Position numbers and translations under genes: made by a program. The notes under the pieces were generated by a model. That model did not search any database and was not told the DNA's origin. It saw only the letters and a program-made list of their open reading frames with translations. 32,000 nucleotides of DNA, taken from NCBI RefSeq assembly GCF_000025925.1, contig NC_014033.1, positions 630,001-662,000 on the forward strand. The letters are read 5' to 3'. Positions 1 through 32,000 of this stretch are shown here, in pieces. The DNA comes from Xylanibacter ruminicola 23. GTDB lineage: Bacteria > Bacteroidota > Bacteroidia > Bacteroidales > Bacteroidaceae. Numbering within the stretch: the stretch's first letter is position 1; each line of letters opens with the position of its first letter.

Positions 1-687
1 TTAGGTAATTTACTGTGTCCCCTTGAAAGATATGACAGTAATCTTGACTATGAGCTTTCGACACTTTTCGACGAGAACACAATTACGTACGAGCCGCTTT
101 CTCGCTTTGTATGTATGATGTATATCATAGAACATGCTGGTAAATGCCAAGCTGTGAGCCAGAATTTACTAGAATTGTTAAAGATGGTGGGAGTACGTTC
201 AAATCCTCTATACTTTGAACCTAAGGTAGAAGAATCTTCAGTTCACGAATCTTATCATTTGGACCAGATTCACAATATTCTTAAGAATAGTGATAAAGTT
301 AATTATTTATTAAAGCACATTGACACATCTACCGACTTATACGTGGCAATTAATAATTTTACATCGATGTTGGTTGATGAAAAAATCGCAGGCAATCTAA
401 CACATCAATTTATTAAATTCTTACGAAATGACATTTCCAACCATTGGATTGGGGAATACAATTCTGTGATGTCGAAGTATTCTTCTTATGAAGGGGACAT
501 GCTAGTACGTCTATCATATGCTATGTCAGTTTCTAAAATGGTGAGCTATGACAAGTTGCGGCAAGAAACCGTAAACAGAGTTGATACATCGATAAATCAC
601 ATTCAGGAAAAACGTAGTGAAATTGTTGATACTATTGAAGGATTTCAAGACAGATTTATACCCTATTGGATCACGACATTTTGGTGA
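1..687 (+). CDS. hypothetical protein, 5'-truncated by the window edge (first visible gene of the AT-rich operon)
   Basis: Frame +1 has no stop from nt 1 to TGA 685-687, so the listed ORF (ATG 115) probably continues upstream of the window. Its AT-rich composition matches the downstream genes. I recognise no motif. Confidence 0.55.
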   Translation, partial: LGNLLCPLERYDSNLDYELSTLFDENTITYEPLSRFVCMMYIIEHAGKCQAVSQNLLELLKMVGVRSNPLYFEPKVEESSVHESYHLDQIHNILKNSDKVNYLLKHIDTSTDLYVAINNFTSMLVDEKIAGNLTHQFIKFLRNDISNHWIGEYNSVMSKYSSYEGDMLVRLSYAMSVSKMVSYDKLRQETVNRVDTSINHIQEKRSEIVDTIEGFQDRFIPYWITTFW

Positions 688-730
688 ACCATTAGCTGGT
701 TATATTCAATTATTACAAAGAATAATATCA

Positions 731-1300
731 ATGTGTAAATTGATCAAGCAGGAATTGGAAGATGATTCAGCAAGCCTATCTACATATTTGATTTTGGAAA
801 CTCTCTCATGGAGAGTTGAAAACATGAAAACCTCTATTAATACATTGTGTGGACAATTAAAGGATATTGCTGAACGCATCTCGCGTAAAAGAACTGAAAT
901 TCGGACAAAATATCAAGTACCAATTGATGCGCTTCTCGAAAACCAATGGGTGTCTTTGTTGATAAATGACTGTGCCCCGATAGGTACTATTAAACCACCG
1001 TTTGATAACGATATTCTATGGAAAAAATATGCATGGAAGATTGGATCCTCAGACAAAATGAAATATATCATGTTTGAAATGAATCCCTCTCCCAAAGACA
1101 AGGAAGCATACTTTAAGTTTGAAGATATAGAATCCATTCGTAAAACAATAGAGTCTGTTTATACAGATTTGTGTAACTCGGCATATGTTCCAATACATAA
1201 TTTGTGCAAAGAGTCACTTAGTCGCGTACAGAATTACACAACTTTGCAAACCTATATAGAGAATCTCATAAATAATAAACAAGATGATACAGATAGATAA
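731..1300 (+). CDS. hypothetical protein (start uncertain; ORF is open from GTG 617)
   Basis: The track ORF 617..1300 starts at a GTG that overlaps the previous ORF by 71 nt. The first in-frame ATG is 731 (MCKLIKQ...). The stop at 1298-1300 overlaps the next gene's ATG (1284) by 17 nt. I recognise no motif. This could instead be the distal half of one frameshifted gene. Confidence 0.5.
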   Translation: MCKLIKQELEDDSASLSTYLILETLSWRVENMKTSINTLCGQLKDIAERISRKRTEIRTKYQVPIDALLENQWVSLLINDCAPIGTIKPPFDNDILWKKYAWKIGSSDKMKYIMFEMNPSPKDKEAYFKFEDIESIRKTIESVYTDLCNSAYVPIHNLCKESLSRVQNYTTLQTYIENLINNKQDDTDR

Positions 1301-2828
1301 ATACTCAAAAAAATACAAGATTGCTTTAGAACGACGGAAAAGTCCTCAGTTCGTCTCAATGCTTGACTCCGAGCTAAAAAGTTCGGAATGGGTAGCACAG
1401 CTGGCAGCTTGCCAATTGTCATTAGACAACATTACTAAGGCTGCGGATTTTGAGACAAAAGAAAATGCGATCAAAAGCTTGTTCAATCAGTTGTATGAGA
1501 AGATTACTGCTCCTGGTTTGGATGCATTTATTGGATGGATTGGTAGTTTGACCACATCAAAAAACGGAGAAAACATAAAAGCATTTAAGAAATTCTTAAA
1601 GGACAACTATGACAGCTATGCTGATGATATAGAAAAAATATTATCTGCGAAGGAAGTAGTATCCAAGATTGACGAAAAAAGCATCTTCGGTAAACTAATT
1701 TCTAATTTTGGAAACAAAATCAAGAAAATAGTTACTGAATTCATTGATAACAACACGTTTGAAAATGAAATAGATGGATTGCTAAAACAATTGAAGAATG
1801 AATATGAGGGTGTCTCGAGTATATCTGAACTTAACTATACTTCAGTAAAGGACCTGTATACTGCCGAACAAAAACAAGATAACACCATTGACTTTTATAG
1901 TGACATATTTGAACAGGCAAGAAAGAAGTTTCAATCTATGGATGTTCAAAAAGGTGAAGACAAAAACACCAATTATTTCACTATAATACGCAATCGTGTT
2001 ACTTCATTAACCAAATCAATATCATATTTGGTAAATAGCGGCGTGGCAAAGAATAATGATATGAACATCAAAGCATTATTCCTAAAATTCCAAAAAGAAA
2101 TGCCTATAGTTGAGGACGACTATCTTCAATCTCTTAAAGAATTTATAACAAAGGATTGGGAGAGCTTTCTAATAAAATATGAAACAATAAAGACCTTTTA
2201 TTCGTCTCCGATTTTAAATATCCCATCATCAAATTATGATGGTCTTAAAAGTGGTTCCAATATAAGCAATCTTATACTCAATTATACAAAGTTGTATAAT
2301 GAAGGATCTATAAGAATAGTTCCTTCTATATCAGCTTCTGACATGAAAAATCAGCTTGCCAAGAAGGCAAAGAGTATAAAAGACATGAACGATGAAGCTG
2401 CAAAAATCATGCAATCGGTAAATGAGGAATTTACTGACTTTATTGAAAAATATGAAAATCAGAAAGAAATGTTGGAGAAATCAACTGATAATGATGCCAG
2501 CCTTAAGGACAACTACGATTCCATATATGGTCAAGATGGAAGCTTGGACAATCTTAGGAACGGAATAACCGAATGCCTCTCTGATGGATGTAATTTTTTT
2601 AACACTTTAGCTAACCAAAGTATATTCCAAATGATCGAACTAATGAAAACAACAACAGAAAAGTTCGAGGAAACATTAAAACTTACCGGTTTGCAAGCTC
2701 CGATGGAATGGTTAGACTCTTTGCCAGATTTGATGAACTTAACAGAGTCTGATATAGACGAAAAGAAGATAAAATTGTTACTAAGCAAGGGCTTGATTAA
2801 GTTGGAAATTAAGAAAACTTATAACTGA
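1284..2828 (+). CDS. hypothetical 514-aa K/E/N-rich, probably alpha-helical protein
   Basis: Long uninterrupted ORF starting at ATG 1284. It overlaps the upstream gene, and its stop lies 1 nt before the next ATG (2830). There is no signal peptide and no catalytic motif I can recognise. Confidence 0.7.
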   Translation: MIQIDKYSKKYKIALERRKSPQFVSMLDSELKSSEWVAQLAACQLSLDNITKAADFETKENAIKSLFNQLYEKITAPGLDAFIGWIGSLTTSKNGENIKAFKKFLKDNYDSYADDIEKILSAKEVVSKIDEKSIFGKLISNFGNKIKKIVTEFIDNNTFENEIDGLLKQLKNEYEGVSSISELNYTSVKDLYTAEQKQDNTIDFYSDIFEQARKKFQSMDVQKGEDKNTNYFTIIRNRVTSLTKSISYLVNSGVAKNNDMNIKALFLKFQKEMPIVEDDYLQSLKEFITKDWESFLIKYETIKTFYSSPILNIPSSNYDGLKSGSNISNLILNYTKLYNEGSIRIVPSISASDMKNQLAKKAKSIKDMNDEAAKIMQSVNEEFTDFIEKYENQKEMLEKSTDNDASLKDNYDSIYGQDGSLDNLRNGITECLSDGCNFFNTLANQSIFQMIELMKTTTEKFEETLKLTGLQAPMEWLDSLPDLMNLTESDIDEKKIKLLLSKGLIKLEIKKTYN

Positions 2829-2829
2829 T

Positions 2830-4566
2830 ATGAAACAATTACATAAAGATATTATTGGTGCTCTAGATAGATTGAGAGTAAGCAGTCTTTACGTTCATAA
2901 CGCAGAATTACCTGGCGCTCATTTTTCGATACCAGAATTAAATGGAAGAAAGGTATATCTTGTAGAGACACTGGCTGTAATCAATGCCATAGTTGAACGT
3001 GGAACTATGATGTTGTACGGTGGACATGGTGGAGGCAAAACGACTCTTTCAAAGTATTTGGGGCAAATATTCATGCATTATTCAAAAGATAAAATTGAAG
3101 ACTGCATATTACGAGGACACCCGCAGTTAACAGAAGAAAAAATTCTTGGCAGCCTAGATTTTGCGCAAATGATGAATCCTGAATTAATCAAAGAGGGCAA
3201 AGTAAAGGTTATATGGAACGACTTTGTTGATTCCTCTTGGAAAATAATAGATGAAATTAATCGTCTTTCTCCATATGCTCAGAATATATTGTTGTCTCTT
3301 TTGGCAGAAGGTTCTGTAAAATATCATAATCAATCACGTACACTTGCTCCTTTTACTTTATTCGCAACTATGAATCCAAAGGACAACGCAAACTTTGAGC
3401 TGTCTTTGCCTTTTTTAGACCGATTCGCATTGGCTCTGCCCATTACAATGCCAGACTATGATAGTTTTAGTACAATTGGACGCAAGGACAAAATTGACAA
3501 CAACTTAAATGAATGGTTAAGGGACTTTTCTTTGCAGGATGTTCAAGAAGAAGTAAAGAATATTCACTATACAGATGAAGCAGAACTATTTGTTAACTTT
3601 TTAATAGATTCATATCGACTCTGCTGTCGCATATCAAAAGAAACTAACGAGTCTCTTTCTGTTGATAAGACGTTATGTAAAGGATGTCATATGGATGCCA
3701 AAGATAAAGTATGCTGTAAAATAAAGCATCCTTTAAGCGTACGCGTAAAAGAAGATCTTTATAGATACGGAAAAGCTATAGCGTGGTTCTTGGGAGATGA
3801 AAAAGTAGAAGTAAAACATATTGAGATACTGGCTCCTTATCTGATTTGGCATCGATCTGAATTAAGTAAAAAATTTTGCGATGAGCTGGTCCAAAACAAA
3901 TGTGAACACAGTTCTTTACGTACTGATAATGATGTTTTAGTTGACATACAGCTTGATGCCACAAAAGACATTATAAAGCTTATAAGAAAAGAATTTGACG
4001 GAGTCAAGAGCTTCTTGTTTGAATTTGAAGATGTAAAAAAGGGGAAATTGTCAGAAGAAGAATTCGACAAGTTAATTTCCGCATCAGAAAGTTCCCAGAA
4101 TAACTTTTTAATATTAACGTCGGAAATTGTTCCAATCCTTAAGGGGAAATACGCTCCCGTATATAATGAGATTTGTAAATACAATGATAAGATATCCATT
4201 ACAACTGACTTTAAAACGCTGAAATCTATCAAAGATGAATTGGCATATCGATATGATATTCCAAACAGAGCCTACATATTTGAGCAAATAGTTCAACGGT
4301 TAAGAGTATTACAATCTAACGAATATACATTTACTTTGACGGACGAATCAATTAAATCTGTGGATTCTATCCGTAATTTAGTTCTTAAAGTTCAGCCAAA
4401 TTTCCCCAAAAGGGTCACAATGTTTAAGAAAATTCCTTTGATGGATTTCAATAATGATGAATGTGAGCTTGCAATAAAATGTATATCCCAAGGTAAATGG
4501 GAATTCTATTTTAAAGGAGAAGAAACAAATATAATTTATAAGATCCTGTCTGACATAAATGGATAA
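2830..4566 (+). CDS. MoxR-family AAA+ ATPase with a Cys-rich insert and a long C-terminal extension (578 aa)
   Basis: Walker A is YGGHGGGKTT (nt ~3019-3045). Walker B is IIDEINR (DE at 3250-3255), followed by LSPYAQNILLSLLAEGSV, which resembles the MoxR 'DEINRA..Q.ALLEAM' signature. Sensor-1-like FATMNP and LPFLDRFAL are also present. The cluster CC-x16-CxxC-x8-CC lies at nt 3622-3717. Confidence 0.85.
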   Translation: MKQLHKDIIGALDRLRVSSLYVHNAELPGAHFSIPELNGRKVYLVETLAVINAIVERGTMMLYGGHGGGKTTLSKYLGQIFMHYSKDKIEDCILRGHPQLTEEKILGSLDFAQMMNPELIKEGKVKVIWNDFVDSSWKIIDEINRLSPYAQNILLSLLAEGSVKYHNQSRTLAPFTLFATMNPKDNANFELSLPFLDRFALALPITMPDYDSFSTIGRKDKIDNNLNEWLRDFSLQDVQEEVKNIHYTDEAELFVNFLIDSYRLCCRISKETNESLSVDKTLCKGCHMDAKDKVCCKIKHPLSVRVKEDLYRYGKAIAWFLGDEKVEVKHIEILAPYLIWHRSELSKKFCDELVQNKCEHSSLRTDNDVLVDIQLDATKDIIKLIRKEFDGVKSFLFEFEDVKKGKLSEEEFDKLISASESSQNNFLILTSEIVPILKGKYAPVYNEICKYNDKISITTDFKTLKSIKDELAYRYDIPNRAYIFEQIVQRLRVLQSNEYTFTLTDESIKSVDSIRNLVLKVQPNFPKRVTMFKKIPLMDFNNDECELAIKCISQGKWEFYFKGEETNIIYKILSDING

Positions 4567-6394
4567 TTCTGCCATTTACTTACAAAAAGCATTAGATGCT
4601 GTAGAGTGTGTATTTCAATGTGAATATAAAAATTCACTTGGTATACCTATGCCTGAAATTAAACTATTATTGGCTGACGATAAACATTATACGACAGGTG
4701 AGTATTATATCACAATTGGTAACACATGGCAAATACATCTGAATTTTGGGAAATTGCCTGTTAGTTTTGCTGAATTTCAAGAAGAGGTTAAGGTTCTTAC
4801 ACGTCATGAAATAGGTCATTACATGTGCTGCCCATTTGACACGATTACATACTTTCGTATGCTCAAATGCATTTTGTCAGTTTATGACAAAGAATTCAAG
4901 CATCTTGATTTGCAAAGAATTAATAGTATCTGTGGAGATATTGCAAATCAAGCAGCAGATATTATTGTTGATTCTAGAAATTTCTATTTCAACCCAAAAG
5001 AAACTGTAAAAAGCGAAATTAATTGGATACTAAAATGCGGAGGTATTGAAAATTCTCCTAGACATTCCAAACTCATGTTTCTAATGAAGGAGGCCATTTG
5101 GAAAACAAGTCTGAATATTTATGAAAGTGATACTGAGTTAAAAGATATTGTAAGTTCTCTAGCAAACACGTTTCTTGAAGATGGCATAGAAAACAAATCT
5201 TTATTTACACATAAAACGGAGGAATATGCCCGAGTATTCTTTCAATTGTTTATAAAAGATAAAAATAAGAATATAAAAGAATCCAACGATCAGCAGCAGA
5301 GTGGTCAGCAGCAGAGTGGTCAGCAGCAGAGTGGTCAGCAGCAGAGTGGTCAGCAGCAGAGTGGTCAGCAGCAGAGTGGTCAGCGGCAGAGTGGTCAGCA
5401 GCAGAATGGTCAGCGGCAGAGTGGTCAGCAGCAGAATGGTCAGCAGCAGAATGGTCAGCAGCAGAGCGAACAAGAAATCAATGGTTCAATGTCGGTTAAG
5501 CCAAAAGACGGTGACAAAGATGGAAATGCTTTAATCTTTTTAGACCCAGAAAAAGTAAAGGATGCATTGGAACAGCTAGCTTCTGAGACAACCATAAGTG
5601 AATTTGAAAGAATCTTGTCTGCTGCCGGTTTAAACCAATTGTCAGAAAAAGACAAAGAAAAATTATGGTTTTCAGTTCAAAGTGCAGGAATGATTCCCAT
5701 AGAAGAAGTCGGCAATGAAGGCGCAAAAGACAATTATACATATCCAACGAATTGGAGAATAGGAGATTCTATAGCAGATTTGGATATGATGTTAACATAT
5801 TCTACTGCACCAAAATTAATTCCTGGAATTACGACGAAAAAATGGGAACAATCTGTAAACGAGTATTTTGGAGTTGAACAAAGACAAAAGGATGCGTTGC
5901 TAGTTGTAGATACTTCTGGAAGTATGGGAGCTGTTTCCAGAGAAACAGACAATATGCATCAAGCTGTTCTCGCAGCTTTTGGTATCCTTAATTATTTTGA
6001 ATCACGCAAAGGTAAGATAGCCCTTGTAGAATTCTCTGATAATGTTAAAGAGTATATATCATGGACAAATGAGTATGAGAGAATACGCGATAAATTGCTT
6101 ACAAATGGAAGCGGCGGTACTCAATTTCCAATTCATAGTATTCGAGAAATTCTGGAACAATCAAAGAACGAATTGATTACAGTCATTATAACAGACGGAG
6201 AGTTAGGCAACATAAATGAGTCAGTAACTTTTTTTGAAGATTACCTAAATGATGAAAACAAATTATATGTTTTTCTATTGGGTAATAGTAAATCTTGTCG
6301 AGGATATGATAGGCTCGCAGAAATTGGAGCTAAGGTTTATCAAGCTGACAATGCGATAGATTTCTGCGACATGGTTATGGATGATCTAAATTAA
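4559..6394 (+). CDS. fusion protein: N-terminal HExxH metallopeptidase-like domain, Gln-rich repeat linker, C-terminal von Willebrand factor A (MIDAS) domain (DUF2201/COG3864-like)
   Basis: HEIGH at nt 4805-4819. The MIDAS motif DTSGS is at 5909-5923 (LLVVDTSGSMG), followed by GSGGTQ and VIITDGE. The ATG overlaps the MoxR stop (ATGGATAA), which implies translational coupling. Pairing of a MoxR ATPase with a vWA partner is a well established architecture. Confidence 0.8.
   Translation: MDNSAIYLQKALDAVECVFQCEYKNSLGIPMPEIKLLLADDKHYTTGEYYITIGNTWQIHLNFGKLPVSFAEFQEEVKVLTRHEIGHYMCCPFDTITYFRMLKCILSVYDKEFKHLDLQRINSICGDIANQAADIIVDSRNFYFNPKETVKSEINWILKCGGIENSPRHSKLMFLMKEAIWKTSLNIYESDTELKDIVSSLANTFLEDGIENKSLFTHKTEEYARVFFQLFIKDKNKNIKESNDQQQSGQQQSGQQQSGQQQSGQQQSGQQQSGQRQSGQQQNGQRQSGQQQNGQQQNGQQQSEQEINGSMSVKPKDGDKDGNALIFLDPEKVKDALEQLASETTISEFERILSAAGLNQLSEKDKEKLWFSVQSAGMIPIEEVGNEGAKDNYTYPTNWRIGDSIADLDMMLTYSTAPKLIPGITTKKWEQSVNEYFGVEQRQKDALLVVDTSGSMGAVSRETDNMHQAVLAAFGILNYFESRKGKIALVEFSDNVKEYISWTNEYERIRDKLLTNGSGGTQFPIHSIREILEQSKNELITVIITDGELGNINESVTFFEDYLNDENKLYVFLLGNSKSCRGYDRLAEIGAKVYQADNAIDFCDMVMDDLN
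5291..5470. repeat. in-frame 15-bp tandem repeat, ~12 copies (CAGCAGCAGAGTGGT and variants), encoding (QQSGQ)n
   Basis: Counted directly. There are six identical copies at 5291-5380, then variants CAGCGGCAGAGTGGT and CAGCAGCAGAATGGT, and a degenerate last unit at 5456-5470. Confidence 0.95.
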
Positions 6395-6397
6395 AAT

Positions 6398-6721
6398 ATG
6401 AGAAATTGTAATGCTATTTTTCTGACACTTGCACTCTCACTATTAATAATAGCATGTGAGAATAAGTCAAGGCAAACAGAACCGGTTGCCTGTGATAATC
6501 CGTCTGTTCTTGAGCAGCATACCCCTGATACAACATCCTCTATTCAAGACAAGTTGCCCAAAACTGAAACTTCTACAAGTATATCATTTTCCTCTTCGCA
6601 CTTTCATAAGTTAAGCAGTTACGATATTATGCGTGGCTTCGACCCTGCATCTGAGGACGACATGGGCGATAACGGCATAAGTCGGTATATGGAGAATAAT
6701 GATGATAAAGGTTGGGATTAA
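6398..6721 (+). CDS. small putative lipoprotein (107 aa)
   Basis: The N-terminus MRNCNAIFLTLALSLLIIAC-ENKS has a hydrophobic signal followed by a lipobox-like Cys. The ATG lies 3 nt after the vWA gene stop. The rest of the protein is S/T/D-rich and low complexity. Confidence 0.6.
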   Translation: MRNCNAIFLTLALSLLIIACENKSRQTEPVACDNPSVLEQHTPDTTSSIQDKLPKTETSTSISFSSSHFHKLSSYDIMRGFDPASEDDMGDNGISRYMENNDDKGWD

Positions 6722-6743
6722 TGATTATTTGGAAGAAATATTG

Positions 6744-6751
6744 TAACTTTG
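6744..6751 (+). promoter_or_regulatory. Bacteroidota -7 promoter motif TAACTTTG upstream of the AlbA_2 gene
   Basis: Matches the TAnnTTTG consensus, 16 nt upstream of ATG 6767. Confidence 0.45.
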
Positions 6752-6766
6752 CAAAAGATATAAAAT

Positions 6767-8359
6767 ATGGCACTGGCAATAAATATAGAAGATCTACTGA
6801 ACAAGCAGAAGATAGAGTCCAATAGGATTGAGTTCAAGAAAGGTTGGAATCCCGCAAGTATATACCATAGCGTGTGTGCTTTTGCCAATGATTTCGACGA
6901 TCTTGGTGGTGGATATATATTGGTTGGCGTAGATAGCGATGATGATACAGGGATGGCTATCCGTCCCGTCGTAGGTGTGCCGATAGAGAAAATTGACGGT
7001 ATTCTTCAGGATATGGTGAGCTATAACAACAAGATGTCACCGTATTATATGCCCAGGACAAGTGTTGAAGAGGTGGACGGAAAGCAGGTTCTGGTGATTT
7101 GGTGTCCTGCAGGCATCAACAGACCATACTCTGTACCTGAGAATGTGACTGCAAAGAATGGTAGCAAGGAGTATTTCTATATTCGTAGTGGTACGAGCAG
7201 CATCATTGCCAAGGGCGAGGTGCTAGACGAACTACGTGAATTGGCAAGTCGTGTACCGTTTGATGAAAGGGGGAATCCTGACATTAAAGTAGAGGATATA
7301 TCTACGTTGTTGCTTCGTGAGTATCTGGTTAAAGTAGGCAGTAAGCTGGCTAATGAGTTATACGAAAGACCACTGAGCGAGATTCTGGAGCAGATGGACT
7401 TGTATGTTGGTCCATCAGAAAACCGTATGCTGAGGAATGTTGCTGCAATGATGTTTTGCGAGAATCCAAGTAAGTTTTTCAAGCGGACACAGGTAGAAGT
7501 GGTTTTCTTCCCTGAAGGACGACTGGTAAATCCCAACAATCTCTATGAGGCTCCTGTCATCACAGGTTCCGTGACACAGATCATTGAGCGGACGTTGGAG
7601 TATCTGAATCGCATGGTGGTGATGCAATCCATCATTAAACCCAAGAATGACAACCACAGTATCAAGTTCTATACCTATCCTTACCAAGCATTGGAGGAAA
7701 GTATTACGAACTCGTTATATCATCGCGACTATCGGGAATGGGAGCCAGTGGTGATTACTGTCGAGCCGAAGGGTATTACCATTCAGAACGTTGGTGGGCC
7801 AGACCGCAGCATCCCAGTTGCTGACATCAATCGTGGAGAATTGCTTATCTCCAAACGTTATCGCAACCGTCGTTTGGGTGAATATCTGAAGGAATTGGAG
7901 TTGACCGAAGGACGAAGCACAGGTATTCCTACCATCCAGAATGTATTGAAGGCAAATGGCTCGCCTCGCGCTGTCGTCGTTACGGATGAAGAGCGCACCT
8001 TCTTCCGCATCACTATTCCCTGTCATGAAGCAGCGGGCAATGTTATTGCTGACATAGCGACAAGAGAGAAGATAAAGGATAGTTCACAGGAAATGGTCAA
8101 GAACATCCCTGATGTCCTGAAGGATGTCCTAAAAGATGTCCAGAAAGATGTCCTAAAAGAACTATCTGAAAGACAGATAGTTATACTTGAATTGATATGC
8201 ACATCACCAGAGGCAACTCTAATAGAAATGTCCAGAAAGCTTAAGGTGTCCGACAAGACTATTCAACGAGAGTTTACAGCTATTAGGAAACTTGGTATCA
8301 ATATTGAGCGCCAAAATGGACGCAAGGAAGGTAAATGGGTTATCAAAATTGGGAAATAG
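6767..8359 (+). CDS. AlbA_2 (Schlafen-like, 'divergent AAA') + HATPase_c_4 + C-terminal HTH protein; often annotated as ATP-binding protein or RecG-like putative DNA-binding protein
   Basis: The N-terminus ...ESNRIEFKKGW...CAFAND..GGYILVGV is typical of AlbA_2. NSLYHRDY and ...TEGRSTGIPTI are typical of the HATPase_c_4 region. The C-terminal LSERQIVILELI...TLIEMSRKLKVSDKTIQREF looks like a winged-helix/HTH. Confidence 0.8.
   Translation: MALAINIEDLLNKQKIESNRIEFKKGWNPASIYHSVCAFANDFDDLGGGYILVGVDSDDDTGMAIRPVVGVPIEKIDGILQDMVSYNNKMSPYYMPRTSVEEVDGKQVLVIWCPAGINRPYSVPENVTAKNGSKEYFYIRSGTSSIIAKGEVLDELRELASRVPFDERGNPDIKVEDISTLLLREYLVKVGSKLANELYERPLSEILEQMDLYVGPSENRMLRNVAAMMFCENPSKFFKRTQVEVVFFPEGRLVNPNNLYEAPVITGSVTQIIERTLEYLNRMVVMQSIIKPKNDNHSIKFYTYPYQALEESITNSLYHRDYREWEPVVITVEPKGITIQNVGGPDRSIPVADINRGELLISKRYRNRRLGEYLKELELTEGRSTGIPTIQNVLKANGSPRAVVVTDEERTFFRITIPCHEAAGNVIADIATREKIKDSSQEMVKNIPDVLKDVLKDVQKDVLKELSERQIVILELICTSPEATLIEMSRKLKVSDKTIQREFTAIRKLGINIERQNGRKEGKWVIKIGK
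8111..8158. repeat. 4 x 12-bp in-frame tandem repeat (GATGTCCTGAAG-like) encoding DVLK-DVLK-DVQK-DVLK
   Basis: Read directly. It lies between the HATPase_c_4 region and the HTH of the 6767-8359 gene. Confidence 0.9.
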
Positions 8360-8362
8360 GAA

Positions 8363-9346
8363 ATGGAGTTTAGTGAGGAACAGCTTAAAAAACTGTCAGT
8401 TCTATTTGAGGAAAAAGTTGAAAAAGAGCTAACAATCGAAGAGGTTCGAAAGTTTGTTCAGTTGGATACAATTGACGATTGCAAACAGTATTTACGGGTG
8501 ATGCTTGATTTCTTCTTCGAAGTCTTCAAATCACCAGAAGGGCGCAAAGCCATGTCATCTCTCGAAAATGAAAGAAACATTTGGCTTCAAACAATCTTTA
8601 GTAAGAGTTGCCATTTCCTATATTTGTTAGATGGTGTGGGGTATAATAATGGTTCCAACCATCTCAATCCTATTATAGACCCATCTGTATTGTTTACTAT
8701 TGCAAGAAGGATATATGAGTCAGTAATTGCTTTTGAGCTATTATTTGTCATCCCAAGCACAGAAGACGAACAAACAATTCTTTATAATCTTTTCATGGCT
8801 CAAGGACTAACAGAGAGATTAAATGATTTTGACGAAGAAATGCGTAGCCACAATCCCCAAAGAGTTGCAGAAGAACAGCAGAACATTGATAACTGCATGA
8901 ATGAGATAGAAAAAACGGAACTCTATTCGAACCTCAGTCAACAGACAAAGAATCAAATAAAAAATGCTTTTGGTATAAGATACCGATATGTGTTTGAGGA
9001 AGACAACACTATGAAACGAGTCAGTTTCGAAGATGCATATAAATATCTTCGAATCAAAAAGGATCTTCTCAAAAACACTTATTCATTCTTCAGTCTTCAT
9101 GGCCATCCATCATATTTGGCACTTATTCAATTTCATGATGCTTTCAAAAGAGAAAGTCGGGCAGATTTAACAATTATGGCTCCACATGCGACTCAATGTG
9201 TCCTGGCATTTATGAGCATTTTCATAGTAGATTATATGAAACTGGTTCCTGAGATTAAAGCCATGTATGATAAACTTGAAGAGCCAAGACGATTTGCAAT
9301 TGGCATGTACGAGGATGCAATGAAAGGTGAGAAGAAGTTTCAATAA
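8363..9346 (+). CDS. hypothetical 327-aa protein, coupled to the AlbA_2 gene
   Basis: The ATG lies 3 nt after the upstream stop. The ORF is AT-rich and uninterrupted. I recognise no catalytic or HEPN-type Rx4-6H motif. Confidence 0.65.
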   Translation: MEFSEEQLKKLSVLFEEKVEKELTIEEVRKFVQLDTIDDCKQYLRVMLDFFFEVFKSPEGRKAMSSLENERNIWLQTIFSKSCHFLYLLDGVGYNNGSNHLNPIIDPSVLFTIARRIYESVIAFELLFVIPSTEDEQTILYNLFMAQGLTERLNDFDEEMRSHNPQRVAEEQQNIDNCMNEIEKTELYSNLSQQTKNQIKNAFGIRYRYVFEEDNTMKRVSFEDAYKYLRIKKDLLKNTYSFFSLHGHPSYLALIQFHDAFKRESRADLTIMAPHATQCVLAFMSIFIVDYMKLVPEIKAMYDKLEEPRRFAIGMYEDAMKGEKKFQ

Positions 9347-9438
9347 AGAAATGATTCTCTGTGCAAGTATGCGAATATTTTTGGAAGTATCCATATTATA
9401 GTTTGATTGTTAGCTAATCTTGGTGGTATCTAATCTCC

Positions 9439-9493
9439 AAATTTGATGGAACAATTTAAAAATGTTCCATCAATGTTCCATCAAAATTTGATG
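9439..9493. repeat. compound direct/inverted repeat at the island-core junction
   Basis: AAATTTGATG occurs at 9439-9448 and 9484-9493. TTGATGGAACA (9443-9453) is the reverse complement of TGTTCCATCAA, which occurs twice in tandem (9463-9473 and 9473-9483). A third ATTTGATGT lies at 9675-9683, on the other side of the tRNA. Confidence 0.7.
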
Positions 9494-9494
9494 T

Positions 9495-9540
9495 GTTTGA
9501 AAACAGAAATCCCTGCAAGTGCTTGACTTACAGGGATTTG
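9495..9540 (-). terminator. intrinsic terminator after tRNA-His (possibly bidirectional)
   Basis: There is a 9-bp stem, AAATCCCTG (9507-9515) with CAGGGATTT (9531-9539), plus inner CAAG/CTTG pairing. On the minus strand it is followed by CTGTTTTC, and on the plus strand by GTTTT. Confidence 0.6.
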
Positions 9541-9548
9541 TTTTGGAG

Positions 9549-9623
9549 GGTGCCCGGTGGGACTCGAACCCACGACATTCAGAACCACAATCTGACGCTC
9601 TAACCAACTGAACTACGGGCACC
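9549..9623 (-). tRNA. tRNA-His (anticodon GUG) with genome-encoded G-1; no encoded CCA
   Basis: The reverse complement folds as G-1 / GUGCCCG / UA / GUUC-AGUUGGUUA-GAGC / G / UCAGA-UUGUGGU-UCUGA / AUGUC / GUGGG-UUCGAGU-CCCAC / CGGGCAC / C73. The anticodon loop UUGUGGU gives GUG. An extra 5' G opposite C73 is the bacterial tRNA-His hallmark. Confidence 0.93.
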
Positions 9624-9641
9624 ATTTCTGAATTGCGGGTG

Positions 9642-9649
9642 CAAAGGTA
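9642..9649 (-). promoter_or_regulatory. -7 promoter motif TACCTTTG (minus strand) for tRNA-His
   Basis: The plus strand reads CAAAGGTA, 19 nt upstream of the tRNA 5' end. Confidence 0.45.
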
Positions 9650-9776
9650 CGGAGTTTTTTTTAATCTACCAAACATTTGATGTAGTTTTTTATAAAAATT
9701 TAGTTTTTGGTTAAAAATGTATAACAAAGAGAGGCCGCTCGCGCGCGTTTCAATTATTCTTTGTAATTTTGCAGCC

Positions 9777-10562
9777 GTGAAGATAAAAGAAGTGCTGAGC
9801 GCCCTTGAACGTTTCGCGCCTCTGCCCTTGCAGGAAAGTTGGGATAATGCTGGCTTGCAACTGGGACTGACAGAGACGGAGGTTTCAGGGGCATTATTGT
9901 GTCTGGACGTGAACGAACGTATCGTTGACGAGGCTATGGCGAAGGGTTGCAATCTGATTGTAAGCCACCATCCGCTGTTGTTTCGTGGTTTGAAAACCAT
10001 CAGCGATCTGACCGACGTTCAGCGCACCGTGATGCGTGCTATTAAGCAGGGCATAGCGGTGGTATCGATGCACACCAATATGGATAATGCCCGTGGCGGC
10101 GTGAACTTTAAGATAGCCCAGAAGCTGGGTCTGCAGAATGTGGCGTTTTTCGCGCAGAAGCAGGTTGACGGCATTGAGGCTGGCAGTGGGGTAGTGGGCG
10201 AGTTGCCCGAAGCTATGGCTGCCGACGACTTTATTATTGGTGTGAAGAATGCCTTTGGTGTGGAGTGTGCGATGTGCAACGAGTTGCTGCGCCGCCCCAT
10301 TAAGCGCGTGGCTATCTGCGGTGGTGCGGGCGATTTCCTGCTCGACGAGGCCATTAAGAATCAGGCCGATGCATTTATTACTGGCGAGATGCACTACCAT
10401 CAGTACTTTGGCTATGAGCAGCAGATACAGATTTGCGTGATAGGTCACTATCAGAGCGAACAGTACACTGCCGAAATCTTTGAGGAGATTATCCAGAAGG
10501 AGTGCCCCGGCGTAAAAACCTGCATAGCCGAAACATGTACGAATCCAATATTGTATATTTAA
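9777..10562 (+). CDS. Nif3-like dinuclear metal centre protein (YbgI / GTP cyclohydrolase 1 type 2 family)
   Basis: (V/M)KIKEVLSALERFAPLPLQESWDNAGLQLG...VSHHPLLF is the canonical Nif3 N-terminus. I place the start at GTG 9777 rather than the upstream ATG 9717, whose 20 extra residues look non-native. A TAATTTTG motif at 9764-9771 is only 5 nt from the GTG, so the start and promoter remain uncertain. Confidence 0.85.
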   Translation: MKIKEVLSALERFAPLPLQESWDNAGLQLGLTETEVSGALLCLDVNERIVDEAMAKGCNLIVSHHPLLFRGLKTISDLTDVQRTVMRAIKQGIAVVSMHTNMDNARGGVNFKIAQKLGLQNVAFFAQKQVDGIEAGSGVVGELPEAMAADDFIIGVKNAFGVECAMCNELLRRPIKRVAICGGAGDFLLDEAIKNQADAFITGEMHYHQYFGYEQQIQICVIGHYQSEQYTAEIFEEIIQKECPGVKTCIAETCTNPILYI

Positions 10563-10578
10563 ATAAATTAGTAGAATT

Positions 10579-11436
10579 ATGGCAAAGAAAGATCCATCAG
10601 AACTGTCAGTTGAAGAGCGCCTGAAGACGCTGTATCAGTTGCAGACCGCCCTCTCGGCTATCGACGAGAAGCGTATGTTGCGCGGTGAGCTGCCCCTGGA
10701 AGTACAAGACCTGGAAGACGAGATTGAGGGTTTGACCACTCGTGTTGAGAAGATTGCAAACGAGATTGCGGACTACCAGAGAGCTATCAGCCAGAAGAAG
10801 GGCGAGATTGCCGATGCCGAGGCCAGCGTAGAGCGCTATAAAGCTCAGCTGGATGAGGTTAAGAACAACCGTGAATACGACACACTCTCGAAGGAGATTG
10901 AGTTCCAGACACTGGAAATTGAACTGTGTAATAAGAAGATTCGCGAGGCTAACAACAAGATTGCCGACAAGCAGCGTGAGCAGGAAAGCAGCGAGGCCCT
11001 GATTGCAGAGCGCCAGAGCGACCTGGAGGTTAAGAAGAACGAGCTTGAGGAGATTATGGAAGAGACTCGCGTAGAGGAGGAGAAGCTGAAGGAGCAGGTT
11101 AAGACACTCGAGGCTAAGATCGAGGGCCGTTTGCTTACTTCGTTCAAGCGCATCCGTAGAAACGCTCGCAACGGTCTGGGTATCGTTTATGTACAGCGTG
11201 ATGCCTGCGGTGGTTGCTTTAACAAGATTCCACCCCAGCGCCAGTTGGATATCAAGATGCACAAGAAGATTATTGTTTGCGAGTACTGCGGACGTATCAT
11301 GATCGACCCAGAGCTGGCAGGCGTTAAGATCGACAAGGCAACAGGTGCTACCGAGGAGAAGAAGGGTCGTGCAAAGCGCTCTATCCGCAAGACTTCGACC
11401 TCGAAGAAGTCGACCGATGCCAACGATATGGAATAA
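10579..11436 (+). CDS. coiled-coil protein with C-terminal C4 zinc ribbon (COG1579 family, usual Nif3 neighbour)
   Basis: A long E/K-rich coiled coil is followed by CGGC...x...CEYCG. The C-terminal tail is basic. Conserved adjacency to Nif3 is established knowledge. Confidence 0.8.
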   Translation: MAKKDPSELSVEERLKTLYQLQTALSAIDEKRMLRGELPLEVQDLEDEIEGLTTRVEKIANEIADYQRAISQKKGEIADAEASVERYKAQLDEVKNNREYDTLSKEIEFQTLEIELCNKKIREANNKIADKQREQESSEALIAERQSDLEVKKNELEEIMEETRVEEEKLKEQVKTLEAKIEGRLLTSFKRIRRNARNGLGIVYVQRDACGGCFNKIPPQRQLDIKMHKKIIVCEYCGRIMIDPELAGVKIDKATGATEEKKGRAKRSIRKTSTSKKSTDANDME

Positions 11437-11445
11437 TCGGAAATG

Positions 11446-11895
11446 TTATAAATTCTGATAGTCGGGGATATCCTCTAAAAAGTAATATTTTTGGTTGGCA
11501 TAATCCATCTTACAGCAAATGTGCTGCATGCCGTTGCTAACTATCAGATAATCTACCTTCAGCAAAAGATTGTAAGCCGATATTTGGTTGAACGTCTTTT
11601 GCTGAAGTTTTATTTGTGGGGCTTTGTACTCGATAATCATCTGTGGGGCTGCCACCTTATTATATAATACGGTATCGCAACGCAGACGCTTCTCGCCCAC
11701 GCTCAGTTCAATCTCGTTGCCCATCAGTCCGGCTGGGTAACCCTTGTGTTCAACCAGATAATGCACAAAATGCTGGCGAACCCACTCCTCGGGTGTCAGC
11801 GCTACGTATTTTCGGCGTAAAAAGTCGAAAATTACCTGTTTATTGCCCTGCTGGGCTATTTTTATTTCGTATGTAGGGAGGTTTAATCGAAACAT
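11446..11895 (-). CDS. type I restriction enzyme HsdR N-terminal domain-containing protein (stand-alone PD-(D/E)xK-like, 149 aa)
   Basis: MFRLNLPTYEIK...FDFLRRKYVALTPEEWVRQHF...CDTVLY...IIEYKAP resembles the HSDR_N_2 family. I chose ATG 11895 (residue 62 of the track ORF) because the longer ORF would run into holA. Confidence 0.75.
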   Translation of the reverse strand: MFRLNLPTYEIKIAQQGNKQVIFDFLRRKYVALTPEEWVRQHFVHYLVEHKGYPAGLMGNEIELSVGEKRLRCDTVLYNKVAAPQMIIEYKAPQIKLQQKTFNQISAYNLLLKVDYLIVSNGMQHICCKMDYANQKYYFLEDIPDYQNL

Positions 11896-11900
11896 TTTTG

Positions 11901-11920
11901 TAAATTTGCAGGCAAAATTA
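11901..11920. promoter_or_regulatory. divergent promoter pair: TAAATTTG (+, 11901-11908, for holA) and TAATTTTG (-, 11913-11920, for the HsdR_N gene)
   Basis: Both match TAnnTTTG. They lie 36 nt and 18 nt upstream of their respective ATGs. Confidence 0.45.
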
Positions 11921-11943
11921 CAAATAATAAATGAAATAGCAAC

Positions 11944-12972
11944 ATGGCTGAGGCAAAAAATGTGAGTTTTGAGAGCATTATGCGCGATTTGGAGGCTGGA
12001 AAATTTGCGCCCGTCTATTATCTGATGGGCGACGAATCGTATTATATCGACAAGATTGCCGATTATATAGCCGACCATGCATTACGCCCTGAGGAACGTG
12101 ATTTTAACCAGACTGTGGTGTTCGGATCGGACGTAAATGCGTCGCAGATAGCCGACCTGGCACGCCGCTATCCTATGATGGCCGAGCGCCAGGTGGTGAT
12201 AGTAAAAGAGGCGCAGAATATTAAAAATACCGAGGCACTTGAGCGCTATTTTGCGCAGCCTATGGCCAGCACCGTTTTGGTGATGTGCCATAAGAACGGC
12301 AAGGTTGACGGTAGAAAATCGGGGTACGTGAAGGCTATCAAATCGCACGGCATACTGTTTGAGAGTATGAAACTCAAGGATAGAGAGCTGCCAGGTTTTA
12401 TTGAGAACTATCTGAAAAAACGCCAGATCAGGATTGATGCCAAATCGGTTCAGATGATAGCCGAGAATATTGGCGCCGATTTGAGTAGACTGACAGGTGA
12501 GCTGGATAAAGTGATCATTTCGTTGCCCGAAGAGAATAGGGTAGTGACCCCGCAGGTGGTTGAGGAGCAGATTGGTGTGAGCAAAGAGTTTAATGGATTT
12601 GAACTTCGCGATGCCATTGTGAACCGAAATGTTTTTAAGGCAAATCAGATAATAAAATATTTTGACGAAAATCCAAAGGCTGGTTCCATCTACTCGTTTC
12701 TCCCTTTGCTCTTTAATTACTTCCAGAATTTAATGATTGCGTTTTACGCGCCAAATAATAAGAGCCAAGAGGGCGTTGCAGAGTGGCTGGAATTCAAAAA
12801 TCCATGGCAAGCCAAGGACTATATGACGGGTATGCGAAACTACTCTGGAATGAAGGTGATGCAGATCATTTCGAAGATGCGAGAGATTGACGCCAAAAGT
12901 AAGGGTCTGGATAACCCAAATACACCTGCTGGAGAGCTTATGAAAGAACTGATTTTTTACATTTTGCACTAA
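11944..12972 (+). CDS. holA: DNA polymerase III subunit delta
   Basis: The N-terminus ...GKFAPVYYLMGDESYYIDKIADYI..., the length of 342 aa and the overall layout are typical of HolA. Confidence 0.85.
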   Translation: MAEAKNVSFESIMRDLEAGKFAPVYYLMGDESYYIDKIADYIADHALRPEERDFNQTVVFGSDVNASQIADLARRYPMMAERQVVIVKEAQNIKNTEALERYFAQPMASTVLVMCHKNGKVDGRKSGYVKAIKSHGILFESMKLKDRELPGFIENYLKKRQIRIDAKSVQMIAENIGADLSRLTGELDKVIISLPEENRVVTPQVVEEQIGVSKEFNGFELRDAIVNRNVFKANQIIKYFDENPKAGSIYSFLPLLFNYFQNLMIAFYAPNNKSQEGVAEWLEFKNPWQAKDYMTGMRNYSGMKVMQIISKMREIDAKSKGLDNPNTPAGELMKELIFYILH

Positions 12973-13002
12973 TTTAGGGCAAAATGTTATTCTAGAATTT
13001 AT

Positions 13003-13033
13003 AAAAATGGCGCTTTTGATGAGCGCCTTTTTT
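13003..13033 (+). terminator. intrinsic terminator after holA
   Basis: AAAAA-GGCGCT(13009-13014)-tttgatg-AGCGCC(13022-13027)-TTTTTT. Confidence 0.7.
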
Positions 13034-13294
13034 ATGTCTAAATGTCTGTAAAATAGGGGAGTTACGGCATTTTGTACCCTCTCAAAACTCGCGTATTTCC
13101 AGTTTTTCGACCGATGGTTCAGAATACGCGAGAAATGGCAAAATCTGGAATTTTGGAGCTTGCGGAATTTAGTGTTCACATTTATTAGGATTTAATTTCA
13201 TTGATTTAAATTCTTAAATCTGAACATCTGTTTAGGAATTTATTGGTTTATGGATGTTGATTTTAGGATTTAAAAGCTTAAATCAGATATTTGA

Positions 13295-13316
13295 ATTTAG
13301 ATATTAATATCTAAAT
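13295..13316. repeat. perfect 22-bp palindrome ATTTAGATATT|AATATCTAAAT
   Basis: Read directly. It lies inside the ~700-bp AT-rich non-coding region. Confidence 0.9.
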
Positions 13317-13686
13317 ATTGTGATTCTGTTTTGTATATTGATATTTATGCATACTAATTATTGTGCATTTAAGTGGCTAAATATCAATTAGTTATGTAAT
13401 TTATTTATAAATACCTTGCAGAAATAGTCACCTTATTAAACCGAAAGCTGCAAAAGGGGTTTTAAAAGTATAAAGTTTACGTAACTACCTTATTTATACC
13501 CAATTAGTTAGATTAAAACATTAAAATAAGCCTTTGTACAGATTTATAATCGCAAATTTAGATTTAAAAATTTAAAGCCCCGATTTATTCCTAAACGTCT
13601 TTTGATTTACAAATATAAAACTATAAACTAAAATTATAAAATCTTAAATTGTATCTACATTTGTTGTATATTTCAATTTTTTGTTT

Positions 13687-13694
13687 TACCTTTG
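13687..13694 (+). promoter_or_regulatory. -7 promoter motif TACCTTTG for the HTH gene
   Basis: TAnnTTTG match 54 nt upstream of ATG 13748. Confidence 0.45.
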
Positions 13695-13747
13695 TAAACT
13701 GAAAGAAAACAGGGCCTAATAGCCCCATTAAGCACTTAGTTACAGCA

Positions 13748-14236
13748 ATGAAAGATAGAATCAGGCAAATTATGGAGAGCCAGCACATGACTCAACAGCT
13801 CTTCGCCGACTACATCGGTCAGAGTCCAGCTACCCTTAGTAGCATCTTCAACGGTCGTACTCGTCCTACCCTAAACATCGTTGAAGCCATCAAAAAGAAA
13901 ATTCCTAACATCAATACCGATTGGTTGATGTTTGGTTCGGGTGACATGTATCTGCCCCAAAACACTCCCGATCAGGATCTGTTTTCGGAGGCTGAAGGTA
14001 CCCCTGGTACCCACCCTATCGAGCAAAATCTGATGTTGAATTTTGATGATGCACCTGTACAAGCCCCCCAAAATGTGGCTCAGCAGCCCCAAAATTATAA
14101 TAGTGTACGTAATACACACCAAGAAATCGTTCGCGAGGAGGTAAAATTCATTGACAAACCGCAGCGTAAGGTTATCGAGATTCGTGTGTTTTACGATGAT
14201 CAGACATGGGATACTTTTGTACCTGCGAAGAAATAA
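13748..14236 (+). CDS. XRE-type helix-turn-helix domain protein (162 aa)
   Basis: MTQQLFADYIGQSPATLSSIFNGRTRPTLNIVEAI is a classic HTH_3 pattern. The middle of the protein is P/Q-rich. Confidence 0.8.
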   Translation: MKDRIRQIMESQHMTQQLFADYIGQSPATLSSIFNGRTRPTLNIVEAIKKKIPNINTDWLMFGSGDMYLPQNTPDQDLFSEAEGTPGTHPIEQNLMLNFDDAPVQAPQNVAQQPQNYNSVRNTHQEIVREEVKFIDKPQRKVIEIRVFYDDQTWDTFVPAKK

Positions 14237-14262
14237 AGTTTTGTGGTTTCAAAAAATAATAG

Positions 14263-14270
14263 TACCTTTG
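14263..14270 (+). promoter_or_regulatory. -7 promoter motif TACCTTTG for pyrK-pyrD
   Basis: TAnnTTTG match 24 nt upstream of ATG 14294. Confidence 0.45.
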
Positions 14271-14293
14271 TACCCGAATTAAAAATTTGAAGT

Positions 14294-15067
14294 ATGAAGA
14301 AGTATATACTTGACCTCAAGGTGAAGCAGGTAGAGCAGATCCATCAGCGTTATGTACTTATAAAACTAACTGATGATAAACCTCTGCCCGATATGCTGCC
14401 CGGTCAGTTTGTCGAGGTGCGTGTAGATGGTTCAACATCTACCTTTTTACGCCGCCCCATTTCCATTAACTTTGTTGATCGCAACGCCAACGAGCTTTGG
14501 CTGTTAGTAGCTACCGTTGGCGACGGAACCCGAACATTAGCTAAACTGCAACCTGGTGACACGCTTAACTGTGTGCTGCCATTAGGCAACGGCTTTACTG
14601 CTGCCAAGGCTGGCGAAAAGGTGCTGCTGGTTGGTGGTGGCGTAGGTGTGGCCCCCCTGCTGTATATGGGTGCCGAGATGAAGCGCCAGGGTATTGAGCC
14701 TACATTCCTGTTAGGAGCGCGTACGGCTAACGACCTGCTGATGCTGCCTATATTTAATATGTTCGGGCGCGTGTACGTAACAACCGAGGACGGATCGATG
14801 GGCGAGAAGGGCTTTGTAACTAATCACTCGCTGCTGAACGAGGAGCGTTTCGACCGTATCAGTACCTGTGGCCCTACGCCGATGATGAAGGCTGTGGCTC
14901 GTTATGCCCGTCAGAATAGCATCGACTGTGAGGCCTCGTTAGAGAACCTGATGGCTTGCGGACTGGGTGCTTGCTTGTGCTGCGTAGAGAAGACTACCGA
15001 GGGCAATTTGTGTGTTTGTAAGGATGGACCCGTGTTTAATATTAAGAAACTGTTATGGCAAGACTAA
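14294..15067 (+). CDS. pyrK: dihydroorotate dehydrogenase (class 1B) electron-transfer subunit
   Basis: FLRRPIS is an FAD-binding-like motif. GGGVGVAPL is present. The C-terminal cluster CGxGxCxxC...C is consistent with 2Fe-2S ligands. The gene overlaps pyrD by 13 nt. Confidence 0.9.
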
Positions 15068-15960
15068 ATGTAAAGATTGCTGACTTGGAGCTGAAGAACC
15101 CTGTGATGACTGCATCGGGTACTTTTGGCTACGGATTGGAGTTTGCCGACCTGATGCCTCTGGATGGTATCGGTGGTATTATTGTGAAGGGAACCACCCT
15201 GAATCCACGTGAGGGAAACGACTATCCACGTATGGCCGAAACAGCCAGCGGGATGCTGAACTGCGTAGGACTGCAGAATAAAGGCGTAGATTACTTCTGT
15301 GAGCACATTTATCCGCAGATTAAGGATATAGATACCAATATGATTGTAAACGTGAGCGGATCGAGTCCTGAGGATTATGCTGAGTGTGCTGCCCGTATCG
15401 ATGCATTAGAGAATATCCCTGCCATCGAGCTGAATATCTCGTGTCCTAACGTAAAGGATGGAGGTATGGCTTTTGGTGTTACCTGTGCTGGTGCTGCCAG
15501 CGTGGTAAAGGCTGTGCGCCAGCGTTACCACAAAACGCTGATAGTAAAGCTGAGTCCTAATGTAACTGATATAGCTGAGATTGCGCGAGCTGTAGAGGCT
15601 GAGGGTGCTGATAGCGTATCGCTGATTAATACGCTGATGGGTATGGCTATTGATATCGAGAAGCGCAAAACGCTGTTGAGCATTAATACAGGCGGATTGA
15701 GTGGCCCTTGTGTAAAGCCTGTGGCGCTGCGTATGGTATGGCAGGTGGCTAAGGCCGTTAAGATACCTGTAATAGGCTTAGGAGGCATTAGTTGTGCCAA
15801 GGATGCCATCGAGTTCCTGATGGCTGGTGCAACGGCCATCGAGATAGGTACAGCCAACTTCCTGGATCCGGCAGTAAGTATCAAGGTGAGGGACGGCATT
15901 AACGAGTGGCTTGATGCACACGGCTGTAAGGATGTTAGCGAAATCATAGGGGTTATTTAA
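15055..15960 (+). CDS. pyrD: dihydroorotate dehydrogenase B catalytic subunit
   Basis: [13 protein letters not shown]...ELNISCPNV...GGLSGP...IGLGGI are canonical class 1 DHODH motifs. Confidence 0.92.
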
Positions 15961-15970
15961 CCCCTTTTTT
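15949..15970 (+). terminator. intrinsic terminator overlapping the pyrD stop
   Basis: GGGGTT-ATTT-AACCCC followed by TTTTTT (15965-15970). Confidence 0.65.
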
Positions 15971-15980
15971 GTGCCGTATA

Positions 15981-16017
15981 GATAAAAATTTGGGGGCTAC
16001 CAATCGGCAGCCCCCAA
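15981..16017 (-). terminator. minus-strand intrinsic terminator downstream of aroC
   Basis: There is a 9-bp stem, TTGGGGGCT (15990-15998) with AGCCCCCAA (16009-16017), followed on the minus strand by ATTTTTATC. Confidence 0.6.
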
Positions 16018-16155
16018 CCAACACAAAAACTAAACTAGACTTAACTAAAGCAATTCCGGGGTTTTCCCAAATCCCTGATTGCGGTGCAAAGATACGCATA
16101 GTTTTTGAAACTACCAAATCTTTTTTGCATTTTTTTGCAATCGGGGTGTCCTTTT

Positions 16156-17241
16156 CTATAAAATTACCGCATTTCGCAGTAAAATATAGTCTAAAATTGT
16201 CATTGCAGCCATCGATTCAACAACTGGTACTGCTCTGGGCAAAACGCACGGATCGTGGCGCCCGTGAGCAGTGAAAGTGGTGGCATTTCCTTCCTTATCT
16301 ACCGTTTGCTGTTCGGTAAGAATTGTGGCTACTGGTTTAAAGGCCACACGGAAGTAAATGTCCTGCCCGTTGCTGATGCCGCCCTGAATGCCGCCACTGT
16401 GATTGGTTGTGGTGGTGATGGGCTGCTGATCGCCAGTTGATGGTACGAACACGTCGTTCACCTGACTGCCGCGCATGGTGGCACTGTTGAAACCATCGCC
16501 ATACTCAAAGCCCTTAACGGCATTGATGCTGAGCATGGCCTGACCTAACGAGGCGTGCAACTTATCGAACTCAGGCTCGCCTAAGCCTGTGGGGCATCCC
16601 TTAATCACACAAGTAATGATACCGCCAATGGTGTCGCCCTCGGCCTTTACCTTTGCTATCAGCGCCTCCATTTCGGCTGCTTTCTGCTGGTCGGGGCAAC
16701 GTACGGCGTTAGTCTCGGTAAGACTAGGGTCGTAGCGGCTGTAATCCTTATCAAGTGCAATATCGCCTACCTGTGATGTGTAGGCCTGAATACTGATTCC
16801 CTTCTGGCGCAATACCAGTTTGGCCAATGCGCCGCCCACGCAACGGCTGATGGTGATACGTGCCGATGAACGGCCGCCACCACGATGATCGCGGATGCCG
16901 TACTTCTCGAAATACGTGTAATCGGCATGCGATGGACGGAAAAGATTGCGCATATTCTCGTAATCGTTGGAGTGCTGATTGGTGTTACGAACGATGAATC
17001 CGATGGGGCAGCCTGTAGATTTGCCCTCAAACACGCCGCTCAGCAGTTCTACACGGTCGGCTTCCTGTCGTGAGGTGGTGATAGCACTCTGACCAGGGCG
17101 ACGGCGATTCAGTTCGCTCTGAATAAACTCCATGTCGATGTCGATGCCGGCTGGCATGCCATCAATCACGCCGCCAACGGCCTCGCCATGACTCTCGCCG
17201 AAGGTTGTGAGTGTGAATATGTGTCCAAATGTGTTGCGCAT
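16156..17241 (-). CDS. aroC: chorismate synthase
   Basis: [32 protein letters not shown]...RPGQS...[10 protein letters not shown] are canonical AroC motifs. Confidence 0.93.
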
Positions 17242-17266
17242 AGGGGTAGGGGGAATTTTTTATGGG

Positions 17267-17881
17267 TTAGTGACAGTGTCCGCAACCGCAACCACAGCCA
17301 TCGTCGTGGTGGTGATGCTCGTGATCGCAGCCTTCGTGATTGCAGCCCTCGTGGTCGCCTCCGCAGCCACCACAACCGCCGCATCCACCTGTCATATGCT
17401 TAATCAGGTGCTGAATCTCCTCGTCGGTAGCCTCGCGGTTCTCAATCACCTTACCCTTGAAGTTCAGGGTTTTGCCAGCCAATGGGTGGTTGGTATCAAC
17501 GGTAACACCGTCTTCCTCGATCTTTACCACCTTAGCCATGAACTGATGGTCCTCGTTGTCCATCAGGGTGATAACAGCGCCCTCGAAGATGTTGTCGTGA
17601 TCGAAATGACCGTTAACAGTAAATACCTCGCGGCTAACCTTGTGAACGCCCTCAGTTACATACTCGCCGAATGCCTGAACTGGAGCCAGCTCGAAATCAA
17701 AGTCGCTGCCCTTTTCAAGACCCTTTACCTTCTCCTCGAAAGCATCGAGTGCTACGCTGAATCCGGTGATAAACTCAAATGGACGGTCATCGCCAGTCTG
17801 CTCCTCAAGCTCACTCTTGCCATCCTTCAGGCTGTACAACTGGTATACAACCGACATGAATCTGTTTTTTGTCTCTTCCAT
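17267..17881 (-). CDS. slyD: FKBP-type peptidyl-prolyl isomerase SlyD with a Cys/His-rich metal-binding tail
   Basis: The FKBP/IF-domain layout shows in ...YQLY..DG..FEF..G....LDAFEEKV...HPLAGKTLNF. The C-terminus is GGCGGCGGCGGDHEGCNHEGCDHEHHHHDDGCGCGCGHCH. Confidence 0.85.
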   Translation of the reverse strand: MEETKNRFMSVVYQLYSLKDGKSELEEQTGDDRPFEFITGFSVALDAFEEKVKGLEKGSDFDFELAPVQAFGEYVTEGVHKVSREVFTVNGHFDHDNIFEGAVITLMDNEDHQFMAKVVKIEEDGVTVDTNHPLAGKTLNFKGKVIENREATDEEIQHLIKHMTGGCGGCGGCGGDHEGCNHEGCDHEHHHHDDGCGCGCGHCH

Positions 17882-17915
17882 TATACCTATTATATATATA
17901 TTTAGTTTCAGCCTG

Positions 17916-17923
17916 CAAAGTTA
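17916..17923 (-). promoter_or_regulatory. -7 promoter motif TAACTTTG (minus) for slyD-aroC
   Basis: The plus strand reads CAAAGTTA, 35 nt upstream of the slyD ATG (17881). Confidence 0.45.
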
Positions 17924-18066
17924 CGCATTTTCTGCCAAATACACGAACGTTTAATTGGAAAAAGTAAAAAAATACTTATTTCTGCCTTTCTTTGATATGT
18001 ATCAATAAAAAAGCTGTGTTCGCACACAATTACACAAAAATGCTTGTGAGTATCAAAAAATCGCCG

Positions 18067-18074
18067 TACCTTTG
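18067..18074 (+). promoter_or_regulatory. -7 promoter motif TACCTTTG for the 18167 gene
   Basis: TAnnTTTG match ~90 nt upstream of ATG 18167. Confidence 0.4.
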
Positions 18075-18166
18075 CATCGTCAAAAAGACAAAAGGATAAC
18101 AAATTAAAGTATAAAAGTAGGTTGGCTGTAAAAAGTCACCGAGTAAAAAAAAGAAAGGGTAAAAAG

Positions 18167-18529
18167 ATGAAAAAGATGATGATGACATTGGTAGCAATGC
18201 TGAGCATGACAACTGCATTTGCTGAGGGTGAGAACACTAACGCTGTAGCAAACGTAGAGGCTTACAAGATGGACGTAAACATGGATAAGCTCTCAAAGGT
18301 TCTGAACCTGGCTATCGACCAGCGCGAGGCTGTTGAGAACATCCACAATGTATTCAATACTGAGATCTCATATGCAGCTCAGGCTAGCAACAGCGAGCGC
18401 GAGGCTATGGTTAAGCACGCTATCGATACCGACGTTAAGCGTATGCGCTACGTACTCAGCGAGGATCAGATGCGTACATACCTGCTGCTGCTGAACACCA
18501 CTATCAACAACCGTGGTTTGAACAAGTAA
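18167..18529 (+). CDS. small secreted/periplasmic protein (120 aa), possibly Spy/CpxP-like
   Basis: I chose ATG 18167 (MKKMMMTLVAMLSMTTAFA-EGEN, a clear signal peptide) over the track's TTG 18122. LSEDQ resembles the LTxxQ motif of CpxP/Spy-type proteins, but this is weak evidence. Confidence 0.65.
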   Translation: MKKMMMTLVAMLSMTTAFAEGENTNAVANVEAYKMDVNMDKLSKVLNLAIDQREAVENIHNVFNTEISYAAQASNSEREAMVKHAIDTDVKRMRYVLSEDQMRTYLLLLNTTINNRGLNK

Positions 18530-18564
18530 ATTCGTAGTTTTTTAGTTATTATTGGTCATTCTTT

Positions 18565-18598
18565 ATAGAGGCATTCCTTTGGGATGTCTCTATTTTTA
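18565..18598 (+). terminator. intrinsic terminator
   Basis: ATAGAGGCATTCC-tttg-GGATGTCTCTAT (with G-U wobbles) followed by TTTTTA. Confidence 0.6.
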
Positions 18599-18681
18599 TG
18601 CTTAAAATTTGCAAATGTCGATTTTTTTTGCTTACTTTGCACGCTGAAAACGATAATAACTAAATAATATCATAACAAGGT

Positions 18682-19563
18682 ATGAAGAAAATTAAGTTTT
18701 TACTCATGTCGATGGTTGCCGCTGTGCTGGTTAGCTGCGGTACCACAAGTACTGTGCCTATCACAGGACGTAAGCAGAATCTGATGGTTAGCGATGGTGA
18801 GATGCTGAGTCTGTCGACCCAGCAGTATCAGGAGTTTATGAAAACTGCCAAGCTTTCTACCGATGCCGCCAAAACCGCTATGGTTAAGCGTGTGGGACAG
18901 AATCTGGCCAACGCTGTGGTAAGCTATCTGAATGCTAACGGTATGCAGAACGATGTGCAGAACTACAAGTGGCAGTTTAACCTGGTGGCCGATAAGCAGG
19001 CCAACGCATGGTGTATGCCTGGCGGACTGATTGTGGTTTACGAAGGTATCTTGCCTATCACACAGGACGAGGCTTCGTTGGCTATCGTGCTTGGACATGA
19101 GATTGCCCACGCTGTAGCACGTCACTCTGCCGAGCAGATGAGCACCCAGATCAAGCAGCAGTATGGTGTGCAGGGAGCAGGTGCTCTGGCCAGCATTCTG
19201 GGTGTAGGCAGCAATACCGTTGCCGTCGGCCAGGCTGTGGTTAGCTCTGGTATCAACTTGTTTAATCTTAAATACTCGCGTAGCCATGAGAGCGAGGCTG
19301 ATTACATGGGTTTGATTTTTGCTGCGATGGCAGGTTATAATCCTGAGGCTGCTGTTACTTTCTGGCAGCGTATGGCTTCGGCCAGCACCAGCAACACATC
19401 TGAGTTCCTGAGCGATCACCCTTCAGATGCTACACGTATCAAGAATATTCAGGGATGGTTGCCCGAGGCTAAGAAGTACTACAAGCCAAAGACCACCACT
19501 ACGGCTAAGAAGACAACCACCACAAAAAAGACTACAACTAAAAAAACTACAAAAAAGAAGTAA
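18682..19563 (+). CDS. M48-family zinc metallopeptidase lipoprotein with a Thr/Lys-rich C-terminal tail
   Basis: Signal plus lipobox: MKKIKFLLMSMVAAVLVSC. HEIAHAVARH is an HExxH motif. A downstream SESEADYMG supplies the Glu ligand context. The tail is KPKTTTTAKKTTTTKKTTTKKTTKKK. Confidence 0.85.
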   Translation: MKKIKFLLMSMVAAVLVSCGTTSTVPITGRKQNLMVSDGEMLSLSTQQYQEFMKTAKLSTDAAKTAMVKRVGQNLANAVVSYLNANGMQNDVQNYKWQFNLVADKQANAWCMPGGLIVVYEGILPITQDEASLAIVLGHEIAHAVARHSAEQMSTQIKQQYGVQGAGALASILGVGSNTVAVGQAVVSSGINLFNLKYSRSHESEADYMGLIFAAMAGYNPEAAVTFWQRMASASTSNTSEFLSDHPSDATRIKNIQGWLPEAKKYYKPKTTTTAKKTTTTKKTTTKKTTKKK

Positions 19564-19567
19564 ATAA

Positions 19568-20971
19568 ATGAAAAGAAGTACAATTACTATCGCGTTTGCT
19601 GCCTGCGCAATGATGGCACAGGCGCAGACACAGGGTGGAGGCATTTCTGCCCAGATGTTACAGGAAATCCAGAAGGAGCAGAAACAGTGTGGCAAGGAGC
19701 GTGTTATCGCTAATGCCATCTATGGTATGAGCATTGATGCGCTGGCCAAGAACTACAAGGTGGCCGCCCTGCCTATCGACACTCATTTCTCGGTTGAAAC
19801 CCGTAAGCAGTCGATTACCGACCAGAAATCATCTGGACGTTGCTGGATGTTCAGCGGACTGAACGTGCTGCGTTCAAACTATATGGCTCAGGCCGATTCA
19901 GTAAGCATCGAGTTCTCGCAGGCTTATCTCTTCTTCTGGGATCAGTTGGAGAAGTCGAACCTGATGCTTCAGGGCGTGATTGATACCGCCAAGAAGCCTA
20001 TGGACGATCAGCGTGTGCAGTTCTTCTTCCATTCGCCTATTGGTGATGGTGGTACTTTCTGCGGTGTGGCCGACTTGGCACCCAAATACGGACTGGTTCC
20101 CTCGGAGATTATGCCTGAGAGTTTTACCAGCGAGAACACCTCGAAGGCTCGCAGCCTGATTTCGTCGAAGCTGCGTGAGTTCGGACTCCAGCTGCGTGAT
20201 ATGGTAGCTAAGAAAAAGAGTGCTGCCGATATCCAGAAGGCTAAGACTGAGATGCTGGGTCAGATTTATCGCATGCTGAAGCTGACACTGGGTGTTCCCG
20301 TTGAGAAGTTCACCTACGCTTTCCACGATAAGAACGGTCGCCAGCTGGGCGAGGCCAAGGAGTACACTCCACTGAGTTTCTATCAGGAGGTTGTTGGTGG
20401 CGATCTGAATGGCACCTTCATTATGGTGATGAACGACCCACGCCGCGAGTATTACAAGACCTACGAGGTAGAGTATGATCGCCACACCTACGACGGCAGC
20501 AACTGGCGCTATCTGAACCTGCCTATGGAGGAGATTGAGCAGTTGGCTATTGCCTCGCTGAAGGATGGCCGTAAGATGTATAGCTCGTACGATGTAGGCA
20601 AGTTGCTGGATCGTAAGCGCGGCTATGCTTCGTTAGATAATTTCGACTACGGATCGGTATTCGGAACTACCTTTAAGATGGACAAGGCTCAGCGTATTTC
20701 TACTTTTGACAGTGGTTCTACCCACGCTATGACATTGACTGCTGTCGACCTGGATAACCAGGGTAAGCCCATTAAGTGGAAGGTTGAGAACTCGTGGGGT
20801 GCTACCAGCGGCCAGCAGGGCTGCCTGATTATGACTGCCGACTGGTTCCGTGAGTATATGTTCCGCTTGGTTGTAAATAAAAAGTATGTGTCAGAGAAGT
20901 TGCTGAAGGCATACAATACCAAACCGGTTATGGTAATGCCCGAGGACCCATTGTTCTTGCCCGATGAGTAA
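19568..20971 (+). CDS. pepC: aminopeptidase C / bleomycin-hydrolase-like C1B cysteine peptidase, with signal peptide
   Basis: QKSSGRCWMFSGLNVLR contains the catalytic Cys context. The C-terminal region has ...HAMTLTAVD...WKVENSWG. The N-terminus MKRSTITIAFAACAMMAQAQ looks like a signal peptide. Confidence 0.88.
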   Translation: MKRSTITIAFAACAMMAQAQTQGGGISAQMLQEIQKEQKQCGKERVIANAIYGMSIDALAKNYKVAALPIDTHFSVETRKQSITDQKSSGRCWMFSGLNVLRSNYMAQADSVSIEFSQAYLFFWDQLEKSNLMLQGVIDTAKKPMDDQRVQFFFHSPIGDGGTFCGVADLAPKYGLVPSEIMPESFTSENTSKARSLISSKLREFGLQLRDMVAKKKSAADIQKAKTEMLGQIYRMLKLTLGVPVEKFTYAFHDKNGRQLGEAKEYTPLSFYQEVVGGDLNGTFIMVMNDPRREYYKTYEVEYDRHTYDGSNWRYLNLPMEEIEQLAIASLKDGRKMYSSYDVGKLLDRKRGYASLDNFDYGSVFGTTFKMDKAQRISTFDSGSTHAMTLTAVDLDNQGKPIKWKVENSWGATSGQQGCLIMTADWFREYMFRLVVNKKYVSEKLLKAYNTKPVMVMPEDPLFLPDE

Positions 20972-21671
20972 AGCTATTATTGTAGGCGCCTCATCAGGTA
21001 TCGGACTCGAAGTGGCCCGTCTATTCATCCAGCGCGGCTGGACGGTAGGCGTGGCCGCTCGTCGTTTAGACCTGTTGCAACCCATTGGCGCCGCCGATGT
21101 GGAGCAGATTGATGTGACCAGTGCTGATGCACCCGAAAAGCTGATGCAGTTGGTTGATCGCCTGGGTGGTATGGATTTGTTTTTCTATGCCTCGGGTATC
21201 GGGAAGCAGAATCGTGAACTAACGCCCGATATCGAGTTGGCTACAGTTGAAACCAACGGCTTGGGCTTTACCCGTATGATTGGCTGTGCCTATCGCTATT
21301 TTGCCCAGCAGGGCAGGGGGCATATTGCAGCCATCACCTCTATCGCTGGTACCAAGGGGCTTGGTCCGGCACCAGCCTATTCGGCTACCAAAGCCATGCA
21401 GAACGTGTATCTGCAGGCCTTAGAGCAGCAGGCCAACGCCCGAAAGCTCGATATCAGGTTTACCGATATCCGTCCAGGTTTTGTGGATACGGCCCTGTTG
21501 AGTGGCTCATTCCACTATCCCATGATGCTGAAGCCACAGGCTGTGGCACGCGAGATTGTGAGTGCAATCGAACATCATAAGCACATTCGTGTGATCGACT
21601 GGAAATATCGCATCCTGACTGCCGTTTGGCGCAGAATACCCAGATGCATCTGGCGTAGAATCAAGTTATAA
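20964..21671 (+). CDS. short-chain dehydrogenase/reductase (SDR) family oxidoreductase
   Basis: GASSGIG is the Rossmann motif. YSATK matches the catalytic YxxxK. The ATG overlaps the pepC stop (ATGAGTAA). Confidence 0.85.
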   Translation: MSKAIIVGASSGIGLEVARLFIQRGWTVGVAARRLDLLQPIGAADVEQIDVTSADAPEKLMQLVDRLGGMDLFFYASGIGKQNRELTPDIELATVETNGLGFTRMIGCAYRYFAQQGRGHIAAITSIAGTKGLGPAPAYSATKAMQNVYLQALEQQANARKLDIRFTDIRPGFVDTALLSGSFHYPMMLKPQAVAREIVSAIEHHKHIRVIDWKYRILTAVWRRIPRCIWRRIKL

Positions 21672-21697
21672 TTCAGTTAAAACTAAACTATATAATA

Positions 21698-22144
21698 ATG
21701 AATAAGGTAGAGAAATATCAGTTGCTGCAGCAGCAGATTAAGGCGCTGAGCGCTGGTGAGACCGATCAGGTGGCTGTGATGGCTAATGTGGCCGCAGCCA
21801 TACATTTGGAGATGGGATTCTGGTGGACAGGATTCTATCGTGTACAGAACGGCGAGTTGGTACTGGGTCCATTCCAGGGACCTGTGGCCTGCATGCATAT
21901 CGGCTATGGCAAGGGCGTATGCGGAACCTCGTGGAAACAGGGCGAGACCATTGTGGTGCCCGATGTAGAACAGTTCCCTGGTCATATTGCCTGCAGCAGC
22001 GAGTCGCGTTCGGAAATCGTTGTGCCTGTAAGATCGGCCGAAGGCGAAATAATAGCAGTACTAGACATCGACAGCAAGGATTTGGCAACATTCGATGAGG
22101 TTGACAAGCAGTGGCTGGAAGAGATTGTCAAGGTGTTCGAATAA
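21698..22144 (+). CDS. msrC: GAF-domain free methionine-(R)-sulfoxide reductase
   Basis: WTGFYRV...GPFQGPVACMHIGYGKGVCG...FPGHIACSSESRSEIVVP...LDIDS matches the YebR/fRMsr signature. Confidence 0.8.
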   Translation: MNKVEKYQLLQQQIKALSAGETDQVAVMANVAAAIHLEMGFWWTGFYRVQNGELVLGPFQGPVACMHIGYGKGVCGTSWKQGETIVVPDVEQFPGHIACSSESRSEIVVPVRSAEGEIIAVLDIDSKDLATFDEVDKQWLEEIVKVFE

Positions 22145-22192
22145 AAAATAAAAAAACGCAGAGAAATTTTTGGCAGTGTGGGCAGAAATGCT

Positions 22193-22200
22193 TAAATTTG
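22193..22200 (+). promoter_or_regulatory. -7 promoter motif TAAATTTG preceding a ~150-nt G+C-rich ilvC leader
   Basis: TAnnTTTG match 160 nt upstream of ATG 22360. Confidence 0.4.
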
Positions 22201-22359
22201 CACCCGATTTAAATAGTTAACGCCCAAGTCGCATCCTCGTGTAGGGTGTGAGCGAACTGACAAGACGACGGCTCTCGGGTAGGGCTGGCACGGAACGCAG
22301 GGATTAAGTACAACTCCTTGGCAAGCTTATTGGCGAGCCGAGTAAAAATTTAAAGCTAT

Positions 22360-23409
22360 ATGGCACAAATGAATTTCGGTGGCGTAACAGAAACTGTTGT
22401 CACCAGCAAAGAGTTCTCACTTGAGAAAGCACGTGAAGTATTGAAAAATGAGACCATCGCTGTAATCGGTTATGGCGTTCAGGGACCAGGTCAGGCCTGC
22501 AACCTGCGTGATAACGGATTTAATGTGATTGTGGGTCAGCGCCCTGGCAAGACCTACGACAAGGCTGTGGCCGACGGTTGGGTTCCTGGCGAGACTCTGT
22601 TCTCTATCGAGGAAGCCGCTGAGAAGGGTACTATCCTTTGCATGCTGCTCTCTGATGCTGGTCAGATTCAGCAGTGGCCCACCATCAAACAGTATCTGAA
22701 GCCTGGCAAGACTCTTTATTACAGCCACGGTTTCGCCATCAACTGGAGCGATCGTACAGGTGTAGTTCCTCCAAAGGATGTTGACGTAATTATGGTTGCA
22801 CCTAAGGGTAGTGGTACCAGCCTGCGCACTATGTTCTGCGAGGGTCGTGGTTTGAACTGCTCGTATGCTGTTTATCAGGATGCTACTGGTAAGGCTAAGG
22901 AGAAGACTCTGGCCTTTGGTATCGGTATTGGTGCCGGATATATGTTTGAGACCACCTTCGAGCGCGAGGCTACATCAGACTTGACTGGTGAGCGTGGTTC
23001 GTTGATGGGTGCCATTCAGGGACTGCTGCTGGCTCAGTACGAGGTACTGCGTGAGCACGGACACTCTCCCTCAGAGGCTTTCAATGAGACTGTAGAGGAA
23101 TTGACCCAGAGCCTTGGCCCTCTCTTCGGTGCTAAGGGTATGGACTGGATGTATGCTAACTGCTCGACCACCGCACAGCGCGGTGCGCTCGACTGGGCTC
23201 CACGATTCCACGATGCTATCAAGCCCGTTATGGAGTGGTTGTACTACTCGGTACAGACGGGTAACGAGGCACAGATTACCATCGACGCTAACTCGAAACC
23301 CGACTACCGCGCTGGACTGGAGAAAGAGTTGGAGGCTATGCGTAATCAGGAAATGTGGCGTGCTGGCGAGACCGTACGTAAGCTGCGTCCTGAGAACCAA
23401 GACGTATAA
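22360..23409 (+). CDS. ilvC: ketol-acid reductoisomerase
   Basis: IAVIGYGVQGPGQACNLRDNGFNV..., ...VAPKG.G...R... and the 349-aa length are canonical for class I KARI. Confidence 0.93.
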   Translation: MAQMNFGGVTETVVTSKEFSLEKAREVLKNETIAVIGYGVQGPGQACNLRDNGFNVIVGQRPGKTYDKAVADGWVPGETLFSIEEAAEKGTILCMLLSDAGQIQQWPTIKQYLKPGKTLYYSHGFAINWSDRTGVVPPKDVDVIMVAPKGSGTSLRTMFCEGRGLNCSYAVYQDATGKAKEKTLAFGIGIGAGYMFETTFEREATSDLTGERGSLMGAIQGLLLAQYEVLREHGHSPSEAFNETVEELTQSLGPLFGAKGMDWMYANCSTTAQRGALDWAPRFHDAIKPVMEWLYYSVQTGNEAQITIDANSKPDYRAGLEKELEAMRNQEMWRAGETVRKLRPENQDV

Positions 23410-23415
23410 CACTAC

Positions 23416-23455
23416 AATCACGGGGGTGCACACGCATCCCCGTGATTCATTTTTA
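23416..23455 (+). terminator. intrinsic terminator after ilvC
   Basis: There is a 10-bp stem, AATCACGGGG (23416-23425) with CCCCGTGATT (23438-23447), followed by CATTTTT. Confidence 0.7.
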
Positions 23456-23463
23456 AATATGAT

Positions 23464-23928
23464 ATGGGAAAATTAGTAATTAATTCGTACGATGAATTCG
23501 CAGCCCACTTGGGTGAGGAGCTCGGCGCTTCTGACTGGCTGCAAGTAGACCAAGACCGTATTAATCTTTTTGCCGACGCTACACTGGACCATCAGTGGAT
23601 TCACGTTGACGTGGAGCGCGCCAAGAAGGAGAGTCAGTATCAGAGCACTATCGCTCATGGCTATCTGACCCTGTCGCTGTTGCCTTATATGTGGGACCAG
23701 ATTATCGAGGTGAACAACATCAAGATGCTGGTTAACTACGGAATGGACAAGATGCGATTCGGACAGCCAGTTATCACAGGCTCAAAGGTACGTTTGGTCA
23801 CCAAGTTGCACAACATTCAGAACCTGCGTGGTATCTGTAAGGCAGAGATTGAGTTCAGAATTGAAATCGAGGGGCAGCGCAAACCCGCACTCGAGGGTAT
23901 CGCTTCGTTCCTGTATTATTTTAATTAA
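23464..23928 (+). CDS. MaoC-family (hot-dog fold) dehydratase
   Basis: ...DQDRINLFADATLDHQWIHVDVERAK...TIAHGYLTLSL is a typical MaoC dehydratase motif. Confidence 0.82.
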   Translation: MGKLVINSYDEFAAHLGEELGASDWLQVDQDRINLFADATLDHQWIHVDVERAKKESQYQSTIAHGYLTLSLLPYMWDQIIEVNNIKMLVNYGMDKMRFGQPVITGSKVRLVTKLHNIQNLRGICKAEIEFRIEIEGQRKPALEGIASFLYYFN

Positions 23929-23933
23929 TAGGT

Positions 23934-25385
23934 ATGGGTGGATTTTTTGGAACCATTTCCACAAAGTGCTGTGTAAACGATTTGTTCTACGGCACCGATT
24001 ATAATTCGCACCTGGGTACCAAGCGTGCAGGACTGGTAACATTCGATGAGGAGAAAGGTTTTAGTCGTAAAATCCATAACCTGGAGCGTGATTACTTCCG
24101 TTCTAAGTTTGAGGATGAACTCGACTCGTTTTCAGGAAAACAGGGTATTGGCGTAATTAGCGATACCGACCCACAACCCATACTCGTTAACTCGCACTTA
24201 GGCCGCTATGCCGTAGTTACCGTAGCTAAGATTAACAACCTGGAAGAGATAGCACAAGAACTACTGGATCGCCGCATGCACTTTAGTGAGTACTCGGCCA
24301 ATACCATCAACCAGACAGAGCTGGTGGCCCTGCTTATTAATATGGGTCGCACATTTGTTGAAGGTATCAACCTGGTGTACAAAAAGATTGAGGGATCGTG
24401 CTCGATGCTGATTCTGACCGAGAAGGGTATTATTGCTGCCCGCGACTTCCTGGGCCGCACACCTATCGTTATCGGACAGAAGGATGGCGCCTATGCCGTA
24501 AGTAGCGAGACTACCAGTTTCCCCAATCTCGACTATAAGCGTGTTCGTGACCTTGGTCCTGGCGAGATAGTATTCCTTACTGCCGATAAGCTGGAGGTAC
24601 TGCAGGAGCCTTGGAAACGTGAGCAGATCTGCTCGTTCCTTTGGGTTTACTATGGTTTCCCCGCATCAGATTATAATGGTATCAACGTAGAAAACGTACG
24701 TGAGACCAATGGTAAGATGATGGGTGAGAAGGATGAGACTGAGGTTGACTGCGTTTGCGGTGTGCCCGATTCGGGTGTCGGTATGGCGCTCGGTTATGCA
24801 GAGGGTAAGGGGGTACCTTACAAGCGTGCCGTGCTGAAGTACACACCAACCTGGCCCCGTTCGTTTACTCCTGGCAACCAGGAGCGCCGTTCGCTGGTGG
24901 CTAAGATGAAACTGATACCTAACCCAGCTTTGCTGAAGGATCAGCGCGTGGTATTCTGCGACGACTCTATCGTACGTGGTACACAACTCAAGGATAACGT
25001 AAAGACTTTCTTTGAGTATGGCGCTAAAGAGGTGCACTGCCGTATCTCTTGTCCTCCATTGGTTTATGGTTGTCCATTCATCGGCTTTACCTCGTCAAAG
25101 AGCGATATGGAGTTGATTACACGCCGTATCATCAAGGACTTTGAGGGCGACGATAAGAAGAACCTGGAGAAGTACGCTACCACCGACTCGCCTGAGTACA
25201 AGCGTATGGTAGATGAGATTGCCAAGCGTCTGGGCCTGACCTCGCTGAAGTTTGCTAAGCTCGAGGATCTGGTTAAGAGCATTGGTATGGACAAGTGCCG
25301 CGTGTGCACACACTGCTTTGATGGCAGTAGCTACTGTCACGAGCATGATAAGGAAGACAATCGTCAGCTTAAGTTGGATTTCTGA
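23934..25385 (+). CDS. amidophosphoribosyltransferase-like protein (class II amidotransferase fold + PRTase) lacking the N-terminal Cys nucleophile
   Basis: PRPP-binding motif VVFCDDSIVRGTQ, plus GVPDSGVGMALGYAEGKGVPY. The N-terminus is MGGFFG rather than MCG(I/V)xG. Confidence 0.75.
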   Translation: MGGFFGTISTKCCVNDLFYGTDYNSHLGTKRAGLVTFDEEKGFSRKIHNLERDYFRSKFEDELDSFSGKQGIGVISDTDPQPILVNSHLGRYAVVTVAKINNLEEIAQELLDRRMHFSEYSANTINQTELVALLINMGRTFVEGINLVYKKIEGSCSMLILTEKGIIAARDFLGRTPIVIGQKDGAYAVSSETTSFPNLDYKRVRDLGPGEIVFLTADKLEVLQEPWKREQICSFLWVYYGFPASDYNGINVENVRETNGKMMGEKDETEVDCVCGVPDSGVGMALGYAEGKGVPYKRAVLKYTPTWPRSFTPGNQERRSLVAKMKLIPNPALLKDQRVVFCDDSIVRGTQLKDNVKTFFEYGAKEVHCRISCPPLVYGCPFIGFTSSKSDMELITRRIIKDFEGDDKKNLEKYATTDSPEYKRMVDEIAKRLGLTSLKFAKLEDLVKSIGMDKCRVCTHCFDGSSYCHEHDKEDNRQLKLDF

Positions 25386-25386
25386 T

Positions 25387-27294
25387 TTAAGACTTTGCGA
25401 TACAACCATCCTCCAGTCGGATGATATATTCTTCGTCTGTGAGATATTCAATTGCAGCATCGAGTTCGCTTACGGGCAGCTCGATGCTTTTTAATTCGGT
25501 AATAAAGTGGGGTTTGCCATCATCCAGCAACTGCAGGATTTTCTGGGCAGCCGCATTTAGGCGGGCTTCAACCACCATGCCCTCGGCGCGATGAGCCAGA
25601 CATACATCGCACTGCTCGCAATTATGATCGTTCTCCTCGCCAAAATAGCGTAATAGTTGTCGGCTACGGCATACCTTATCGTTGGTAGCGTAGCGAATCA
25701 TAGCCTGAATATGTGCTTCGAACTGTACTTTGCGCTCTTCGTACACCTCAGGCATCAGTTGTATAAACTCCTTGTCTTCGCGTCGCTGGGTATAGCGTAT
25801 GTAAGGCGTTTTTTTCTGAGGAATAAAATGCAGGATATGGCGCTGCGACAAACTCTTGAGTATCAGGTAAACCTGCTGTGGCTTTAAGTTGGTGGCCTGC
25901 GCCAGGAAAGCCTCGTCGATAAAATTGTAATCGGTAAACAGGCCGCCGTAGTTGCGCAGCAGGGCCGTGATGATAGCCTCTTCGTTCGGACTGTTGTTTT
26001 CCAATCGATACAGGTCGTTACGGCTCACGGTAAACATAACGCGTGCCTTGTTGTCCTGCTCTTCGGTATATTCCAGATAGCCTGCGCGCTGCAGAATCTT
26101 GAGGGCCGAATCAACACGGATAGGGAAGTGGTTGAAGTTGTGGCAGAACTTATCGATATTAAACTCGAACGTATGGTTATAACCCGAGCCCACACCTATC
26201 TGATAATAATAGGCCAGATGCTCATAAACCTGGCGGATGTAATCCTTATCAGGGAAGGTGTCGGTAATGCGTTTTTTCAGTTTGGTTTCGTCGTGACGGT
26301 TATACAGCAGCACAGCATACGCCTTGAAACCATCGCGACCAGCACGCCCTGCCTCTTGGAAATAGGCCTCGATACTATCCGGACAATCCATATGTATCAC
26401 CACGCGTACATCGGGCTTGTCGATACCCATGCCAAAGGCGTTGGTGGCCACCATTACACGATACTTGTTTTCCTGCCACTCGCGCTGTCGCTCATCTTTC
26501 GTGCTGGCATCAAGGCCTGCATGATAGAATGTGGATGTGATGCCGGCCTCGCTGATAATCTGCGAAAACTCCTTAGTGCGCAGGCGACTGCGGGCATACA
26601 CAATGGCCGAGCCCTTCACGTGTTTCAGAATGTGTATCAGTTGTTCAGTCTTATCCTCAGCATGCCTTACCACATAAGCCAGATTCTTGCGTTCAAAGCT
26701 CATCTTGAACACGTTGAAATCACCCGTCAATTTTGCTTGGATATCGTCAACCACTTGTGGCGTGGCTGTGGCAGTAAGAGCCAATACGGGCACGCCAGGC
26801 ACCAGTTTGCGTATCTGGGCTATCTGCAGGTATGAGGGACGGAAATCGTAACCCCATTGCGAAATACAGTGGGCTTCGTCGACCGTAATAAAGCTCACCT
26901 TCATGTGGCGGAGCTTGGTTTGGAATAAGTCGGATGAGAGTCGCTCTGGTGAAACGTAGAGCAGCTTGATGGCGCCAAAGATGGCGTTTTCGAGTGTTAC
27001 AATGATTTCTTCGTGGGTAAGTCCGCTGTAGATAGCGGCTGCTTTAATCCCTCTGCGGCGCAGATTCTCAACTTGGTCCTTCATCAGGGCTATCAGCGGG
27101 GTAATCACAATGCAAGTACCCTCGTGTGCCAAAGCTGGCACCTGGAAGGTAATGGATTTACCACCACCTGTAGGCATCAGTCCTAATGTATCGTGGCCAC
27201 TACCGATAGACTCGATGATTTCGCGCTGAATACCGCGGAAATCATCGTAGCCCCAGTAGCGATGGAGAATCTCCCTATAATTATCAATTGTCAA
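25387..27294 (-). CDS. recQ: ATP-dependent DNA helicase RecQ
   Basis: FRGIQREII..., MPTGGGKS, VDEAHCISQWGYDFRPSY, ...TNAFGMGIDKPDVR... and the Zn-binding CRSRQLLRYFGE...CEQCDVC. Confidence 0.93.
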   Translation of the reverse strand: MTIDNYREILHRYWGYDDFRGIQREIIESIGSGHDTLGLMPTGGGKSITFQVPALAHEGTCIVITPLIALMKDQVENLRRRGIKAAAIYSGLTHEEIIVTLENAIFGAIKLLYVSPERLSSDLFQTKLRHMKVSFITVDEAHCISQWGYDFRPSYLQIAQIRKLVPGVPVLALTATATPQVVDDIQAKLTGDFNVFKMSFERKNLAYVVRHAEDKTEQLIHILKHVKGSAIVYARSRLRTKEFSQIISEAGITSTFYHAGLDASTKDERQREWQENKYRVMVATNAFGMGIDKPDVRVVIHMDCPDSIEAYFQEAGRAGRDGFKAYAVLLYNRHDETKLKKRITDTFPDKDYIRQVYEHLAYYYQIGVGSGYNHTFEFNIDKFCHNFNHFPIRVDSALKILQRAGYLEYTEEQDNKARVMFTVSRNDLYRLENNSPNEEAIITALLRNYGGLFTDYNFIDEAFLAQATNLKPQQVYLILKSLSQRHILHFIPQKKTPYIRYTQRREDKEFIQLMPEVYEERKVQFEAHIQAMIRYATNDKVCRSRQLLRYFGEENDHNCEQCDVCLAHRAEGMVVEARLNAAAQKILQLLDDGKPHFITELKSIELPVSELDAAIEYLTDEEYIIRLEDGCIAKS

Positions 27295-27309
27295 TTGTCA
27301 AATGATTAA

Positions 27310-29031
27310 TTATTCCTCAGAAGGCTGAATATCTTCAATCTGCAGCTGCACTTCGGTGCGCTTGTAGATATTATCTTCGATCGTGTAGACAATATCGAAC
27401 GAACGCTTTGATTTAATGTAGCGTGCCGATGCACTCTGTCCGAAGGCAATGCCATTGAGCACGTTGCTCGACTTTGAATCAACCAGCTCGAGTTTGATGT
27501 GCTCCTGCTGGCGACCCACTACCTTCGAGGTGCCGTAATCGTAAACATTGCGTGTACAGAACAATGGTTTGGGATTATCGGGACCGTGAGGTGCAAACTT
27601 CTTCAGATCGTTGTGCAGACGCTTGGTAACATCCTTAAAGTCGATAACCGCATCGATATCGAGTGTAGCCTCAGTCTGTTCAGGCTGAATGTGCTCCATG
27701 ACGTATTTCTGGAAGCGGCTGCGGAACTCAGGGATGTTCTCGATCTTGAGCGAAAGACCAACAGCATAGGTGTGACCGCCAAAGTTCTCGAGCAAGTCGC
27801 GACAGCTCTTGATGGCATCGTACACATCGTAGCCAGCCACACTGCGGGCCGAACCTGTAGCAATGCCGTTGAACTTAGTGAGTACTACCGTGGGGCGGTA
27901 GTAAAGCTCAGTGAGTCGCGAAGCCACAATGCCGATAACACCCTTTTTCCAGTTCTCGTCGTAAAGCACGATACTGGCGTGGTGCTTCTGGCTCTCCAGC
28001 TTTTCTACAATCTGGTTGGCCTCTTCGGTCATCTGCTTGTCAACATCCTTACGCTGCTCATTATACTCATTGATATGGTTAGCCTCGGCCAGCGCCTTGT
28101 TCAGGTCTTTCTCAACCAGCAGGTCGACAGCCTCGGTACCATTCTGCATACGTCCTGATGCATTGATACGTGGTCCAATCTTGAATACGATATCACTCAT
28201 GGTGATTTCGCGACCGGTCAAGCCACAGATATCAATAATAGCCTTTAAGCCCACCGACGGACTCTGGTTCAGCTGTTTCAGTCCGTGGTAGGCCAGAATA
28301 CGGTTCTCGCCCATGATAGGCACGATATCAGCTGCAATACTTACAGCACAGAAATCGAGCAGAGGTATCAGTCGCGAGAATGGGATGCCATTGTTTTTGG
28401 CAAATGCCTGCATAAATTTAAAACCTACACCGCATCCACACAGGTCTTTGAATGGGTAGGTGGAATCTTCGCGCTTGGGGTTGAGTATCGCGACAGCATT
28501 GGGCAACTCATCATCGGGTACGTGGTGGTCGCAAATGATGAAATCTATGCCCAGACTCTTGGCATAGGCAATCTCTTCGATGGCCTTGATACCGCAATCC
28601 AGTACAATAATGAGCTTGATGCCTTTTTCTGCAGCATAATGTAGTCCTTTCTTGCTGATACCGTATCCCTCTTCATAGCGGTCGGGGATATAATATTCGA
28701 TGTTAGAATAGAACTGCTGCAGGAATTTGTACACCAAGGCTACCGCCGTACATCCATCGACATCGTAGTCGCCGTAGACCATGATACGCTCTTTGCGCCC
28801 CATCGCATCGTTGAGCCTGTCTACCGCTACATCCATGTCGTTCATCAGGAACGGATCTATCAGCTCGTTGAGCATCGGACGGAAGAAGCGCTTGGCAGCG
28901 CTCTCCGTTTTGATGCCTCGCTGGATAAGGAGATTGGCGAGTATCGGACTCATGCCGATTTTCTCACCAAGCTCCTTAGCCGCCGTCTGTTGTTCTGATG
29001 TAGGTGGTTGGTAATTCCACTTAAAATGCAT
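27310..29031 (-). CDS. recJ: single-stranded-DNA-specific exonuclease RecJ
   Basis: DHH family motifs: VYGDYDVDGCT, LDCG, ICDHH, GGH. The ATG overlaps the upstream stop by 1 nt (TAATG). Confidence 0.92.
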   Translation of the reverse strand: MHFKWNYQPPTSEQQTAAKELGEKIGMSPILANLLIQRGIKTESAAKRFFRPMLNELIDPFLMNDMDVAVDRLNDAMGRKERIMVYGDYDVDGCTAVALVYKFLQQFYSNIEYYIPDRYEEGYGISKKGLHYAAEKGIKLIIVLDCGIKAIEEIAYAKSLGIDFIICDHHVPDDELPNAVAILNPKREDSTYPFKDLCGCGVGFKFMQAFAKNNGIPFSRLIPLLDFCAVSIAADIVPIMGENRILAYHGLKQLNQSPSVGLKAIIDICGLTGREITMSDIVFKIGPRINASGRMQNGTEAVDLLVEKDLNKALAEANHINEYNEQRKDVDKQMTEEANQIVEKLESQKHHASIVLYDENWKKGVIGIVASRLTELYYRPTVVLTKFNGIATGSARSVAGYDVYDAIKSCRDLLENFGGHTYAVGLSLKIENIPEFRSRFQKYVMEHIQPEQTEATLDIDAVIDFKDVTKRLHNDLKKFAPHGPDNPKPLFCTRNVYDYGTSKVVGRQQEHIKLELVDSKSSNVLNGIAFGQSASARYIKSKRSFDIVYTIEDNIYKRTEVQLQIEDIQPSEE

Positions 29032-30236
29032 TAGATACCTAACTTTTTACGTATGTCGGCAGGAATAGCATTCTTATTAATCAGGAAGTCCATCGTGTTC
29101 AGAGCGATGTAATCCTTTGTCATATACCAGATTCCCTTGTAGGCACCAGTCTCGCCCCAAGAGTTCTTCACCAGATAATACTCCTTACCATACTGATCCT
29201 TGGCAACACCGTAAATCAGCATACCGTGGTCGTCGGTCAGCTCCCAGTTGTCGAAACGCTCCTGGCGCATCTCCTGTGTAGGCTTAACCTCAGGCACCTT
29301 GCAACCCAGTGAGTCGATGATGTTACGCTTCTTGTCCTGAGCCAGGTTCAGCCAGCGAGCCATATCGCTACCAGCGAGGCTCTGAGCAGCCTTACCGTCA
29401 ACGGCATAAGCCAGACCGTTACGTGTGAATCCCTCTTCTGATACGTCGCCGCCCCATGCGATGGTGTAACCGTTCTCAACAGCGTTGTCGATTACGCGCA
29501 TCATCTCGTCCATAGGCAGGTTGTAGCTCTGTGGGAAACGCCAGTTGTCCTGTACCTCTACAGCGAAAGTAGAGTAGAAGGGGTGGTGAGTATAGCTGGT
29601 AATGCTAACATAATCGTCGAGGTTGATACCTAACGAAGCCATGAAGCTCTTTGGAGTGTACTCCTTACCCTCGAAGGTGAACTTCTCAGGACACTTACCC
29701 AGATAAGCATCCAGGATACCCTGCAATCCAACCTTCCACTGGTTAGAAATCTTGCGAGCGCTGCTCTTTGCAATAGCTGCAACGTATGGCTCCATCTGAC
29801 CAAAGAACTCGTTGAAGTTGTTGAGTGAGTCGCCATAGAGTGAGCCTGGGAAAGGCATGATGCCCTGTGGCACGATACCGTGGGTCTTCAGTGTGTGGAG
29901 CACGTCCTCAGCACTTCCACCCTGAGAGAACTGGCAATCGCCATGGAAACGAACCACCTGAATGGCACGATCCATGTAGGTCTTGTTGGCTACGAACGAC
30001 TCGTCGAGGTCGTAGCTCTTACCTGTTGCCTTCAGAATCTCAGCCTCAAAGAAAGAGAGGGTAGAGTAGTCCCAGCACGTACCCGAACGGTTCTGGTCCT
30101 TAATGCTAGTGATAGGGTTCTCCTTGATGGTTGTGAACACGGGTTTGTTCGCATCCTTTGCGGGCGCCTTTTTCTTGGCTGCCGAAGCACTCAAGGCCAT
30201 GATAGCCACGAGTGCGAGTGTTGTCATTTTCTTCAT
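29031..30236 (-). CDS. C1-family cysteine peptidase (aminopeptidase C-like), secreted
   Basis: Signal peptide MKKMTTLALVAIMALSASA. QNRSGTCWDYS contains the catalytic Cys context. The C-terminal region has DHGMLIYG...KNSWG. Confidence 0.85.
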   Translation of the reverse strand: MKKMTTLALVAIMALSASAAKKKAPAKDANKPVFTTIKENPITSIKDQNRSGTCWDYSTLSFFEAEILKATGKSYDLDESFVANKTYMDRAIQVVRFHGDCQFSQGGSAEDVLHTLKTHGIVPQGIMPFPGSLYGDSLNNFNEFFGQMEPYVAAIAKSSARKISNQWKVGLQGILDAYLGKCPEKFTFEGKEYTPKSFMASLGINLDDYVSITSYTHHPFYSTFAVEVQDNWRFPQSYNLPMDEMMRVIDNAVENGYTIAWGGDVSEEGFTRNGLAYAVDGKAAQSLAGSDMARWLNLAQDKKRNIIDSLGCKVPEVKPTQEMRQERFDNWELTDDHGMLIYGVAKDQYGKEYYLVKNSWGETGAYKGIWYMTKDYIALNTMDFLINKNAIPADIRKKLGI

Positions 30237-30255
30237 TTTGTTTTTTATTTTTAAT

Positions 30256-31656
30256 TTATTGATTATTCATTGCCATAAACTCCTCAACATCCTTGGGGTG
30301 ATAAGGAATTCTGTTTTTGCCCAGGAATCGGCAACCGTCCTTGGTAATCAGGATGTCGTCCTCGATACGGATACCACCAAAGTCCTTGTAGGTCTCGAGC
30401 TTGTCGAAGTTCAGGAACTCCTTGCAGTGTCCGCTGGCTTTCCACTCGTCGATGAGCTGCGGAATAAAGTAGATGCCAGGCTCGTCGGTAATCACAAAGC
30501 CCTCTTCAAGCTTGCGCCCCATACGCAGACAGTTGGTACCAAACTGCTCCAGGTTAGGACGTGTCTCTTCGTCAAAGCCTACGTAAATCTGGCCCAGTCC
30601 TTCCATATCGTGTACATCCATACCCATCATGTGTCCCAGTCCGTGAGGTAGGAACATGGCATGGGCGCCGGCACGAACAGCCTCGTCGGTATCACCCTTC
30701 ATCAGGCCGAGCTCCTTCAGGCGCTCAGTCATCAGTCGGCATACTGCAAAGTGTACATCCATATATTTTACGCCTGGTTTAGCCACCTCGATTGCATAAT
30801 CGTGACAAGCCTCTACAATCGAGTAGATTTCCAGCTGGCGCTGATTGAACTTACCGTTAACAGGCATGGTGCGGGTGTGGTCCGAGCAATAGTCGTCCAG
30901 TTCGCATCCTGCATCGCAAAGAGCCAGTCGGCCAGCTTCCAGTTTAGCATCCGATGGGTTGCCGTGCATAATCTCGCCATGCTGGCTGAAGATAGTTGCA
31001 AAGCTGGTACCCTGAGCCAGACTGCGGGCGATACCGTCCACCTGTCCGCCGATATAACGCTCGGTTACACCTGGACGAATCAGCTTCTGGGCTGTGGTAT
31101 GCATCATATAGCCCACCTCGCAGGCACGCTCAATAGCCTCAATCTCCTGTGGCTCCTTGGTGGCGCGCATTTTTACTACAGCCTTAATCAGCTGCTGCGA
31201 GGCCTGCTCCTTTTGCTGGTTGGGATGAATGCCCAGCAGGTCCATAATCTGTATCTTGGTATCGAAACGGTATGGGGGCAGGAAGTGATATTTGGTATTT
31301 GGTGAGAGGTGATGGATATATGTAGCCAGTTCCTTCATAGGAGCGGTCTTCTTTACACCAACCTCAGCAGCCAGATCGGCTACCGATGGTGTAAAGCCCA
31401 TCCATACGATATCCTCTACGTCGATATCGTCGCCAAAAATCATCTCTTCGTTGTTGTCGATATCAATCACACCTACCAGTCCGTCGCGGTGCTGTCCGAA
31501 GTAGTAAAGAAATGAAGAATCCTGTCGCATAGGAGCATAAGCGTTGGCCGGATAATTAACCGGTGCATCGTTGTTTCCAAACAGAATAACAACTCCTTCG
31601 CCTACGAGTTTCTTCAGTTCTTCGCGTCTCTTAATATAAGTATCTATACTAAACAT
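30256..31656 (-). CDS. aminopeptidase P family protein (M24B Xaa-Pro aminopeptidase)
   Basis: The N-terminal region is AMP_N-like. M24 metal-ligand contexts are present: DAGCE..YCSDHTRT, HGLGHMMGMDVHD, EPG, IRIEDD. Confidence 0.88.
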   Translation of the reverse strand: MFSIDTYIKRREELKKLVGEGVVILFGNNDAPVNYPANAYAPMRQDSSFLYYFGQHRDGLVGVIDIDNNEEMIFGDDIDVEDIVWMGFTPSVADLAAEVGVKKTAPMKELATYIHHLSPNTKYHFLPPYRFDTKIQIMDLLGIHPNQQKEQASQQLIKAVVKMRATKEPQEIEAIERACEVGYMMHTTAQKLIRPGVTERYIGGQVDGIARSLAQGTSFATIFSQHGEIMHGNPSDAKLEAGRLALCDAGCELDDYCSDHTRTMPVNGKFNQRQLEIYSIVEACHDYAIEVAKPGVKYMDVHFAVCRLMTERLKELGLMKGDTDEAVRAGAHAMFLPHGLGHMMGMDVHDMEGLGQIYVGFDEETRPNLEQFGTNCLRMGRKLEEGFVITDEPGIYFIPQLIDEWKASGHCKEFLNFDKLETYKDFGGIRIEDDILITKDGCRFLGKNRIPYHPKDVEEFMAMNNQ

Positions 31657-31691
31657 TTGTGGAAAATACGTTTAATTTTATCAATTTGTCG

Positions 31692-31699
31692 GCAAAGAT
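31692..31699 (-). promoter_or_regulatory. -7 promoter motif TATCTTTG (minus) for the pepP-like/C1/recJ/recQ gene string
   Basis: The plus strand reads CAAAGATA, 36 nt upstream of ATG 31656. Confidence 0.45.
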
Positions 31700-31749
31700 A
31701 CACATTATTTATCAAAAAGCCATCCCTTTACTCCTATTTTTTACAATAA

Positions 31750-32000
<251 letters not shown>

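Follow-up and report, generated by a model that had tools for sequence, protein, structure and literature searches.

A conserved, horizontally mobile seven-gene MoxR-vWA cassette of gut and rumen Bacteroidales as a candidate, uncatalogued defence system

Introduction

The general working principle of the pairing between MoxR-family AAA+ ATPases and vWA-domain proteins has been set out previously, and all pairs characterised so far are assembly or activation chaperones (PMC7159879). NorQ-NorD, RavA-ViaA and Rea1-MIDAS, in each of which a vWA/MIDAS adaptor works with an AAA+ ring of the MoxR clade, serve the cell as housekeeping factors that assemble defined clients. In addition, MoxR-vWA conflict systems have been predicted by comparative genomics (Kaur, Burroughs, Iyer and Aravind 2020, PMC7159879), including 'ternary' systems in which a third component joins the pair. 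In the iSTAND systems (PMC7159879; PMC12839542) this component is a STAND NTPase that has lost catalytic activity, while the vWA protein comprises a 4-helix CoxE-like N-domain followed by variable C-terminal effectors. The VMAP systems (PMC7159879), found in actinobacteria and cyanobacteria with multicellular habits, have a third component that diversifies, a MoxR protein bearing the N-terminal motifs WxhapG and PsWRxa, and, occasionally, a metallopeptidase among the effector domains fused to vWA. The sole experimentally tested MoxR-vWA sensing or defence pathway found in our literature search is the Esr threat-sensing pathway of oral Actinobacteria, in which the pair is tied to divergent sensors (2026 preprint, bioRxiv 10.64898/2026.09.08.750141).

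In this study, we examine a locus at the left end of a 32,000-nucleotide stretch of the Xylanibacter ruminicola 23 chromosome (hereafter the window), which a preliminary description had presented as an AT-rich six-gene operon built around a MoxR ATPase and a peptidase-vWA fusion, and had proposed as an undescribed conflict or defence system. We find that the locus is the distal part of a larger, conserved and horizontally mobile cassette, which is most likely a variant of the predicted MoxR-vWA conflict systems that is driven by ATP and carries a protease.

Organisation of the locus

ORF calling in the window reproduced the close packing of same-strand genes that had been described, with junctions at 1284/1300, 2828/2830, 4559/4566 and 6394/6398, as well as the low GC content of the region, which amounts to 34.9% over positions 1-6721 and 36.6% over 1-9346 as against 48.1% in the rest of the window. 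The start of the operon had been placed outside the window, and it was indeed recovered upstream in GCA_019973335.1 (L001), another assembly of the same strain that contains the whole cassette. There an XRE-type HTH gene is followed by genes for 139, 311 and 318 amino acids (A, B and C) and by the start of a gene for 1189 amino acids (D). Positions 1-6394 of the window are the distal part, about the last two-thirds, of a seven-gene cassette A139-B311-C318-D1189-E514-F-G, four of whose seven genes (A, B, C and D) begin upstream of the window. The tight same-strand clustering of the supposed six-gene operon thus stands, but its composition does not, since the true unit has seven genes and excludes the lipoprotein gene at its end.

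Gene D begins some 2.3 kb before the window, and its last 433 codons occupy positions 1-1300 of the plus strand, on which E, F and G also lie. At 638-639 the window carries a 1-nt insertion (GAAGG as against GAGG in other assemblies of the strain), which frameshifts D and is the only difference from L001 across 14.5 kb. D is a single intact reading frame in L001 and in L002, the Logan assembly SRR4090641 of the same strain, and is likewise intact in GCA_900108375.1. The reading of ORFs 1-687 and 617-1300 as two genes was accordingly rejected, and the first two of the 'two or three helical proteins' of the preliminary description turn out to be the C-terminal tail of one 1189-aa P-loop ATPase, split by the insertion. 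E (514 aa, 1284-2828) overlaps D by 17 nt and is followed by F (578 aa, 2830-4566) and G (611 aa, 4559-6394).

The gene next to G (6398-6721, plus strand), encoding a predicted lipoprotein of 107 aa, had been counted as a partner of the cassette. It is a local neighbour restricted to two Prevotellaceae loci, L001 and L007, and absent after the vWA gene in all other full-length loci examined; its count of zero in 80 metagenome loci is uninformative because those loci end inside the vWA gene. The conserved unit does not include the lipoprotein. Beyond it, at 6767-9346 of the plus strand, lie a Schlafen gene with AlbA_2, HATPase_c_4 and HTH domains (530 aa, 6767-8359) and a DUF5677 gene (327 aa), a pair which is a separate neighbouring module within the same AT-rich island. 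A tRNA-His(GTG) gene on the minus strand (9548-9622) marks the right-hand edge of this variable hotspot, so that the island ends as had been described, with a Schlafen gene and tRNA-His.

The component proteins

F is a MoxR-family AAA+ ATPase, as its NCBI product name (MoxR family ATPase) also states, and is extended at its C-terminus by about 330 aa. It contains a Walker A motif (GGHGGGKT with K70, 3019-3042), a Walker B motif (IIDEINR, 3244-3264) and the further motifs ATMNPKD and LDRF, so that the AAA+ core, Walker A and B, sensor-1 and the arginine-finger region are all in place, and it exceeds the Pfam cut-offs for AAA_5 (46.7 bits, cut-off 22) and AAA_3 (27.9 bits, cut-off 27). Since GGHGGGKT, IIDEINR, ATxNPKD and LPFxDRF are invariant across eight cassette types, F is apparently active as an ATPase, to judge from its motifs.

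G couples an HExxH motif to a vWA domain, and the residues singled out in the preliminary description, E84 and D451/S453/S455, do not vary among 20 homologues. The C-terminal end of the protein is formed by its vWA domain (residues 445-611), which scores 39.2 bits against Pfam VWA_2 (cut-off 27) and to which Foldseek aligned known vWA structures, NorD and Rea1-MIDAS among them (E = 1e-4 to 1e-3). Its MIDAS is complete, comprising DTSGS (residues 451-455, 5909-5923), T521 (within 6113-6124) and D546 (within 6188-6199), both of the latter also invariant among the 20 homologues. The equally invariant HEIGH motif (H83, E84 and H87 in residues 83-87; 4805-4819) lies, in the AlphaFold2 model, on a helix (residues 70-89) preceded by a helix and three strands, that is, in a zincin-like arrangement of HExxH helix packed on a beta-sheet, albeit in a topology of low confidence (pLDDT 42-66 over residues 20-100). 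The invariant residues D94, C90 and C91 are candidates for the third zinc ligand. No peptidase family in Pfam, NCBIfam or PDB matched the N-terminus, all Foldseek matches falling in the vWA part, and we regard this domain as a zincin-like putative peptidase on the strength of the invariant motif and the modelled topology. The two domains are separated by a (QQQSG)n linker encoded by 11.8 copies of a 15-nt tandem repeat (5290-5466), whose copy number varies between close alleles.

D has a Walker A (GAFGIGKT) and a Walker B (LLLIDEFE) that are invariant among homologues in G49-K55 (GAFGIGK) and D193-E194, T56 being only partly conserved. Its AlphaFold2 model (pLDDT 80.9) is all-helical over residues 757-1189. 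Foldseek found no significant structural neighbour, the best and weak matches being to Orc1/Cdc6 and Avs3 (E = 0.14); Pfam STAND models did not match D, and distant relatives give sub-threshold matches to nSTAND_NTPase5, AAA_22 and ATPase_2. On this weak similarity D may be described as a probable STAND/ORC-like AAA+ ATPase. E has no known domain, evolves fast (26-36% identity across cassette types) and, together with the D C-terminus, is the least conserved part of the cassette; in some relatives D and E are fused into one protein of about 1700 aa (hhalign probability 99.6%).

Among the remaining proteins, A is very conserved and has no Pfam or PDB match. When A was compared, for a PemK/MazF-like fold, with a provisional alignment of five sequences of the MazF family (MazF/Kid/EndoA toxins), hhalign gave a probability of 14%, confined to the last 30 residues. 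B carries a C-terminal HTH segment. The XRE-type HTH gene upstream of A is an optional element and matches the generic HTH models RmrA, HTH_VI and PDC-M64/M69 of PADLOC with E values down to 1.3e-7. Apart from the AAA domain, the vWA domain and an HTH below the threshold, the cassette proteins gave no Pfam match; no fold could be assigned to A, B, C or E, and no recognisable toxic effector (such as a nuclease, TIR or pore) was found in the cassette.

Distribution and genomic context

The order of the seven genes is constant in every sufficiently long related Bacteroidales locus recovered. Among 80 metagenome loci collected through A139, and wherever the contig was long enough, B was present in 69 of 70, C in 61 of 62, D in 52 of 53, E in 50 of 52 and F in 44 of 45. 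The cassette occurs on metagenome contigs labelled as human gut, in Phocaeicola vulgatus, Bacteroides fragilis and Prevotellaceae, and its distribution is patchy and strain-variable. Comparison of L001 with L007 shows that the B-G block has been exchanged between conserved flanks. Contigs with an identical NIF3 neighbour hold different cargo at the same tRNA-His site, in one case PDDEXK/REase-like, AAA_14 and DUF559 genes and in others the Schlafen gene alone or unrelated small genes. Decayed copies are also found, with an IS insertion in E, with truncations or, as in the window, with a frameshift in D, and such sporadic decay is in keeping with accessory cargo more than with a core function. 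That the cassette would be accessory, not universally syntenic, had been anticipated; it is indeed accessory and moves horizontally among gut and rumen Bacteroidales.

The neighbourhoods point in a similar direction. One copy adjoins BREX and another RT-Cas1/Cas2 genes of CRISPR-Cas, and elsewhere the neighbours include type I RM, a NERD/SLFN-type helicase, PDC-M62A/B (Septu-like), an SpbK-like TIR protein, an AbiLi-like ATPase, type IIG RM, DRT2 and mad1/mad2. Homologues of the 514-aa protein do accompany the MoxR/vWA pair in Bacteroidales, at loci that include neighbourhoods of known defence genes. Integrases, relaxases and DUF3987 primases are also found nearby, and some copies lie inside integrative elements. 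The cassette was not found on viral contigs or in phage records, which is neutral with regard to defence and offers no counter-defence context.

Relation to described systems

Searches of PADLOC, Pfam, NCBIfam, PHROGs and PDB recognised no part of the cassette other than its MoxR and vWA domains. Against PADLOC-DB 2.0, including its PDC candidates, no core protein A-G scored better than E = 9e-5; the best core matches were those of the HTH segment of B to CARF3--CARF models (E = 9.4e-5 and 1.3e-4), and D, E, F and G gave nothing better than E = 0.01. No system catalogued there is therefore matched by the seven core proteins, as the preliminary description had predicted for a novel system.

The ternary MoxR-vWA systems to which that description pointed are the right comparison (PMC7159879), and the cassette fits none of their four published subtypes. 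It shares with iSTAND systems the MoxR ATPase, the vWA protein, a STAND-like NTPase as third component, occurrence in Bacteroidetes, a predicted threshold-gated anti-invader action and, by prediction, a peptidase domain that can be fused to the vWA component. However, D retains invariant Walker A and B motifs and is therefore not an 'inactive' STAND protein; it is, moreover, 1189 aa long and of unique architecture. In contrast to the iSTAND vWA proteins, G has its vWA domain at the C-terminal end and its extra domain, with HExxH, at the N-terminus, and the cassette includes four further genes that are conserved (A, B, C and E). With VMAP systems it has in common the core pair and a diversifying third component, but Pfam detects no VMAP protein in it, F lacks WxhapG and PsWRxa (there is no tryptophan in its first 60 residues) and its range is that of gut and rumen Bacteroidales. 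FtsH-type and beta-propeller-type systems were rejected, the defining features of neither being found in the seven proteins. Unlike Esr, the cassette is devoid of surface beta-propeller filaments, a kinase/phosphatase pair, FHA proteins and Esx secretion. Avs/STAND anti-phage NTPases resemble D in combining an N-terminal AAA+/STAND-like ATPase with a fast-evolving C-terminal region that possibly senses the invader, but there is no significant match in sequence or structure, and D, which lacks a fused effector domain, relies on the other six genes of the cassette.

Interpretation and alternatives

We consider that the cassette, conserved and horizontally mobile as it is, is most likely, if by guarded judgement, an NTP-dependent anti-invader system of the MoxR-vWA-centred kind, directed at phages or mobile elements. 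The preliminary description's uncatalogued candidate system is upheld by the want of library matches and by the neighbourhoods; its anti-phage role is one that we infer from genomic association alone (guilt by association). The contexts listed above bear on a different reading, namely that the cassette serves its carrier mobile elements through exclusion of competitors, addiction or stabilisation, or counter-defence, instead of protecting the host from phages. Upstream integrases, Arm-DNA-binding domains, HTH_17 excisionases, relaxases, DUF3987 primases and transposases are frequent, L008 has a serine recombinase, and L009 has ArdC-like, SSB and M23 genes, as is typical for a conjugative element. 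Yet the X. ruminicola copy lies in a chromosomal hotspot that has neither integrase nor transfer genes and where the alternative cargo is restriction-endonuclease-like, and other copies adjoin BREX, CRISPR-Cas and type I RM with no element genes between. Defence systems commonly travel as cargo of mobile elements, and the context therefore fails to separate the two readings; we regard service to the element as improbable, though to be reckoned with.

A housekeeping-type chaperone, similar to RavA-ViaA, NorQ-NorD, CbbQ-CbbO or CoxD-CoxE and assembling or metallating a complex encoded by the other cassette genes, would accord with the function of every characterised pair (PMC7159879) and with the likeness of the G vWA domain to NorD in NorQD structures. 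Such a role is hardly credible for a patchy, strain-variable, AT-rich cassette in defence and mobile contexts, with a protease-like domain, no linked genes for an enzyme or respiratory complex, D and E proteins that diverge fast, unlike chaperone clients, and copies that have been inactivated repeatedly. A separate question is whether the cluster in the window's genome is a decaying remnant, dead whatever its original role. The extra A that splits D, and the copies elsewhere broken by an IS element or truncated, would favour this, and the frameshift means that the copy in the window may be inactive. However, D is intact in GCA_900108375.1 and in two independent assemblies of this sequence, GCA_019973335.1 and the Logan assembly SRR4090641, and the rest of the 14.5 kb is identical without other lesions, so that a sequencing or assembly error, or a very recent mutation, is just as likely an explanation of the insertion as decay; we think it rather unlikely that the cluster is a remnant.

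Within the anti-invader reading, a more specific and tentative proposal is that of a Bacteroidales-restricted seven-gene anti-phage or anti-mobile-element system, in which a catalytically competent D, with the hypervariable E, senses the invader and licenses the MoxR ATPase to deploy the vWA/MIDAS-tethered metalloprotease. D and the fast-diverging E would act as sensor or scaffold, D supplying a helical, rapidly diverging C-terminal arm. F would form a MoxR hexamer onto which G docks, the vWA/MIDAS domain of G capturing an acidic peptide of a partner, and ATP hydrolysis by F would remodel the complex of G and partner. Remodelling could free or position the zincin-like domain, tethered to vWA by the long flexible Q-rich linker, and the protease might then cut a host, invader or cassette protein, such as a pro-effector among A-C, resulting in growth arrest or loss of the invader. 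B, with its C-terminal HTH, and the very conserved A may be nucleic-acid-binding or regulatory parts.

Outlook

Gut commensals harbour a compact and well-delimited MoxR-vWA cassette of the predicted conflict type, which, as no family could be recognised for five of its seven proteins, is also a source of new folds. If the fuller proposal is true, these gut and rumen commensals possess a MoxR-vWA immune module built mostly from families without known relatives. Should the defence role hold, the cassette would offer a tractable model for the gating of an immune protease by an AAA+ remodeller together with a MIDAS adaptor, and would enlarge the still thin catalogue of Bacteroidales defence systems, with relevance to gut phage ecology and phage therapy.

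The seven-gene cassette

The DNA at window 1-6721 had been described as an AT-rich, six-gene operon built around a MoxR ATPase and an HExxH-vWA protein. The close packing of its genes is reproduced by the ORF map, with junctions at 1284/1300, 2828/2830, 4559/4566 and 6394/6398, and the AT-richness likewise holds, the GC content being 34.9% for 1-6721 and 36.6% for 1-9346 vs 48.1% for the rest of the window. The composition of the operon has to be revised. An exact-protein look-up gave access to the upstream DNA in assembly GCA_019973335.1 of Xylanibacter (Prevotella) ruminicola (locus L001), which adds an XRE-type HTH gene followed by genes A (139 aa), B (311 aa), C (318 aa) and D (1189 aa), such that window 1-6394 holds only the distal part of a cassette of seven genes, A to G. 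The two ORFs at 1-687 and 617-1300, taken earlier for separate helical proteins, are the last 433 codons of the single gene D. Conversely, the 107-aa lipoprotein gene counted as a member is present only in two Prevotellaceae loci, L001 and the Prevotella MAG locus L007; every other full-length locus lacks it 3' of the vWA gene.

Over 14.5 kb the window is identical to L001 and to the Logan assembly SRR4090641 of the same strain save for a single extra A at 638-639 (GAAGG in the window, GAGG elsewhere), which frameshifts D. Since D is intact in both of these and in GCA_900108375.1, the frameshift either arose very recently by mutation or reflects an error of assembly. It is rather unlikely that the window's own copy of the cassette is inactive.

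The preliminary description had raised the question of whether the 514-aa protein E co-occurs with the MoxR/vWA pair. Homologues of E form just 25 clusters among 5.8 billion proteins, and in every sufficiently long contig all seven recur in one order: A139, B (~310 aa), C (~318 aa), D (~1180 aa), E (~510 aa), F (~580 aa) and G (~560-670 aa). Identity to the window type is 76-96% for A, about 50% for B and C, about 37% for D, 26-36% for E, 53-59% for F and 45-58% for G. A profile scan of metagenomes with A139 returned 80 loci; where the contig was long enough, A139 was followed by B (69/70), C (61/62), D (52/53), E (50/52) and F (44/45), and it was never seen outside the cassette. A scan of genome contigs gave at least three species representatives, a pattern-dependent lower bound that missed the source genome itself.

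Comparison of L001 (2280-15447) with L007 (3852-16901) reveals nucleotide identity of 82-97% over the HTH gene and A, of only about 57-70% throughout the stretch from B to G, and again of 81-91% exactly from where the lipoprotein gene starts. The breakpoints are the A/B and G/lipoprotein gene boundaries, between flanks (HTH with A139, lipoprotein with Schlafen gene) that are 81-97% identical. It looks as if the B-G block had been exchanged between conserved flanks, an allelic replacement of the cassette core. Besides the frameshifted D of the window, decayed copies are found elsewhere: in L031 (6643-8421) E is interrupted past codon 28 by an IS-type transposase gene, and others are truncated within C (L066, 10001-11875) and within A (L104, 4038-4340).

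Searches of Pfam, NCBIfam, PHROGs and PADLOC, a library of defence-system models, with the cassette proteins recognised only AAA_5/AAA_3, the vWA domains and a weak HTH. The last lies at the C-terminus of B, and beyond this short segment (E about 1e-4) the core proteins are matched by no PADLOC model, as had been anticipated for a novel system. E gives weak coiled-coil-type matches only. A and C have no match in either the family scans or the PDB sequence search; against PDB sequences, nothing useful came from the profiles of A, B, C and G or from D and F as single sequences. A MazF/PemK-like toxin function for A139, paired with the upstream XRE HTH gene, is not supported, the hhalign probability against an approximate MazF-family alignment being 14% and most cassettes lacking the HTH gene. 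Scans for sigma-70 promoters and terminators performed no better than on shuffled sequence.

The ATPase D and its partner E

Gene D, whose 3' part lies at window 1..1300 (+) and encodes an all-helical segment, belongs to a tiny family, with 158 matches among 1.84 billion representatives searched exhaustively with HMMER. Its Walker A (GAFGIGK) and Walker B (DE) motifs are invariant, and conservation is highest in the N-terminal 300 residues and lowest in residues 800-1189. The AF2 model is confident (pLDDT 80.9), and Foldseek found no significant match for it in PDB and BFVD. Its best weak matches are Orc1/Cdc6, DnaA domain III and Avs3, and distant relatives of D have sub-threshold Pfam matches to AAA, AAA_22, ATPase_2 and nSTAND_NTPase5; on these grounds D is an AAA+ ATPase of ORC/STAND type, its architecture being otherwise novel.

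In some relatives of about 1700 aa D is fused to E (1284..2828, +, in the window), the E profile aligning to the C-terminus of one related protein, P0277, with an hhalign probability of 99.6% (E = 2e-24). Such fusions argue that D and E would work together physically. The notion that E is a duplicate of the helical tail of D was rejected, there being no similarity between them.

In further protein families (P0300-P0303, ~1630 aa; P0315-P0348, ~1080 aa) the similarity to D is confined to its first 550-750 residues, and the C-terminal halves are different. Two haloarchaeal plasmids carry four-gene operons of hypothetical proteins (L016, 11974-18171; L017, 11962-17233), in which the first gene shares the N-terminal ~300 residues of D at about 25% identity and one partner gene has a weak LmuB-like match. 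These operons may be distantly related archaeal versions of the D module that lack MoxR and vWA.

The MoxR and HExxH-vWA proteins

The two products recognised originally were identified correctly. F (2830..4566, +) is a 578-aa MoxR AAA+ ATPase (Pfam AAA_5 46.7 bits, AAA_3 27.9 bits) with Walker A GGHGGGKT (K70), Walker B IIDEINR, ATMNPKD and LDRF. Its catalytic motifs are all invariant. Further features are a Cys-rich insert and, at the C-terminus, about 330 additional residues of unmatched fold. G (4559..6394, +) is a 611-aa protein with HEIGH at residues 83-87, a VWA_2 domain (39.2 bits) and a complete MIDAS (D451, S453, S455, T521, D546).

In the AF2 model of G (mean pLDDT 62.8) the N-terminus consists, at low confidence, of a helix, three strands and then a helix (70-89) bearing the HExxH motif, an arrangement of zincin type. 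A confidently modelled helical bundle extends to residue 247, followed by a disordered Q/G/S-rich linker, a small helical domain (330-376), a conserved but unmodelled stretch and the vWA domain (445-611). All Foldseek matches, among them NorD of the NorQD complexes and Rea1-MIDAS, are to vWA structures, with none to the N-terminal fold. A 15-nt tandem repeat (11.8 copies; window 5290-5466) codes for the (QQQSG)n linker, which ranges from near zero to more than 100 residues and differs in length even among alleles 91-97% identical; this suggests in-frame slippage.

Accessory status and genomic surroundings

As claimed, the cassette is followed by a Schlafen-like gene, and the island ends at tRNA-His(GTG) (9548-9622, minus strand), the sole match in an Rfam scan. 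The Schlafen gene, which combines AlbA_2, HATPase_c_4 and HTH domains, constitutes with a DUF5677 gene a separate module of the same island (6767-9346), which includes a 12-nt repeat (8111-8160) coding for a run of (DVLK)n. In Phocaeicola-type loci Schlafen homologues, preceded by an HTH_3 gene, also lie 3' of the cassette, with type I RM or NERD-helicase genes further downstream. A second AT-rich stretch (32-39% GC; ~12,970-13,750), largely intergenic, is flanked by genes for DNA polymerase III delta and for an HTH_3 protein (13748-14236).

On contigs with an identical NIF3 protein beside tRNA-His, the cargo between the arabinofuranosidase gene and the tRNA differs. It comprises the same cassette in L018, genes for HI_0787_N, PDDEXK_13/REase-ARP, AAA_14/DUF4143 and DUF559 in L019, a Schlafen gene only in L020 and unrelated small genes in L022 and L024, such that the arabinofuranosidase-tRNA-His/NIF3 interval (window ~9346-9717; L018-L025) has at least four cargo sets in X. 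ruminicola-like genomes. This makes the tRNA-His site a variable hotspot and the cassette accessory, as had been proposed, and not a syntenic and universal operon of related genomes. Integration at tRNA-His with att repeats was rejected, no flanking direct repeat of at least 14 nt and no integrase being found in the island.

Elsewhere the neighbours of the cassette include BREX, RT-Cas1/Cas2, type I RM, a NERD/SLFN-type helicase, the PADLOC candidate PDC-M62A/B (Septu-like) and an SpbK-like TIR protein. In GCA_016648615.1 the vWA gene is followed by a second HTH_3 gene and a 140-aa gene, directly before a BrxC/PglY-PglX BREX operon, a pair that by layout alone resembles the HTH-A139 pair at the cassette head. 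A census of the 10 kb upstream of the cassette gave 104 distinct proteins, among them type I and IIG restriction enzymes, DRT2 and mad1/mad2, as well as integrases, relaxases, DUF3987 primases, excisionases and transposases. The commonest immediate upstream neighbour, at 29 loci, is an AbiLi-like AAA_21 ATPase (PADLOC AbiLi E = 6e-70); in the common human-gut cassette type (L010, L013 and 27 further loci) this 432-aa protein ends 48 nt ahead of A139 on the same strand, and may be co-transcribed with the cassette or be an added component there. Carriage by phages or plasmids was rejected: neither phage records nor viral contigs were found to contain the cassette, and the only plasmid matches are the distant haloarchaeal ones, limited to the N-terminal 300 aa of D.

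Relation to known systems and proposed working

The defining features of the four published MoxR-vWA ternary classes (PMC7159879) exclude the cassette from each of them. Its STAND-like D retains the catalytic motifs, unlike the inactive STAND of the iSTAND class, and the vWA domain of G forms the C-terminus, where no effector follows; it lacks a VMAP protein, F lacks the VMAP-type N-terminal motifs, and there is neither an FtsH-type protein nor a beta-propeller. A literature search on MoxR with anti-phage and defence functions found no description of the cassette, and the sole experimentally tested relative of this general kind that came up is the actinobacterial Esr pathway (bioRxiv 10.64898/2026.09.08.750141), whose architecture is quite different.

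In known MoxR-vWA pairs the vWA MIDAS captures a client peptide and the AAA+ ring then remodels the client (PMC7159879). That a cassette of such variable occurrence should be a housekeeping chaperone module is very improbable. Service to the carrying mobile element, by exclusion, addiction or counter-defence, would be compatible with the integrases and relaxases upstream of some copies; the Xylanibacter island has no integrase, and we consider this reading unlikely. With BREX, restriction and Abi-type genes among its neighbours, we lean slightly towards an accessory, MoxR-vWA-centred conflict or defence system.

How such a defence system would operate can be sketched by analogy, in a sequence of events that is doubtful in its particulars. 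D and E would form a fast-evolving sensor or scaffold and F and G an ATP-driven actuator, whose output would be the HExxH domain on its long flexible tether, either exposed through remodelling or brought to a target that is bound; A-C might serve in regulation or nucleic-acid binding, or provide a pro-effector activated by the protease.

The general kind to which the cassette belongs is known, if so far mostly by prediction, and the cassette is accordingly not categorically new. Its structure is more elaborate than could be seen in the window, and the finding is real, the defence role being a prediction from genomic context. It is conceivable, if somewhat short of probable, that Bacteroidales possess here a new immune system, in which a STAND-like sensor would be combined with a tethered metalloprotease deployed by MoxR.

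Follow-up and report, generated by a model that had tools for sequence, protein, structure and literature searches.

A putative zincin protease tethered to a vWA domain and paired with a long MoxR-class ATPase in a Bacteroidota operon

Is a protein that joins an HExxH peptidase-like head to a MIDAS-bearing vWA tail, encoded directly after a MoxR-class ATPase, a genuine protease, and what would such a pair do? The question is raised by a gene in the window, the 32,000-nucleotide stretch of DNA analysed here (Table 1). The identical protein of Xylanibacter (Prevotella) ruminicola, WP_013064041.1, carries a single annotation, 'VWA domain-containing protein'. We conclude that the product, named zincin-vWA, is a real, conserved two-headed protein in which a probable zinc protease is tethered to a vWA docking domain.

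Table 1. Features of the window that bear on the zincin-vWA gene and its operon
Feature	Position	Strand	Basis or remark
g1189 P-loop NTPase homologue, 3' part (~residue 755 to end)	1..1300	+	tblastn, translations, blastn
g514, 514-aa helical fast-evolving protein	1284..2828	+	Syntenic in all loci, 21-36% identity
Long MoxR-class AAA+ ATPase, 578 aa	2830..4566	+	Pfam AAA_5 4e-12, AAA_3 2.5e-6
zincin-vWA ORF	4559..6394	+	611 aa, ATG start; WP_013064041.1
N-terminal domain, aa 1-240, read as zincin-like	4559..5278	+	AlphaFold2 model, conservation
HExxH segment HEIGHYMCCPFD	4805..4840	+	Invariant alignment columns, motif census
NQAADIIVD, candidate third-ligand helix	4946..4972	+	N130, D134 invariant; D138 nearly so
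Gln/Gly/Ser-rich tether, (QQQSG)n	5290..5466	+	15-bp tandem repeat, 11.8 copies (TRF)
Conserved middle region, aa ~315-440	5501..5878	+	Alignments; PGxTTKKW motif directly before vWA
C-terminal vWA domain	5879..6391	+	Pfam VWA_2 1.2e-9; full MIDAS
107-aa ORF, lipoprotein-like signal (…LLIIAC)	6398..6721	+	Among Bacteroidota loci compared, only L006, L013
Island neighbours	6767..9346	+	Pfam; PADLOC matches to pAgo- and SIR2-associated models, 1e-16
tRNA-His	9548..9622	-	Edge of low-GC island

The protein consists of a zincin-like head of ~240 aa, a Gln-rich tether, a middle region of ~130 aa and a vWA domain with a full MIDAS. That a single polypeptide has HExxH at its head and a MIDAS vWA at its tail, as given in the preliminary description, is read directly from the sequence. 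HEIGH lies about 80 residues from the N-terminus (H83-H87, nt 4805-4819), and the C-terminal third holds the full MIDAS set, namely DTSGS (D451-S455, with D451, S453 and S455; nt 5909-5923), T521 in GSGGTQ (nt 6119-6121) and D546 in ITDGE (nt 6194-6196). Pfam VWA_2 spans residues 447-548 (39.2 bits; cutoff 27), and DxSxS was found in 133/133 full-length family members in our motif census. The start codon is indeed nested in the end of the MoxR gene: the ATG at 4559 falls within ATGGATAA and the TAA of the upstream ORF (4564-4566) lies downstream of it, so the two genes overlap by 8 nt. This overlap is repeated in nine further Bacteroidota/Ignavibacteriales loci, at 8-38 nt with the ORFs as called. 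No N-terminal signal sequence was seen on inspection by eye, and the protein is therefore probably cytoplasmic.

The tether sits between the peptidase-like head and the remainder of the protein. Members of one 90% cluster are 581, 586, 591, 596, 601 and 611 aa long, differing by multiples of 5 aa, and the copy number of the tether repeat, judged from these sequences, differs between strains. Homologues as a whole span 556-676 aa, with the length variation located in the tether, which in distant members is poorly conserved, short or of different composition. The middle region, like the N-terminal domain, gave no Pfam match in the window protein or in 17 diverse members.

On its own, HExxH carries little weight as a motif. 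Lack of its conservation among homologues had been set down beforehand as grounds for abandoning the peptidase claim; instead, HExxH, a CP at +8/+9 and NxxxDxxx[D/E] are retained together in 132/133 full-length members of the motif census. Such family-wide retention confirms, at the level of sequence, that the motif is more than chance. The segment HEIGHYMCCPFD holds H83, E84, H87 and Y88, the invariant C91-P92 and a mostly conserved D94; H83, E84, H87, C91, P92, N130 and D134 do not vary even where the alignment reaches down to 20% identity. We regard H83, E84 and H87 as the putative zinc ligands and catalytic base. The preliminary description saw no obvious third zinc ligand; conservation yields C91, D94, D134 and D138 as candidates. 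It also allowed for a degenerate binding module; there we would expect drift, and the invariant catalytic Glu appears to speak against it.

The AlphaFold2 model for the N-terminal domain (pLDDT 89.4, pTM 0.87) begins with a helix (residues 4-22), three strands (33-36, 48-52 and 58-63) and the HExxH helix (70-89). These are followed by a helix at 95-112, a helix at 121-144 that carries the N130-x3-D134-x3-D138 motif, and four more helices. On this model the helix, three strands and HExxH helix are read as zincin-like, and a sheet-plus-helix arrangement of this kind is the substrate-binding layout associated with zincins. The head gave no significant match to solved zincins (Foldseek against PDB, best E 0.23), and the family profile found nothing among PDB sequences. 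In BFVD, where all matches of the head are weak (E > 0.01), phage vWA-domain proteins rank first as its structural neighbours (TMq 0.43-0.52, probability 0.89-1.0, E 0.02-0.2), followed by SprT-like zincins (probability 0.5-0.8 over 80-100 columns).

The ATPase, zincin-vWA's obligate partner, has a Walker A (GGHGGGKT) and a Walker B (IIDE) in an AAA core at about residues 55-215, followed by a ~360-aa C-terminal extension with a Cys cluster (CKGCH...CCKIKH). A long AAA_5 ATPase is also encoded immediately upstream of three distant zincin-vWA homologues. An HMM of the Bacteroidota partner ATPases matches those beside two archaeal-type homologues (1e-124 and 1e-117), and the partners are orthologous in these two of the three distant loci. 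The long MoxR and zincin-vWA form a fixed two-gene module whose conservation extends from Bacteroidota as far as archaeal-type contigs. With 35 clusters at 50% identity, the family is small, and it is recognised by none of the libraries searched. Phage and plasmid records yielded no member, and 2.9 million viral contigs yielded one.

In Bacteroidota, the module supplies the final two genes of an operon that encodes, in order, a MazF-fold protein, two ~315-aa proteins, a 1189-aa P-loop NTPase, a 514-aa helical protein, MoxR and zincin-vWA. Strict seven-gene synteny is seen in Bacteroides, Phocaeicola, Prevotella, Shivajiella, Maribellus and Ignavibacteriales. Gene 1, which lies outside the window, is assigned a MazF fold by Foldseek on a model with pLDDT 87 (S. 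aureus MazF, E. coli MazF and CptN: probability 1.0, E 1.8e-4, TM 0.57-0.69). Its family barely touches PF02452, with a single member matching at E 0.089. With HPSVV...PGTSK, gene 1 echoes the RPxVV...PxT(T/S) motif of MazF, but has His in place of the catalytic Arg; it also heads a seven-gene operon rather than belonging to a two-gene TA pair, and no MazE-like partner was identified. The 514-aa protein gave a sub-threshold TACC_C coiled-coil match and nothing else in Pfam, and matched neither PADLOC models nor PDB sequences. Intact copies of the large NTPase have a Walker A (GAFGIGKT) and a Walker B (LLLIDEFE). The copy here is broken by a 1-nt insertion at 638/639: frame 1 is open from 1 to 687, an ORF follows at 617-1300, and tblastn with an intact 1175-aa homologue (L001) aligns in two parts, frame 1 (1-636) and frame 2 (689-1270). 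Against locus L006, which is 99.5% identical, blastn reveals one additional A in the window. Because of this frameshift, the present copy of the system may be inactive.

The operon often adjoins restriction or other defence genes. Downstream of zincin-vWA, the 107-aa ORF is probably not core, being confined to the closest relatives among the loci examined. It is followed by a Schlafen/AlbA_2 + HATPase_c_4 + HTH protein (6767-8359) and a DUF5677-like protein (8363-9346), both assigned by Pfam. GC content is mostly 0.32-0.40 over positions 1-10000 (one value of 0.46) and mostly 0.44-0.53 beyond (one of 0.32). Elsewhere, P. vulgatus-type loci have Type I R-M, AAA_15/21 and Schlafen genes nearby, the Shivajiella locus has GmrSD, a DNA methylase and ResIII, and one Bacteroides locus has conjugative-element-type (ArdC-N / MPTase-PolyVal) genes; some flanks, such as those of L019, are ordinary genes. 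Since no PADLOC model matches the operon proteins, the case for a defence role rests on context, from which we infer that this seven-gene island of gut Bacteroidota looks like an anti-phage system. In archaeal-type contigs, the module shares its operon with an SMC protein and has no MazF-like gene beside it, so its core job is not necessarily defence.

A MoxR-controlled protease is our best functional reading; the analysis shows the protein's architecture, its conserved motifs, the gene coupling, the synteny, gene 1's MazF fold and the defence-island setting, while catalysis, docking, substrate and defence role are inferred. Our tentative proposal, to which we give slightly less than even weight, is that zincin-vWA and MoxR act within a new conflict system as its ATP-driven regulatory protease module. 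FtsH, in which an AAA+ ATPase and an M41 HExxH zincin are fused, offers a functional analogy, as an AAA+ motor working with an HExxH metallopeptidase. Unlike FtsH, the module is divided over two polypeptides joined through a vWA adaptor, its ATPase belongs to the MoxR clade and not the classical one, it has no membrane anchor, and no sequence relation to FtsH was detected. By analogy with the general docking model, in which the vWA domain sits on the pore of the MoxR hexamer (PMC9976466), such docking is the likely physical basis of the pairing. The nearest conflict systems are the MoxR-vWA 'ternary' systems of the VMAP, iSTAND, FtsH and beta-propeller types (Kaur et al. 2020, PMC7159879), of which the iSTAND type is found in Bacteroidetes (PMC7159879). 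They resemble the operon in having a MoxR + vWA core in a multi-gene, mobile, conflict-type neighbourhood, and peptidase effectors recur among them. However, their effector domains are fused C-terminal to the vWA, whereas in zincin-vWA the peptidase is N-terminal and the vWA forms the C terminus. The third components also differ: the operon has an NTPase of unassigned class whose Walker A/B are intact, a MazF-fold protein and three proteins without assignment; none was recognised as VMAP, iSTAND, FtsH or propeller in the libraries searched.

The preliminary description likened the protein to DUF2201/COG3864, but membership is not supported, as HMM and profile-profile comparisons both gave no match. 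The window protein did not match PF13203 or PF09967 at E<=0.1, both profiles missed 17/17 diverse members at E<=1, and hhalign against 18 bona fide PF13203 proteins gave a probability of 0.7% with 13 columns aligned, all around HExxH. A divergent member of DUF2201_N/DUF2201, acting likewise with a MoxR/AAA+ partner, is a minority possibility. DUF2201 proteins such as phage N4/G7C gp25, with its ATPase gp24, also have an N-terminal HExxH and a C-terminal vWA(-like) domain in one polypeptide, and their AAA+/MoxR-type ATPase gene lies a short way upstream (compare G7C gp24/gp25 and locus L032). Jumbo phages likewise carry a pair of MoxR and an N-terminal-metallopeptidase-vWA protein (Iyer et al. 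2021, PMC7824862). The phage proteins that top the structural search include one of 393 aa, against 391 aa for G7C gp25. DUF2201_N shares an N-x3-D helix after the HExxH helix; a relaxed hhalign, whose score is not significant, is collinear, superposing HExxH and placing N130..D134 on WNxAxD. Against this, zincin-vWA reads HExxHYxxCPxD, ~42 residues, NxxADIIVD, where DUF2201_N reads HExxHxxxxH, ~17 residues, WNxAxDxAINP, so that Cys-Pro stands in place of His. It adds a helix, the Gln-rich tether, the ~130-aa middle region and a classical VWA_2 with full MIDAS, and its ATPase partner has ~570 aa, as against ~340 aa. Phages commonly carry DUF2201_N (604 records), whereas zincin-vWA occurs in cellular islands, not phage genomes. 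The likeness is architectural.

Most characterised MoxR-vWA pairs serve as chaperones in cofactor insertion or the maturation of complexes rather than as proteases; CbbQ/CbbO, CoxD/E, RavA/ViaA and the chelatases are examples. To our knowledge, no vWA partner in such couples has a peptidase-like domain. The HExxH domain could accordingly be a metal- or client-binding module in a classical chaperone pair, serving metal insertion or maturation of the 1189-aa NTPase complex in Bacteroidota and of the SMC complex in archaea, which we regard as rather unlikely. Such couples share with the module adjacent, translationally coupled genes for an ATPase and a MIDAS vWA protein, as in NorQ/NorD, which acts as a chaperone (PMC9976466). 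NCBIfam gives weak cobaltochelatase and BchD-type matches for both our proteins, both contexts pair the module with a >1100-aa protein (NTPase or SMC), and the head lacks a structural match to a solved peptidase. However, the documented output of these couples is cofactor insertion or remodelling, not the proteolysis proposed here. A pure metal site would not need the catalytic-base Glu that is invariant family-wide, the modelled sheet and helix follow the zincin-type layout, and the defence-island and mobile-element context is unlike that of a housekeeping maturation factor. Self-cleavage as in eukaryotic CLCA proteins, which cut themselves and have a vWA domain alongside an HExxH zincin at the N terminus, is improbable: the long, flexible, length-variable linker would suit a MoxR-controlled cut in or near the tether that frees the vWA part or the head, but there is no sequence relation to CLCA, the N-domain has no Pfam match, and the state of the tether in distant members makes a conserved cleavage site there unlikely.

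As a MoxR-controlled protease, the module would use ATP hydrolysis to remodel a client protein, or zincin-vWA itself, whereupon the tethered metallopeptidase would cleave its substrate, in the manner of an FtsH-like ATP-dependent protease divided over two polypeptides. In Bacteroidota, it may act as a proteolytic switch within a conflict system of the abortive-infection type. Detection of invasion would then fall to the P-loop NTPase together with the fast-evolving helical protein, with the MazF-fold protein as the likely executioner.

We found that proteins combining an N-terminal zincin-like domain with a C-terminal vWA domain form a distinct and rare family, which is locked to a long MoxR ATPase. 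The window protein is identical to WP_013064041.1 from Xylanibacter (Prevotella) ruminicola, annotated solely as 'VWA domain-containing protein'. The motifs named in the preliminary description are all read in the DNA: HEIGH at 4805-4819 (H83-H87), DTSGS at 5909-5923 (D451-S455), and GSGGTQ and ITDGE, which carry T521 and D546. The MIDAS set, consisting of DxSxS (D451/S453/S455), T521 and D546, is complete and is largely kept in the family alignment. Residues 447-548 match the Pfam model VWA_2 (39.2 bits, cutoff 27), and the C terminus of the family (the window protein and 17 diverse members) matches VWA_2, VWA, DUF58 and VWA_CoxE. Outside the vWA domain, the window protein has no match in Pfam, NCBIfam, PHROGs or PADLOC, and searches of PDB sequences with the single protein and with an N-domain profile returned only the vWA domain of a TROVE protein plus noise. 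A tandem repeat encoding (QQQSG)n lies within the gene. Lengths within a single 90% cluster are 581, 586, 591, 596, 601 and 611 aa, and near-identical strains differ by multiples of 5 aa, consistent with a tether whose length shifts through repeat slippage with the frame kept. Homologues are 556-676 aa long, a spread due to the repeat/linker segment, and the linkers of distant family members are unrelated in the alignment. The small lipoprotein-type ORF that follows the gene is present, among the examined Bacteroidota loci, only in the closest relatives (L006 and L013).

Coordinates of the features discussed (window positions unless a locus is named)
Feature	Coordinates	Strand	Remarks
Long MoxR ATPase ORF	2830-4566	+	578 aa
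Zincin-vWA ORF	4559-6394	+	611 aa, translated from the window DNA
Tandem repeat encoding (QQQSG)n	5290-5466		15 bp, 11.8 copies; between head and middle region, inside the zincin-vWA ORF
107-aa ORF with lipoprotein-type signal	6398-6721		directly 3' of the zincin-vWA gene
Schlafen/AlbA_2 + HATPase_c_4 + HTH protein	6767-8359		beside the operon, in the low-GC island
DUF5677-like protein	8363-9346		after the Schlafen-type gene
tRNA-His	9548-9622	-	end of the low-GC island holding the operon
Operon gene 1	L006:834-1253 and homologues		139 aa; upstream of the window; best conserved operon protein
Archaeal-type MoxR + zincin-vWA pair with its 3' gene set	L024:8296-17047, L030:8310-16852		the pair is followed by four genes, conserved between two divergent loci

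The zincin-vWA gene is coupled to the gene of its ATPase. As had been described, its start codon is nested in the MoxR stop: the ATG is part of ATGGATAA, in which the TAA terminates the MoxR ORF, and the two genes overlap by 8 nt. The same start/stop overlap is found again in nine other Bacteroidota/Ignavibacteriales loci. The ATPase, encoded adjacent to the vWA gene, matches the Pfam models AAA_5 (4e-12, 46.7 bits against 22) and AAA_3 (2.5e-6, 27.9 against 27) and has Walker A and B motifs. Typical MoxR proteins are only ~330-350 aa long, and the present one has a C-terminal extension of ~360 aa. The extension contains a Cys/His cluster, CKGCHMDAKDKVCCKIKH, at window 3670-3740 (about aa 283-300), which may be a metal-binding element. 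Three distant homologues of the zincin-vWA protein (23-24% identity) are each encoded directly downstream of a 549-566-aa AAA_5 ATPase (3/3). For two of the three, the contig also carries archaeal-type neighbours, for example PaREP1 and an HVO_A0114-like protein, and an HMM of the Bacteroidota ATPases matches the ATPases of both these loci (1e-124 and 1e-117). Thus, the long MoxR and the zincin-vWA protein comprise one conserved unit. In the two archaeal-type loci (L024 and L030), the pair is followed by genes for a 272-315-aa AAA-lid protein, an SMC protein (SMC_N and hinge, ~1120 aa), a ~180-aa protein and a ~150-aa wHTH protein. These archaeal-type genes showed no similarity to the accessory genes of the Bacteroidota operon.

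In Bacteroidota and in one Ignavibacteriales MAG, the MoxR and zincin-vWA genes close a strictly syntenic seven-gene operon, in which they are preceded by genes for proteins of 139 aa, 311 aa, 318 aa, about 1180-1189 aa and ~514 aa; an XRE-type HTH gene is often found upstream. The carriers include common gut Bacteroidota, namely Phocaeicola vulgatus, Bacteroides fragilis, B. intestinalis and Prevotella/Xylanibacter. The product of gene 1 has a MazF/PemK fold: its model (pLDDT 87) matched this fold in Foldseek with a probability of 1.0, an E-value of 1.8e-4 and a TM-score of up to 0.69, and one family member shows a faint PF02452 match. Its HPSVV...PGTSK motif has a His in place of the Arg that is the catalytic residue of MazF at this position, and no MazE-like partner is evident. 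The window begins within gene 4, which encodes a large NTPase with intact Walker A (GAFGIGKT) and Walker B (LLLIDEFE) motifs, unlike inactive STAND proteins. An SMC-like nature of this 1189-aa protein was rejected, as its Walker B motif is at residue ~190, beside Walker A, and a BREX BrxC-like nature was rejected for want of a match. Compared to L006, a metagenomic locus with 99.5% identity, the window has one extra A at 638/639, which leaves the NTPase gene in two frames (frame 1 is open to 687, followed by an ORF at 617-1300). This may reflect a pseudogene, an inactive copy of the system or a sequencing error. For the remaining operon proteins, searches of Pfam, PADLOC, PHROGs and PDB sequences gave no assignment, and PDB profile searches with the 1189-aa, 514-aa and 139-aa proteins yielded nothing. 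A paralogous relationship between the 311-aa and 318-aa proteins was not borne out by hhalign. In PADLOC-DB v2, the operon proteins in the window gave only chance-level matches and no system model, while the sole matches of the upstream genes were weak ones, of the CARF-type HTH, on the 311-aa protein. In the MoxR-vWA ternary systems described by Kaur et al. 2020 (PMC7159879), variable effector domains are fused C-terminal to the vWA core, whereas the present protein carries its peptidase-like domain at the N terminus and finishes with the vWA domain. As for a third component of the VMAP, iSTAND, FtsH or beta-propeller type, the other five operon proteins have no such assignment in Pfam, PADLOC or PDB sequences.

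A word-indexed search with the zincin-vWA protein found 585 clusters at E<=0.001; the 120 clusters listed show 54-97% identity and come mostly from gut metagenomes, with P. vulgatus, B. fragilis and B. intestinalis as named sources. An exhaustive phmmer search, in which residues 1-245 were compared with 1.84 billion representatives, yielded only 35 clusters at 50% identity, and the family of the head is therefore small. In an alignment that extends down to 20% identity, P32, I51, W57, H83, E84, H87, C91, P92, N130, D134 and W181 are invariant, and Y88 and D138 are nearly so. The possibility that HExxH is not conserved among homologues had been raised; it clearly is conserved, being kept in 132 of the 133 full-length members, as are the Cys-Pro at +8/+9 and NxxxDxxx[D/E]. 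DxSxS is kept in all members (133/133). That the catalytic-base Glu is kept speaks for the head being an enzyme and not a relic. One rival reading is that the pair is a non-proteolytic MoxR-vWA chaperone serving a large NTPase complex, and another is a CLCA-like self-cleavage by the zincin-vWA protein.

The predicted structure of the head is likewise consistent with a metallopeptidase. In zincins, the helix that bears the motif comes after a sheet. The AlphaFold2 model of residues 1-240, built from a 17-sequence alignment (pLDDT 89.4, pTM 0.87), includes, in order, a helix (4-22), three strands (33-36, 48-52 and 58-63), helices 70-89, 95-112 and 121-144, and four more helices. The conserved HExxH is thus placed on an α-helix, near the C-terminal end of helix 70-89, and the three strands form a mixed β-sheet before this predicted active-site helix. 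N130, D134 and D138 are on helix 121-144. Conservation singles out four candidate third metal ligands: C91 and D134, which are invariant, D138, which is nearly so, and D94, kept in 129 of the 133 full-length members. In gluzincins and aspzincins, the third ligand is on the next long helix, and D134 occupies such a helix; C91 is four residues past H87, near the position of an invariant His in DUF2201_N. In Foldseek searches of the PDB, the best match of the head model had an E-value of 0.23 and belonged to helical-repeat noise, with anthrax lethal factor at about 3. In BFVD, the model matched an unnamed phage protein of 393 aa best (TMq 0.52, probability 1.0, E 0.019), followed by two phage proteins labelled 'VWFA domain' (TMq 0.50 and 0.43). 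Lower down, at E 0.4-2, came SprT-like zincins (probability 0.5-0.8, E 0.5-1), an IrrE-like protein and a phage protein named 'putative peptidase'. These BFVD matches of the model are suggestive at most, being weak and not significant.

The assignment to DUF2201/COG3864 made in the preliminary description was rejected as a claim of membership after HMM and hhalign tests; that the zincin-vWA protein is a simple divergent member is a further, less likely rival reading. Neither PF13203 nor PF09967 matches the window protein (E<=0.1) or 17 diverse members (E<=1), while phage G7C gp25, the positive control, scores 186 bits with PF13203. For profile comparison, three DUF2201_N bait sequences retrieved 798 proteins, 18 of which were aligned; the bait was validated by the 120 matches listed, all of which carry PF13203, with identities of up to 62-68%. 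In hhalign, the N-domain alignment matched these 18 sequences over only 13 columns around HExxH, with a probability of 0.7%. A relaxed alignment is collinear and places N130-x3-D134 on the invariant WNxAxD of DUF2201_N, with an insignificant, background score of 17.6. The expected architecture and neighbourhood, on the other hand, are found in real DUF2201 proteins and in the window as well: an N-terminal HExxH, a C-terminal vWA or vWA-like domain, and an AAA+ gene nearby. Phage G7C gp25 consists of DUF2201_N and DUF2201, with the ATPase gp24 encoded two genes upstream and an HNH gene between them, and in a bacterial DUF2201 locus an AAA_3/AAA_5 gene is found at the same distance, two genes upstream. 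Jumbo phages with a MoxR and N-terminal-metallopeptidase-vWA pair have been described by Iyer et al. (PMC7824862). The DUF2201-associated ATPases in the examined loci are only ~330-350 aa long, in contrast to the MoxR found here. DUF2201_N is also found in 604 phage records, whereas the zincin-vWA family is not found in phage and plasmid records: tblastn with the N-domain gave no real match there, and the vWA part gave one marginal match in phages. The family occurs once in 2.9 million viral contigs. The zincin-vWA protein is thus an architectural analogue of DUF2201 and not a member, with a very distant kinship possible.

The operon is found in a defence and mobile-element context. P. vulgatus-type loci are flanked by type I R-M, AAA_15/21 and Schlafen genes, a Schlafen-type gene similar to that of the window following the operon and adjoining the R-M system. 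The Shivajiella locus is flanked by GmrSD, DNA methylase and ResIII helicase genes, and that of a Bacteroides MAG by conjugative-element-type genes (ArdC-N/MPTase-PolyVal). In the window, GC content is mostly 0.32-0.40 at 1-10000 (one window 0.46) and mostly 0.44-0.53 at 10000-32000 (one window 0.32), and the first ~10 kb has the appearance of an island that inserted at the tRNA gene. The Schlafen-type protein of this island matches PADLOC models associated with pAgo and SIR2 (~1e-16). Its ORF contains a 12/24-bp tandem repeat at 8111-8160, encoding DVLKDVLKDVQKDVLKEL. Elsewhere in the window, a 204-aa ORF (17267-17881, minus strand) has a Gly/Cys/His-rich C-terminal tail, …GGCGGCGGCGGDHEGCNHEGCDHEHHHHDDGCGCGCGHCH, resembling the metal-binding tail of SlyD; this is probably an ordinary housekeeping gene.

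These computational observations suggest an ATP-dependent proteolytic system. By analogy with NorQ/NorD, for which the authors suggest that the vWA-MoxR binding mode is general (PMC9976466), the vWA part would dock on the MoxR hexamer at the pore. The head, with its invariant HExxH and zincin-like layout, would act as a predicted metallopeptidase on a flexible tether, and MoxR, driven by ATP, would remodel a substrate and expose or feed it to the head. The outcome would be an equivalent of an FtsH-type protease made of two proteins. In Bacteroidota, the cut may turn on a conflict response with the MazF-fold protein as its likely executioner; sensing could fall to the P-loop NTPase and to the 514-aa protein, which is fast-evolving. 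A bolder and improbable reading is that the long-MoxR and zincin-vWA pair constitutes an ancient and self-contained protease, dependent on ATP, with giant NTPase complexes as its clients, represented by the SMC and wHTH-protein operon in the archaeal-type context and by the 1189-aa P-loop NTPase and helical-protein set in Bacteroidota. Through the regulated cutting of a bridging subunit, a function akin to that of separase, this prokaryotic device would open, unload or activate such complexes, and Bacteroidota would have co-opted it so that it arms the MazF-fold toxin of a new anti-phage system of seven genes.

The zincin-vWA family is a variation on the known 'MoxR + peptidase-vWA' theme, and the seven-gene island of gut Bacteroidota is undescribed; our literature searches found no paper describing the family or its operon. 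Since none of its proteins has a PADLOC entry, five of the seven have no family and gene 1 encodes a MazF fold, the operon is a concrete candidate for a new system of anti-phage defence or abortive infection with a putative proteolytic trigger, the defence role being predicted from the genomic context. We know of no MoxR system that operates via a dedicated metalloprotease on a vWA adaptor. If the head is catalytic, this family would join a MoxR ATPase to such a protease in cellular genomes. Separately, the occurrence of the module with SMC operons in the archaeal-type loci hints at a broader role with large NTPase complexes.
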